A stretch of DNA of 63,440 nt, filler included, from Guillardia theta CCMP2712 (taxonomy: Eukaryota; Protista; Cryptophyta), in the NCBI RefSeq assembly GCF_000315625.1. It is 6 parts of 6 records of this genome, joined end to end, with 100 filler letters (N's around TTAATTAATTAA, not from the genome) between each part and the next. Parts side by side here need not be neighbours in the genome. Positions count along the whole stretch, not along the records: positions 50,983 to 57,409 come from NW_005434216.1; 5 more parts are not named here. The stretch is one strand, 5' to 3'. Shown here piece after piece: positions 1-63,440 of the stretch. The position numbers and the translations under genes were made by a program. Below the pieces are notes generated by a model, which had not been told where the DNA came from, ran no database searches, and worked only from the letters and a program-made list of their open reading frames with translations. The first letter of the stretch is position 1. Each line of letters begins with the position of its first letter.

Positions 1-680
1 GGGGGGGGCGGAGAACGAGGAGTAGGAGGAGGAGGAGATGGGGGAGGAGAGAAGAGAAAGGAGACGTGGAGGGACTGGAGCGCACTGAAAGGGTCGGGGA
101 GTACCATTTGATCCCCCAACCACAACACTCCATCGCAGTCGAGCAGGAACGTGTCGTAGCGGTCAACCCATGATGGAATGTCTTCAAGTGGCAACCTGCA
201 GGGTTCGAGGCGGAGGAGGGAGGAAACAAGAGGAGCCCGGTGTGAGTCGGGAAAGAAGGGAGGAAAATGTAGGAAGGGGAGTAGATGGGAGGAATAGGAG
301 GAGGAGGTGGTGGAGGGAGGTGGAGGGAGGAGGGAGAGAAAGGAGAAATTGCTCAATCAGTTTGTGATGTATTCGGTAGAAGCAAATTGATATCGCATAC
401 CAGTGGATTTGCCTGCGAAACCATTATCAATGTAAAGCCCGATGCATGAAATCAAGGCATAGACAGGCATAAATGACATCTATGACAAGGAACAACATGC
501 CTAGTCACCAGGAACACTCTTCCAATTGTGTTCAGCTGTCTCAGCGGTTTGATGTCTGCTACTGACTCATCAACAATCTTTCCGCTTCCTCGCCCTTTCT
601 ATATCTCTACATCCCTACATCTCCTGATCTCCTCCTCGTCCTCGTCCTCATCGTCGTCATCATCATCATCAACATCATCA

Positions 681-727
<47 letters not shown>

Positions 728-831
728 ATCCTCGTCAATTTGCATTGTTATCTTGACCTTCTCTTTCTCCATGCCATTAACGCCATTGCAGCAGCAGCAG
801 CCGCCGCCGCCGCCGCGATCCGCCATGCCAT
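1..831 (-). CDS. HAD-IIA phosphatase (phosphoglycolate/4-nitrophenyl phosphatase family), 5' part, multi-exon, runs off the window
   Basis: Exon 105-195 reads LPLEDIPSWVDRYDTFLLDCDGVLWLGDQM (HAD motif I DxDGV) between AG/GT sites. Probable start MAWRIAAAA at 831; upstream exons uncertain. Confidence 0.8.
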
Positions 832-1406
832 GGTGACAGTGTTGACTAATCTTTCGGGGAATGGAGGCCAGGAAAGGGGGTGGTTCCTGGGACGACGGGG
901 GTGCAAGAGGGCCATTCAGGGGGTAGGCTGAGTACCGGTAGTACCAGGCAATAATTGATTGTCCTACACAGTACCCGTCCTTTCTGGCATCTTTGGAGGC
1001 ACTACCCCTGAGATACATGGGGTGTAGGACTACCCCTCCTACCCATCCCCTGCAAGAAGACGGCGATGCTGGGGCCGGCACGAGGGCAGGCAGTGGGGGG
1101 AGGGAGGAAGAGGAGGAGCAGGAGACATGCGATATAAGAAGCATGATTCGAACAAGATGAAGAAAGCGATGAGACAGTGAGAAGATACTTGAGAAGTAGG
1201 ACAGATGTCAATGTTCGCCAGAAGATACTTGTGAACACAGGCGAAAGCCAGGGAGGGCAGGCTTGCAGCATATTACCTCATTGAACTTGAAGGATGTTTG
1301 CCATCAAACTGAGATCTCTTCTGCTTATCGACTCCTCCTGACTCTGACTTGTTTTCAGGTTCCCCTTACCCGACACTGCCGGCATGATCGTCAATCGTTA
1401 TCCGTT

Positions 1407-3486
1407 ATGCGCTCAGGGCCTGCTGCGGTCCTCCTCCCTCCCGCCCTCTTCAGCCGTGCCAGCAGCACGAGCTCCGTGCTTGAGGTTGCCAGGAGTGCCA
1501 GAGAGGCCGCGAGAAAGCTCGCAGCTCTACCGCTCGAGGACAGGAACGACGCGCTCAACAGGGTCGCCTCTGCCCTTGAGAACGCCAAGACGGAGATAGA
1601 GACAGCCAACAAGTCCGACTGTGAAATCGCTGCCAAGCCTGAGTCCAACGTTGCTCCTCCCCTCCAGGCTCGTCTTAAGTTTGGCGGCTCCAAGTTCCGA
1701 GACACCATCCAGGGTGTCCGGGACCTGATGAAGCTCGAGGATCCGATCGGCCGCATCCAACTCCACAGGGAGCTCGATCAAGGCCTCGTGCTCAAGAGGA
1801 AGACTGTCCCCCTCGGTGTGCTCGGCATCATCTTCGAGGCTCGTCCCGATGCTGCTGTTCAGATTGCCTCTTTGGGGATCAAGTCCGGTAACGGTGTCCT
1901 CCTCAAGTGCGGGAGGGAGGCGGTAGGAAGCTGCAGGGCCATCGTCTCGGCGATCAAGGACGGGCTCAAGACGAGCAAGGCCTCTCCTGATGTTGTTGCT
2001 CTCTTGACCACGAGGGAGGAGACCGCAGAGATGATGAAGATGAAGGAGTATGTCGATCTCATCATCCCTAGGGGATCCAACTCCTTCGTACAGTACGTCA
2101 TGCAGAACACCGACATCCCCGTCCTCGGCCATGCCGACGGCATCTGCCACATCTTCGTCGACAAGGCTGCTGAGATCCAGAAGGCTGTTGAGATCGCGAC
2201 AGACAGCAAGATCCAGTATCCCTCTGCTTGCAACGCCGTCGAAACCATCCTCGTCCATGAAGCTGTCGCCAAGCAGTTCCTCGAAGCCTTCGGCAGCCGC
2301 GCGGAGAAGGAAGGTCATAACCTGATCCTGATCCTGATCCTGATCCTGATCCTGATCCCCCTCCCCATCCTTCTGTTCTGCTCCTACTTCTTTCCTGCCT
2401 CTGCTCCTGCCCCTGCCCCTTCCCTGCTCCTGCTCCCATGTCCCCCTCCTGCTCCCGCGCCGCGTGACTGTCTAGGTGCAGGCATCGAGATCCGAGGGTG
2501 TCAGGGAACCTTGAAACACGTGAAGGGAGCCGAGGCAGTCGAGGCCGACTGGTCGACCGAGTATGGTGATAAGATCGTCTCCGTCAAGGTCTGTGACAAC
2601 CACATTCTTACCTGCTCTTCTCCTCGCTTCTCCTTCTCTTCCCTCCCCACCAGCCCCCTGCCCCCCTCCATTGATCCTCAATGCTCTTCCTCTCCTTCCA
2701 CTCTCTCTCTTTAGTCATCCCATGCTGCTCACTTCCACCTCCCCTCCCCCTCTCTTCCTCTGCGCCAATGCTGTTTGCCTCCCATCCTCTCGCTCCTCCT
2801 CCGCCCGTCGCAGGCTCCATTCGCTCACGGCCACCTATCCAGATTGTCCCCAGCATGGAGTCTGCTATGCAGCACATCAACACTTACGGGTCTCGCCACA
2901 CTGACTGCATCATCACTGAAGATGCTAGCGCTGCTGCTGTCTTCCAATCCCAGGTCATTCCCACCTCCGCTCCACCCTCCTCATCTCTTCTACTCTCCCC
3001 ATGCTTCTCCTTCCTCTCTCCTCTCACCTTCGTCTCCTTTTCTCCTTCTCGTCGCTTGCTAGCCCATGCTCTCCCTTACATGCCCTCGTCTCCAATCTTC
3101 TCCTCATCCTCGTACACTCATCCCATGTCTCATCAAGTCCTCACGCGCATACTCCCAGGTCGACGCTGCAGGCGTCTACTGGAACTGCAGCACGAGGTTC
3201 GCCGACGGCTTCCGCTATGGTTTCGGCGCCGAAGTTGGAATCTCCACCAGCATGATGCCTCCAAGAGGGCCGGTGAGAGGAGCGACAGGAAGGCTCCGGG
3301 CCTTGACTGAGAATGGCAGGTCGGGCTAGAGGGCCTGGTGACGTACCGCTACATCATGACTGGCAACGGGCACGTTGTCAAGAGCTACACCGGTGACGGT
3401 GCCAAGTGAGATGGTAGGACTGTGACGATGTTGATGCTAAGATTTGCTGCAGGCCGTTCACCCACAAGAACCTCCCGCTTCAGTGA
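1407..3486 (+). CDS. proA: Gamma-glutamyl phosphate reductase (stand-alone ProA), 6 exons
   Basis: Motifs [90 protein letters not shown]. Exons approx 1407-2313, 2482-2589, 2844-2953, 3159-3271, 3320-3405, 3453-3486. Confidence 0.96.
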
Positions 3487-3684
3487 AGTGTATCCAACAT
3501 GTCTTCTTGGTATCAGTAAAGGAGATGTAAGAATCGTTGCATACTTGCACACACAGTCAAGTGAATCGAGAATGACAACTGATTGAGAGCAAGGAGTGCT
3601 TTGACAACAAAATGTTTCGCCAAGTACACATGTACAAATTTATTGAGAAAATATAGTAACACATAAGAATCAAACGAAAGTCAT

Positions 3685-4092
3685 TCATGATGCAATGCCG
3701 GGTGTACATCCGGCCAGGGCGTGCCAGGCACTCCAGGCGTCCTGGCTCATGGCAAGGTTGGCGACGCTCTTTGGGGAGGAGTCCTTGCGGAGGAGGGCGC
3801 GTGAAACAAAGGCCTCGATGTCCAGCAGCTCAACATCCTTCTTGTCCTTCTTGCCCTCCCTGCGGTTCGAACGCTCATACTCAGCACGTGAGAAGCCCTC
3901 GTCGACGCGATGCTCAGAGGCGTCCTCTGCTGGAGCCTCCCTCCTGTATGCCCTTGACATCTCTACCTCAGTCTGCCCATGTGTCATGAGCGCGCAGACT
4001 CTGACCATCTCGCCATCTCCGCAGTCATCAAACTCCATCTCGAAAGCTCCCTCGGCAAGGGAGTCCACATTGTCCATGGTTGTTGGAATCAT
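3685..4092 (-). CDS. Hypothetical small protein
   Basis: 135-aa ATG-started ORF with coding-like composition, convergent with proA; no recognised domain. Confidence 0.4.
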   Translation of the reverse strand: MIPTTMDNVDSLAEGAFEMEFDDCGDGEMVRVCALMTHGQTEVEMSRAYRREAPAEDASEHRVDEGFSRAEYERSNRREGKKDKKDVELLDIEAFVSRALLRKDSSPKSVANLAMSQDAWSAWHALAGCTPGIAS

Positions 4093-6444
4093 GTTGGCCT
4101 CGGAATGTGGAAAAAAGGAGTTATCAGCTGGCGGTGTAGGATTTCAGTCCCTCCGATTCAAATCTGAATCACCACAGCTGTACAGAACACAATGAAGAGC
4201 AAAGAAGCCTAGCTTTCAAGCAGCTTCCAGGGGAGAGTGAAGGTGAATCTGGTAAGGGTGCGAAGAATATGGAAGAAACTCTGCTGCCAACTTGAGGATA
4301 CGGAAGCTGGTTACGTTGGGTTTCCCTGCATGCGCTTTCCAGGGAGCAAGGGTCTTATGAAGGGAAGGATGGGAGGGGAAACACTGTGGGGGTGGGGGTG
4401 AATGCATGGGGGTGGGGGGTGATACTTCGTAAGAAACCCAATTAGATTCAGGGTGGGGTACAGGGATTCCGGGGGTTACCTGTTCAAATACCCCTTTTGA
4501 CACTGCAAATTTGATTGGTCGGTACTAAATATACCGGTGCATTTCACTGTTGATTACCATACGAAGGCTAGGGTACTAATCAAGTTGGATTGAGGGTTAT
4601 TAAAAAAGGGGTTGAGGTGTAAGGGGGGTATTTCAAGAAGGGGTGGGTGGAATACAATGGTGTCAAACGACTGAAGGGAAGGGTACAGATTTGTGTACAG
4701 GGGGGTAGGGGTGGTACATCGGTTTGGAGGCGGGAGCAGACATAATTCGGAGCGACATTGTACCGGTGCTTTGCAATTCAAATATGGGGGTGATACCTTC
4801 ATACCCGTGGTATTGCCTATGAAAACATTCGAAAGAGTAGGCATCAAGGGGGTGGGGGTGGAAAGGGAATAAGACTGGCAGCTGCGTGGTGGTCAAAACG
4901 GACTCTCGATCTCACGTGCAGTGGGTACTAATGGGGTGGGGTGGGGTGAAAGACAAAGGGTAGGGGTGATAGAAACCTTACACAAACAGGATGAATTCTG
5001 CTAAAAAGTACGGGTTATCATCTCATTGAAGGGGTGGGGAGGATGGTAGAGGGCGGGATTGTGGCTGAGAAGGGCAGCCGGTGTAGGTAGAGAGGTCATA
5101 AAGATAATTCGAAAGTGGATTGGGTGATAAGATAGGGGTGGGGACCTTTTTATACCGGTCTTTGCATCACAAAATTAGTGATATAAATATGGGTGGGGTA
5201 CTAAATTCGTCATTGCAGGGTGGTAAAGCAAGGAAAGTTCTACAGCATGAGGGAAAGAAGGTGAGGAGCCTCGAGTTGGGGGCTCCCAGGTGTGTGGTAA
5301 TCGGGACACAGGGGGGGTGGGGGTGGTTGGGGGTGAAGCTAATGGAAATTCGGAAGCGGTGTTCTTCAATGTCGATGTACCCCCTTGTTTCTCAAAGAAT
5401 TGCGCTAAAATTCTGGGTGGGGTGGTAATGCACGTGAAGATTTCCAGGGTCAACGCCCTCACAAATGTGATACGATTCGAAATAGTGTTTGAATACATTT
5501 TGAAATTATTCAATTTTATTTAAGCTATTGCCTCGCTGGCGCCAAAAGTGATCGAAATGCCGGCATAAACGGGACCACCTTTATGGGGTGGGGAGCAAGG
5601 AGGCGGATCGTGCGATCAATCGGTGTAGGACGACTCCGAGGTCCTAGGTAGGTACCTAGAGAGGTTCTATAGACCCCCATCTAGGGGATTAACAACGAGT
5701 GTTCCAAGGGGGTAGGGGGAACTAGGGGTAGTAAAGATGGGAGGATGGGAGGAAGAGGCATAAGAAACAGGGCATAACGATAACTGAAATCAAGTCTGTA
5801 ATTTTGAAATTTGGAGGAGTGAAACCGTCAACTCTAAAAAATGGGGGGACTATAAATAGATGTAATGCGATGCTGGATGGCGGCCTCCACGCTGGCACCG
5901 GTACAGATCGCGATGATCTAAATTAGTTTTAGTGTTATTTCAAACTTATACAATGTTTTTAATATTTCAACAGTAAGATGTTGGGGTCTACACAATACTT
6001 ATAATAGAACTCAAAAAATTTTAGCACAAGGTGCTGACTGAGTGAATCGGCCGCGGGCCCATTGAAATTCCCCGGGCCGGTCAGTTTTGCGAGGCCCCTG
6101 ATTTAACATTAGTACGAGGGCAGCATTCAAAGTACTAATTGATAAAATTGATGTCCTAAATTCATAGATANNNNNNNNNNNNNNNNNNNNNNNNNNNNNN
6201 NNNNNNNNNNNNNNNNNNNNNNNNNNNNNNNNNNNNNNNNNNNNNNNNNNNNNNNNNNNNNNNNNNNNNNNNNNNNNNNNNNNNNNNNNNNNNNNNNNNN
6301 NNNNNNNNNNNNNNNNNNNNNNNNNNNNNNNNNNNNNNNNNNNNNNNNNNNNNNNNNNNNNNNNNNNNNNNNNNNNNNNNNNNNNNNNNNNNNNNNNNNN
6401 NNNNNNNNNNNNNNNNNNNNNNNNNNNNNNNNNNNNNNNNNNNN

Positions 6445-6532
<88 letters not shown>

Positions 6533-6610
6533 CAGAGACAGAGACAGAGACAGAGACAGAGACAGAGACAGAGACAGAGACAGAGACAGAGACAGAGACA
6601 GAGACAGAGA
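6445..6610. repeat. (GA)n/(GAGACA)n microsatellite
   Basis: Directly visible, adjoining an N gap. Confidence 0.95.
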
Positions 6611-6659
6611 GGAGAGGAGAGGAGAGTTGTGCTTGACATTTAACTGACCGTTGTTGTCA

Positions 6660-7842
6660 GGAGCCTTCAGAGTCATCAACCCGCTATGCCGCCGCTCTTG
6701 TTCGCCATGCCGACCTTGCTGTCGACAAGGAATACCTCACATGTGAGCGAGGATGCTTTAGCTCCCCAGTCTCACTGCCATGCAGCGCTCGTCCTGCAGG
6801 TAGTGAATGGCAAGGAGGGCAACGACACAGAGCAGGCAGATGGGGAAGAGGGGGCGCATCATGGGGGAGGGGAGGAGGAGGAGGAGGAGGAGGAGGAGGA
6901 GGAGGCGGATTGGTACCTTGACGGCGCGGGGAGAAAGAGAATCTCTGCCCTCAAGAAGTTGTGGGACCTAACGGTGACTGCACAAGAGCCCCTTCCTTCT
7001 CCTCTTCCTCCACCTCCTCCTCCTCCTCCTCCCTCCTCCTCCCTCTTCCTCTCTCCTCACACCCCTCATCGTCATCATCATCATCCTTCCGTGCCGTCTT
7101 TCTCCACCACCTCATGTTTCTCCGCCACCTCCTTCTCCTCCCTCTCCTCCTCCTTTTGCCCTTGCCATCGCCCGTGCACCTGCCCTTCTCATTCCCTTTC
7201 CTGCCTTTGCTCCTTCACCTCAGTCTTGGCCTCCCTAACTCGATCTCCCACATCAAACTCCCCTCCGTCCATAATTTCTCGACGTCCTGCAGGTCAACAG
7301 CGCTCTCTGTAACCTCCTCGATGATCTTGACTTCCTCATGGTCCTGGAGACTCTCCTTCTGGTAACGCAGTGACAACTCTGCACCTCCTCGTTGACCTCA
7401 AGTGTCAGGAGGAGGAGGTCACCTACCGAGGGCAGGAGATCTGCTTTGGTCTCCTTGCCAACTTTGCGAGGTAAGGAGGAGGGGGAGGAAGAGGAGGAGG
7501 AGGAGGAGGAGGAGGAGGAGGAGGAGGGAGGGAGGGAGGGAGGGAGGGAGGGAGGGAGGGAGGAGCAGCAAGACAATGGAGGTACGAAGGAAAAATAGGA
7601 GGAGGAGAGTGAAGTAGAAGGGTGCGAAGGATGATATAGGAGAGAGAGGAAGAGGGCGGGGGTAGGGAGACATGGGAAGAGGGCTAGACGATTTGGCAAC
7701 ATGAGGAGTGAACTTTCACCTCTGATCTGCCGGCAGCATGCCGAGTCTGCATGGCAGAGTTTTTGCGAGGAAAGTGGTGGTGAAGAAAGCAGGAGAAGTA
7801 ATAGGAACATGCAGGTGAAAACCTTCCTCTTTCCTCTCTCCC

Positions 7843-7922
<80 letters not shown>

Positions 7923-8541
7923 CACCCCCCCAACACACACACCCTTGCCTCATTCCTATGTTCTTCTTCCTGTCTTACAACATTAGCTTCCTCCCCCGCT
8001 TCCTCTCCTCTGCTCTCTTTCCTCACTTTCATTCAGCGATCCAGGACTCCTGTCTGAAGTGATGAGACTCTGTGCGGTCGGGGTCACCAAGTTTGATGAG
8101 GCGAACGGGTGGGAGGAGGAGAGGCAGGAAGGAGAGGAGAGGAGGAGGGAGAGGGGAAGCAGCAAACAGCAAGCAGCGGGTGATATGGTTCCACAGTAAG
8201 GTCTACACCCCGAGTGAGCTGCTGCTCGACATGCTTGACGACGATGTTCTGCTGAACCAGGTAGAGGAGGAGCTTGTCGAAGTTTGCTCCCTCACTAGCC
8301 TGCAGATTCTTGTCATCTGGTTCAATACCCTCAATGCGGAGCTTCAGCTACGAACGAGCTCGTTTCTCAACTGCCTCTTGTTCTTCCATCCCTCGTTCAT
8401 AGGTACCATGCAGAGCAGGTGACATGTCAAGGTGATACGCTCGCAGATCGCGTCACCGGCCTCCATGTCGTCCCGATCAACCTCTATGTCATCTCCACAG
8501 CTACAGAAGGCATGATGCGAGAGACGGTAAGTCAAGAGAAC

Positions 8542-8582
<41 letters not shown>

Positions 8583-8597
8583 AAGGACGAGGACGAA

Positions 8598-8696
<99 letters not shown>

Positions 8697-8846
8697 GACG
8701 AGGGAGTGACGATGGTGNNNNNNNNNNNNNNNNNNNNNNNNNNNNNNNNNNNNNNNNNNNNNNNNNNNNNNNNNNNNNNNNNNNNNNNNNNNNNNNNNNN
8801 NNNNNNNNNNNNNNNNNNNNNNNACGAGGACGAGGACGAGGACGAG

Positions 8847-8900
<54 letters not shown>

Positions 8901-10470
8901 GACGAGGGAGTGACGATGGTGAAGGTGATGGAGAGTGTTCGGCTGCTTCATCTGCTGTCTTGCAACGAGAAAGCTGGAGATGTGGGTAGAGAGTTGTCCT
9001 CGTTCTTGACATCTTGACGTCCTGTACAACAGATGATCGTGAAAGAAGACGGCTTCGCTGATATCTTGTTACATGCGTTCCTCTTCACAACGGACGATGA
9101 GTGAGAGGAAGATGGAGACGATGGAGATGATGATTGAGATGGAGATGATGATAATGATGGAGATGATGATGATGATGATGATGATAATGGTGGTGGTGGT
9201 GATGGTGATGATGGAGATTGAGATGATTGTGAGGAGGAGGATGTCTACTTGTAGAAGGAGGAGGAAGCTTGTTGCATTGACTTTCACCTCAGCACAGCAA
9301 CGTCCATCTGCGAGATCCTTGACAATGTTTGTCGACTTTCTCGCAGGAGGCGGAGGCTGACGGCCTGCCTAGGTGACACCCAAGGTCGAATTTTTCGATC
9401 CGGCGAAGCAGAGGAGAAAGCCCAAGGAGGGGGAAGGGGAGGAGGAGGCGAAGAGGAGGCAGGAGCTTGAGATGCAGGATCATGACGCCTTCGTGGCGCG
9501 GTTGCATGCGTTCGATGCTTTCATCGAGAAGTTTGCTGTCCTGAATGGACCAGAAATTGACCGAGTGATTGAAAGATGCATCCTAATCCTCAACGTTAAC
9601 GTACAGAGGTCTTTGAAGTCTCTCCTCTCCTCCACTCCCCTCCCCTCCGCTCTCCCCTCCTCCTCTCTCCTCTCCTCTCGCCCCCTCTTGTTCTCTTACT
9701 CTTTCCATCCCTTCCACGTCTCCTCCTTTACCTCTCCCTCTGACTTTACCTCAGTCCTCCTCCAGACTCCTCGGTCTGGTGGATGTTGGAAGTTGGGACC
9801 AGGCGGCTGTACAAGAACTGGGAGAGGATTGTGACAATAGGAGAAGGACGTTGCTCCTGCAAGGAGGATGAAGAACTGCTCTTGGCATGCACCCGAGGTG
9901 AACCAAGGGAAGCAAGAGACTAGGAGATTGGGACGAAGGACGAGGACGAGGCGGAGCAAAGAGATGAGGAGGAGGAGAGAAGGGGAGAAAGGAGGAGTCT
10001 GAGGTAGTGCGGAGCAGCAGCAGCAGAGCAGCAGCAGCAGCAGCAGGGCATTGACTGCATTCTTTGACAGGCCTGCATGTTCTGCTCCTGCACGCGATAC
10101 CGATGATGGAGGTGGTGGAGGAAGTGAGCTTGCGGATCTGGGGAACCAACGCAGAAAGTGAGGCGAGGAGAGGAACAGGGGAGGGGAGGGGGGAGTAGAA
10201 AGAGAAGGGGGAGAGGGGAAGGATGGGGAGCTGGAGCTCGAAGGAGCGAGCCAGCGAGCAAGGAGGGCGGAGGGAGGAGGGCGGAGGGCGGAGAGGGCGG
10301 AGATAGTAAGTATTTGCTGCAGAAGCACTCGTGGAGGTATGCGGGACGCTGGATGAGGTGGACTGGGAAGGGCGGGAGGTGGCGAGGAGGGTTGGGCTGC
10401 CGATAGACGAGCGGGAGATACGAATGATTGTGATGCTGCTCGAAGAGAGTCTGAGGCATGTGAACGAGGT
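6660..10470 (+). CDS. Hypothetical multi-exon protein (fragmented by gap and SSR-filled introns)
   Basis: Coding-like exons between splice sites, e.g. VYTPSELLLDMLDDDVLLNQVEEELVE, GDTLADRVTGLHVVPINLYVISTATEG, TPKVEFFDPAK...LHAFDAFIEKF. No family recognised; boundaries approximate. Confidence 0.5.
8540..8905. repeat. (GACGAG)n microsatellite, intronic, spanning a gap
   Basis: Directly visible. Confidence 0.9.
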
Positions 10471-10766
10471 GAGGAGAAATGCGGAGGAGTGAGGAAGGAT
10501 GGGACGGAGGAGAGTGTAAACGGGAAGAAGATAGAAAGTGAAGGTACGGAGATGGGAAGGATCTTCGTGAAGAGAGGGAGTGTGTGATCTCTGGACAGCA
10601 GAGTGAGAGGGAGAGAGAAGGAGGAGGAGGAGGGTATACAGAGAGCGGGTCAATCGAAGTGTAGACTACATTCATGAGCAATACAAGTGGATAAAAATAC
10701 ACAAGGCACTGGGATCCCTTTCAAACAAGAGACGAGCAGACGAAGCAACAGCTGGAGCAGGGGGCT

Positions 10767-11858
10767 TCATCCAGCAAGAGACTCCACCATCTCCCCCATG
10801 TTGTCGATGTCCAGGAACAACGACTCCATAGGCTTGCCCTCGAACGCGATCCCGTGGATGCTGTTGAACAACGGATACTCCTCCAGCTTCCCCTCCGCCT
10901 CCAGGATCTTCACAACCTCCACCGCCGTCCCCGTCCCCTGGATCTTCTGCCCGTTGAGCAGCTCCGCCTCGAGCTCGTCGAAGCTCTTCTTCCCTCCTGC
11001 CTTCACAAACGCCTCCGCGCACTTGCGGTTCCTCCCGCCGTAGCAGGTCACGATCAAGTCCGCGACCCCGCACGACTCGAAGAACGTCGCGTCCTCTACC
11101 TCCGGGTAGTGCGACTGGATGAAGCGCTTCATCTCCATCATCCCGATGCGGATGATCGCCGCCTTGGTGTTGTCGCCAAGACCCATGCCGTCCACGAAGC
11201 CGGCGCCAAGCGCAACCACGTTCTTCAGCGCTCCGCAGATCTCCACTCCCGGCACGTCCTTCCTTACCGCCACGTGGAAGTTGGGGTCGTGGAACAGGCT
11301 CTGCAGCAGGGTGCCGTTCGTCTCGTCCCGGCAACCGATGGTCGCCTCGCAGAACTGCCCCGCCGCCACCTCCGGCGCAAGGTTCGCTCCCATGAGCACG
11401 CTCATGTCCATGCCGCCCATGCCCTCCTTGATCATGTCCGAGATCAGGACCATACCCTGCTCGTCGAAGTGCACGCCCTTGATCAGTGAGATGCCGATGC
11501 AGCCGGGCGCCACGCTCGCCTTGATCTTCTCGCACAGCCCGTTGAGGAACTGGTGCGGCAGTACGAAGATGAGGATGTCGGCGTCCTTGGTCGCGCTGCA
11601 GATGTCCGGGTCGGCCACGACGTTGTGAGGGAGCTTCTGGCCCGGCATGTACTTGGGGTTCTCGTGGTCTTGGTTGATGATGTCCGTGAGCTTACGGCCG
11701 TTGACCGTCTCCTCGAACACCCACTGCTTCACGGTTGAGTGAAAGGTGTCCAAACGCTGGCAGTTCCGTCCGATGATCCTGGCGATTGCGCTACCCCAAG
11801 CACCAGAGCCAACGATAGCAACTTGTTTGCGCTGATCGAATTCACGCGTCCTCTTCAT
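10767..11858 (-). CDS. GPD1: NAD-dependent glycerol-3-phosphate dehydrogenase, intronless
   Basis: VAIVGSGAWGSAIA, HENPKYMPG, FVLPHQF, ISLIKG, GANLAPEV, CGALKNVVA, ESCGVADLIVTCYGGRN, GQKIQG. Confidence 0.97.
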   Translation of the reverse strand: MKRTREFDQRKQVAIVGSGAWGSAIARIIGRNCQRLDTFHSTVKQWVFEETVNGRKLTDIINQDHENPKYMPGQKLPHNVVADPDICSATKDADILIFVLPHQFLNGLCEKIKASVAPGCIGISLIKGVHFDEQGMVLISDMIKEGMGGMDMSVLMGANLAPEVAAGQFCEATIGCRDETNGTLLQSLFHDPNFHVAVRKDVPGVEICGALKNVVALGAGFVDGMGLGDNTKAAIIRIGMMEMKRFIQSHYPEVEDATFFESCGVADLIVTCYGGRNRKCAEAFVKAGGKKSFDELEAELLNGQKIQGTGTAVEVVKILEAEGKLEEYPLFNSIHGIAFEGKPMESLFLDIDNMGEMVESLAG

Positions 11859-14562
11859 TGTTTGCGATATAGAACTGAGATCCTCAAAGTATCCTCAAAG
11901 TTTCACGAAGTTTTGCTGCTGGCAATGCGTCACGAGTCTGATACACGATGTAGCTCGACGTTTTCTAGCGGTTTCTGGTAACTGTAGCAAACAAGCAGTT
12001 GTCTGTCTCTGTTGTCACGTTCTCTTCTGGTGTTGCCCGTGCCACAACCTTGTCCTTCTGCTTTCTGAGATCCCGCCATGCTCCCGCCCCTCTCTTATAT
12101 ACCCTTCTGTTCCCCCACCCCACCCTCTTTACACCCCACCATTACCCTACCCTTCCTAGTCCATAACCTACCCCAACTTTGCTACTACCCTTGACCCCTT
12201 CACCCCACTCAAGGAATCCAAATTGTGGACTACCCACCTCGAACACCTGAAAATGTACCCTACCATACGAAAACTAGACCCCTTCAGGACCATCGACCAC
12301 CACCGGTTATACTCCGAACCTTCATTCTAGAACGATTGCTTTACAGTACCGGTGTTAGCTACTACCTCATACCCACCATTTTACAGACAGCCACTTACCC
12401 CGACCATGTACACTCTTTGACTACCCCTACCCCCAACTTTGGGAAAAAGAATCATACTACCGGGTCCTATTACGCTTTGATCATTTGCACCTACCCTCTT
12501 GGATTATCCACCCCTCGTAGAGTACCCCTCACCCTCAGAGGAAATGATTTACTAGTTGTTCATAACCCACCCCCCAAAGTCCATGTCACCATGGCACGAT
12601 CAGAGGGTGGTAGGGTGGACCACAGAAGGTACGAGAAGGCAACTCCTCAAAGTGGTCAAATTGGTGAGTTGATGATTGTGATAAGGGGGTACTTGTCATG
12701 GGGGGTAGATCATTGTGAGTCTGAGCACCGGGTAGTTGAAGGTCAAATCACCGGGTAGAGAAGAGAGGAAAGAGGGTGTTATTGGTTTTCGTGGGGTGGG
12801 TAAACGGGGATGCTGCATGGCCGGGGCATGGCCCCGTTTTTAAACAAGCAACGTTTCGTTACAAGGCTGAAATGGCGGCAAGCTCAAAAAGGTCATGTCA
12901 GAATACACCGGTACTTGAAGGTGAATTTTGGCTCTGAGATACAGGTGGGTCTGACTACCCCCGTGCCAAATGTGTGGAATTTCTGCAACAAAAAGCGCCA
13001 ACTTTCTTTGGAATATGCATTGCGTCCCCTCAATACCACCCTTCAAGTATTCTAGAATCCTGTGATAAAGCACCCCTCCTTTTTGACCCTACATGGGGGT
13101 CAACTCCGAAGGGGGTCATCTGGAGTGGTCAAAGGCTGGTCAAAAGGAAGGTGCAACTTGCCCACTACGATTAACTTGTGGTCAAACCGAGGGAACCCAC
13201 AACCGGTCAAACTGAAGTAGTAAAATAGTAGTCACCGAGTGGTCAAACCTTGCGACCCCAGCGGCGGGGGCGACTGCTCGTGTCCCCTGGGTTTTGACCG
13301 CAGCCAAAACTGGTGCAGGTCAAACTTGCGGTCAAACGCCAGCGCCCCCGGGGACCCGGTAGGGCCATGGCGGGGACATGGTCCGGCGTTTCAATTTGAA
13401 AACGAAATGCGGCTAGTCGCTTTCACAGGTCGAGTAAAATTTCAACTTGGGCGCGGCTTCGGCTTGCATCCTGCCAGTGTCGGTCACGGAGTCCGCCAGT
13501 GAGTGACGGCCCCGGCGGCCGGTAGCGGCCGCAGTGAGTCAGAGAGCCCGGCGCAATGATACGGTAGTTTGCCAGACCGTCTCCGAGGCTCAGTGTCATC
13601 AACTGGCAAGTTGTGCCCGGCCGGGCCGGGGGGCCGGGCCGCCGGGCCGGCCCAGCCTACTACCCGGCAGTCGGTTCCGAATGTCTAGCCGCAGTGAGGC
13701 CCCGTGGCTTACTAAATCACTGTTAGTACTGCGGCCCGGCCCCCGTACCGTGACCACCGTACCGTACCGCCGGTACTGTCCGAGTCGGCGACGTGAGTCA
13801 CGCCACTGTGACCGTACTATACCGGCGTAGGCCCCCCGCTAACTGAGCCCGGGCTAACCGAACGGAAGTTTGACTCGGCCGCGCACCGTGAGCGGTCGGC
13901 CGGGCCGGGGGGGCCGCGGGCCGGCCCGGCCGCAGTGCCGGACGGTGAACCCGTCCCGATCGGACTGACACGCCCGGCCGGGCCGCCGGAACCCGGGCCC
14001 CGGACTCCGACTCCTGGGCTCAGCCCCTGGCAGGCCCAGCGGCAGACCGGTCTTCAACCGGGCGACTCGGGGTGACTCGCACGGTACGGTACGGTCACCG
14101 AGCCCCTGGCAGAGACAGCCTGTGAGCCTCTGGCTCAGGGCTGCGCCGAAGTTCACTAGAACACAACTTGAGCACGACAGAGGCTACTCCGGACTCCGCT
14201 GTCCGGCGGCTAGGACATGCCATGATGAAACCTATTTCCCAAGTTCCCTACAGTGACACGTGCGGCGGGGCACTGGTGTGCCGCTGGACGGTGCGGTGTG
14301 ATGAACGAGTCTGTCATGATCAAGTTGACGGTCCGATCCGGTGTCACGTGTGTACAACACTCAGTCCGGAGTCCGGAGTGGCCCACATTCAATGATTGCC
14401 ACAGGAGGTATAGAATTTTGTAGCGACATGTCAATAACATAGAGGAGCAATGGTTTACAGTTGTGATGTTGTGAATGTATACAATTCCCAGATGAATCGT
14501 GCCTGTGAACCAAGAAAAGTTGTTGTAGTTTCTGCCAAGTTTCCTGCTGATATCATGTGCAG

Positions 14563-15582
14563 TTACAACCCGAGATCAGACTGGAACCCCCAAGAGTTAA
14601 AAGTTCGGTTCCTCTCCTGGTACTTGAAGCAGAGAGCGTTCATATGGTTCGGCGAGCACGCGTTTGCCTTGTCGCAAACCCACACCTCCTCCTTCCCAAT
14701 GATCATCTCCGCTCCCAGACCGCCGATAGAGAATGTCCCCTTTTCCTCCAAGATCGTATCCCAGGATACGTCGATGGTACACGCTGACTTTTCTGGGCAC
14801 AGCCAAGTCGCAGGGCAGGCGAACACTTGCTTGTGCAATGAAAACATGTCTAGCTCGCCAGCGCATCCCGCCCTTCCTCCCGGTTGACCGATGGGCCAGC
14901 TCAATCTTTCGGAGCAGTTCTGCGCACTATCATCGTATGGATTAAGATGTATGCCCGCAGTTGGAGAGAAACCAACACTGTATGTGGGATGATTGTAGAA
15001 GAAAGTTCCTGGCACGACCTCTGTCGCTGTCCAGGTGTTGATGTACGACATCAGCGCGCTTGTGGGGATCATTGCTGACAGGATGACTTGGTTGCCACGT
15101 GCGGTGTTTGCAGCTGCAAGCACAAGATTCGGCCAGTATGCGCACCTTGTCAAATCATCTTCTGTAACGGTGTCGGAATAAGGTTTGTCCATACAAAGAG
15201 AGCATGCGCTGTAAATGCTATTTGCCATGTTGAGCTTGATGCCCTGAACAGAGGAGGAGCAGAGATGATCTCGTTCGATGGATAGGCAGTCACTTGAGCA
15301 CCCGTCTCCATTCCTTGTGTTCCCGTCGTCACACAGCTCAGTTGGACTTAGGAAGCCATCTCCACAGACGTTCCTATCTCCAGCTGGAGATGCGGACGGC
15401 GCTGATGGTGAGGGTGTGGTTGATGGAAAGAGAGATTGTGCTGTAGTAGTTGCGAGAACAGATGAAGAGGAGGAGTATGCGTCATACTGCTGCAATCTGC
15501 AGGCCAACAGGTCAAGATCGAATGGAGGACTCGGGCAAGGTGCTAGCGAACCTGCGACCGCCGGGCTCATTCTGGGCATCAT
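14563..15582 (-). CDS. Cys-rich protein with Myxococcus cysteine-rich repeat (DUF4215-like), copy 1; probably has extra exons
   Basis: [32 protein letters not shown] matches the CGDG..E.CDDGN....DGCS..C..E repeat. Confidence 0.75.
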
Positions 15583-17612
15583 TTTTCTGGCATCAGGGGA
15601 ATGTCAGAGGAACAGCCCATGGACATCAACGTTTCTTACGCTGTTTGCTGTGCTAGAGCATAGGAGAGGGAGGAGGAGGAGGAGGAGGAGGAGCGCTTTG
15701 AAAGAGAACGATGCAGCATGCATTGTGAAAGTCTCTACTCGAGTCTTCCAGACCCACCCTTCTAGACTCTACCCCCTGCAAACCTGACCCCACCCTTGCT
15801 GTGGTGACTGACTGTGTCCCTTCATGCATACCCCACCCATCATTATGTAGTATGAAATACCGGTGATGAGTACAAATAAGCCACCCCACCGATTCACCGA
15901 TTCACAACATCTCATCTATAACCCACCCCCTCGCCATCACTCACTTTTTTACCAGCCCAGCTGCTAACTTACAAAAAAAAGCATTGAGCTCATAAGGGCG
16001 CTAACTTAAAAAGGGTTATACTTCACGAAAAAAAAAGAGGCGCATTTTATTACTGTTGTAGGACGTATTTACTGGTACAAAAGGACTGTACCGGATATCC
16101 AGAGATTCCACTCAAGTTCCACGACAATCATGGTACACATGCCTGGTACAAATTTGTACCAGGTCTTTCACACTTAGCCATTTCGGCGTTGCTTTCATGG
16201 CGGATCGTTGCGGTTGCGCATTCGCCTTGGTCAGGTACTTGTGGGCGTCGGAACACCTCCTCACCCATCACATGACCCCTGAATCCAGGCTCCCGATCTT
16301 CCCTCCAAGTATCAAGACGACAGCTCAAATTCAAGGTTGACTTGCCTTTGAAGTCCGATAGTGCTCAAGTCGCACATGCTGGCTTTGCTCATGGTTTGAC
16401 TGTCCCGTCTCGGACTTGCACTGAACCGTCACAGCCTTGCACTCCAGTGTGCAGACAATTCACTGATGGTGGTGGGAACGTTGTCATCACGTTGTCATCA
16501 CTCATCAATATGCAGCATCTAGATGTGGTCAATGCCAAAGAAGTAACATCTCTCCAATCATGATAAACCCCTGAGCTTCAAACTCCATTTCACCCCTCAT
16601 TCGCCCCCATGATCATGAATCTGTACCTCATTTGCCCCCATGATCATGAACCTGTAACACCTGACGATATGCATTACTGTGGAATATGGTTGACACGCAA
16701 CGTTCCTTTTGGAACATAACTGACCCTGAATCCAGCTTGGCATCAGTGCATGAAAATCCATAATGCCGTACATGACAATATGCACTCCACAGATCATGTT
16801 TAGCTTGTCATCAAGACAGTGATTCATGCGAATGTCTCCTCCATCACCATCCATCACCAACATGCCAGATGGCAGCTGATGCCACGGCATCTCACAACCT
16901 CAACTCCAACAAAGCATACTCCGGCATCCCTTCCCTGTCACATTATCCACCATCCCCTTGATTTGCAGTGCAGTATGATACCTGATCAACTGCATTGTCT
17001 GTTGCTCTCATTGTCATCATCATCCCAAAAAGTACCCTTGAGTATATCACAACCTACCATCGCTTTGGCATCGTAGCGAGACTCATTCTTTCCAACATTC
17101 CATTTCCACATGAGGGCTTAACACAGATGTATCAACTCAACAATGATTTCATTCAGGAACGAACTGTAAATTCTCTACACTACGTGCTCTGGAGAATGTC
17201 TGCATACGTCCTTTGTCCACTCTCACTATTTCTATTCGCCTCTACCTGATGTGGCAGGGGTCCACAATTGTAACTGTGGTCTCGANNNNNNNNNNNNNNN
17301 NNNNNNNNNNNNNNNNNNNNNNNNNNNNNNNNNNNNNNNNNNNNNNNNNNNNNNNNNNNNNNNNNNNNNNNNNNNNNNNNNNNNNATCCGGTGTCACGTG
17401 TGTACAACACTCAGTCCGGAGTCCGGAGTGGCCCACATTCAATGATTGCCACAGGAGGTATAGAATTTTGTAGCGACATGTCAATAACATAGAGGAGCAA
17501 TGGTTTACAGTTGTGATGTTGTGAATGTATACAATTCCCAGATGAATCGTGCCTGTGAACCAAGAAAAGTTGTTGTAGTTTCTGCCAAGTTTCCTGCTGA
17601 TATCATGTGCAG

Positions 17613-18632
17613 TTACAACCCGAGATCAGACTGGAACCCCCAAGAGTTAAAAGTTCGGTTCCTCTCCTGGTACTTGAAGCAGAGAGCGTTCATATGGTTC
17701 GGCGAGCACGCGTTTGCCTTGTCGCAAACCCACACCTCCTCCTTCCCAATGATCATCTCCGCTCCCAGACCGCCGATAGAGAATGTCCCCTTTTCCTCCA
17801 AGATCGTATCCCAGGATACGTCGATGGTACACGCTGACTTTTCTGGGCACAGCCAAGTCGCAGGGCAGGCGAACACTTGCTTGTGCAATGAAAACATGTC
17901 TAGCTCGCCAGCGCATCCCGCCCTTCCTCCCGGTTGACCGATGGGCCAGCTCAATCTTTCGGAGCAGTTCTGCGCACTATCATCGTATGGATTAAGATGT
18001 ATGCCCGCAGTTGGAGAGAAACCAACACTGTATGTGGGATGATTGTAGAAGAAAGTTCCTGGCACGACCTCTGTCGCTGTCCAGGTGTTGATGTACGACA
18101 TCAGCGCGCTTGTGGGGATCATTGCTGACAGGATGACTTGGTTGCCACGTGCGGTGTTTGCAGCTGCAAGCACAAGATTCGGCCAGTATGCGCACCTTGT
18201 CAAATCATCTTCTGTAACGGTGTCGGAATAAGGTTTGTCCATACAAAGAGAGCATGCGCTGTAAATGCTATTTGCCATGTTGAGCTTGATGCCCTGAACA
18301 GAGGAGGAGCAGAGATGATCTCGTTCGATGGATAGGCAGTCACTTGAGCACCCGTCTCCATTCCTTGTGTTCCCGTCGTCACACAGCTCAGTTGGACTTA
18401 GGAAGCCATCTCCACAGACGTTCCTATCTCCAGCTGGAGATGCGGACGGCGCTGATGGTGAGGGTGTGGTTGATGGAAAGAGAGATTGTGCTGTAGTAGT
18501 TGCGAGAACAGATGAAGAGGAGGAGTATGCGTCATACTGCTGCAATCTGCAGGCCAACAGGTCAAGATCGAATGGAGGACTCGGGCAAGGTGCTAGCGAA
18601 CCTGCGACCGCCGGGCTCATTCTGGGCATCAT
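17613..18632 (-). CDS. Cys-rich DUF4215-like protein, copy 2 (possibly an assembly duplicate)
   Basis: Identical translation to 14563-15582. Confidence 0.65.
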
Positions 18633-20229
18633 TTTTCTGGCATCAGGGGAATGTCAGAGGAACAGCCCATGGACATCAACGTTTCTTACGCTGTTTGCTG
18701 TGCTAGAGCATAGGAGAGGGAGGAGGAGGAGGAGGAGGAGGAGCGCTTTGAAAGAGAACGATGCAGCATGCATTGTGAAAGTCTCTACTCGAGTCTTCCA
18801 GACCCACCCTTCTAGACTCTACCCCCTGCAAACCTGACCCCACCCTTGCTGTGGTGACTGACTGTGTCCCTTCATGCATACCCCACCCATCATTATGTAG
18901 TATGAAATACCGGTGATGAGTACAAATAAGCCACCCCACCGATTCACCGATTCACAACATCTCATCTATAACCCACCCCCTCGCCATCACTCACTTTTTT
19001 ACCAGCCCAGCTGCTAACTTACAAAAAAAAGCATTGAGCTCATAAGGGCGCTAACTTAAAAAGGGTTATACTTCACGAAAAAAAAAGAGGCGCATTTTAT
19101 TACTGTTGTAGGACGTATTTACTGGTACAAAAGGACTGTACCGGATATCCAGAGATTCCACTCAAGTTCCACGACAATCATGGTACACATGCCTGGTACA
19201 AATTTGTACCAGGTCTTTCACACTTAGCCATTTCGGCGTTGCTTTCATGGCGGATCGTTGCGGTTGCGCATTCGCCTTGGTCAGGTACTTGTGGGCGTCG
19301 GAACACCTCCTCACCCATCACATGACCCCTGAATCCAGGCTCCCGATCTTCCCTCCAAGTATCAAGACGACAGCTCAAATTCAAGGTTGACTTGCCTTTG
19401 AAGTCCGATAGTGCTCAAGTCGCACATGCTGGCTTTGCTCATGGTTTGACTGTCCCGTCTCGGACTTGCACTGAACCGTCACAGCCTTGCACTCCAGTGT
19501 GCAGACAATTCACTGATGGTGGTGGGAACGTTGTCATCACGTTGTCATCACTCATCAATATGCAGCATCTAGATGTGGTCAATGCCAAAGAAGTAACATC
19601 TCTCCAATCATGATAAACCCCTGAGCTTCAAACTCCATTTCACCCCTCATTCGCCCCCATGATCATGAATCTGTACCTCATTTGCCCCCATGATCATGAA
19701 CCTGTAACACCTGACGATATGCATTACTGTGGAATATGGTTGACACGCAACGTTCCTTTTGGAACATAACTGACCCTGAATCCAGCTTGGCATCAGTGCA
19801 TGAAAATCCATAATGCCGTACATGACAATATGCACTCCACAGATCATGTTTAGCTTGTCATCAAGACAGTGATTCATGCGAATGTCTCCTCCATCACCAT
19901 CCATCACCAACATGCCAGATGGCAGCTGATGCCACGGCATCTCACAACCTCAACTCCAACAAAGCATACTCCGGCATCCCTTCCCTGTCACATTATCCAC
20001 CATCCCCTTGATTTGCAGTGCAGTATGATACCTGATCAACTGCATTGTCTGTTGCTCTCATTGTCATCATCATCCCAAAAAGTACCCTTGAGTATATCAC
20101 AACCTACCATCGCTTTGGCATCGTAGCGAGACTCATTCTTTCCAACATTCCATTTCCACATGAGGGCTTAACACAGATGTATCAACTCAACAATGATTTC
20201 ATTCAGGAACGAACTGTAAATTCTCTACA

Positions 20230-21528
20230 CTACGTGCTCTGGAGAATGTCTGCATACGTCCTTTGTCCACTCTCACTATTTCTATTCGCCTCTACCTGAT
20301 GGTCTTCAACTGCCAGTGACATCTCAATACGAACCTGCTGGCGATATTCCACCAAGTGCTTGTAGTATGTGATGTATGAGTATTGCGAGTACCTCTTTCT
20401 CTGTGCCATCGCCGTCCATGCATCATCTCCGTACGCCCTTTCCACTAGCGTACGGAAACCTGTTCTGTAACACTGACAGAAGTTGTGAGGCATAATCCCC
20501 TCATTTCCTTGCAGTACTCCTTGCTCTCGGCATATATTTTCCACCATGGTCATCACAAGATATGCTTTGTATACATTCTTCCTCGTGTTCTCATCCTTCA
20601 CGTCTGCGGAGAAAGGAACCTGACTGAGGTGCTTTAAGGGCCGAATCCTCCTCACTTGTCCTTCCACGATGACATCTTGCCCCAAATTCCACCACATGAA
20701 CATATTTCGAACTCTGCACCGCAAAGGAAATCGCCAAGCCAACGGGACCATGTGTCTGCCAGGCCCCCATCCTTCCCATTCGAAGTCATCCCCTCCAACT
20801 TGTATCTCACCGTTGCCATCATCCCCCAGTCCTGGTGATGAAACCAGCACCGCATTCCTCTCCGGTGTCCCCTCCCTGCTCACTTCTGCACCTTCCTCCG
20901 ATTCACTCTCATTCAATCTTCCATTCGAGTCAGCATCTGCCATCACGTTGCTCACCCCATGTGCCATCATGACATGGCCTGCTCCACCCAGTACCATCTG
21001 TCGCATAGCTTCACCCACGGCGGCCTGCACCTGCTCCCCTATATTGCCCATCTGCTGCACCTGTTGTCCTATATTGGCAACCTGTTGCATGACGATGCGG
21101 AAAGCATCTGTGAAGTCCATGCTTCCAGATGTAACCTGCCCTCCACTGGGACCTCGTACATCCCTCATCCATCCAGCAACAAAACCTAAATTCGTTCGCA
21201 GTTCGTCCCTGATCACAGTTTTGAAATCGTCAAACTTGTGGTCCAGTTCTTTCATCTTCTCCTCGATTACCTTCATCTTCTCATCCATCTTCCCCTCCAT
21301 TACCTTCATCTTCTCATCCATCTTCCCCTCCATTACCTTCATCTTCTCATCCATCTTCTCCTCGATTACCTTCATCTCCTCCTTGATGGCATCTCGCACT
21401 TCAACCCTCATCTCTTTCATGCCTTTCAATATTTCTGTCTTGGTTGGAGTACCACTAGCTGACATGCCGCAATCGGTACACCTGTGCGAAGACACGATGG
21501 ATATGCTCTCGCAAGGACATCAGCCTTG
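20230..21528 (-). CDS. Crypton-like protein C-terminal half: ATGIP-like motif, coiled coil, GCR1_C-like domain; apparent frameshift near 21500
   Basis: CGMSASGTP motif, then FEWEGWGPGRHMVPLAWRFP..MFMWWNLG...IRPLKHL...D....RKNVYKAYLVM; intronless. Confidence 0.7.
21250..21375 (-). repeat. 33-bp (11-aa) coding tandem repeat EGKMDEKMKVM
   Basis: Visible in DNA and translation. Confidence 0.9.
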
Positions 21529-22019
21529 NNNNNNNNNNNNNNNNNNNNNNNNNNNNNNNNNNNNNNNNNNNNTTAATTAATTAANNNNNNNNNNNNNNNN
21601 NNNNNNNNNNNNNNNNNNNNNNNNNNNNTCCTCCTCCTCCTCCTCCTGTTCAGCGCCGACTGTTTATCCCCCCCCATCTTTTACTCCTACCACGATGAAT
21701 GTTCGATCTCCTTAAATCTCTAGCTCGAGCCCTTTGCTAGGCGTTCATTCCCACCGCCAGCCCTTCAGTCCAGGTCTCCCTCCCTCCCTCCACCCTCCCT
21801 CCCTCCACCCTGGAGCGAGAATGTCATCCCACAAGGAAACTCGACAAGAGAGTTGACACGGCAGGGAGAGCAAGAGGACGATTCGGAAGAGATGAAGCAA
21901 GAGTAGAGGATAGAGGTGAACAACGAGAAGGAGGGAGGAAGAGGAGGGAAGGGTAAGAGGGAAGTAGAGGTAGGAACGAGAGGTGGAAGGGAGAGGTGGA
22001 GGATAAAGGCTGATCTTAC

Positions 22020-22299
22020 AGCTCATCAACTATCTTTCCCATCGACGTCTCCAGCACGACGAAAGGAGCCTCTTGCTCGGTCACGATGATGCTACAGCAA
22101 AGTGAGATGTCTCCTCCTCCTCCCCTCCTGCTCCTTCTCCCCTGCTCCTCCTCCCCTCCCTTCCCCTCCCTCCTTCTCCTCCTCTCGCCCCTCCCCCTTC
22201 CCCCGCTCCATCCTCCCCCTTCTCTCCTCCTCACGTGCTGCTGCCGGAGACCAGAGCTCCGGTATGATGAGCCTCCGCCAACGCAAGGGCTTGTTCCAT
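22020..22299 (-). CDS. Cyclophilin (PPIL1-like) N-terminal exons; remainder lost at the gap
   Basis: Exon EQEAPFVVLETSMGKIVDEL followed by a GTAAG donor matches the cyclophilin start V.LETSMG.I..EL. Confidence 0.65.
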
Positions 22300-23745
22300 G
22301 TTGACCTGCACGGAGGCTGAGGAGACAGCAGGGAGAGTGAAGCAAAGAGGAGGATAGAATGAGCGCGAGTGTATCCCTTGTACCATCGCCTCTTCTCTTC
22401 ATCAAATGTCTTCTAGCTGCTCTCCTGCTCTTCTCGACCTCTCTCTCTCTCATCCTTTCCTGATCAGCCACTCTCGTTGGATTTTCCCCTTTCTCCTCAG
22501 GGGAAGCAACCCAGCATGTCTATGTTTCTCGTCGTCGCAATATCTGAGAACAAATTCTTCCATGTCCATCCTTCCTCATACGTAGGAATCACAGGTGTCA
22601 TGGCAATACAGATTACTTGGTTTTTTGGCCAGGATTATCGATACGCAAATGCAAAAAAGCTTATCTTGCTTGACTCGTTCTTGATTCACTGGCTCTATCG
22701 ATATGAAATGATCCAAATCTTCAAATCACCTATTATCCATTTCCTGCCCTTCCTTTCCCTCCTCTCCCTTTCAAACTACCCTCCTGGCACCCGATCCCGG
22801 TTCCTGTCCCTGTCCTCTCTCTCTCTTTCTCCCTCACTCCCTCTCCCTCCTCCTCCCATCCCTCCTCGTCCAGTCTCCCTGCATGCTGCCCCTCGTGGCA
22901 TTGACCCCTCATCCCCGCACAATATTTATTCATCTCCCTCGTACACATTGTGCCCACATCCCCTCTCAGTCCTAGGGCTTAGTACACCTGTTGGAGTACA
23001 CCACCTGTACTTTTAGTGACTCCTTGCAGGGTACTCCGGGTCCTATTTAGAGCATATGAAGTCCTAGAGTATTGGTACATATGAAGGTCATAGGAGCAAT
23101 AGTAAGGCAAGAGTTCTTCGGGGCAAACAGGCTTGTATATACTAATATGTTGACTAGTACCCCCAATTTACAGGTCTTAAGGAGGGGTATCAGAGCAAAA
23201 GTCAAAAACAAAATTGTTTCCGACGTTGGAAGTACTCCACCGTCGTTGAAGCCTTCGGGGTGCATGTGAAATGGTGGGTGGTGATAGAGAGTTTGCTTGG
23301 GAAAAGAAGGGGTAGTATGAAGGAGAGAAGATCCGGGGACCGGGTTGGCTGGTCCTCAGAAGGGTAGGGGTACTCTTTTTTTTGAGTTCTTGCAAGATGT
23401 AGAGCGAGGACGGGGAGTGACCGAAGATGTACATGAGGGGAAGCCGGCGAAGAGGGAGAGGGAGAGGGAGAGGGAGAGGGAGAGGGAGAGGGAGAGGGAG
23501 AGGGAGAGGGAGAGGGAGAGGGAGAGGGAGAGGGAGAGGGAGAGGGAGGAGGGAGGAGGGAGGAGGGAGGAGGGGAGGAGGGAGAGGGAGGAGGGAGAGG
23601 GAGGAGGGAGAGGGAGGAGGGAGGAGGGAGGAGGGAGGAGGGGANNNNNNNNNNNNNNNNNNNNNNNNNNNNNNNNNNNNNNNNNNNNNNNNNNNNNNNN
23701 NNNNNNNNNNNNNNNNNNNNNNNNNNNNNNNNNNNNNNNNNNNNT

Positions 23746-23873
23746 GATGGGAGGGAACGGCGAGCAGGTCAGGGCCGACATGCTCTACCAACGTGCGGAT
23801 CATGGGATCTCCATGCTGCCGCTGTCGTGCCGGGTTGCGATCCGAGCTGCTCGTCTGATATACTCTGAGATCG
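23746..23873 (+). CDS. crtB: Phytoene synthase (CrtB/PSY) C-terminal exon fragment
   Basis: RADMLYQRADHGISMLPLSCRVAIRAARLIYSEIG then a GT donor; the rest of the gene is not recoverable. Confidence 0.75.
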
Positions 23874-24536
23874 GTAACATGCATGTATCCTCCTTCCACT
23901 CCTTGTACTTCTGTTTCTGCTGTCCTGCCAATCCTTCTGTCGCCTAGCTTGCCTCTCTGTCCTTTCCCACCACCTCGCTCCCCTCTAGCATCGATCATCG
24001 ATGCCTGCCTGCCTCCTTCTCCCTCCACACCTGCTTGCCTGACCATCTGCTCCTTACCAAAGGTACAAAGCTCAAGAAGAATTCGTTCGATAGCAATCAA
24101 AAAGGAAGAGGGAGAGGGAGAGGGAGAGGGAGAGGGAGAAGGGAGGAGCAGAGAGAGGAACCGTAGGGGATGGAGGTTCAGAAAGTAGGAAGAGGGTTGG
24201 TCGAGGGAGAAGAGAGACATAACGAACGGCAGGAGGGAAAGAGAGGGAAAAGTGGGAAGAGGTAGGGGAGGATAGCATGTGTGAGACGAGGTAGAGAGGG
24301 AAACAGGGAAAGGCAGGGGAGTGGTGCGATGAAAACAGATAGGAAGACCACAGGAGATTATGTGCGCAAATAAAAAGCAAAGAATGCAATTAGCGTATAA
24401 AGGTAGAGGGGGAAGCCTGCTCATGATATGATGGAGATGTTATTCTCTTGTGATTCCTGGATTCATTTGTGGGTCAAGCGGGAGGAAGGGGAGGATGGAG
24501 TAGCACACCTAATCTCCTGCTGCAGGTCACTAGAAC

Positions 24537-26789
24537 ATGATGCATTCACTACCTGCATCCGTGCAGAGCAACGGAGGTCTGACAAACTTGTACGCGTCTT
24601 CTCCTGGACAGGTAAGTCGATATTATTCGAGGGTCTCATGATGTAGTGCTGAATCCGCTTGTAGTTGCAAACTTCTACGACCCACCAGGTCCCCCAGACA
24701 TTCCCGTCGAACCAGATGCCGGCTTCGATCTCCCAGCAGATCTCCCACCAGACGCCCACCAGTCAAACTGCTCAGAATAGCGTCATCTCCACTCAGTACA
24801 TTCCGCATCAGTCTCAGACCTTGACGGCCCCCACCATCAGGATCAAAGCTGATTCCGTGTACAAGCCTGACTATCCTCGCGAGTCCGGCGGGTTTGACTC
24901 GGCGAGCTTCTACAACGGTGTGCCTAGCGGTATAGGAGGAGGCCGTCCTGCCACGGACTCCGGGTCTCTCGTGTCTGTGCCGGGAGGTGGACACATCATG
25001 CCGACGTTGGACGGTCTTGTCATTCAGCAGGTCAAAGACAACTCCTCGCTGCGAGTTGACCCGAGAGACTACACGGGTTACAACGGAGTAGTCACCTTGG
25101 TGGACTGCAAGAACTCGAGGATCCAATTGGTTGGGCAAGTGATCAAGCTCTCATTGGGAAGGTGACTTGAGTACCTTCTTTGACTGAACCTCAATATGCT
25201 GTGATCAACGTTGCGTTGATTGTTTCTCGTTCTCCTTGTCTCTTTCCATGTCGACCAAGTCATCAGCTGAACTTGGCTTCACGTCAGATCGGAACATGTT
25301 GTCATGTCTGTCGAGGCGCTCTCCGAAGCTTTCTCTGTGGACAGCAGCTCAGATTGCACCATCGCAATCGCGGGAAAACTTCCTCCTGTGCAGATCAAAG
25401 TGAGTTGAAGACCAGACTAATCGATATGAACTTCATTCGCTCCTCTTTCTCTCCCTCGTCTCCATGCACTCCTTCCTTTTTCCTCTCCCTTCTTGCTCAC
25501 GCGTTCTTCATTCATCAGTTCAGCAAGGGAATATCGATTGTTGCTATCAAGAACTTCGCGCAGGATGTGATTGAGACGCATACTTGTAACCGTTGTCTGT
25601 AAATCTCTCAAACCTAATGACATGAGACAGGCGAGGGAATATCTCTTCACCCCGTGGAGACGAACTCTTCCATGAGCGCCGAGTGAGTTACCCTCTCCTC
25701 TCCTCTCCTCTCCTGTCACGGTTTCTTCCTCTGTTGCTCTTTGCTGTTGGGTTGCCTACTTCTCCTCTCCCCCCCACTTCTCTTCCTAACTCTCCACCTC
25801 CTCCCGCCCCCCTTCGACTACTGTGAATAGAAAGCTCTTGGCGCAGCGTCATGACGCTGACGCTGTCTTCGTCCCGGACGGCATCGGCGTCATTCAGGTG
25901 CTCAAAGGGCCAGGGGGGGGGGAGGTTGACAGAGGGAACAGCAATCTTCCATGGGCTGGCATCGATACCAGCATATGTTGCAGAAGGTTGGCATTGGCCT
26001 CCTTGTCGAGTCTGTCGTCCAGTCCGACCTCGGGTACACTTTTCCTCGTACTCCCTCCCTCCCTCCCTCCCTCCCTCCCTCCCTCCCTCCCTCCCTCCCT
26101 CCCTCCCTCCCTCCCTCCCTCCGCTCAACTCGCCTCTGCGTCTCGATCCTCCTCCTCACTCTCTCCTTGCAGGGGACAGGAAGCGCCTCGTCATCACGGA
26201 GCTGGTAGAGGGCAGCTCGGCTCAGACCTGCGGGGCAATCAAGCCTGTAAGCTTGACGAGCGTGCAAGAGCACGAGCTGAGAAGTTTATCCAGGGCGACT
26301 ACCTCGTCAATGTTGATGGCATCTCTGTTGAGAAGATGAGCCCCCAACAAGTTTCCCAGCTGACCAGGGGCAATGTTGGGACGACTTGCAACGTGACCAT
26401 CACAAGAAAAGATTCAGAGTTCGTTTTCCTCTCCTTTTCCTCTCCTCTTTTTCATTCTCCCCTCCTCCTCCCCGTCTCAACCACAACCACTTCCTCTCCT
26501 CCTCCTCCTTCTGGTCCTCCTACTCCTCTCTGACGCTTCTCACAGCCAAGTTGTCGTTGTTCCTCTCCAGAGGAGGAAGCCACAAGTCTTCAAGGACATG
26601 GTTTGCCTCCCCTCCTTCCTTCCCTGCTCTTCTCTTGTCTCGCCTCTCACTCCTTCTTGTTCTCACTCCCTCTACTTCGCAGCCTTCAATGCCAGCTCCC
26701 ATCTTCAGGCCGGACGTTCCCGTGTCTTCAAGACCTCAGACTCAAACAGGAGGCCCTGGGGGCTTCTTTGGACCTCAAAGCTCTTCTCT

Positions 26790-26859
<70 letters not shown>

Positions 26860-27712
26860 ATGAACTCCCAGGCCGGAGGTCACCCGCAGTCCAGAGGCAA
26901 CAGCCTCGTGCCCCTCCCGCTCCCTCCTCAGCTCGCAACATGCGCACTGTGTCTCTTGTTCGTGGAATGAGGTTAGTGGAGGAGCATGAGGCGGAGCAGG
27001 ATGCAGGGGCAGGGAAGGAGGAGGAGGAGGAGGAGGAGGAGGAGGAGGAGGAGGAGGAGAACGAAGCTTACGATGATTGTTGAGCAGCACGAAGGGAGGG
27101 ATGGCAACTTCCGTCACAGTCACACCTGACGGTCTCCATGGTATCGGCATCAAGTTCATAGCCTTCGCTGGAGCAGACAAACCAGTTCACATCGATTTCG
27201 TGGACCCAACGGTAGAATCCTCCTCCCTCCTCCCTCCTTCCTCCTCCTCCTTCTCTTCCTCCCTCCCTCCACACACAGCCCCTTCCCCTTCCTCGATTCT
27301 TCTCTCTTCCTCCCCTCTCTTATTTCTCCTCCTCGATCTTCGTCATCTCGGCTTTCCACCATCCACCGCATCCTACTTGTGCTCTTTCCCTCCACCGTCT
27401 CCTGCTCTGCTGATTTCTCCCTGCCTTCTCCCTCCTCCTCTTTCCCTGTGTCTTTCCCCTTAACCGCAACATTTTCCTCATATCCTCTTCCTGCTTCCCC
27501 TCCTTGTCCTCATCCCCGTCCCCCTTCTCTTCCTCCTCCTGATCTACTCTCAGGGCCCAGCTGGTACCTCCGGGCAGATCATGGAGGGCGATGAGATCTG
27601 GAGCATCGACGGTCACTCGGTCGTCGGCCTGTCAGCCAACGAAGTTACTTCGCTCATCCGCGGCAAGCTGGGAACGGTCGTGACCCTCCAGCTGACCTCA
27701 AAGACCGCATAA
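24537..27712 (+). CDS. Multi-exon protein: CAP C-terminal (CARP) beta-helix plus two PDZ domains
   Basis: CAP_C: VTLVDCKNSRIQLVGQVIKLSL...SSDCTIAIAGKLPPVQI. PDZ1: KVGIGLLVE..LVEGSSAQTCGAIKPGDYLVNVDG..LTRGNVGT. PDZ2: HGIGIKF..GQIMEGDEIWSIDGHSV..LIRGKLGTVVTLQL*. Confidence 0.8.
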
Positions 27713-28190
27713 GATGAGGAGGGGGAGGAGGAGGAGGAGGAGGGGGAGGGATGGGAGGGCGGGAGGAGACGATCTCCTCATCTTCTGCTTAGGGTTTCCC
27801 AGGGTAATGGGGGGAATGAGGGGGCAGCAGCAGCTTTGTACCAGATTTACTTCCACGTTGACAAAAAGTTTACAACTTGAGATACACATTTACCTTTCCT
27901 CCTTCTCTGAATCTCCTTCCACCTGCCTTCTCCCTCTCTCCTCCTCTTCTCTTTCTTTCATGGTTCATCTTTCTTGTACCATATTGTTCTCCCTCCCTCC
28001 ATCTCCTCTTCTCATCTCCCAATTCTCCTCCCTGCCTCTCCCTCCCTCCCGCTGTGCTCCCTGATCTTCCCCCCTCCCTCCGTTGTCTCTTCCTTCTCTG
28101 CTCTCCCTCTCCTCCCTCCTCTTTCTCCCCCTCCTCTAACTCGTTCTCCTCCATCTCTCTCCACTCTCTCTCCTTCTTCCTTCTCTTCGT

Positions 28191-28927
28191 TCATGTGATG
28201 CTCTCGTTAGTGTTCATCTTGTCCTGTACCATCAGCCACACTGGCTCCTCTCCGCTCCTCGCAAGCTCATGCATGGCAACACGAACGTTCATGGCCAACC
28301 GCTGCGAGCGAGATCAGCGAACAGTCGTGAGAGGAGGGCGAGGACGAAGAGCAGCAGCAGCAGCAGCAGCAAGATCATTTGTTTCACCTCCTCCTTGAAT
28401 GTCTTCTGCACCACCTGAGCTGCCTCATACTTGACTCCAAACATCTTCTCATCCTCCTCCACCTCCTCCCTCGCCTTCTGCGCGTGCACCACCAGGTCTC
28501 CCGCCATCCCCGCCTCCTCCTCCTCCTTGTTCCGTCTGCTGTAGCCTCGGCCCGCCAGCAGGTTGTAGAAGTTGGACAACACGACGACAAGTCGCTTTCT
28601 CGCGCGGTCGAGGAGGAGGAGGAGGCGGTTGAAGGCGAGGTAGAGGAGGCCGCAGAGGAGGAAGAAGACGATGCCGCCGATGATGGAGAGGATGAGGAGA
28701 AAATTGAATTGAGTCTTCTCCTCGAAGCAGCCCGTACTGCTCCATCGTTTCAATGCCACGTTCCTCCCTCCCTCCCTCCCTCCCTCCCTCCTCTCTCTCT
28801 CTCTCCCTCCCTCTCTCACCTTGTTCCGTCTACAGCACATCCGAGGAATCCGAGTCCCTTGCTCAACTGCGTCTTCACGTACGAGCACCACAAGGGCTTG
28901 CATTGCGCCTGTTACTCGTTCAGACTT

Positions 28928-28960
<33 letters not shown>

Positions 28961-29617
28961 CCCTGCTCCTCGTCCTCTCGTCCTCTTCCTTTTCCTCTCC
29001 CTCTGCTCCTCCTCCTCCTCCTCCTCCTCCTCCTCCTCCCATCCAACCTGGCAGATCCCGTCAGGGATACTCGAGGGTGGGAGGTAGAGCACGGAAGGAT
29101 TCAGCTCCTCCTGCTTGCACTTTTCGTTGACGCACTTCCACAGCTCAACGTCGTCCTCCAGGTAGCGAACGTACTCGTCGTAACGGACTGAACCGTCTGA
29201 GTCGTCCCAAGGAAGCGGCCATGCTCCTGGCCAGGAAGTGATCAGAAGATGCGAGAAGAAGGAGGAGGAAGAGCAGGGGTAGGAGGACGACGACGACGAC
29301 AAGGGAGAGGAGGAGGAGGAGGAGGATCAAGATGAGGAGGAGCAGAGACAGCAGGTGGAGGAACGAGGAGAAGGAGGAGGAGGAGGAGGAGGAGTGTGAC
29401 GAGGAGGAGGAGGAGGAGTAGGACGACGACGAGGAGGAGGAGGAGGAGGAGGAGCAGCGAGCAGCAGCAGCAAGACGAGGGGGAGGAGGAGGAGGAGGAG
29501 GAGGAGGAGGAGGAGGAGGAGGAGGAAATTTTACGAGATTTTGGACTCGGTCGACGGTCACACTGTCTGACAACTTTTCCTGACTTATCAACCTGGTGGA
29601 CAAGAAACTCACGCTCG

Positions 29618-29672
<55 letters not shown>

Positions 29673-31393
29673 AGGAGGAGGAGGAGGAGGAGGAGGAGGA
29701 GAAGAAGAAGGAGAGGAGGGGGGGTTCACCTCTAGTGTGAGCGAGGAGGAGTTCAAGCTTTGAACGGTCACGGGGCAAGTGACAAACTTGCTGCAGAGCG
29801 CGAGGTCGCAGTCCTTGGAGGAGGAGCATGACTTGCCGATGCTGTCGGAGGAGGGCAGCTTTTGACACGATCGCACGAACCCGATGCTCTGCTTCAAGTC
29901 AGAACTCAAACAGTCCGTATGATCTTATACGCTTCTCTGCTTCCTTTGCCCTCTCGTTTCTGCTGCTCTCCGTCCTTCCCTTTCCTCCCCCCACACTCTT
30001 ATCCCTCCTTCAACTGAGTCCCTTCCCCTGCTGCCTCCCTCCCCCTCCCTCCCCCTCCTCCCTCCTCCCTCTCCTCTCCCTCCCTCCCTCCCTCCCTCCC
30101 TCCACACTCCCCTCTTCCTCCCTCCCTTCACTTCCCTCCTCACTCACTTCTCCTCCTCCCTCACACCTGAATCTTCAGCGTGCCATCAAGCGTCAACTCC
30201 CCACGTTCCAGTAGCCCCAGGAGGTGTCAATCGTCTCGACCTCCAGCGCACTTGTAGTCACTTGTAGGAGCAGACCTGCCTCCGCTGTGCTTCCTACTCC
30301 GATCTTCCATCCTCCAAACTCCTCATCCCTCCACAGCCAGTATCCTTTGCCGTTGTTGTACCTCCTCACCTTCACCCCGTCCCGCTGTCCACCTTGTCCA
30401 CCGTAGTCTGTTCGAACACTCCGAGCGAGCGAACTTTGAGGGGGAGGGAGGAGGAGGAGGAGGCTGGGAAAGACAGAGTAACCCGATGTCCTGTGATGCC
30501 GCCGTATCCACTCTGACACGAGCATCAAGCGCGCGGTAGCACAGAGAGCGGCCTACCTGACATATGACGGGACAAGTTCCGATGTTGCACTTGATGTTTT
30601 TCTCGCACTCAGTCACAGACGGCTGCTTCCCGTCCACATTGATGATCTCCTCTCCACAGTACGACTGGAGAGAAGGAAGACTTGGCCTGCTGTACTTTGC
30701 AAGGCACTTCCAATCTCCTTCCCCCGCCTTGGACTCCATGCACACAGCAAGTTTCTCAAGACAGGCTCCCTCCTCCGCGCTCTTGGGGTTGCAAGGGTCT
30801 CCTTCCATGAGGAGAGGAGCGCAGAAGGGGGGGGAAGAGGCATCGCTCAAGTTCCTGTGGCAAGCAAATCCCACCGAACATTCTTGCTGGCCCATGCTAC
30901 AGGTCTGTAACGACGTCTTACCCGAGCAAGTCTTGTTCTGGCACAGCAGCGACCCCTGGCACTCTTGGTCGGAGCTGCAGGGGTCACCAGCCATCCTGTT
31001 GATGCTGCACTTGAAGTTGATGCACCTCAGCCCCGGCTGACAGTCGTCGTCCTGCGAGCAAGGGTCTCTTATCTTAGCAAGCCTCTTGCATGTCCCAGTC
31101 GACTGGCAGCCATAGCTCACACCACACGTCCGCTCGACCCCTCCAGGTCCACCAGCTCCTCCGCATGCGATGCCAGCCTTGAGTTTCTTCTTGTCACTCA
31201 AGCACACGACCCCGATGCACGATCCCTCCTGCCGCCGCCCTCCTGTCTGATACTCTGTCTTGTCGCTTCCTTCCCTCGACGTCTGAATCAGACCTCCTCC
31301 TCCTCCTCCTCCTCCTCCTCCTCCTCCTCCTCCTCCTTCTCCCATTGCCATGCTGCCCATCAACACGATCGCAAGGGTCAAAGTTGACGCCAT
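28191..31393 (-). CDS. Type I membrane protein with Cys-rich extracellular repeats and IQ-like tail, multi-exon
   Basis: Signal peptide MASTLTLAIVLMGSMA; repeated DPC..D.DC..GL.C units; TM FLLILSIIGGIVFFLLCGLLYLAF; AAQVVQKTFK. Confidence 0.75.
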
Positions 31394-31683
31394 GGCAATG
31401 GTTTGCTTCAACACCGGTCCCCCCTCTGTCCTATAACCCCACCCCCCTTCAAGGTTTCTCATTCTTGACCCCCTCAAGGTCCCTCATTTCATAGTCACGC
31501 TATTATATTACAAGAAAGAATACCCCACCTACTCCACCCCTACCCCTCGCTGAAATGTAAAGAATGACCCTCACCCCCTCGTCATTGACAATGCTCTGTC
31601 AAAAGTCGTGTACTGTACGATCATCCAGCCATTCCGTTAATTCTGCGAAGAAGAAGAATCAACAAGTACACAAGTACAACAAA

Positions 31684-31777
<94 letters not shown>

Positions 31778-31842
31778 AGCAGGAGGAGGAGGAGGAGAAT
31801 GAAGAGGAAGAGGAGGAGGAGTAGGAAGAGGAAGAGGAGGAG

Positions 31843-33674
31843 CGCTTGCAACCCAACATTCCAGACATCCAACTCACTTTTCTGCTGATGCTTAACCTCT
31901 TCAATAGAGATGTCATCCTGCCAACACATTGTTAGAAACAAGGGCATGTCATCGGAGCAAACAAGAACCTTGGAGAATTTCCTTGCTGATCCCATGGGAG
32001 AATTTCTCCCCCTCCTCATCTCCATGAAGATCAAGTCGTCATCCCTCGAAAGCCGTCGGATCGCTCGGAAGCCTTTCACCGGTCGATATGCGTTGTAAGT
32101 TGGCCTGCTCTCAGTCTTGGCTGACTTCTTTCCCACACTCCGGGCAGTCGAAGCTCGACTGGTCGCCTGGTCCAAATCCTCATTGAAATATTTGGAGATG
32201 ACAGTGAGAGGGATCTCAGTTTGAGCCTTCTTGAACGACTCTGTGAACAGCGCTTGCAGTTGCTTGTGAATGTCCAGGAGAACTTCAAAGATCTTGGGGT
32301 TCTTCTGGAACATCAAAGAAAACTCTTCCTCAGTGAGATTGTCAAAGGATTCCATGTTCAGTTTCTCGTTCATCATAGTTTCGATCTTCAACCGCCCCCT
32401 GTAGAAGATATGAAGGAAGGTTTTGACAGCAGGAAAACTTCACCTGGCCCGCGCAAACTTGTTGGAGTACCTGAAGTCCAGAATGTAATCTCGCAGCTCA
32501 TCGAAAGAAACGTATCCGTCTGCAAAGAGCAGGTCAGGGAGCAGTTATAACCGATCATACAGACGCTTACAATTGTTTGCGTCGAGCATTTTGAAACAAA
32601 AACGCGCTCTTGCATCGGGACTGATGTAGCTGTTGAAATGAGCAGCTACTATCAAGAACTCCTTGAAGTTGATCTGCCCGTCCCGTGAAGCGTCAAGGGC
32701 GTTGTAGATGTAATACATCTTTGAGGAGAGAGACAGTGAGTGAATCTCGAGACAAGAAGCAACAGAAAAACCTTTTGATCCTCGATGCCGAGATTCAAGA
32801 TGTTAGCGATGTCGGATCTATCAAGAACCTGCAAACCAAGGAGTCAGCTTTGGCAGGCTTCTCAATGATCGGAAAGAAGTCATGCTGGTGTTTTGGTTGC
32901 AGAAACTTCTTCTTGGAATGATTCACACTCACCCCTTTCTTGCTGCCCCCAATGGATTGGAAGAGAGATAGTGCGTCGGACAGGTTAGCTGTTGTGAGGT
33001 TGAGAAGGATAGTAAACTGCTCCATGTCAGTCTGCGATAGTAGAAGCAGATCCCTCGTCCTCCCCCAACGTCCCTGTTGCAACCAAACAATCGATGAGCC
33101 ATTCCAAACAAGCAGCGTCGCTCTGCTAGTTCACCTCGAAGATCTTCCGATTGATGTTCTTGACCTCGTCCTTCACTTTTTCGGGGGTCTCAGCGTAAGT
33201 GCGATTGTTCATGATGAGTTTGTCGGCTCTGATTTTCCCCTCCTCTTGAAGAAAGTGCTCGTCAATGTGATCCACGATCGGATCTATCACCCCATGCGCG
33301 ACTGATGCCATGCAGCCCATCCTCACGGGTCAGTGCACAAGCTTGATCGGCTGGATCGAGACGCTTACTCGATGCAAGTTGTGATTCATAGATTAGCTAT
33401 CCAATCATCTACTGTGCTAGAAGGATATCTCGCTTGAAGCATATCCCCCACGTCCTGCTATTGCCACCTGCTGTTTCGCTTGTCCAACTTTCGCTCTGAA
33501 AACTTTCTCTCCTTATCTACGACAAGGCCTTGATCTTGACCAGCGGGTCGCGCCTTGTCGGTGCATACTCACGCTCAGGTTCTGCTGGCAGTCTGCTCTT
33601 GTTCTTCACCTTCTCCTTGTTCTCCTTTTTCGCACGCCTCCTTGTTTATACTCGCTTTCCTCCATCGACTTCAT
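31843..33674 (-). CDS. EF-hand-containing protein, many tiny introns
   Basis: Exons LDRSDIANILNLGIEDQK and YIYNALDASRDGQINFKEF (canonical EF loop); ends approximate. Confidence 0.65.
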
Positions 33675-34852
33675 CCTGTATCCTGCGACTGATGTAAGCT
33701 GCTCGGACCGGGGGGTGGGGGTACGAAAATTGAATGTAGGGGTAGGTACCTAGTACCAACGCCGGGGGTAGGTGTACCTACCCTACCGTGTGGATACAGC
33801 AAACATGAGATGTATTTATCAGAGCAAGAGGGGTGGTTCAAAAGTTGTAGATTGGGTGGTGGTTGAACAGGTTTGGGGTGGGAGGGGGGTGGGTTATCAA
33901 GTTGGGAGCAAAAAACTAAGATATAAATACTCTTAGAGTGTATGGATAGGAGGAATAGAGCAGAGCAAGTTTGAGTTTCTGGGGGTGGTGTTTGCCCGGT
34001 AAGTTTACGTTTAGGGGTGGGGTGATGTACCCCACGGTGCTGGACGAAGACAAGTTCAGCAGAACTTCGGAAGCAGGGTGATGGTAGTGGTAACTACTGA
34101 TGAAGGAAGGTAGGGGTGGGACTGTAGCAGGGGTGGGGTACTACGGTACGACTCAGAAATGAGGGGTGTCCTGTGGGTCAAATCTCCCTCACGCCATGTC
34201 CACCGGAGCACCGGAGTCTTTCGAGTTCACCTGGGGTCGGGGTGGGGGTGGGGTATGTGGTACTACCGTAGGAGTGGGCCAGAGTCACCAGTGGGAGGGG
34301 GTAGGGTGGTGCGAGGGCTCCGATAGGGCCGTCCAGCCTTGCCCGGAAATCCTTGCAAAAATCATTATAAAGAGAAAATGGGTGCCCCCTACCCCATGGT
34401 ATCTAGGGACCGGGTTAGTGGCCCAGTGGTGAGTGGTGGGTAGGGGTGAACTCGGGACTAGTAGTACACTTTATGGCTTCAACCACCCGTGGTTCGCTTC
34501 AAATTTTTGGGGCCCCACCTTCGATCGGCCTCACGACCTAAAGTGGAAAAGTAATCATTTCAAAGTAGCTCGGTGCCACATCCCGTAGTAAATTTGGTAG
34601 TGAGGCATTCAATGATTACTAATCCGACGGTAGGGGTGCTGGTAATCTCATCATGGTATTTTACTACACATACGGTTGTAGGGTTAAACTCTTCACTGAC
34701 CTACCGTCACGGCGTCCGTCCGAGTATCGGGGCCCCGGGGCCCGGCCGTGGCCCAGAGTCAACACGGGCCCGGGGCGTGGCACCGTACGGTGACACGGCG
34801 CACTGGCCGGTGTACCCGAGCCGATGGCATGATCCTCGTACTGATTGTTAAC

Positions 34853-35310
34853 TCAACTTTGAGTAAATATGATCGGATGGGACTCCGGGAGCCGGAGAGT
34901 AGGCACCGATGTCATAGTTGTAGTAGACGATGCCCCTGAGCGGAAAGCGGTGATCATCCTGTTCAGCAGATCCATCTGCTTATCCATCACGGGGAGTATC
35001 AAATCAGTGAGGTTGTAAAGGAGCTCGAACCAGTTCAGGTTGCTCTCGTAGATCTTGTCATCGTGCTCCTGGTTCTTGTCACTGTAGTGCTTCTTGATCG
35101 AGCCGTCACACTCCAAGTGCAGGATCACAACCCTCTCGGTGCCGGACTGGTTGAACTTGAACAGGGTGTCGGGCCTGCTGTCACACTTGGCGAACTGCCT
35201 CTCGTCCATGATAAACTCGATGTGGTAGTTGTCATACTGCTTTGCTAGATTCTCGTACACCCAGATGCTCTCGTCCTGGGCGCAGCAGCCCCTTATGTTG
35301 GTGGGAGGCT
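34853..35310 (-). pseudogene. PD-(D/E)xK-like endonuclease fragment
   Basis: KCDSRPDTLFKF...VVILHLECDGSIKKH fits an RPD..hhhhE.D...H pattern; strong C/G third-position bias; no credible start. Confidence 0.5.
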
Positions 35311-36490
35311 GATCCTGCTCAACCTCATACACCACCCAAGCTTCCACGCCAACGTCGCACTCCCCTCCATCACAAGCATACTCAACCCAAGTCCCCAACC
35401 AGACCCTACCAGAGAGGGACATGCTCATTGTGGTCCTCACCATGGACAGGACAGCCTCCCTGGCAAGGCGGTACGGCTCCAGGGTCATCATCGACCTCCA
35501 CGTCATGCAGGACAGGCTGCCGGACGAGAACCTTGACCTCAGGACCAAGGAGATGCTGGAGACCTACAGGTGGAACCATGGCTCCTCCGTCTCCTTGACA
35601 GGTGGTTCATGGAAGCTGTTCTCCAAAAGCTCCCGAGATACACACGAGGAGACGCTATATATCTCGTCCAGTCAGACGCCCGCGTGCTGCTGCTCTCAAA
35701 CCAGTAGAACATGACCGACGCATCTCCTCTGATTTTCACAGGAGGGAGAACCTTGCGTTGAGTTGCACAACTCTGAGAGAGTGTAAACAAGGCGCTGCCC
35801 ACTCAGTTGTCGTGCGAGGAGAGGTTTTTCCTCAATTTATAGTTTCATCAATAAATTTGACAGAAAAAAACTGGAATCCTCTGAGATTCCTACCGAGAGG
35901 AAATGGGTCTGCCCTACTTTCTGGGCTGGCTTGTCTCCCACAAGGTTTGCGCAAACATGGCTGGGGTTTACTATGAGATGCTACTGTCTCTTACCCTCTC
36001 CTTCCTTGCGCTTCCAGCCGTCGATGCCTTGTATCCCTGCATGCCTCTTGGGCCAACTCCACATGGGAAGTCACTTGCTCCAAGCCGCAAGATGTGGACT
36101 GGAACTGAAGTTGCTCGACCGTCCTTGTTGAGGTACGCCAAGAATCCCCTTTGAATCAAGCAAGCAAGTGAGCTGTAGTATGATGTCATCGTCAACGACA
36201 TGGCAAGGAGGGAATGACAGAGAAAATGTTCTGCCATGAGTTCACAGGTCGCCACGAGCTTTAGATGTACGAATGCACAAAGAGTATAACGAATAGATGC
36301 AGCAGAATCTCAGGAACCCGTATGACAATCAAAAAGATTGAGGTTCTTGTATTTATGGATGTTGATCAGGGCAAAGAAGCGTGAGCCGGACACCGAAGAA
36401 AGTGACAAAAAGCTCATGAATGCCCAGAATGACGGCATCGACGCTCGTTTGCGAGTCAGGCAGGCAGGGACTCGAGGAGGCTCTGAGCTC

Positions 36491-36598
36491 AGGAGACAAG
36501 ACCAAGATCGCAGACGCTCGTCTGCGAGGAGACAAGACCAAGATCGCAGACGCTCGTCTGCGAGGAGACAAGACCAAGATCGCAGACGCTCGTCTGCG
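36491..36598 (+). repeat. 36-bp tandem repeat x3 (GDKTKIADARLR) in the frameshifted N-terminal region of the CRN-like gene
   Basis: aggagacaagaccaagatcgcagacgctcgtctgcg repeated three times. Confidence 0.9.
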
Positions 36599-36747
36599 AG
36601 TCAGGCAGACACGGCTCAAGGACAGTCTCTGAGCTCAGGAGACAAGACCACCATGTATGCGCTCCCTCTGCATCGAGCGGATGGTGGAGAAGGAGCTTTC
36701 TTATCAGGTGAGTCAAGATGTCAGCATCAATAACGTTTGACTGATGA

Positions 36748-38814
36748 TTGCTAGCTTTGCATCAGCTCGCTCAGAAAGTTAAAATGGACACAATTTTGTC
36801 GTCCTTGCAGCAATCGCTTGAAGACCGACTTGACTCTGAATGGATGTCACCATCAGGGGGTTTGAAGCCGAGCGAGAGGTTTAGTGCAATGAATCCAATC
36901 GACCGAATAGTACTGGAAGCCAACCAAGCCCGGGATGCTACATTCCTTTGCATGATCGAAGCCTGTTCTGGGAGCGGGAAATCGCTTTGTGCTGTAGACT
37001 ATTTTGTTCGAAATCCGGATGAAAGCATCTATTTTCTCTTCATCCCTACGGCGCATGGATACAGGCAAAGGAAATACGAGGAGCATGTGGAAAGCATCTC
37101 AAATCTGATAAGCAGAGCCATAGACTGCGATGTTTGCGGGTTGGCAAAGTATGCGATTGCCGAATCGGAGATTGGTGCAAGTATTGAGGCGTTCGATGTC
37201 GATGTAAACACAGATGGTAGGAAATGGCATGTGTTGGGAGCTCTCGGCTACCTGTGGAAGGAGACGAATACCATTGCTCCAGTGTCTGTGCAGGAGGCTA
37301 AAAAATGGAGACGGCGGTGGGTTCTCATAGATGAGACCATCCCACCTCAGAAGGACGAAGGCAGGCTGTTCTCACCAATTGCAAGATTAGTGCTTGTGAG
37401 GAAGATTTTGATGAACTCCAATATTCGCTGCATGATGTTGGGGACGGATGCTCTGGCCATGGCTCTGGTCATGAACTTCAGAAAGGGCTCAAACAGCTCG
37501 CCGTACAGTCGCGGTGCAGATCAAAGATTGTACTGCTTTACACATCGGTCTCTTCCTCCATACGTTCTGAGGTCGAGAGAAGAAGAAGAAATATTGAAAA
37601 GACTTTTCGGGGAATCACAGGTTTTTGAGGTGCTCGACCACGTCAATCCATGGCTCTGCTCACTTTTCTTGGACCAAGCGCAGAGAATGAAAGATGTGGA
37701 ACCATCCACATGCATGCGACAAGTCTCGCGAATTCTTCTGGACGATGTCAGAATGATGAAACCGAACTTGAGAGACGAGTCGATCTACTGCATGTTTCAG
37801 ATTGCTGCGCATCAGCATTTCTCTCCCTTGCACATCTCCAAGGGTTTTGCACATTTAAATGCATGGTATGGAAATCCACCAACCCGAGGCAGTATGGAGT
37901 CTATTGTTGGAATTTTCATAGACGAGCTGGGAAGGAATATGTATATCAATCACACGCCTATACCGCACCTGACCTCAAGGTTCTCGTCTGCCCTTCAAGA
38001 TCCCATCACGATGGCTATTTGTGCGGGAGGAGGACGACCTTTCCGCCAACGATCAGCGCTTGAGGTCCTGCAGCAGATACACGAAGAGGCAGCGATTGGG
38101 AGTGATCCTTTGAGCGGGGATGCATACAAGCGAGATGGCAACGTGCTGGAGTCGTTCGGGGCATTAGTCATGATTATCAGCAGCTGGTCTCCTCCCCAGG
38201 ACCTTCTGAAGAACATCGCGTTTCATTGCGGGTACAAGCATGAGCAGAGATGTGTAGACGACATTCTTGCGTCGATTGCAAGCAAAGATAGTTTCATAGA
38301 GATTCTGATTTCCTGCATGTCCAACCTTGTTCCTGTGCTGGTTAGAGTGGAAGATCATGGTCTCGCTGCGGTCTTGGGTTTCTACACTCGAGACCAGGAC
38401 AAATCAGGCAGGGACGGCACCTTCGTGGGACCTGCTCCTGCAAGGAAGATGCGATTGAGAGGAGGAGCGGAGATGAAGAATTTGAATTCTCCGCATATCT
38501 CGAAACAGTCTTCAAATACGATCTCCAGTCTGTTGTCTCATGATCTGGATGTTAATCTTTGCATGGTACCCGAGATTTCAGAAGGGGCTCTTGAAGATTG
38601 CATCAAGGAGCTTAGCTACGAGACAGAGTGGCTGATATTGCATCTCAACAGGACAGGTGGCTGGACCGCCTTTTCGAAACAGATGGATGCATCAGATGAC
38701 AAGAAGAGACAAGACAAGGAGGGAATTGAGCTTCAAGACAAGTTTGCTCTGGTCAAGAGAAGAGTGCTGATGGTCGTGGAGGTTGGAGCTCACACTCAAC
38801 CTTTTTCCGAATAA
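36748..38814 (+). CDS. Crinkler-type P-loop NTPase + restriction-endonuclease-fold protein (long single exon)
   Basis: Walker A CSGSGKS, Walker B WVLIDE, GNVLESFGALV motif, C-terminal R...RDGTF...GAEMKN (D..ExK). Confidence 0.75.
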   Translation: MLALHQLAQKVKMDTILSSLQQSLEDRLDSEWMSPSGGLKPSERFSAMNPIDRIVLEANQARDATFLCMIEACSGSGKSLCAVDYFVRNPDESIYFLFIPTAHGYRQRKYEEHVESISNLISRAIDCDVCGLAKYAIAESEIGASIEAFDVDVNTDGRKWHVLGALGYLWKETNTIAPVSVQEAKKWRRRWVLIDETIPPQKDEGRLFSPIARLVLVRKILMNSNIRCMMLGTDALAMALVMNFRKGSNSSPYSRGADQRLYCFTHRSLPPYVLRSREEEEILKRLFGESQVFEVLDHVNPWLCSLFLDQAQRMKDVEPSTCMRQVSRILLDDVRMMKPNLRDESIYCMFQIAAHQHFSPLHISKGFAHLNAWYGNPPTRGSMESIVGIFIDELGRNMYINHTPIPHLTSRFSSALQDPITMAICAGGGRPFRQRSALEVLQQIHEEAAIGSDPLSGDAYKRDGNVLESFGALVMIISSWSPPQDLLKNIAFHCGYKHEQRCVDDILASIASKDSFIEILISCMSNLVPVLVRVEDHGLAAVLGFYTRDQDKSGRDGTFVGPAPARKMRLRGGAEMKNLNSPHISKQSSNTISSLLSHDLDVNLCMVPEISEGALEDCIKELSYETEWLILHLNRTGGWTAFSKQMDASDDKKRQDKEGIELQDKFALVKRRVLMVVEVGAHTQPFSE

Positions 38815-39653
38815 TGGCGCAATCTCTCCATCTCTCCATGCTGTGATTTATTGACCACCGGAAATGCTCCTAGTGGTCCTGATTGTGTGGTACGGTAGGG
38901 TTACTGTTTGTTTAAACTCTTCAAGTATTATCGATCACTTAACTTAAGTTTGGGGGACAGCAGTCGGCAGGATTAGGTTTGGTTCTCGCTGTCTTTTCTC
39001 TTCTCGCCCGGCGTTTGGCCAGTGCGACAGGAGTTGAGTAAAGGGAGAGTTGTCAGGGTCAAGCCGCTCCTCGACTCTCCTGATTGTCCTCGTACTGATT
39101 TTTAGCCTGACGTCCGAGTATCATGGGCCGGGGGGCCGGGCGCCCGGGGCCCGCCGCCGTGGTCACCGGGTCCGGTTCCGGGCCGACAACCGTGACCGAG
39201 CCCGCCGCCGGCCGTGGCATCGGTGACGGTGCCACGGTACACCGGGCCCCGTGTACCGACGGTGCGGCTAGTCACGAGTGCCTGCGCCGGCCAGCGGCCC
39301 CCCGGGCGGACCGTCCGACGCGGCCGCGAGTGACTGCAAGTTGCTGTCCGGCCCAAGTCGAATCATAAGTTTGCCAGGTTACTCAGTCCGAACTTCAGTT
39401 GTCGGAGAGTCGACAAGCGGCGCGGCCCGCGGCCCGGGCGGCCGGGCACGACTCGTGGCTTCAATACGGTGACTTCCCGCGGCCCGGCCCGCGGAAACTT
39501 GAAGCGGCTTCGGAAAGCCGGGCTTCGGAAGCCGGCCGGGCCCCCGGCCGGCCGGCCCGGGCCCCGGGGGCGCCCCGCCGGGCCCCGGCCGCCCCCTCAG
39601 TCACATGCCCCGAGGGCAGGTCACACGGTGGTATCTGGGAATATGAAGGAATC

Positions 39654-41240
39654 ATGCGGTGCATGCTATGCCTGCTGTATCGCGCTCTTGTAGCCTCTCC
39701 CTCTCCCTCTCCCTCTTCTCTTCCCTCCTCCTCCTCCTCCTCCTCCTTGTCTGCTCTTCCCTCCTCCTCCTCCTCCTCCTTGTCTTCTCTTCCCTCCTCC
39801 TCCTCCTCCTTGTCTTACCTGCCTTCCTCCTCCTCGCCTCTTCCACCCTCCTCCTCAGCTGCTGCCCTTCTCAGCTGCCGGCTCGCACTGTCAGCCTCCT
39901 CTCTCCTGATCCTGCCTTTCCCGTCTTCTCGCGCATACTCGAGGCTCTTGAGGAGCATGCGAGGAGGAGGAGGAGGAGAACCGACTATGAAAGACTCTCA
40001 AAGCGCCCGCAAGCTGCCCGTCGTAGCTATCGATGGACCAGCCGCGAGCGGTAAAAGCACCCTAGCCCATCGCCTCGCGGCTCACCTCAGCTTCCCCTGC
40101 CTTGACACCGGTTTGCTGTAAGCGCTCAGCCTGCTATGAGCTCTGCGTTACCAACTTCCAGGTATCGAGCGACCGCTCTTCGCTTGCATCGCAAGGGGCT
40201 GAGCATTCCCGAGTACCGCAAGGAGGACAGGGAAGCGGAGGTGGCGGAGGAGCAGTTCGCCACCGAAGCATCCTCCCTCTCGGTGACAAAGTTTCTCTGC
40301 CATGCTCAAAGTCACTCTGCGCAGCTGCAGGAGCTGGAGGATCCCGAGCTCTCCTCGGACCTCGTGGGAGAGCTCGCCTCGGTGCGGAGGATTTTCGGCT
40401 GGTTGTGCCTTATGTTGTTTCAGATCGTCTCGGCGTATCCTCGAGTCAGGAAGGCGCTGGAATCGTAACGCTGCATGAGATCGCCTGACCTGTCCCCACT
40501 GATCCTGTCGCTGCATGTCGCCTCGTCGGATCTGTGTCCCCAGCTACCAGCGGAAGTGAGCACCGTCCGATCCCGACCTCAAGGTTTTAATCCTTGCTGC
40601 AGTTTCTGTATCAAACCTCCCAACGATGCTCGTGGAGCCGTTCTTGTCGGGCGAGACATCGGTCGTCTCCTCTAGCCCTTGCTGCGACTCACTTTCATGG
40701 CAGGGACAGTCATCTGTCCCGAGGCTGCCGTGAAGTTGTACGTTGAAGCAGATGTGAGGACCTGTTAAAATCTTCCTCCTCCTGCTCATGTGCAACCAGG
40801 TTGAGACGCGGGCTCAACGGCGGTTTCATCAGCAGCAGGAGAGTGGCAGGTGAAATTGAGAAGCTGCAACGAAAGGGGTCACATGTACCAACAGGAACGT
40901 CAGTCTGGAAGTGATTCTCAAGGCCCTCCAGGTCAGTCAGCTCTGCTCTCTCGTCGTCTCACGTGGACAAGTGACTCGCCTCCTGCAGGAGAGAGACAAG
41001 AGAGACATGAACCGCGACAGCTGTAGACTGCACATGGCGACTGACGCCGTCTGACTTCCTTGACGCATGTGGAGAAGTTGTGATGATGCTTGCAGGCTCT
41101 ACTTGACACCTCAAGCTTGACCCCAGAGGAGGTTGTACCAGTTATCCTGTTGAGGTTCCTCTTGACAATCTCGTCAGGCTGTTCAACGTGCTCTAGAGCA
41201 TGCGAGAAGGCAACTGGGCGACATCAATGGTAGCGTGTAG
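39654..41240 (+). CDS. cmk: Cytidylate kinase (bacterial-type CMK) with N-terminal extension, multi-exon
   Basis: [71 protein letters not shown]. Confidence 0.9.
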
Positions 41241-41343
41241 CTGGTACAGAGACAAGGCAGACAAAGTGAGCACTCATGGTATAATCAATTAAACACCCGT
41301 CATCATCCCTTCGTCAATTCTTTTCCAAAGCCTTCTAGCCATT

Positions 41344-41464
41344 TTATCTTCGAATGTAATGCTGCTGCATCTGATTCTGAAAGCCTCCGTACTGTGGCTG
41401 CATCCCTCGCGCTTGTCCGCGTTGTTGCATTCCATACATGTACTGCTGCTGGGGTGGCTGCTTC

Positions 41465-41503
<39 letters not shown>

Positions 41504-42050
41504 GGATACTGTCCATATGCCTGACCCTGCTGCATTTGTTGGGCATTGCTCGGACTGCCTGTGAGCAGAATGACATCATTCGGCATCAGGTGCACTCGCC
41601 CGCCTTTACCTGGTCCCGGCATTCCTCGTCCTCTTCCCGACATGTTCGGCACTTGACCTCCCATCTGCGGCATCTGCATACCCTGCATCATCGCCTGCTG
41701 TGACTGTCCAGGTTGCGGCTGTAGCTGCTGCTGCTGCTGCTGCTGCTGCTGTGGCTGAAAACCGAGTAACAAATTCAGAAGAAGGGAATGATTGGGACAG
41801 AAACAGATCGCGAACCTTTTGATGCATAGGATTGTTGATTTTGATGGATGAATACAGTCCACCTCCTTGCATGCCGCTTCCCTGTGGCATCGATCCTTGC
41901 GAAGCGAACAGATCCACCTAAGAGCTTGATGAATCTTTCAAGACATGGAGGTGAGAACTAAAACCTGCTGCATCTGCTGTTGCATCTGCTGTTGCATCTG
42001 CTGCATGTTCGGAGACATCATCTGCATGGGCGATATTTGTTGAGGATTCA

Positions 42051-42085
<35 letters not shown>

Positions 42086-44573
42086 ATACTCATTTGCTGC
42101 TGCGGGTTAGGCATTTGAGGAGCCGCAAGCTGCGGTTGCTGTTGCTGGGCTTGAGGCATCATGTACATGCCGTTCTGGGGTTGGTAGGGAACGTACGACA
42201 TTTCCCGGGCGAGGGCCTCAGGGAGAGGTCCATCAATGGGCGCCAGCTAGCATGAACTTACAAACAGCACGCGATCACACGCAAGTCACCGTAGGAGATC
42301 TAACGATTGCTGCAGGTAAGCCTGCAGTCGGTACTGGAATGATCTCTTCTTTGCCCTCTGCTATATCAGGCATGTGTGCAGGAGGTCCACGCTTGCCTGA
42401 GCAAAGTTGCTCGTATCAAAAGAGCACACAAAGAACAAAATCAATTCAACCTTTGCCGAAGTTTTGGTACTTGAAGGGCGAGTTCTGCTTTATCTGATTC
42501 TCGAGATATCTAACTTTTCCCTGAATACCAGTCATTGATTTCTGTTACAAATAAAAGATTGATACCTCTGCTATTGCCCTTTTCTTCTCTTCATCCCTCC
42601 TTCGTTCTTCTGAATTGATCAACTGCTGTTGAAGTTCCATGACTCGTTTATCTATTTGAGCACTCGCACTTTGCTGAAAGTGATGGTTCAACTGAAAGAT
42701 TGCAAAGGAGAAGCTCAATCTTACCTGTGTCGTAAGATCCATCACTCTTCTTTCCAAAGATCTCAAAGCATTCTCAGCCTGTACAAGGTTTAAAACAACG
42801 AATTCGGGAACCACCCATAGAAGCAACCTCTATTCTCTGCGTTTCTTCTTGTTTCTTCTCCATTTTGAGACTTTGTATTTGCTTTTCATACATGTCATTT
42901 TTGCGTGCATCTCCTTGTTGATTTCCATAAGTAGAAGCTGCAGAAGTTGATGTTTGCAGGTATCGAATTCTGCTGCATGTATAAGTGCAATTGCTTCAGA
43001 ACACTCGTTACCGACTTGTCCTCAAGTTCTCTATTCCGTTCTTCAACATCTGTGCGGTTGGCCTTGAGTTTCTTCAGTTCCTCTTCGAGCTGCTTTCTTT
43101 CACGCTCTGAGTCCTAAATCGTGAAGTCAGCTTTTTCTATGCTTTGCCCGCACTAAAACAGTGTTGTACATCAAGTTTTGACCGAACTCTTTCAATCTCT
43201 CGCGTCTGCATCTCATACAACGCCCTATCCACGTTATTGATTGCGGCATCAACCTGGAACCAACAAAATCTCACAGGATTTACACCTTAGATTATAGCAA
43301 TACCGAAGAACTCAACGGTGTGTGAGAGCTTTGATCACTGGAAACTGGTACAGGAGCAGCACTTCGCTTTTGTAAAGCAGACCGTTGATCGAAAGACTGG
43401 CTCAATCCTATGGAAAACCCTGTTTCAAACCATCAAAAGCACACGGATATGGAACTCGTTTGTCCTTACCTTGTTTGAAAGTGTTCTTCGTATCATGACG
43501 CTGTGTAAATGAAGAAGACGAGTTTTCATACATCGAAGTAGTATCTTGCGATGTGAACTGAGGTCGGACCTCATGGTTTGCTCTGCCAGAAAACGAATGG
43601 GGTCGGGCATGGTTCTCAATGGCGTTTTCCCATTTGTCCTTGAGATCTCGGGATGACGGTGATTGCGATTTGTTCTCAGACATCGGTTCAATCTTGAAAT
43701 CTGCTTCCTCGTTGACCTGAAAGCCAATGCTCAGGTCAAGTGCAGCTCAGGTGTGCCAAAGCAAGGAAATTCAAAGAGTCTGAAAATAACCACCTTGGAG
43801 GCTTCAGTTGTTTTCTGGACCTCGTTGGATTTGGTGTCGATGGAATGGTTCACGCTGGAAGATGGAATTGTGCTGCTGGAAGACTGAATGCTCGAAGAGT
43901 TGCTAACAGATCCACTCCCTCTGGTCCATTGTCTGGACCAGCCCCAATCAACCGCCGTTTCTCATTCTTAGTCGGTTGCCGAAGCAATTCAACGTCGAAG
44001 TAGGTGCTTTTTTCCTTGAATCATTTTGTCAAGAGAATTCATAAGTAATCATAGTTGTACCTGTACTGCATTTGAATTCAAAGCTACTCCGCCGCGTAAA
44101 AATCCTAATCTGCAATAGGAGCCAATCGGACCAGGGATCATGGTTCGGAGAATGGATAGGGGTTTGCCAATAACCTGAATATACAAGTCAAACGTCAATG
44201 CTGCGAATAAGTTCGCTTGAAAATACATCGACGTTTCCAACTCGAACGACCATGTCTCCAGCTTTGACCATTCCTGTCCATCATTCAGTACCAGCAGTCA
44301 ATGCACAAGAGATTCAACCAGTCCTCTCAGCAGACCCTCCTTCTATTAAAGCTTTGACGGTGACTCGGACAAACCCGGAAGGGTCTTCTTCCTCAACAAA
44401 TAAGATTCCAACTCCTGTGAATCAGACGAGCTTGTCAGATCAACCTGTAGGTTTCGATCAAAATCAAAGTGAGAACCAGCTTGATTCTCCTTTGAGTCCT
44501 GTGACACCGATGGGGACCAAGAGCTTCTTTTGGCTTGTGAGGTGGAGCTTGAGGCATGCTGATGGTTCGGCAT
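41344..44573 (-). CDS. PDZ-domain, coiled-coil, Gln-rich protein, multi-exon
   Basis: GVGILFVEE..VKALIEGGSAERT/GMVKAGDMVVRVG/IGKPLSILRTMIPGPIGSYCRLGF; coiled-coil exons; polyQ C-terminus. Confidence 0.7.
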
Positions 44574-46471
44574 GGATCGTAATGCAGGAACATGTATCAT
44601 CTTTGCTCAACTTGCAAGATTCAGTAAAGACCAGCTATAACACAATTAATATCAAACAAAGAACCCTTTTCAATTGCAACTCACCTGTCGGATGAATTAC
44701 AGGCAAAATTTGTCTGATCAAGAAGAGCTTAAGGGCAGCCAATTGGCATGTCCACAGCAAGTGAGTCACGACAAAAATAGGCCCTGTAATTGCCTTCCTG
44801 ATATTATTAAATCAGACGTGGAAGGAGGAAAAATTGAATAGCCAAAGCAACGCGATTATCTGCAAGTTGTGAACATCATGTGCTTCTGAGTATGACACAT
44901 CAACTACTGGAATACAGTTTTTAAATCAGGTTCAGTCTGGAATCGCAGTCATGCAGCGGAATCAATCTGGTGGCAGAGAATCAAATATTGAATGAGGATT
45001 TTTTTCACCAGACTGATGGAAATTTGAATGCGATAGTGGAGTGGCATGTAAGCGAATGACTGGGGCGGGGTGACTGTGGGATGAAAATGTAGGAAGTGGA
45101 GGGGAACTTGGGAAGAATGAGAACAAGAGCAGACGTATCCGGAGCAAGAGACAGAACAGCTTTCATGAGCGCCGACGATGCGCTAGGGCGCCCATAGAGT
45201 GCATGCTAGTGGCGCTACTGCAAGAAGAGATCGCGCCGGCAGATCGGTTCCCGGTGGGGGTGGGGGTAGTTGTAATAAAGGGTGGGGCAGCATATCAGGT
45301 GGGTGGGCTCAGGAAGTGTGACTTTTGGGTCCGGTACTTCTGCCCAGAAATAAAACCAAAAAGAAGGGGTGGGTAATTGTTTTCTGTAGTGAACAGAAAT
45401 ACACTAGGGTGGATGGAATATGGGGTGGGGTGTAGTTTTCTCTCTCGTACCCAGGGGTGGGTTTACGCTTGGGTGGGTGGATCAAGACCGGGCCTAGAAA
45501 CTACCTGCTTCCAAACCAACAGGGGTGGGTCAGGAACTCATGAAAGAAGGGGTAGATTTACAGGGTGTCATCGTTGTGGGGTCCGTCACAGATGAGGGTG
45601 GTGGAGGAGGGGTACGGTACTCCCCAGTGTTTGAAGTCAAATACACTTTTTGAGGCCTGAAATGAAGCTAGGCCGGTGGGGTGGGTTTGTTCAAACTTGT
45701 ACCCCACCCTCCATTTACCCTCTAATCTAGGGGTCCTTGTCGTTGCCAATCTCAGAGTCAGACTACCCTACCCCTAGGGCAGTGGCGGCCGCGAACCCCC
45801 CGCCGTGAGCGGCGCCCGGACCGACCGTCAGGTGTCGTGGATCACCCCTCTCATGCCCGTCTTACACAGGGGTACTCTGACGATGTTTTCAACTAGCCCC
45901 TGGCTGAGGCGGCCCGGCACTGCATGTGCCTGAGGGCGGCCGGGCGCCGCGGCCCGCCCGGCTCCGGCCNNNNNNNNNNNNNNNNNNNNNNNNNNNNNNN
46001 NNNNNNNNNNNNNNNNNNNNNNNNNNNNNNNNNNNNNNNNNNNNNNNNNNNNNNNNNNNNNNNNNNNNNCATACTTGGCATATGGTTGCTCCTGAAGCGA
46101 GCGTGGACTCGGGAGCGGCCCGAAGGGCCCCGGCCACCGAACTTACCGGGACTACGAGAGCCCAGCGGGCCAGCCCCCGAGCTGCCCCGGGCCAGCCTTG
46201 GCACCGCAACCGGCGAGCACCCGGCCCCCGAGCCCCGGGGCCCCCGGCCCCGGAACCCGGGCGCGGCGTAGGGAAGTCCGACCGTGTCCCTGGGCCACCG
46301 GGGCCGCATCCGGGCCCCTGCTGAGGGTACCGGGCCCAGGCCAGCCGCCGCGCGGACCCGGTCACACAGTGGGCCCGGCCGCCGACTCAGTAGCCAGGCT
46401 AGCCTCGGAGCCTGCGGCTGGCAAAGTCATGAAGACAGCGCCCGCCTCAGAGGTTCACATAAACGACTGCA

Positions 46472-47485
46472 ATGTTGCGGTCTGGTGTGTCAGCGATGCT
46501 GGCGATGGTGCTGGGCTGGGCGATGATGGACAGGACGTGGGGGTTCATGGGAGCAAGCCATCTTCCAGTCAGCGTCATGAGAGCGAGCCATCTCCCAGTC
46601 AGCAGTGGCTGCTCATCGTTCTGCAGCATATCGCATGCTCAATCAAGTTTGGGTTCACAGCCTCGGAGCAGAGGGAGAGGGTTACTGGGCAGCCGCATGA
46701 CAAGCTTGGAGGCGAACAATCTGAAGAGAGAGCTTCTGGATGCCGTCGCGAAGTTCAAGGAGCTTCAAGACCGTGATGGTAAGGTCTCTGTTGATTTTGG
46801 AGTGCGGGGAGGGGAGTTGGATTCCAAGTCAAGGGCCCCACGAAATCTAGCCGAGGACGGAGGGTTTTACAAGATTTCCAAGGACGTAGGAGAAGCTGCG
46901 GACAAGATCTTTTCTATCGTCGAAGAGCTCGGGAGGGTCAACCCGAACCCCGAGGCAACAAAACACTTTGGGACAGATCAGGGCAAAGACTGCAAGCTCC
47001 ATGGAAGGTGGTGCTTGCTTTTCACCACGGCAGCGGACGCAACTTTCAGCACCAAGTCGAAGAGAGGAGATGCGAGAGCTTCGAACGAGGTCGATGCTGT
47101 GGCGGGGAAAGTCATGAACATCATCGAGTTCTCTCCTCGTCCTGACGGGAGCAAACCTGCTGTCTCCAAACTCCAGGTACGTCTTCGTGCCATGGCTCTG
47201 TCTCCGACGAGGGTCGGCCTTCAGTTCAAGTACGTCAAGGCGAGTCTGCAAAGGCTCTTTGGCTTCGAGCTCCCGGGACGGGGGCTCCCACTCTGGTTTC
47301 CTGTGCCCGGGCCAACGTTGACACGCCTCCTATTCTTCTTCCGCAAGGTGAAGGACGTTCCCAAGGCCTTCTTCGACGTGATCTACCTCGACGACCAGCT
47401 CAGAATCCATCGGACGGGGGAGGGGAATTTGTTTGTTCAGGTCCGGCCTGACTGGAAGGAAGGGATGGCCATTACTATGAGATGA
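46472..47485 (+). CDS. PAP/fibrillin family plastid lipid-associated protein
   Basis: Signal peptide plus transit-like region; LKRELLDAV, LGRVNPNP, LHGRWCLLFTT, FFDVIYLDDQLRIHRTGEGNLFV. Confidence 0.88.
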   Translation: MLRSGVSAMLAMVLGWAMMDRTWGFMGASHLPVSVMRASHLPVSSGCSSFCSISHAQSSLGSQPRSRGRGLLGSRMTSLEANNLKRELLDAVAKFKELQDRDGKVSVDFGVRGGELDSKSRAPRNLAEDGGFYKISKDVGEAADKIFSIVEELGRVNPNPEATKHFGTDQGKDCKLHGRWCLLFTTAADATFSTKSKRGDARASNEVDAVAGKVMNIIEFSPRPDGSKPAVSKLQVRLRAMALSPTRVGLQFKYVKASLQRLFGFELPGRGLPLWFPVPGPTLTRLLFFFRKVKDVPKAFFDVIYLDDQLRIHRTGEGNLFVQVRPDWKEGMAITMR

Positions 47486-47543
47486 CCCGCCTAAAATGGC
47501 GCGTTTGTGTAACTTTTTCGGCATCACAATGAATTTTTGCCCT

Positions 47544-49141
47544 TTACTTTCCAGCTTGCTTTGCCTCATCAAGTGCTTGTGATACCCACCCACGGAAAGA
47601 GACAGGAGCAGTCCCTGTCACCTTCAGCACGTTGTCGTTGTACACGTCGAACCCTCCTGCTCTCAGGAACCGCCACAGGGACCTGAAACAAGTCCAAGCG
47701 TGAGCTGTAAAAGCACACCGGCTGTTGTCATCAGCACCTGTAGTCTTGACTTGCTGGCAGTTCTTGTTCAACATATTCCACTGGCTTCCCCATCAACTGC
47801 AGGAGAGTCACTTTCAACCCCGCATCTCCTCAGCCACCTCAGTCAACAAGTTCTGCATGTCGACCGCCCCGAGGCAGTTCTCCTGCCTTCAGCATCAACA
47901 GCCTTGTCTCACACAACCTTCACCCACAGCTGGCCCGGTGATGTCCAGAACTTTTCCATCCCACTGCAGCAACAGCATCAGGGCCTTTGGTTTCGGTTTC
48001 TCCCTACAGCCTTTTGAACCACCTCGTGGTGCGTCAGGGCACGCGCGGAGACGTTCCCTATGTCGGTCAAGCTGATCCAGTTGACCTTGGCTGACTTTCC
48101 GAGGGGAGAGGAGAAACGCGAGTGTTGCAGGATACCAGGCTGGTGGAGCAAGTGAGGGGGAGGAAGAGGGGGGGGATGGATGGCAAGGTCGAGGAGGCAA
48201 GGAGGGAAAGGGAGGCAGGGAAGAGAAGGCAGGGGAGAAGACGAGGCAAGGGGGAGGAGGTGGAGAACGACGGAGTTGAGTTGAAGGGGGGGGGCGGAGA
48301 GAGAGATGAAGAAGGTAAATTTCGAGCTCGACCAAGTCGTAGTTGAAGTTTGTGAAGAATGAAGTTGGACGGATGGAGGTAACAATCAGCCCGATGCTTT
48401 TGATGTGCTCCTCGCATGCTACATGTGAATTTCCCAGTGGACCCTGGCAAGAAGCAGAGAGGCGTGAGTTGAGACGAGGATAGAGAGCGAGAGGTGGGGG
48501 ATGAAAGAGGAGGGTAAACCTGGTCCTCAAGGAAAGGTGTTGACATTGAGTCGATTCCAAGGGAAGAAATTCTCACGATCTACAAGAGCAGAGTCAACGT
48601 TCTCATCCGACTTTTCTCCGCGTGTCTCTTCATGTCAGTGGGATCAGCGTTAGTTCGTCAACTCAGCATACCAACTTCACTCCGCAGGCTTTCGCTACGT
48701 CGGCTATGCCATTCCCTACCGACACCTGAGCCCATTCCATGAGCAGCTGCCTCCTCCCCCAAGACCTGGGGCAGCTCTACACCATCTGCTCGGCAGGCAG
48801 CGCTTGTGGGAGGGCGACGAAGACTCGCTGCACATCTCTGAAAGCTTCCACCAAGCTGGAGGGGTTGCAGCTGTCAGCTTCAAACCTGCAGCACCAGCGG
48901 TCAGCCCTGGCTCTACTCTCACTTGTCAAACTCACAACTTGACGCCTGGTAAGCCGCCGAGAGCTCTGGCCTTGCTCGAGTTGACGTCCCTCGTGATGAC
49001 GCTGCATGGCGGTCAAAGCTGCCTCAGCATACCCTGAATTCCCTACCGGATCTCCGACGGAGCAGAAGCATCTTTACTATCTACAAGCTTGGACAAGCAG
49101 CTCACCACGCACGAGCCGCAATTCCCCGTCGCGTTCACAAT
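47544..49141 (-). CDS. NmrA-like atypical SDR, multi-exon, 5' end in gap
   Basis: IVNATGNCG Rossmann motif; HVACEEHIKSIGLIVTSIRPTSFFTN; DGKVLDITGP; VLKVTGTAPVSFRGWV. Confidence 0.78.
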
Positions 49142-49934
49142 CTGTCAGCTCATTCAACATGTGCTAGCAGATGTCTGCTTGACTTCACCGCAAGCGCTTG
49201 TCCTNNNNNNNNNNNNNNNNNNNNNNNNNNNNNNNNNNNNNNNNNNNNNNNNNNNNNNNNNNNNNNNNNNNNNNNNNNNNNNNNNNNNNNNNNNNNNNNN
49301 NNNNNNNNNNNNNNNNNNNNNNNNNNNNNNNNNNNNNNNNNNNNNNNNNNNNNNNNNNNNNNNNNNNNNNNNNNNNNNNNNNNNNNNNNNNNNNNNNNNN
49401 NNNNNNNNNNNNNNNNNNNNNNNNNNNNNNNNNNNNNNNNNNNNNNNNAAATTTAGATCTTGATGCTGAGTTCATGGTCGAGGTCGAGGACGAGGACGAG
49501 GACGAGGGCGAGGGAGAGGGAGAGGGAGAGGGAGAGGGAGAGGGAGAGGGAGAGAGGGGAAGGAGGAGAGCATAGGAGGCTTCCAGTGAGGTGAGGAGAA
49601 TAGGAGGCTCTGATGAATGGGAATAGGAGGTGATTAAGGTGGTTTGATACGGAGGTTGAGAGATGTGGAAGTAAAGAGCTAGAAGGTAGTGCACAGAAGA
49701 GACGAGAGCAGTGCAGTGGAGCAGACGGTGAGTAGAACATAGTTGTGAGATGGAAAGAAAGGCACATCGAGTTGTACGATGGTGAAGTGAGGGCTGTGGT
49801 GTGCATGCCATGTAGAGAAAGATGGAGTTGTTGTAGGATCTGTTAGCTTGACTCACTGCTTTCAGATGGCCCTTCATGGTAGAGGAGAGTAACTAGCACT
49901 TGATTCAAGTCCTGCTAAACCTGCCTTCGTTGTG

Positions 49935-50882
49935 ATGTCGGAGCGAACTGCCGAGACCTCGCAGAGGCTGGGACACGGCGCCCAGCATGCGGCGATTCTA
50001 CTGCAGAAGGAGAATCTCAAGATGAAGTACGAGAACAACGAGCAGGAGCAGAGGATTACACGGCTGACAACACAGGCGAAGAAGCTTGAAGAAGAGATCA
50101 AAGTGAAGGAAAAGAAGCAAGGAGCCGCGCCTCGAGTCGGGAAGGGCGACAGAAAGAGTGTGATGGCTGAGCTGGAGGAGAAGATCCGAGCTGTGGAGAA
50201 GAAGAATGAGGGGATGAAACGCACGATTCTCCTCACTCTTCATTCCTCCGACGGCGGGAGGGCGGGAGGGAGGGGGAGCAGGGGGGAGAGAGGCAGCCCG
50301 TCTGTGCGGTTCGACTCGAAGCCCTCGCTGTTGGATGGAGTGAGTGATGAGGAGCAGAGGAAGGTGATTGATACTCTCAGGGTGGAGCTCGAACACTGCA
50401 CACAGAGGTTGCATGCGATCCGAAGCAGCTTGTCAGGTTCCTCCACCGCTGCAATGATGAAAGAGAAAGAGAACTTGGTTTCTTCCCTAGAGGAAGTGAA
50501 GCAGAAGGGAAAGGAGGTAGCGGCCAAGGTCACGATCCTAGAGAGCAGGCAGGAGAGAACGATCGCGGCGTTCAAGGATGAGCAGGATAAGCACGACAAG
50601 ATGGTGGAGGAGCTGGAGGAGCTAAAGTCACAGCTGCGGGAGCAGCAGGATGCTGTGCAGCTCCTATGGCGCGAGAAGAATCTCTTGGAACTGCAGGTGT
50701 CAGATGCCGGAGCGATGGAGAAGGGGCTGGAGGAAGTGAGGAGGGAGGTGGCGAAGCTGGAGGAGGAGAATGAGCAGCTGCGATCGAGAGCGTTCAACGC
50801 AGGATCGGTCAAGGTGACGGTCAGGATGAAGGCCGGGACATTCCGTGCCCTGTCGGAGGAGAATGCGAGGCTGAAGCAGCAG
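49935..50882 (+). CDS. Coiled-coil protein resembling the RPGRIP1L/MKS5 N-terminus, truncated by gap
   Basis: LQKENLKMKYENNEQEQRITRLTTQ and ELEEKIRAVEKKNEGMK resemble RPGRIP1L coiled-coil motifs. Confidence 0.55.
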
Positions 50883-50926
50883 NNNNNNNNNNNNNNNNNN
50901 NNNNNNNNNNNNNNNNNNNNNNNNNN

Positions 50927-50938
50927 TTAATTAATTAA
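50927..50938. other. Assembly linker TTAATTAATTAA inside N gaps (also near 21573, 57454, 59209, 61292)
   Basis: Identical 12-mer centred in N runs; gives stops in all six frames. Confidence 0.95.
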
Positions 50939-50982
50939 NNNNNNNNNNNNNNNNNNNNNNNNNNNNNNNNNNNNNNNNNNNN

Positions 50983-53900
50983 CCGGGTCACGGACCCTGT
51001 CAGCCGCTGACATGTCACGGGCTGCTGACACGTCGCTGACCGGTCACGCAGCAGAGAGATCAGGCCCCGGCCAATCTCCGGACACTTAGCTCTGGCGGGC
51101 CTCCAGGTGGTCTGAGTCGGGGCTGAAGGCTGCAGTCGGTCTACTGACGGGCCCGGCCGGCAGGATCCGTCGAGAAACAGGGGGGTCAAGGGAGGTTTTC
51201 TTCCCCCTGGGAGAAATGTCCTATGGGTTTTTGGATCTGCGATATAAAAAAGTCTTGTCTCGGTCACGTGATGTGTCACGTGACCGGTCAGGTGAGCCTG
51301 TCAGCCGGGTCACGGCCCCTGTCAGCCGGCTGACATGTCACGGGCCTGCTGACACGGTCCGCTGACCGGTCACGGCCGCCCGGAGAGATCAGGCCCCCGG
51401 CCAATCTCCGGACACTTAGCCTCCTGGCGGGCCTCCAGGGGGTCTGAGGCGAGGCTGAAGGCTGCAGTCGGTCTACTGACCGGCCCGGCCGGCAGGATCC
51501 GTCGAGAAACAGGGGGGTCAAGGGAGGTTTTCTTCCCCCTGGGAGAAATGTCCTATGGGTTTTTGGATCTGCGATATAAAAAAGTCTTGTCTCGGTCACG
51601 TGATGTGTCACGTGACCGGTCAGGTGAGCCTGTCAGCCGGGTCACGGACCCTGTCAGCCGGCTGACATGTCACGGGCCTGCTGACACGGTCCGCTGACCG
51701 GTCACGGCCGCCCGGAGAGATCAGGCCCCCGGCAATCTCCGGACACTTAGCCTCCTGGCGGGCCTCCAGGGGGTCTGAGGCGGGGCTGAAGGCTGCAGTC
51801 GGTCTACTGACGGGCCCGGCCGGCAGGATCCGTCGAGAAACAGGGGGTCAAGGGAGGTTTTCTTCCCCTGGGAGAAATGTCCTATGGGTTTTGGATCTGC
51901 GATATAAAAAGTCTTGTCTCGGTCACGTGATGTGTCACGTGACCGGTCAGGTGAGCCTGTCAGCCGGGTCACGGCCCCTGTCAGCCGGCTGACATGTCAC
52001 GGGCCTGCTGACACGGTCCGCTGACCGGTCACGGCCGCCCGGAGAGATCAGGCCCCCGGCCAATCTCCGGACACTTAGCCTCCTGGCGGGCCTCCAGGGG
52101 GTCTGAGGCGGGGCTGAAGGCTGCAGTCGGTCTACTGACGGGCCCGGCCGGCAGGATCCGTCGAGAAACAGGGGGGTCAAGGGAGGTTTTCTTCCCCCTG
52201 GGAGAAATGTCCTATGGGTTTTTGGATCTGCGATATAAAAAAGTCTTGTCTCGGTCACGTGATGTGTCACGTGACCGGTCAGGTGAGCCTGTCAGCCGGG
52301 TCACGGACCCTGTCAGCCGGCTGACATGTCACGGGCCTGCTGACACGGTCCGCTGACCGGTCACGGCCGCCCGGAGAGATCAGGCCCCCGGCCAATCTCC
52401 GGACACTTAGCCTCCTGGCGGGCCTCCAGGGGGTCTGAGGCGGGGCTGAAGGCTGCAGTCGGTCTACTGACCGGCCCGGCCGGCAGGATCCGTCGAGAAA
52501 CAGGGGGGTCAAGGGAGGTTTTCTTCCCCCTGGGAGAAATGTCCTATGGGTTTTTGGATCTGCGATATAAAAAAGTCTTGTCTCGGTCACGTGATGTGTC
52601 ACGTGACCGGTCAGGTGAGCCTGTCAGCCGGGTCACGGACCCTGTCAGCCGGCTGACATGTCACGGGCCTGCTGACACGGTCCGCTGACCGGTCACGGCC
52701 GCCCGGAGAGATCAGGCCCCCGGCCAATCTCCGGACACTTAGCCTCCTGGCGGGCCTCCAGGGGGTCTGAGGCGGGGCTGAAGGCTGCAGTCGGTCTACT
52801 GACCGGCCCGGCCGGCAGGATCCGTCGAGAAACAGGGGGGTCAAGGGAGGTTTTCTTCCCCCTGGGAGAAATGTCCTATGGGTTTTTGGATCTGCGATAT
52901 AAAAAAGTCTTGTCTCGGTCACGTGATGTGTCACGTGACCGGTCAGGTGAGCCTGTCAGCCGGGTCACGGACCCTGTCAGCCGGCTGACATGTCACGGGC
53001 CTGCTGACACGGTCCGCTGACCGGTCACGGCCGCCCGGAGAGATCAGGCCCCCGGCCAATCTCCGGACACTTAGCCTCCTGGCGGGCCTCCAGGGGGTCT
53101 GAGGCGGGGCTGAAGGCTGCAGTCGGTCTACTGACCGGCCCGGCCGGCAGGATCCGTCGAGAAACAGGGGGGTCAAGGGAGGTTTTCTTCCCCCTGGGAG
53201 AAATGTCCTATGGGTTTTTGGATCTGCGATATAAAAAAGTCTTGTCTCGGTCACGTGATGTGTCACGTGACCGGTCAGGTGAGCCTGTCAGCCGGGTCAC
53301 GGACCCTGTCAGCCGGCTGACATGTCACGGGCCTGCTGACACGGTCCGCTGACCGGTCACGGCCGCCCGGAGAGATCAGGCCCCCGGCCAATCTCCGGAC
53401 ACTTAGCCTCCTGGCGGGCCTCCAGGGGGTCTGAGGCGGGGCTGAAGGCTGCAGTCGGTCTACTGACCGGCCCGGCCGGCAGGATCCGTCGAGAAACAGG
53501 GGGGTCAAGGGAGGTTTTCTTCCCCCTGGGAGAAATGTCCTATGGGTTTTTGGATCTGCGATATAAAAAAGTCTTGTCTCGGTCACGTGATGTGTCACGT
53601 GACCGGTCAGGTGAGCCTGTCAGCCGGGTCACGGACCCTGTCAGCCGGCTGACATGTCACGGGCCTGCTGACACGGTCCGCTGACCGGTCACGGCCGCCC
53701 GGAGAGATCAGGCCCCCGGCCAATCTCCGGACACTTAGCCTCCTGGCGGGCCTCCAGGGGGTCTGAGGCGGGGCTGAAGGCTGCAGTCGGTCTACTGACG
53801 GGCCCGGCCGGCAGGATCCGTCGAGAAACAGGGGGGTCAAGGGAGGTTTTCTTCCCCCTGGGAGAAATGTCCTATGGGTTTTTGGATCTGCGATATAAAA

Positions 53901-56900
53901 AAGTCTTGTCTCGGTCACGTGATGTGTCACGTGACCGGTCAGGTGAGCCTGTCAGCCGGGTCACGGACCCTGTCAGCCGGCTGACATGTCACGGGCCTGC
54001 TGACACGGTCCGCTGACCGGTCACGGCCGCCCGGAGAGATCAGGCCCCCGGCCAATCTCCGGACACTTAGCCTCCTGGCGGGCCTCCAGGGGGTCTGAGG
54101 CGGGGCTGAAGGCTGCAGTCGGTCTACTGACCGGCCCGGCCGGCAGGATCCGTCGAGAAACAGGGGGGTCAAGGGAGGTTTTCTTCCCCCTGGGAGAAAT
54201 GTCCTATGGGTTTTTGGATCTGCGATATAAAAAAGTCTTGTCTCGGTCACGTGATGTGTCACGTGACCGGTCAGGTGAGCCTGTCAGCCGGGTCACGGAC
54301 CCTGTCAGCCGGCTGACATGTCACGGGCCTGCTGACACGGTCCGCTGACCGGTCACGGCCGCCCGGAGAGATCAGGCCCCCGGCCAATCTCCGGACACTT
54401 AGCCTCCTGGCGGGCCTCCAGGGGGTCTGAGGCGGGGCTGAAGGCTGCAGTCGGTCTACTGACGGGCCCGGCCGGCAGGATCCGTCGAGAAACAGGGGGG
54501 TCAAGGGAGGTTTTCTTCCCCCTGGGAGAAATGTCCTATGGGTTTTTGGATCTGCGATATAAAAAAGTCTTGTCTCGGTCACGTGATGTGTCACGTGACC
54601 GGTCAGGTGAGCCTGTCAGCCGGGTCACGGACCCTGTCAGCCGGCTGACATGTCACGGGCCTGCTGACACGGTCCGCTGACCGGTCACGGCCGCCCGGAG
54701 AGATCAGGCTCCGGACACTTAGCCTCCTGGCGGGGCCTCCAGGGGGGTCTGAGGCGGGGCTGAAGGCTGCAGTCGGTCTACTGACGGGCCCGGCCGGCAG
54801 GATCCGTCGAGAAACAGGGGGGTCAAGGGAGGTTTTCTTCCCCCTGGGAGAAAGGTCCTATGTTCCAGCTCTCCTACATCTATTACAGGAAGCTCCAGGA
54901 CCTCTACCTCACCAGCGAGGTCTACAACGGCTACGCCCACGCCGACGACAACTCGTACGACAACAACTACAAGATCTCGCTCACCGACCCCGTGCCGATG
55001 GACAACGGCAGCTACCCCTCCCTGACGGGCATCACGGACCTGTTCCAGCAGGTGGAGAGCTACATCATGAGCGGGGACATCCAGAATGGCTACTTCCCCC
55101 CGAACTCGGGCGTCAACCGCACGGAAAAGGCCCTGAGGTCCTTCTCCATGACGTCGCAGGGCAGCGGCTTCCTCACCCTTGGCTCCTCGTACTTCGACGC
55201 CTCCCTGGGCGTGCTGCAGTACACGCTGCCGAATCTCGCCTCCAGCTTCCTGAACAGCGACCTCGACCGTATCCTGGCGAGCGTGCTGCAGTCGGACGAG
55301 ACCCTGGAGGACTGGACCTACAACGGGCTGCAGTACGAGTACAGTGCTTTCCAGAGCTACTCCTCCCTCGCGGACAACGCCCGGGGGGTGATGCGGCAGA
55401 CCAAGTGTCTCAACGTGAAATTCATCACGAAAGAGCCCGACGTCTCGCAGAACTTCATCGACCCGGTGGTGCAGCTCTGTGCTATCGACGGCTCCTGCCG
55501 CTCCGTGGACATCTGCCCCTCCGCCCCGAGCTACGACGCGAGGACGGGCCAGAGCTGCGACCTGCTGCACGACTCGCTCAACGACAACTGCACCACCAAG
55601 TACGTCCACCTCATGGAGTACCTGAGCGGGCAGGGCATCGTGATGCAGACGCACTGCAAGCAGGACCTCTTCGTCCGCGATTTGTACACCAACCCCTCCC
55701 TCACCGTCCAGCAGGTCTCCAACATCGACCTCCCGACGGCCAACCCCGCCGGCACCATCTGCCTCCGCACGGACTCGACCTGCCTGCAGGACAAGGGGCT
55801 GGGCGGCGCTTCGATCGACGTGAGCGCGGTGCGGTCCACCCTCGGCGTGGACGTCTACACCTTCTACCGCCCGATGACCGACTACAGCGGCGACCCCAAC
55901 TCTGACACCTTCTACGGCGAGCTCTACCAGAAGAACTCCACGGGCTGGTACCCGGCCTGGATCGACTGCTACAACGTCTCGGGCCTGAACAAGTCGCGGC
56001 TGATGTCCTGGACCGGCTGGGACCCTGCGCGGGTCGCCGCGGTGAAGGACACCCTTCTCGGGCGGGAGCATGGCTACGGCTCCACCCCCGACCTCAGCGT
56101 GCTGGGCCGCGAGGCGGTGTGGAGCGACGCCTCCTACCGCCCCACGGGCTTCAGCTACCGCTGCGGGACGTCGTCCTGCGTGGGCAGCAACGGGGAGACG
56201 GTCCAGTGCCCCGGGGGGCTGTGCAACGTGGCGGTCCAGGGCGCCGCGGTCCACGCCGTGGCGGTGGCGCTGAGCAACAGCTCGGTCTACTTCTGCGCCA
56301 GCGGGGTGGCGGAGGCGCTGGTCCTGTGCCCCGCCCGCCTGACGAACGACAGCGTGCTGGTGGAGGTGAGGAACAACCTCTGGTACTGCAAGGCCGACTG
56401 CCAGCGCGCCGTGCTGCTCAAGTACATCGGCAAGCACTCCTTCCGGTACAGGACGCTGGTGGAGGGCGTGCTGGGCTTCACCGCCTCGGACCGGAACCAG
56501 ATCGGGCTCAGCCCGACGAGCAACGCGGCCAACGGGTACTCGCAGAAGGACGCCTTCCGGCTGGTGCACTGGCTGGTCTCCAGGCAGGTGCTCGGGTCGG
56601 GCAAGGCCCTGCCGGGTGCCATCTACAACAGCTTCTGGACGCCGCCCGACGGCTTCAGCTCCACCTACATGTCGCGGCACTCGCTCTACCCGTACACGAC
56701 CCTGACCCTCTACGACTACGTCAACTACGTCTCGCAGGCGGCCACGATGCGGAGCCAGCCGCTCTCGACCTGCATCAACCAGCCCGTCACGATCAACAAC
56801 TGCGACAACCAGCACACCACCAGCCTGGCCTCCTGTGTCTCCGCCCTGAAGCGCGCCTCGGCCTACACCGCCGGGCCGGGCGAGGCGGTGCTGGTCCGGC

Positions 56901-57409
56901 TGACGGCCCTGCAGCTCACCTCCCCGTACCTGATGCACTGGGCCGACGCCAGCAGGCCCTCCCGTGACCAGTTCGTCGACTGGCTGCTGAGCCCCACCCG
57001 CTGCGCCGAGACCCTGCAGTCCGAGGCGGTGTGCTAAAAAAAAAAAACACTTAGCCTCCTGGCGGGCCTCCACTGGCAGGGGGTCTGAGGCGGGGCTGAA
57101 GGCTGCAGTCGGTCTACTGACGGGCCCGGCCGGCAGGATCCGTCGAGAAACAGGGGGGTCAAGGGAGGTTTTCTTCCCCCTGGGAGAAATGTCCTATGGG
57201 TTTTTGGATCTGCGATATAAAAAAGTCTTGTCTCGGTCACGTGATGTGTCACGTGACCGGTCAGGTGAGCCTGTCAGCCGGGTCACGGCCCCTGTCAGCC
57301 GGCTGACATGTCACGGGCCTGCTGACACGGTCCGCTGACCGGTCACGGCCGCCCGGAGAGATCAGGCCCCCGGCCAATCTCCGGACACTTAGCCTCCTGG
57401 CGGGCCTTC
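50983..57409. repeat. 332-bp GC-rich tandem array (~11.7 units, insert, ~1.1 units); both ends in gaps
   Basis: Unit starts (tcaggtgagcc) at 51288, 51620, 51947, 52279, 52611, 52943, 53275, 53607, 53939, 54271, 54603 and 57261; units nearly identical. Confidence 0.98.
54860..57037 (+). CDS. 725-aa intronless Cys/Tyr/Ser-rich ORF inserted in the tandem array; probable captured fragment of a larger gene
   Basis: Uninterrupted ORF with near-exclusive C/G third positions; ATG coincides with the repeat's gtcctATG; stop is T plus an A12 run. Confidence 0.85.
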   Translation: MFQLSYIYYRKLQDLYLTSEVYNGYAHADDNSYDNNYKISLTDPVPMDNGSYPSLTGITDLFQQVESYIMSGDIQNGYFPPNSGVNRTEKALRSFSMTSQGSGFLTLGSSYFDASLGVLQYTLPNLASSFLNSDLDRILASVLQSDETLEDWTYNGLQYEYSAFQSYSSLADNARGVMRQTKCLNVKFITKEPDVSQNFIDPVVQLCAIDGSCRSVDICPSAPSYDARTGQSCDLLHDSLNDNCTTKYVHLMEYLSGQGIVMQTHCKQDLFVRDLYTNPSLTVQQVSNIDLPTANPAGTICLRTDSTCLQDKGLGGASIDVSAVRSTLGVDVYTFYRPMTDYSGDPNSDTFYGELYQKNSTGWYPAWIDCYNVSGLNKSRLMSWTGWDPARVAAVKDTLLGREHGYGSTPDLSVLGREAVWSDASYRPTGFSYRCGTSSCVGSNGETVQCPGGLCNVAVQGAAVHAVAVALSNSSVYFCASGVAEALVLCPARLTNDSVLVEVRNNLWYCKADCQRAVLLKYIGKHSFRYRTLVEGVLGFTASDRNQIGLSPTSNAANGYSQKDAFRLVHWLVSRQVLGSGKALPGAIYNSFWTPPDGFSSTYMSRHSLYPYTTLTLYDYVNYVSQAATMRSQPLSTCINQPVTINNCDNQHTTSLASCVSALKRASAYTAGPGEAVLVRLTALQLTSPYLMHWADASRPSRDQFVDWLLSPTRCAETLQSEAVC

Positions 57410-57509
57410 NNNNNNNNNNNNNNNNNNNNNNNNNNNNNNNNNNNNNNNNNNNNTTAATTAATTAANNNNNNNNNNNNNNNNNNNNNNNNNNNNNNNNNNN
57501 NNNNNNNNN

Positions 57510-58795
57510 CTGACGATGCTGGACCTCGGCTGAAACGGCTGCATGACCCCTGCCCCATCATCACGCGACTGACCCGGGCTGAGCAGGCTCTACCTGGACC
57601 CACAACTACCTCAACGGGACGGTGGACGAGCTCAGTGAGCTGACAAGGCTGGAGAGAGGTGAGACATCAGCAACAGCGAGTTTGAGGGGGGCAAGGAACC
57701 CGGCTGATCCCCAGGATCAGCGACGAGGTAGAGAGGCAGTTCCTTGCCAACAGCGCGATCCCCCCCGCGAGCATGGCAGCCTCCCTCCTCCTCCTCGCTC
57801 ACCCTGAGAGAGTGGAGCAGAGGCAGCTGCAGGAGCAGATGTCGGGCCTGAGGACGGAGCTGCTGTCCCGTGGTTTCCACGTGCTCGATGGTGGGAACAT
57901 CTTGCAGGACATGCAGAGTGCGGCACAGGTGCTCGACAAGTTCGTGAGGACGGAGGAGGAGGGCGGGAAGAGCTGGTTGAGGGTGCAGGAAGAGGAAAGG
58001 GCCTTCTCCCTCATGGCCCTCCACTACCTGAGGAGCTGCCTGCTCTCGGTCTTCGCGCAGGACGGTTTGCTCTTGTTCTCCCTCATCTTCTCCTCTCCTC
58101 CCTCCTCCGCTCCTCCTCCTCCTCCTGCCTCTTCCTCCTCTGCTCCTCCTTCCCCGGCCCACCCTCTGGATCGACTAGGAGGCGTGTGGGTGAGCAGGGA
58201 GGAGGTGGGCCGGCGGTATGCGGAGCTGAGGCCAGTGTGGGAGAACGAGGTCGTGTTCAGGCGAGGAGGCGGGAAGGAGGAGGACATCGAGGAAGCGGTG
58301 GTCCTGCTGAGGAGGAAGAAGCTGCTGGTGGAAGGGGAGAGAAAGGAGCTGCAGCTCAACCTCGCAGGGGGACAGAGCAAGCAGCACTGGCAGCTGGTCT
58401 CCTCCCTCTTCTCCGGGATCCTCGTCGGCTACTGGAGCGTGCTCCTCCAGGTCGTCCTGGCCAGGAAGGGACTGCTGCTGCTCCCGCTGGAGGACGAGAA
58501 GCGCTGCATGCTCAGGATGCGGGAGAATCTCCAGCTGCTGCGGGACAAGAGGATCCTGGCAAGGGACGTTCCTGTCTCCACCGACACCCTCAGCAACGCT
58601 CTCCGCCTCCTTGTGCGCGAGCGCTGCCTTCTCCGAACGCCTCCTGCTGACAAGACGAGGGCAGCGAGCCTCGCCCTCGGGGAGGAGGCGACGGTCCTGG
58701 GCCTGTGGCAGCTGGGCTCGGGCTGGGGACCGGAGGACGCGAAGCGGAAGAGCCTGGAGGAGCTGGCGAGTGTCTTTGCGTCCTCAAAGCTCTAG
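57510..58795 (+). CDS. Glycerol-3-phosphate/DHAP acyltransferase (GPAT/GNPAT) C-terminal region, 5' part in gap
   Basis: SMAASLLL, LRTELLSRG, MALHYLRSCLLSVF (cf. L.YYRN.LLH.F), LWENEVVF-like motif, VSTDTLSNAL. Confidence 0.65.
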
Positions 58796-59602
58796 AGCCA
58801 TCGATCTGTCCTTGTTAAACTTCTCTTATTGAAAAATTACCTCCTCCTCCTCCTCCTTATTAAACACTGATTTCCTCCTCCTCCTCCTCCTCCTCCTCCT
58901 CCTGTTAATCAAAAATCGCCTCCACCTCCTCCTCACCGTGCCAGCCTGGCTTCCGCGGCCCGGGCCGCGGCGTCAGCCGGGCCCGCCTGGTCCCGTGTCA
59001 CCGAGTGTAAGTGATTGGGGACCATCCAGGATCTCAGGTGGGCGGGCGGCCGAGACGGCGCTCGGAGTAACGGGAAAGCTTCGGCGCCCGGGACTGGGTC
59101 GCAAGACTCAGTAAGACTTAAGCGCCTCCAACGACCGGTCGTTGGTCAAGGGCGACACCGGTTCNNNNNNNNNNNNNNNNNNNNNNNNNNNNNNNNNNNN
59201 NNNNNNNNTTAATTAATTAANNNNNNNNNNNNNNNNNNNNNNNNNNNNNNNNNNNNNNNNNNNNACTGGTCACCAGTCAGTCACAGTTGTATTCCGTCAG
59301 TGATTTTACAGCATCAATATGTCTGTGACAGGGACGGTGTAGCCCGGGAGTCCCGGCAGTTACGTTTCCCAGGCTGGCACTGAACTCGGAACTCGGCCCG
59401 GACTCCGGGACTCAGTGAAAGCCGGGCCCCGGCGGCCCGCCCGGGACTCCCGGTAGTAAAAACTGAGTCCGCTGAACCTGACAACGGAAAGTCAAGACCA
59501 GTCAAGGCAGCATGGTGGGAGGGACTCTGGAGAACTCTGGAGAGGGGACTGACGACAAGGCCGAGCTGAGAAGCCTGCATGGGAGCTGAATGAGAAGATC
59601 GA

Positions 59603-60403
59603 TTGCCAGACATGCCGACAGTTCGCTTTCAGTTCACAACTCTAGAGCAGAAGAGATCCAAGGCTGCTGGGGTTGTTGCGAGGGCATGGAGGAGTCACAG
59701 GGCCAGGATGATCTACCGAGAGGTCAAGTTGCTGAAGGAGCAGGAGCGTCTGCTGGCAGAGCAACGCGATCGGAACATCCAAGAAGCTGAGGTCAGATCC
59801 GAAACCTTGCATAAGGTCTGTCCCTGTTTCCCCCCGCTCATTGTTGCCGCAGGAGTTTGCTAAGGCCAGGAGGGCCAAGGAGAGGAACAAGCGATCTCAC
59901 AAGATCTCTAGAGCCCACAGGACGCCTGACCTCAACGAGATCCTCACTGGGAGCCTTGGAGGGCAGCTGGAAGACGCTGAGGAGGGAGGAGGATACGACG
60001 TGTTGAAACCTTCGTGGGGCCTCGATATCCCGAGGGTTGCGCTACCGAGTCTCTACTCTAAGATGAAGGAGAGGATAATGAGATACAACACTCCAGGCTT
60101 CATCAGCTTCTCCAAGATGGACGAGGATGGCATGTTGAGGTCTAGAAGCAGGGTGTACAGAGAGCCTGTTCGGACGAAAACCAAGTTTCCGTCTCTCAAC
60201 GCCTCCCCGAAGCTCCACTGGCAAGGTTTGGGGGGTCCCTGGTGCGTCTGTTGTTCTCTGGTGAATGTTCTTGCAGTTCCTGTCGAGTACATTGAGACGT
60301 TTGCTCCGAGCTTCGAGGTGTTGAGATCTGTGTTTGACGATGAGACTGCCGAGGGGCAGTTTGATGAATTGATCAGGTAGGAAGATACTTAGCCTCTTCC
60401 TCT

Positions 60404-60438
<35 letters not shown>

Positions 60439-61180
60439 TTCCTCTTCCTCCTCGTCCTCGTCCTCCTTCTCCTCGACATCCTTTCGCTCCTCGTCTTCTT
60501 CTTCCCCAACTTCCCTCTCTTTGTTTGCTGCCGATGAGTTCTGCAATCGTTTCAGAGCTCAAGAGTTTGCTGATGCAGCCGCGTTGATTGAGCTGCAAGG
60601 AAATTTCGCCATCGACGAACTGATTTGTTTTGTGTCTGGTTGTATTGGACCTCAACTTCACTGTAAGTGATGGTTTGCATATCAGGGGAGCAAGAGAACG
60701 AACAAAGAAAAGAGGTAGAGATGTTGCTGATGTTTGACAAGAGAGGTCGAACGATGTTTGTTGCAGATAGAGAGACGAATGCGTTCTTGCTGCTGTCTCA
60801 TGCACAGAAGCTGTGTGAACGGATGGCGAGTTTGATGGAGGAGGATGAAGAGGAAGGTTACAGCAGCTCGTCAGAGTCTGAACGGTCTGTTGATGAGCAG
60901 AGGGAGAGGAGGGAAGGGGAGGGGAGGGGAGAGCAGAGGAGAAAGAGAGGGGAGGAAGAGAGAGGAGGGGAGGGGAGGGGAGAGAGGATGAGAACGAGAG
61001 GGGAAGAGGAGAGAGGAGGGGAGGGGGGAGGGGATGATATCATGATGGGACGGTGATTGTGTTTGTTCTTATAAGATCTCGGAGCAAGACAAGGAAAGGA
61101 CCAACACTTTCTCGTCAACCATCTGGCGTGTCGTTGATCGCCTGGGTTAATGACGCAGCTTCGCAATATCATTACATGTA
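59603..61180 (+). CDS. Hypothetical multi-exon protein with IQ-like motif
   Basis: AAGVVARAWRSHRAR and several coding-like exons with GT-AG borders; ends approximate. Confidence 0.5.
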
Positions 61181-61469
61181 AGAGAAGAGAAGAGGGGAAG
61201 AAGAGGAGGAGGAGGAGGAGGAGGAGGAGGAGGAGAAGGAGGAGGAGNNNNNNNNNNNNNNNNNNNNNNNNNNNNNNNNNNNNNNNNNNNNTTAATTAAT
61301 TAANNNNNNNNNNNNNNNNNNNNNNNNNNNNNNNNNNNNNNNNNNNNCTAAACCTGGAGGAGATTCAGGTGGCCACCAGCCAAGGGGGGGGAGGGGGGGG
61401 GTGGGGGGGGAGGATGAAAATCAGATGAACAAGAGAAGAGAAAGAGGAGGAGGGGGTGGGGCGAGGGCT

Positions 61470-61567
61470 GACCAGGGGGACCAGAGCAAGTTGGAGGAAG
61501 GCATCATCATCTCAAGCAGCTCGACGTAGGTTACCCACCTGAGGAGAATTAGCAGAAGTTAAGGACA

Positions 61568-61610
<43 letters not shown>

Positions 61611-61643
61611 AGGATAGAGGAACGGTAGGAATTGGAAAAGGGT

Positions 61644-61705
<62 letters not shown>

Positions 61706-62568
61706 AGGATGAGGACGAGGATGAAAAGGGTTTCGAACTGCGTTGCAGATTGAGGGAGGAGAGTGAGAAGAGGAGGGGAGGGAAAGGGAGGGGGAAGGGG
61801 AGGGAGCCAACTTTGTGTCCATCACTTCCTCCGGGTTCGGTTTCAGCTCGACGTCCTTGACCTGAAGTGAGAGTTTCAGTCTTGCACGCCTCCTCATGCT
61901 CGATGACCTGGATGAAGAGGATGTAATCGATTTCATGCTCTCCCCTGAAACATCTTCAGTTTCTCTACCTCCTCCTCCTCTCCACCTCTCGCCCTCTCCT
62001 CCTCCTCCTCCCTTCTCCCATGCTCCTTGATCCTCTCCCTCATCCCCACCCTTCCCTTCATCTACCAGGGAGAAGCTGGTCCGTGAGTGACAACATCAGC
62101 AGCCTGTCCCTCTTCGTCAGTCTCCTTCTCCTCCCTCCCTCCCTCCCTCCCTCCCTCCCTCCCTCCCTCCCGCTCACCCAGTAGTGCAGACGTGTAAGGA
62201 ACTTGAAGTCTTCGATCGGAACTTGAGAAGGAGAAATTCCAAGCTCGTGCTGTGTGCCATGGTCAATCATCTCCTCCTCCCCTCCCTCATTCCTGCTCTC
62301 TGCCTCCTCTCCTCTAAACTTCTCTTCGTCCCTTCTCCCCTGCTTCCTTCACCTCCCCTCCTCTCCTCATCCTTCGCCTCCTCCACACCTCAAGTTTGCG
62401 AACGGCCGCGCGCTTGACCCCCGGCACGTCTCCTCGCTTCACTTCTTCAGGCCCGTCAACCTGCGACGGCTCAATAGGACGACAGAGACAGGGCGAGGGG
62501 AGGAAGGAGGATAGAAGAGGCGCAAGAAGAGGAAGACAAGAAGGGCGGACAGGAGGGCGAGCAAAAGA

Positions 62569-62616
<48 letters not shown>

Positions 62617-63096
62617 GAGCAGGGAGCAGGGAGCAGGGAGCAGGGAGCAGGGAGTACTTCAGAGGGCTGGTAGCCAAAGAGAGGGTGGGAACAGCAGGTG
62701 TTGGTCCAAACGCCTGGGAAGGTAATCTTCTCCTTGGCTCGCTGCCTAACCGTCAGCCTCCATCGGCCCGCCAGTGACGCGAGCAGACCTGCTGGAGGAG
62801 GAGCTCTCCCTTGTCGTTGAAGAGGAACACCGAGAACGCGCGGTGAAGTTTGCCCCTCGGTCGCTCCGGGCAGAAGATGTGCGACTCGTACTTGTTGTCG
62901 TGACCTCGCACACTGTGAGCTGAAGACGTTCAGCTGCCCTCCGGCTCTCACCGACTATCTTGTCCTCCATGTCCAGTAGCACGCACTCGTCCTTGTGCAT
63001 AAAGTCCAGCTGCGACATTCCAGCTCCCTCCCATACCTGCCGCCAATGTCACCCTCGACTCGCTAGAGCAAGCCCATGAACCGTCGGCGCGCTCAT
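61470..63096 (-). CDS. IDI1: Isopentenyl-diphosphate delta-isomerase type 1, multi-exon
   Basis: [66 protein letters not shown]. Confidence 0.96.
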
Positions 63097-63440
63097 CCTG
63101 TGACAGGAAACGAGGCTGAGGATAGGAACTCGTCAGTATGACATGCCATTTCCTCGTTTCTCCCTTCCTCCTCTCCTTTTATTGCCCTTCCACGCTACAC
63201 GACCTCTTGCCTGACCTCCTATCCTCTCTTCTTTCAACTTCACAGTCTTCCTTCGTTTTCTTGTTGTATGGGTCCCATGAAAGCTCCTCTCCCCTATCGA
63301 TTTGTATGCATATCTCCTCTCCTGTGTTGGTCGTCAACCTCCAGGTTTCTTAGAATCACATTCCTTCATCTTGCACATCCTCTTCTCACATTGTCTCGTC
63401 TCCCCTTCTCTGTCCCTTCCCCATCTATCCCCTCCCCTCC

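Follow-up and report, generated by a model that had tools for sequence, protein, structure and literature searches.

An A-tailed internal fragment of a giant virus-like gene in the major satellite of Guillardia theta: a candidate retro-insertion

How does a 725-codon open reading frame that ends in a run of adenines come to lie inside a homogeneous satellite array, and is it a gene? This question is raised by an entire unplaced contig of 6.4 kb, positions 50983-57409 (NW_005434216.1) of the window, meaning the whole 63,440-nucleotide stretch of Guillardia theta CCMP2712 DNA that was analyzed. The answer that we favor, and consider moderately probable, is that an internal piece of a giant virus-like gene was retro-inserted into the major satellite of G. 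theta, leaving an ORF that is non-functional. The features on which the argument relies are the following:

50983-54708, no strand assigned: 332-bp satellite array of about 11.2 units (TRF, anchor spacing, read depth, match to JH993240)
54709-54862, + strand: left flanking module copy, of variant type, ending in CCTATG at unit position 147 (alignments)
54860-54862, + strand: ATG contributed by the repeat (canonical unit: GTCCTATGGGTTTTT), its frame matching that of the insert by a 1 in 3 chance
54863-57035, + strand: the insert, 2.17 kb from the interior of a giant orphan protein gene of a virus-like cluster, as shown by homologs that reach beyond both ends
57036-57047, + strand: run of twelve A's, read as a non-templated tail (sequence of relatives past the break; bridging contigs in runs X1 and X2)
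57048-57198, + strand: right flanking module copy, resuming at unit position 2-3 (ACACTTAGCC) (alignments, X1 unitig)
57199-57409, no strand assigned: array continuing to the contig end, with the palindromic half and then the start of the next module (sequence, alignment)

The homogeneous 332-bp array described in the initial annotation is readily recovered: over 50983-54862, TRF returns 11.8 copies with a period of 332 bp at 98% identity, and anchor spacings are exactly 332 in 7 of 12 cases. Each unit consists of two halves, a module (ACACTT...CCTATG, unit positions 2-147) and a palindromic half rich in GTCACG/CTGACA, for which a significant fold is predicted on both strands (z = -5.2 and -5.4). 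A small-RNA-derived origin of the module half was considered and set aside, its fold not being significant (z = -1.8). The satellite is very abundant in G. theta, with a summed contig depth in run X1 of about 1e6 versus 54-61 for the ORF, on the order of 10^4 units. Scaffold JH993240 of G. theta also contains the unit (99.4% identity), in arrays as well as in partial form, and the loose end at 57407, found in 39 X1 contigs, extends into canonical repeat.

Searches with the repeat returned little: the satellite was not found in JGI metagenome contigs or IMG/VR, a homology search with its own 107-codon ORF (GTG start) gave no match, and an Rfam search gave no family and chance matches only (E = 0.6). 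An array of spliced-leader (SL) RNA genes was also considered and rejected. The published SL of G. theta and Hanusia, CTCGGCGGCTGGTCAAG (PMC5619915), is absent from the sequence even when 3 mismatches are allowed, the bases that follow CCTATG in the repeat are GG where an SL donor would need GT, no Rfam family matches, and there is almost no RNA.

The ORF is present as first described, spanning 725 codons at 54860-57037 from the repeat's ATG at 54860, and it is open throughout, with no stops or frameshifts. The claim that it is an intact captured gene does not hold beyond this open frame: homologs extend far past both of its ends, and the ORF is therefore an internal fragment. Aligned to P0002 of Hanusia phi (59% identity), ORF residue 2 falls on residue 58, so that at least 57 residues of the relatives precede it, and the metagenomic contig L002 likewise extends upstream; the 40 codons that follow the ATG genuinely continue the protein family. 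At the other end, the insert matches residues 1-403 of P0003 (61% identity), a protein that extends 1,766 aa further (2,169 in total), and residues 3499-3767 of P0005 (5,533 aa), with the last residue of the ORF (...QSEAVC) falling on residue 403 of the former and residue 3767 of the latter. In L002, the insert maps to 1178-3371, inside a reading frame that runs from 797 or earlier to 8672.

These alignments identify the insert as an internal fragment of a giant (about 2,800 to more than 6,400 aa), cysteine-rich orphan protein gene. Both termini of the ORF are accidents of joining, its start being the repeat's ATG and its TAA being composed of T57035 and the A-tail. The lack of introns, which had been offered as a hallmark of retroposition, carries no information, because the homologous region of L002 is itself continuous except for one frameshift. 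The insert was also said to encode no reverse transcriptase (RT) or endonuclease, and Pfam bears this out: no family was found in the ORF, the antisense ORF or the other frames, and no RT, endonuclease, integrase or nuclease domain. The ORF protein has no match among PDB sequences and no usable match in the ESM Atlas (pLDDT of its own model, 0.29), and a search for its relatives in IMG/VR gave no confirmed match.

Gene order points to the setting from which the fragment came. L002 carries dense genes on both strands, among them the giant gene, read without introns, and a gene that passes the Pfam Herpes_UL92 cutoff (29.3 bits versus 21) and whose relatives at 60-62% occur in both G. theta and Hanusia. 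The gene order shared by L002 and JH993240 is giant gene, small genes, UL92-like gene; the latter keeps the giant-gene C-terminus, the UL92-like gene and a 123-aa gene, in a copy degraded by a 2.76-kb TIR transposon. By this synteny, the family of the insert is assigned to a conserved virus-like, ORFan-rich cluster beside a Herpes_UL92-type gene, which G. theta carries in decayed, endogenous form, interspersed with the 332-bp satellite. The family members seen in G. theta are the C-terminal part in JH993240, the fragment L001 and, in the reads, a divergent paralog contig that matches the ORF at conserved motifs at 2.3-2.6 times its depth. No parent copy of at least 90% identity is visible in the reads, and none overlaps the ends of the insert. 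A satellite-like motif upstream of the L001 fragment was examined and dropped as not significant (local alignment score 26 versus 28 for the best shuffle).

We infer the viral, and especially the mirusvirus, nature of the cluster from one Pfam domain, gene density and synteny. The G. theta assembly appears in a listing of mirusvirus capsid homologs (PMC10827195), and the cluster is plausibly derived from a mirusvirus. Pfam recognized no capsid, portal or terminase in L002-L006, and UL92 is not mentioned in the mirusvirus literature searched.

How the fragment reached the satellite is suggested by its 3' end. Twelve A's occupy 57036-57047, after which the repeat starts again at (A)CACTTAGCC, in agreement with the reported A12 end and resumption at ACACTT. 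The first A may be templated (relatives have TAC) and the last may be the repeat's own. Past the break point, relatives continue as ...AVC/YVTGDD (TAC GTG ACC) or ...AVC/FKYDN, with nothing A-rich, and the run caps the coding fragment precisely at its sense-strand 3' terminus, in a context of 63-66% GC. This comparison marks the run as a tail that is, to judge from the relatives, non-templated. Because it is non-templated and in sense orientation, an RNA intermediate would be its most economical origin, which supports the reading of the poly(A) first given to this locus.

The right junction (ORF, A-run, repeat) is real: contigs of two independent runs (2011 and 2021) bridge it, record 5 of X1 covering 56372-57099 and record 14 of X2 covering 56695-57106. 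The X2 contig has one A fewer in the A-run, which fits a 454 homopolymer error. An X1 unitig of single-copy depth (54) spans the ORF through a private 6-bp insertion to 57099.

The flanks are less simple than had been proposed. The segment ACACTT...CCTATG does lie on both sides of the insert (54715-54862 and 57047-57198), but the two copies are not identical duplicates, differing at four sites (two 1-bp G indels, one 6-bp indel and one T/G substitution). In the left copy, 12 bp are missing at the upstream edge (54708/54709), two G's are added and 54853 carries a T>G change; since X1 contigs with a summed depth of about 11,900 share the extra G at 54732, this G marks a satellite subfamily rather than a private change. 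The right copy carries the private 6-bp insertion, CTGGCA, at 57073-57078. The flanking copies thus belong to different satellite variants. The 146-bp target duplication is not established, because a deletion of about 185 bp (+ n x 332) would leave a tandem array looking just the same.

In the retro-insertion that we favor, the source would be a transcript of the giant gene, truncated at both ends and tailed inside the coding region. This tailed RNA would have been reverse-transcribed and joined to the array either by target-primed reverse transcription or by capture of the cDNA at a break, and capture during break repair is slightly more likely. The break may have fallen in the cruciform-prone palindromic half of the unit; on the repair reading, the insert would replace exactly that half, with the array running to position 147 and resuming at position 2. 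We infer the passage through RNA, the repair of a break and the descent from a mirusvirus. Against the proposal, nicking would have occurred at GGCTAAGTGT/CCGGAG on the bottom strand, which does not resemble the TTTT/AA site of L1 type.

An origin purely at the DNA level survives best among the alternatives, though we regard it as unlikely. Integrated viral DNA, an endogenous element residing in satellite heterochromatin, would have been fragmented and rejoined to the satellite by end-joining or recombination without any reverse transcription, with the A12 run as filler or an unrelated addition. In JH993240, where the cluster is interleaved with the satellite, at least five virus-like/satellite junction ends lack A-tails; joining of DNA therefore clearly occurs in such surroundings and could also explain the insert. 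At one of these ends a gene is syntenic up to its codon 20 and then directly abuts unit position 146 of the satellite, and the transposon insertion marks the region as a decaying patchwork. Flanking copies of different variants are likewise expected after recombination between units. What weighs against this route is the pure 12-nt run at the sense 3' end, in GC-rich sequence and facing no A-rich stretch in relatives: an RNA intermediate classically leaves such a run, whereas filler added at random is very unlikely to look like this.

Doubt of another kind concerns the left junction, which, in contrast to the right one, found no support in the reads. No X1 contig lies over 54863-54981 and no X2 contig over 54798-55100, and the X1 unitig begins exactly at 54982; a record filter was applied, so that the hole proves nothing. 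The junction could be an assembly artefact, the 5' end of the ORF being truly joined to the giant gene or to other sequence. X1 contains only 0.91 of the sampled words, and the first array units have homopolymer-length errors typical of weakly supported sequence. We nevertheless judge an artefact improbable, given the genuine continuation of the protein family just past the ATG and the solid right junction, and dense paralog branching could have split the stretch into unitigs too short to align.

The initial annotation had also proposed a cassette-capture system resembling integrons or CRISPR. No evidence for this was seen: in the contig, eleven uninterrupted units are followed by a single insert (one in 12 units), no integrase is encoded, RNA is nearly absent, and no second An/ACACTT junction was found. 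Unlike an integron- or CRISPR-like array, the locus shows no alternation of repeats with diverse inserts and no integrase or nuclease, and what it has taken in is part of a gene rather than a cassette.

A weaker form of that idea is position-specific capture, recurring at unit positions 136-147 (CCTAT/G) and near the module start, with the arrays as a sink or archive of virus-derived nucleic acid. Seven satellite junction ends were seen, on two contigs, all outside the palindromic core: right ends at unit positions 136, 146, 147 and 325, and left ends at 2, 287 and 303. Recurrence was found once on the CCTAT/ side, at the independent JH993240 junction (position 146, versus 147 at the insert), a weak lead in the direction first proposed. 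On the An/ACACTT side it was not found, with no second such junction in the readable part of JH993240 (roughly 28 kb). A scan of the JGI metagenomes for non-canonical HACACTTAGCC... junctions returned none and is uninformative, because the canonical unit is also absent there. A partial unit in JH993240 was considered as an insertion into a gene and rejected as a simple insertion, because beyond the unit lies an ORF that bears no relation to the remainder of the gene.

Three of the four right ends (136, 146 and 147) fall close together with three different partners on two contigs (P about 0.003 for these three ends alone, roughly 0.01 counting the fourth, in a post hoc test), their block-side partners are virus-like or within a virus-like block, and breaks in the palindromic half could be programmed or due to fragility. 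We still hold such recurrent capture to be a long shot. The seven ends come from only two contigs, the right ends are not identical and the left ends are scattered; besides the missing second An/ACACTT junction, there is no associated integrase, RT or nuclease, the array is essentially silent in RNA, and no pile-up at junction positions appears among the loose ends listed (17,000 aligned contigs). It is similarly doubtful that the palindromic half is a recurrent site of breakage and joining at which virus-derived DNA or cDNA is preferentially captured, with junctions clustering at 136-147.

The absence of decay in the ORF (no stops or frameshifts, a GC3 of 0.97 and a short terminal branch) would fit either a young or a constrained sequence. 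Its terminal branch (0.19) is shorter than those of expressed paralogs; in Hanusia the family is expressed. A long open frame needs no selection here, because high GC3 keeps frames open; the antisense strand also holds an ORF, of 784 codons. RNA on the ORF amounts to about 7 reads in 19.8 million records, several probably from paralogs, and RNA on the repeat to two or three reads. The ORF is thus an incidental product with essentially no transcription, rather than a functional gene that was captured. A functional chimera, in which the module provides promoter, leader and ATG, the tail provides the stop, and a 725-aa product is made and selected, is very improbable: the open codons, extreme codon bias and short branch, the CCAAT and TATAAAAAAG motifs in the unit and the two places in JH993240 where the module lies upstream of genes and in their orientation would speak for it, and are outweighed by the scarcity of RNA, by a product that would be a slice of a giant protein missing both ends, with neither a signal peptide nor a 3' UTR, by the 1 in 3 chance of an in-frame ATG, and by frames held open by GC3 on both strands.

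As it stands, the locus is an ordinary retro-insertion or endogenous viral element (EVE) fragment in repetitive DNA, and it shares traits with several known kinds. Processed pseudogene fragments and cDNAs captured without an endonuclease or through break repair are exemplified by LINE-mediated retrocopies, by Ty1 cDNA taken up at double-strand breaks, and by L1 insertions that delete part of their target. Like a processed retrocopy or captured cDNA, the insert has a sense 3' A-tail not templated by its source and a 5' truncation, encodes no RT or endonuclease, and lies in repetitive DNA with a target duplication or, equally, a deletion. Unlike a processed retrocopy, its RNA would also be truncated at the 3' end, within the coding region, and so bring along neither stop codon nor 3' UTR; the source resembles a viral rather than a host gene, no L1-type nick motif is present, a target-site duplication (TSD) is not demonstrable in a tandem array, and no parent copy of at least 90% identity was seen.

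The dense, ORFan-rich cluster with its Herpes_UL92-type gene, and its decayed, transposon-bearing copy in JH993240, resemble endogenous elements of large DNA viruses in protists (mirusvirus, giant virus), whereas the insert is a 2.2-kb tailed slice of one gene and not a block of viral genome. EVEs can also arise by retroposition of viral mRNA, as in the bornavirus-like N elements integrated by LINE machinery. The insert likewise consists of coding sequence derived from a virus, poly(A)-tailed and still open, within host DNA; it differs in that its presumed source is a DNA virus or an endogenous copy, its host is a unicellular alga and its target is a satellite with no clear TSD. Site-specific non-LTR retrotransposons occupy arrays, namely R1 and R2 in rDNA and SLACS, CRE and CZAR in spliced-leader arrays. 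The insert is similarly A-tailed and inside a homogeneous tandem array, but it has no RT or endonuclease ORF and no evidence of repeated insertion at one nick site, and the array is not composed of rRNA or SL RNA genes (SL absent, no Rfam match).

For annotation, these findings mean that the predicted 725-aa "protein" is an artefact, with a start given by the satellite and a stop given by the poly(A). G. theta is a model cryptomonad, and its abundant 332-bp satellite is barely present in the genome assembly. That satellite embeds pieces of a virus-like, probably mirusvirus-derived, cluster, and at least one piece seemingly arrived via RNA. If the doubtful case of recurrent capture were true, the multi-megabase satellite would be an archive of past infections by nuclear large DNA viruses, possibly feeding a small-RNA defence in the fashion of a piRNA cluster. 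Should the junction clustering hold genome-wide, the fragility of a satellite and the acquisition of viral sequence would be connected in a protist.

The contig under study (50983-57409, NW_005434216.1) is one complete contig of 6,427 bp, in which Tandem Repeats Finder delimits an array with a period of 332 bp (50983-54862, 11.8 copies, 98% identity) and the ORF list gives a 725-codon open frame (54860-57037). The initial annotation read the letters correctly: the frame breaks the array, its ATG belongs to the repeat's own GTCCTATG, its TAA consists of T57035 and the first two A's of a twelve-A run (57036-57047), and the satellite restarts after that run at (A)CACTTAGCC. The absence of reverse transcriptase (RT) and endonuclease likewise held, as neither domain occurs in any frame of the insert contig. 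The contig stretch is present in both the 2011 and 2021 DNA runs, which agrees with an origin in G. theta, made almost certain by the recurrence of its satellite unit on G. theta scaffold JH993240. In its left part, five homopolymer runs of the unit at 51700-52069 (C, G, C, T and A) are each short by one base, as is usual in poorly supported 454 or long-read sequence and unlike real variants.

The proposal that this ORF is an intact captured gene had to be abandoned, since the insert (54863-57035) is almost certainly an internal piece of a giant coding sequence whose relatives run past both ends; the start and stop of the ORF are by-products of two joins, the repeat ATG having had a 1 in 3 chance of being in frame with the insert. 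Pfam, PDB and the Atlas gave no match to the giant protein, and in a search of 5.8 billion proteins the sole close relative of the ORF was P0002, a Hanusia phi transcript product with 59% identity, which extends upstream of the ORF because its residue 58 pairs with ORF residue 2. In an exhaustive search, residues 1-403 of the relative P0003 (2,169 aa) matched ORF residues 328-725, and residues 3499-3767 of P0005 (5,533 aa) matched residues 452-725. The homology reaches the final residue (...QSEAVC), and P0003 has 1,766 more residues beyond it. On the metagenomic contig L002, the DNA homologous to the insert (1178-3371) lies within a frame spanning 797 or earlier to 8672. Past ...AVC, the relatives read YVTGDD (TAC GTG ACC) or FKYDN; therefore, T(A) opens the codon that follows, and no template accounts for the A-run. 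The giant reading frame of L002 shifts frame within 7 nt at 2005-2013, whether by an error in sequencing or a true frameshift, and the gene caller gave three products of 210, 465 and 2,169 aa.

Small ORFan genes, on either strand, and a Herpes_UL92-type gene (29.3 bits vs a Pfam threshold of 21) come after the giant gene of L002, and the 60-62% relatives of the UL92-like protein are GUITHDRAFT_122062 of G. theta, on scaffold JH993240, and two Hanusia transcripts. JH993240 and L002 agree in gene order: giant-gene C-terminus (on JH993240 corresponding to P0003 residues 1438-2169 at 70-73%), UL92-like gene and 123-aa gene. Given this neighbor, the conserved order and a published screen (PMC10827195) that lists the G. 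theta assembly for its mirusvirus capsid homologs, the family likely belongs to a cryptomonad element that resembles a large DNA virus. We infer that the cluster is plausibly mirusviral, no hallmark virion gene having been identified in its readable loci. The giant gene is degraded in its JH993240 copy: the 5' part is missing, and a non-autonomous DNA transposon interrupts what remains; the scaffold carries a DDE_Tnp_4 transposase gene at its left end. Another, short fragment, on JH993006, sits among unrelated genes (a Zn-cluster gene on one side, an ammonium transporter gene on the other) and has a 106-nt AT-rich interruption and a frameshift; its annotated product is the 182-aa protein XP_005831162.

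Features of the G. theta loci on JH993240 (the part read is L003) and JH993006 (L001); satellite unit positions count along the 332-bp unit
JH993240 record 9842-10040 (L003 2502-2700): partial satellite unit, unit positions 287 to 136
JH993240 record 12922-15702 (L003 5582-8362): AT-rich element of 2.76 kb (45% GC) splitting the giant gene; its 20-bp terminal inverted repeats (CATTACGTCATGATCTTGAA) are perfect, and it lacks a long ORF
JH993240 record 21286-21111 (L003 13771-13946): partial satellite unit, unit positions 303 to 146
L003 13947-14477: non-satellite block of 530 bp that includes a 152-codon ORF of no known family, between unit position 325 and the partial unit starting at 303
JH993240 record 21818-23311, and from 28455 onward: satellite arrays
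L001 9992-10776: degraded giant-gene fragment matching ORF residues 12-240, 72% nucleotide identity

On balance, we favor a reverse-transcribed virus-like transcript fixed in the satellite, and an RNA intermediate for the insert is itself somewhat probable. The transcript of a giant virus-like gene would have been cut short at both ends, tailed internally and reverse-transcribed, and then fixed either by target-primed reverse transcription or through capture while a break in the palindromic half-unit was being repaired; the ORF that arose would be accidental and silent. In its behavior the insert resembles captured cDNA or a fragment of a processed pseudogene, and also an endogenous viral element made from viral RNA. 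The lack of RT and endonuclease sets it apart from site-specific non-LTR elements, to which it does not belong.

A 146-bp target duplication, as had been claimed, could not be established. The array halts at unit position 147 and restarts at 2, which fits a 146-bp duplication and a deletion of about 185 bp (plus whole units) equally well; under the deletion reading, the insert takes the place of exactly the palindromic half. Two 1-bp G indels, one 6-bp indel and a T/G change distinguish the flanking module copies, and the left copy has a 12-bp deletion at its upstream edge. Its extra-G variant, at least, is common to contigs of depth ~11,900 and therefore marks a subfamily of the satellite rather than a fresh mutation; thus, the copies are not simple duplicates of one unit. 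The module half (ACACTT...CCTATG) folds no better than shuffles (z = -1.8), and the other half-unit is strongly palindromic on both strands (z = -5.2 and -5.4). The unit also has TATAAAAAAG, CCAAT and two CACGTG boxes.

Features of the contig (window positions)
54209-54393 (unit positions 148-332): nested palindromes, GGTCACGTGA-TGTG-TCACGTGACC plus a longer, imperfect palindrome
54719-57073, minus strand: antisense ORF of 784 codons spanning the entire insert, with no Pfam family
55188-55232, 55736-55790 and 56341-56398: three islands matched by a probable paralog, the joints skipping 503 and 550 nt

That an integrated viral element was re-joined with the satellite at the DNA level is an unlikely alternative to the reverse-transcribed transcript. 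The canonical unit occurs in JH993240 at 99.4% identity (BLAST against the fetched loci), and at the JH993240 junction at unit position 146 the synteny with L002 reaches 20 codons into a gene and stops there, directly abutting the satellite; no A-tail is present at any JH993240 satellite junction. Against this alternative, the A-run of the insert is non-templated. The two partial units of JH993240 flank a virus-like block of ~11 kb in inverted orientation, with their 136 and 146 ends toward it, each oriented as its downstream gene.

A genuine position-specific capture process is improbable. The recurrence on which the initial annotation made its proposal depend, with different cargo at the same junctions, was surveyed in the contig and ~28 kb of one scaffold (JH993240). 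The satellite has four right ends there, one in the contig and three in JH993240; their unit positions are 147, 146, 136 and 325, the first three adjoining three different partners; the left ends, at 2, 303 and 287, show no such agreement. The clustering of right ends has P ~0.003 for three ends and ~0.01 counting the fourth, both post hoc and from two contigs. The 530-bp block, with the satellite ending at 325 and restarting at 303, is flanked by a 23-bp direct satellite duplication that looks like a target-site duplication, and neither end of the block carries a run of A or T.

There is a similarly small chance, not exclusive of the other explanations, that the left join is chimeric. When both junctions were checked in two independent DNA runs, the right one, with the private 6-bp insertion 57073-57078, was bridged in X1 (single-copy-depth unitig 56372-57099) and X2 (contig 56695-57106), and the left one in neither, there being no X1 contig on 54863-54981 and no X2 contig on 54798-55100. 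An X1 unitig begins exactly at 54982, ~120 nt inside the insert, and the gap before it may reflect dense paralog branching, a difference between strains or a fault in assembly. In the X1 and X2 reads, no copy with ≥90% identity was found to overlap the ends of the insert. One X1 contig (depth 139) and one X2 contig (depth 9.3) match the ORF at three islands only; because these coincide with the most conserved motifs of the family (GVLQY.LPN, NPAG..CLRTDS.CLQD and VRNNLWYCK.DC), both are most simply, and probably, a divergent paralog, at 2.3-2.6 times the depth and copy number of the ORF.

A functional chimeric gene is highly improbable: the frame is fully open (GC3 = 0.97), its terminal branch is 0.19 vs 0.34-0.38 for expressed Hanusia paralogs and it shows no sign of decay, but RNA over the contig is nearly nil (7 reads in 19.8 million records) and open frames persist easily at such GC3, the 784-codon antisense ORF being a by-product of 97% GC at third codon positions.

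Summed contig depth, which is not a copy number, is ~0.8-1.65 million in X1 satellite bins vs 54-61 over the ORF, and ~7,000-28,000 vs 3.6 in X2; even so, there must be of the order of 10^4 satellite units. A spliced-leader array was ruled out, as the spliced leader is absent from the satellite. In X12, a run labelled as a different organism (F), the unit forms a 362-nt circular unitig (100% identity, depth 130) matching 54394-54597 and 57226-57383, and in ~12 other-label runs and one freshwater metagenome ~0.10-0.11 of sampled words, about one unit's worth, were found; this represents either carried-over G. theta DNA (prey, co-culture or contamination) or a satellite shared among taxa. The integron- or CRISPR-like array suggested by the initial annotation was rejected as well. 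The interleaving of satellite and virus-derived DNA and the clustered junctions are the only features that merit genome-wide follow-up.
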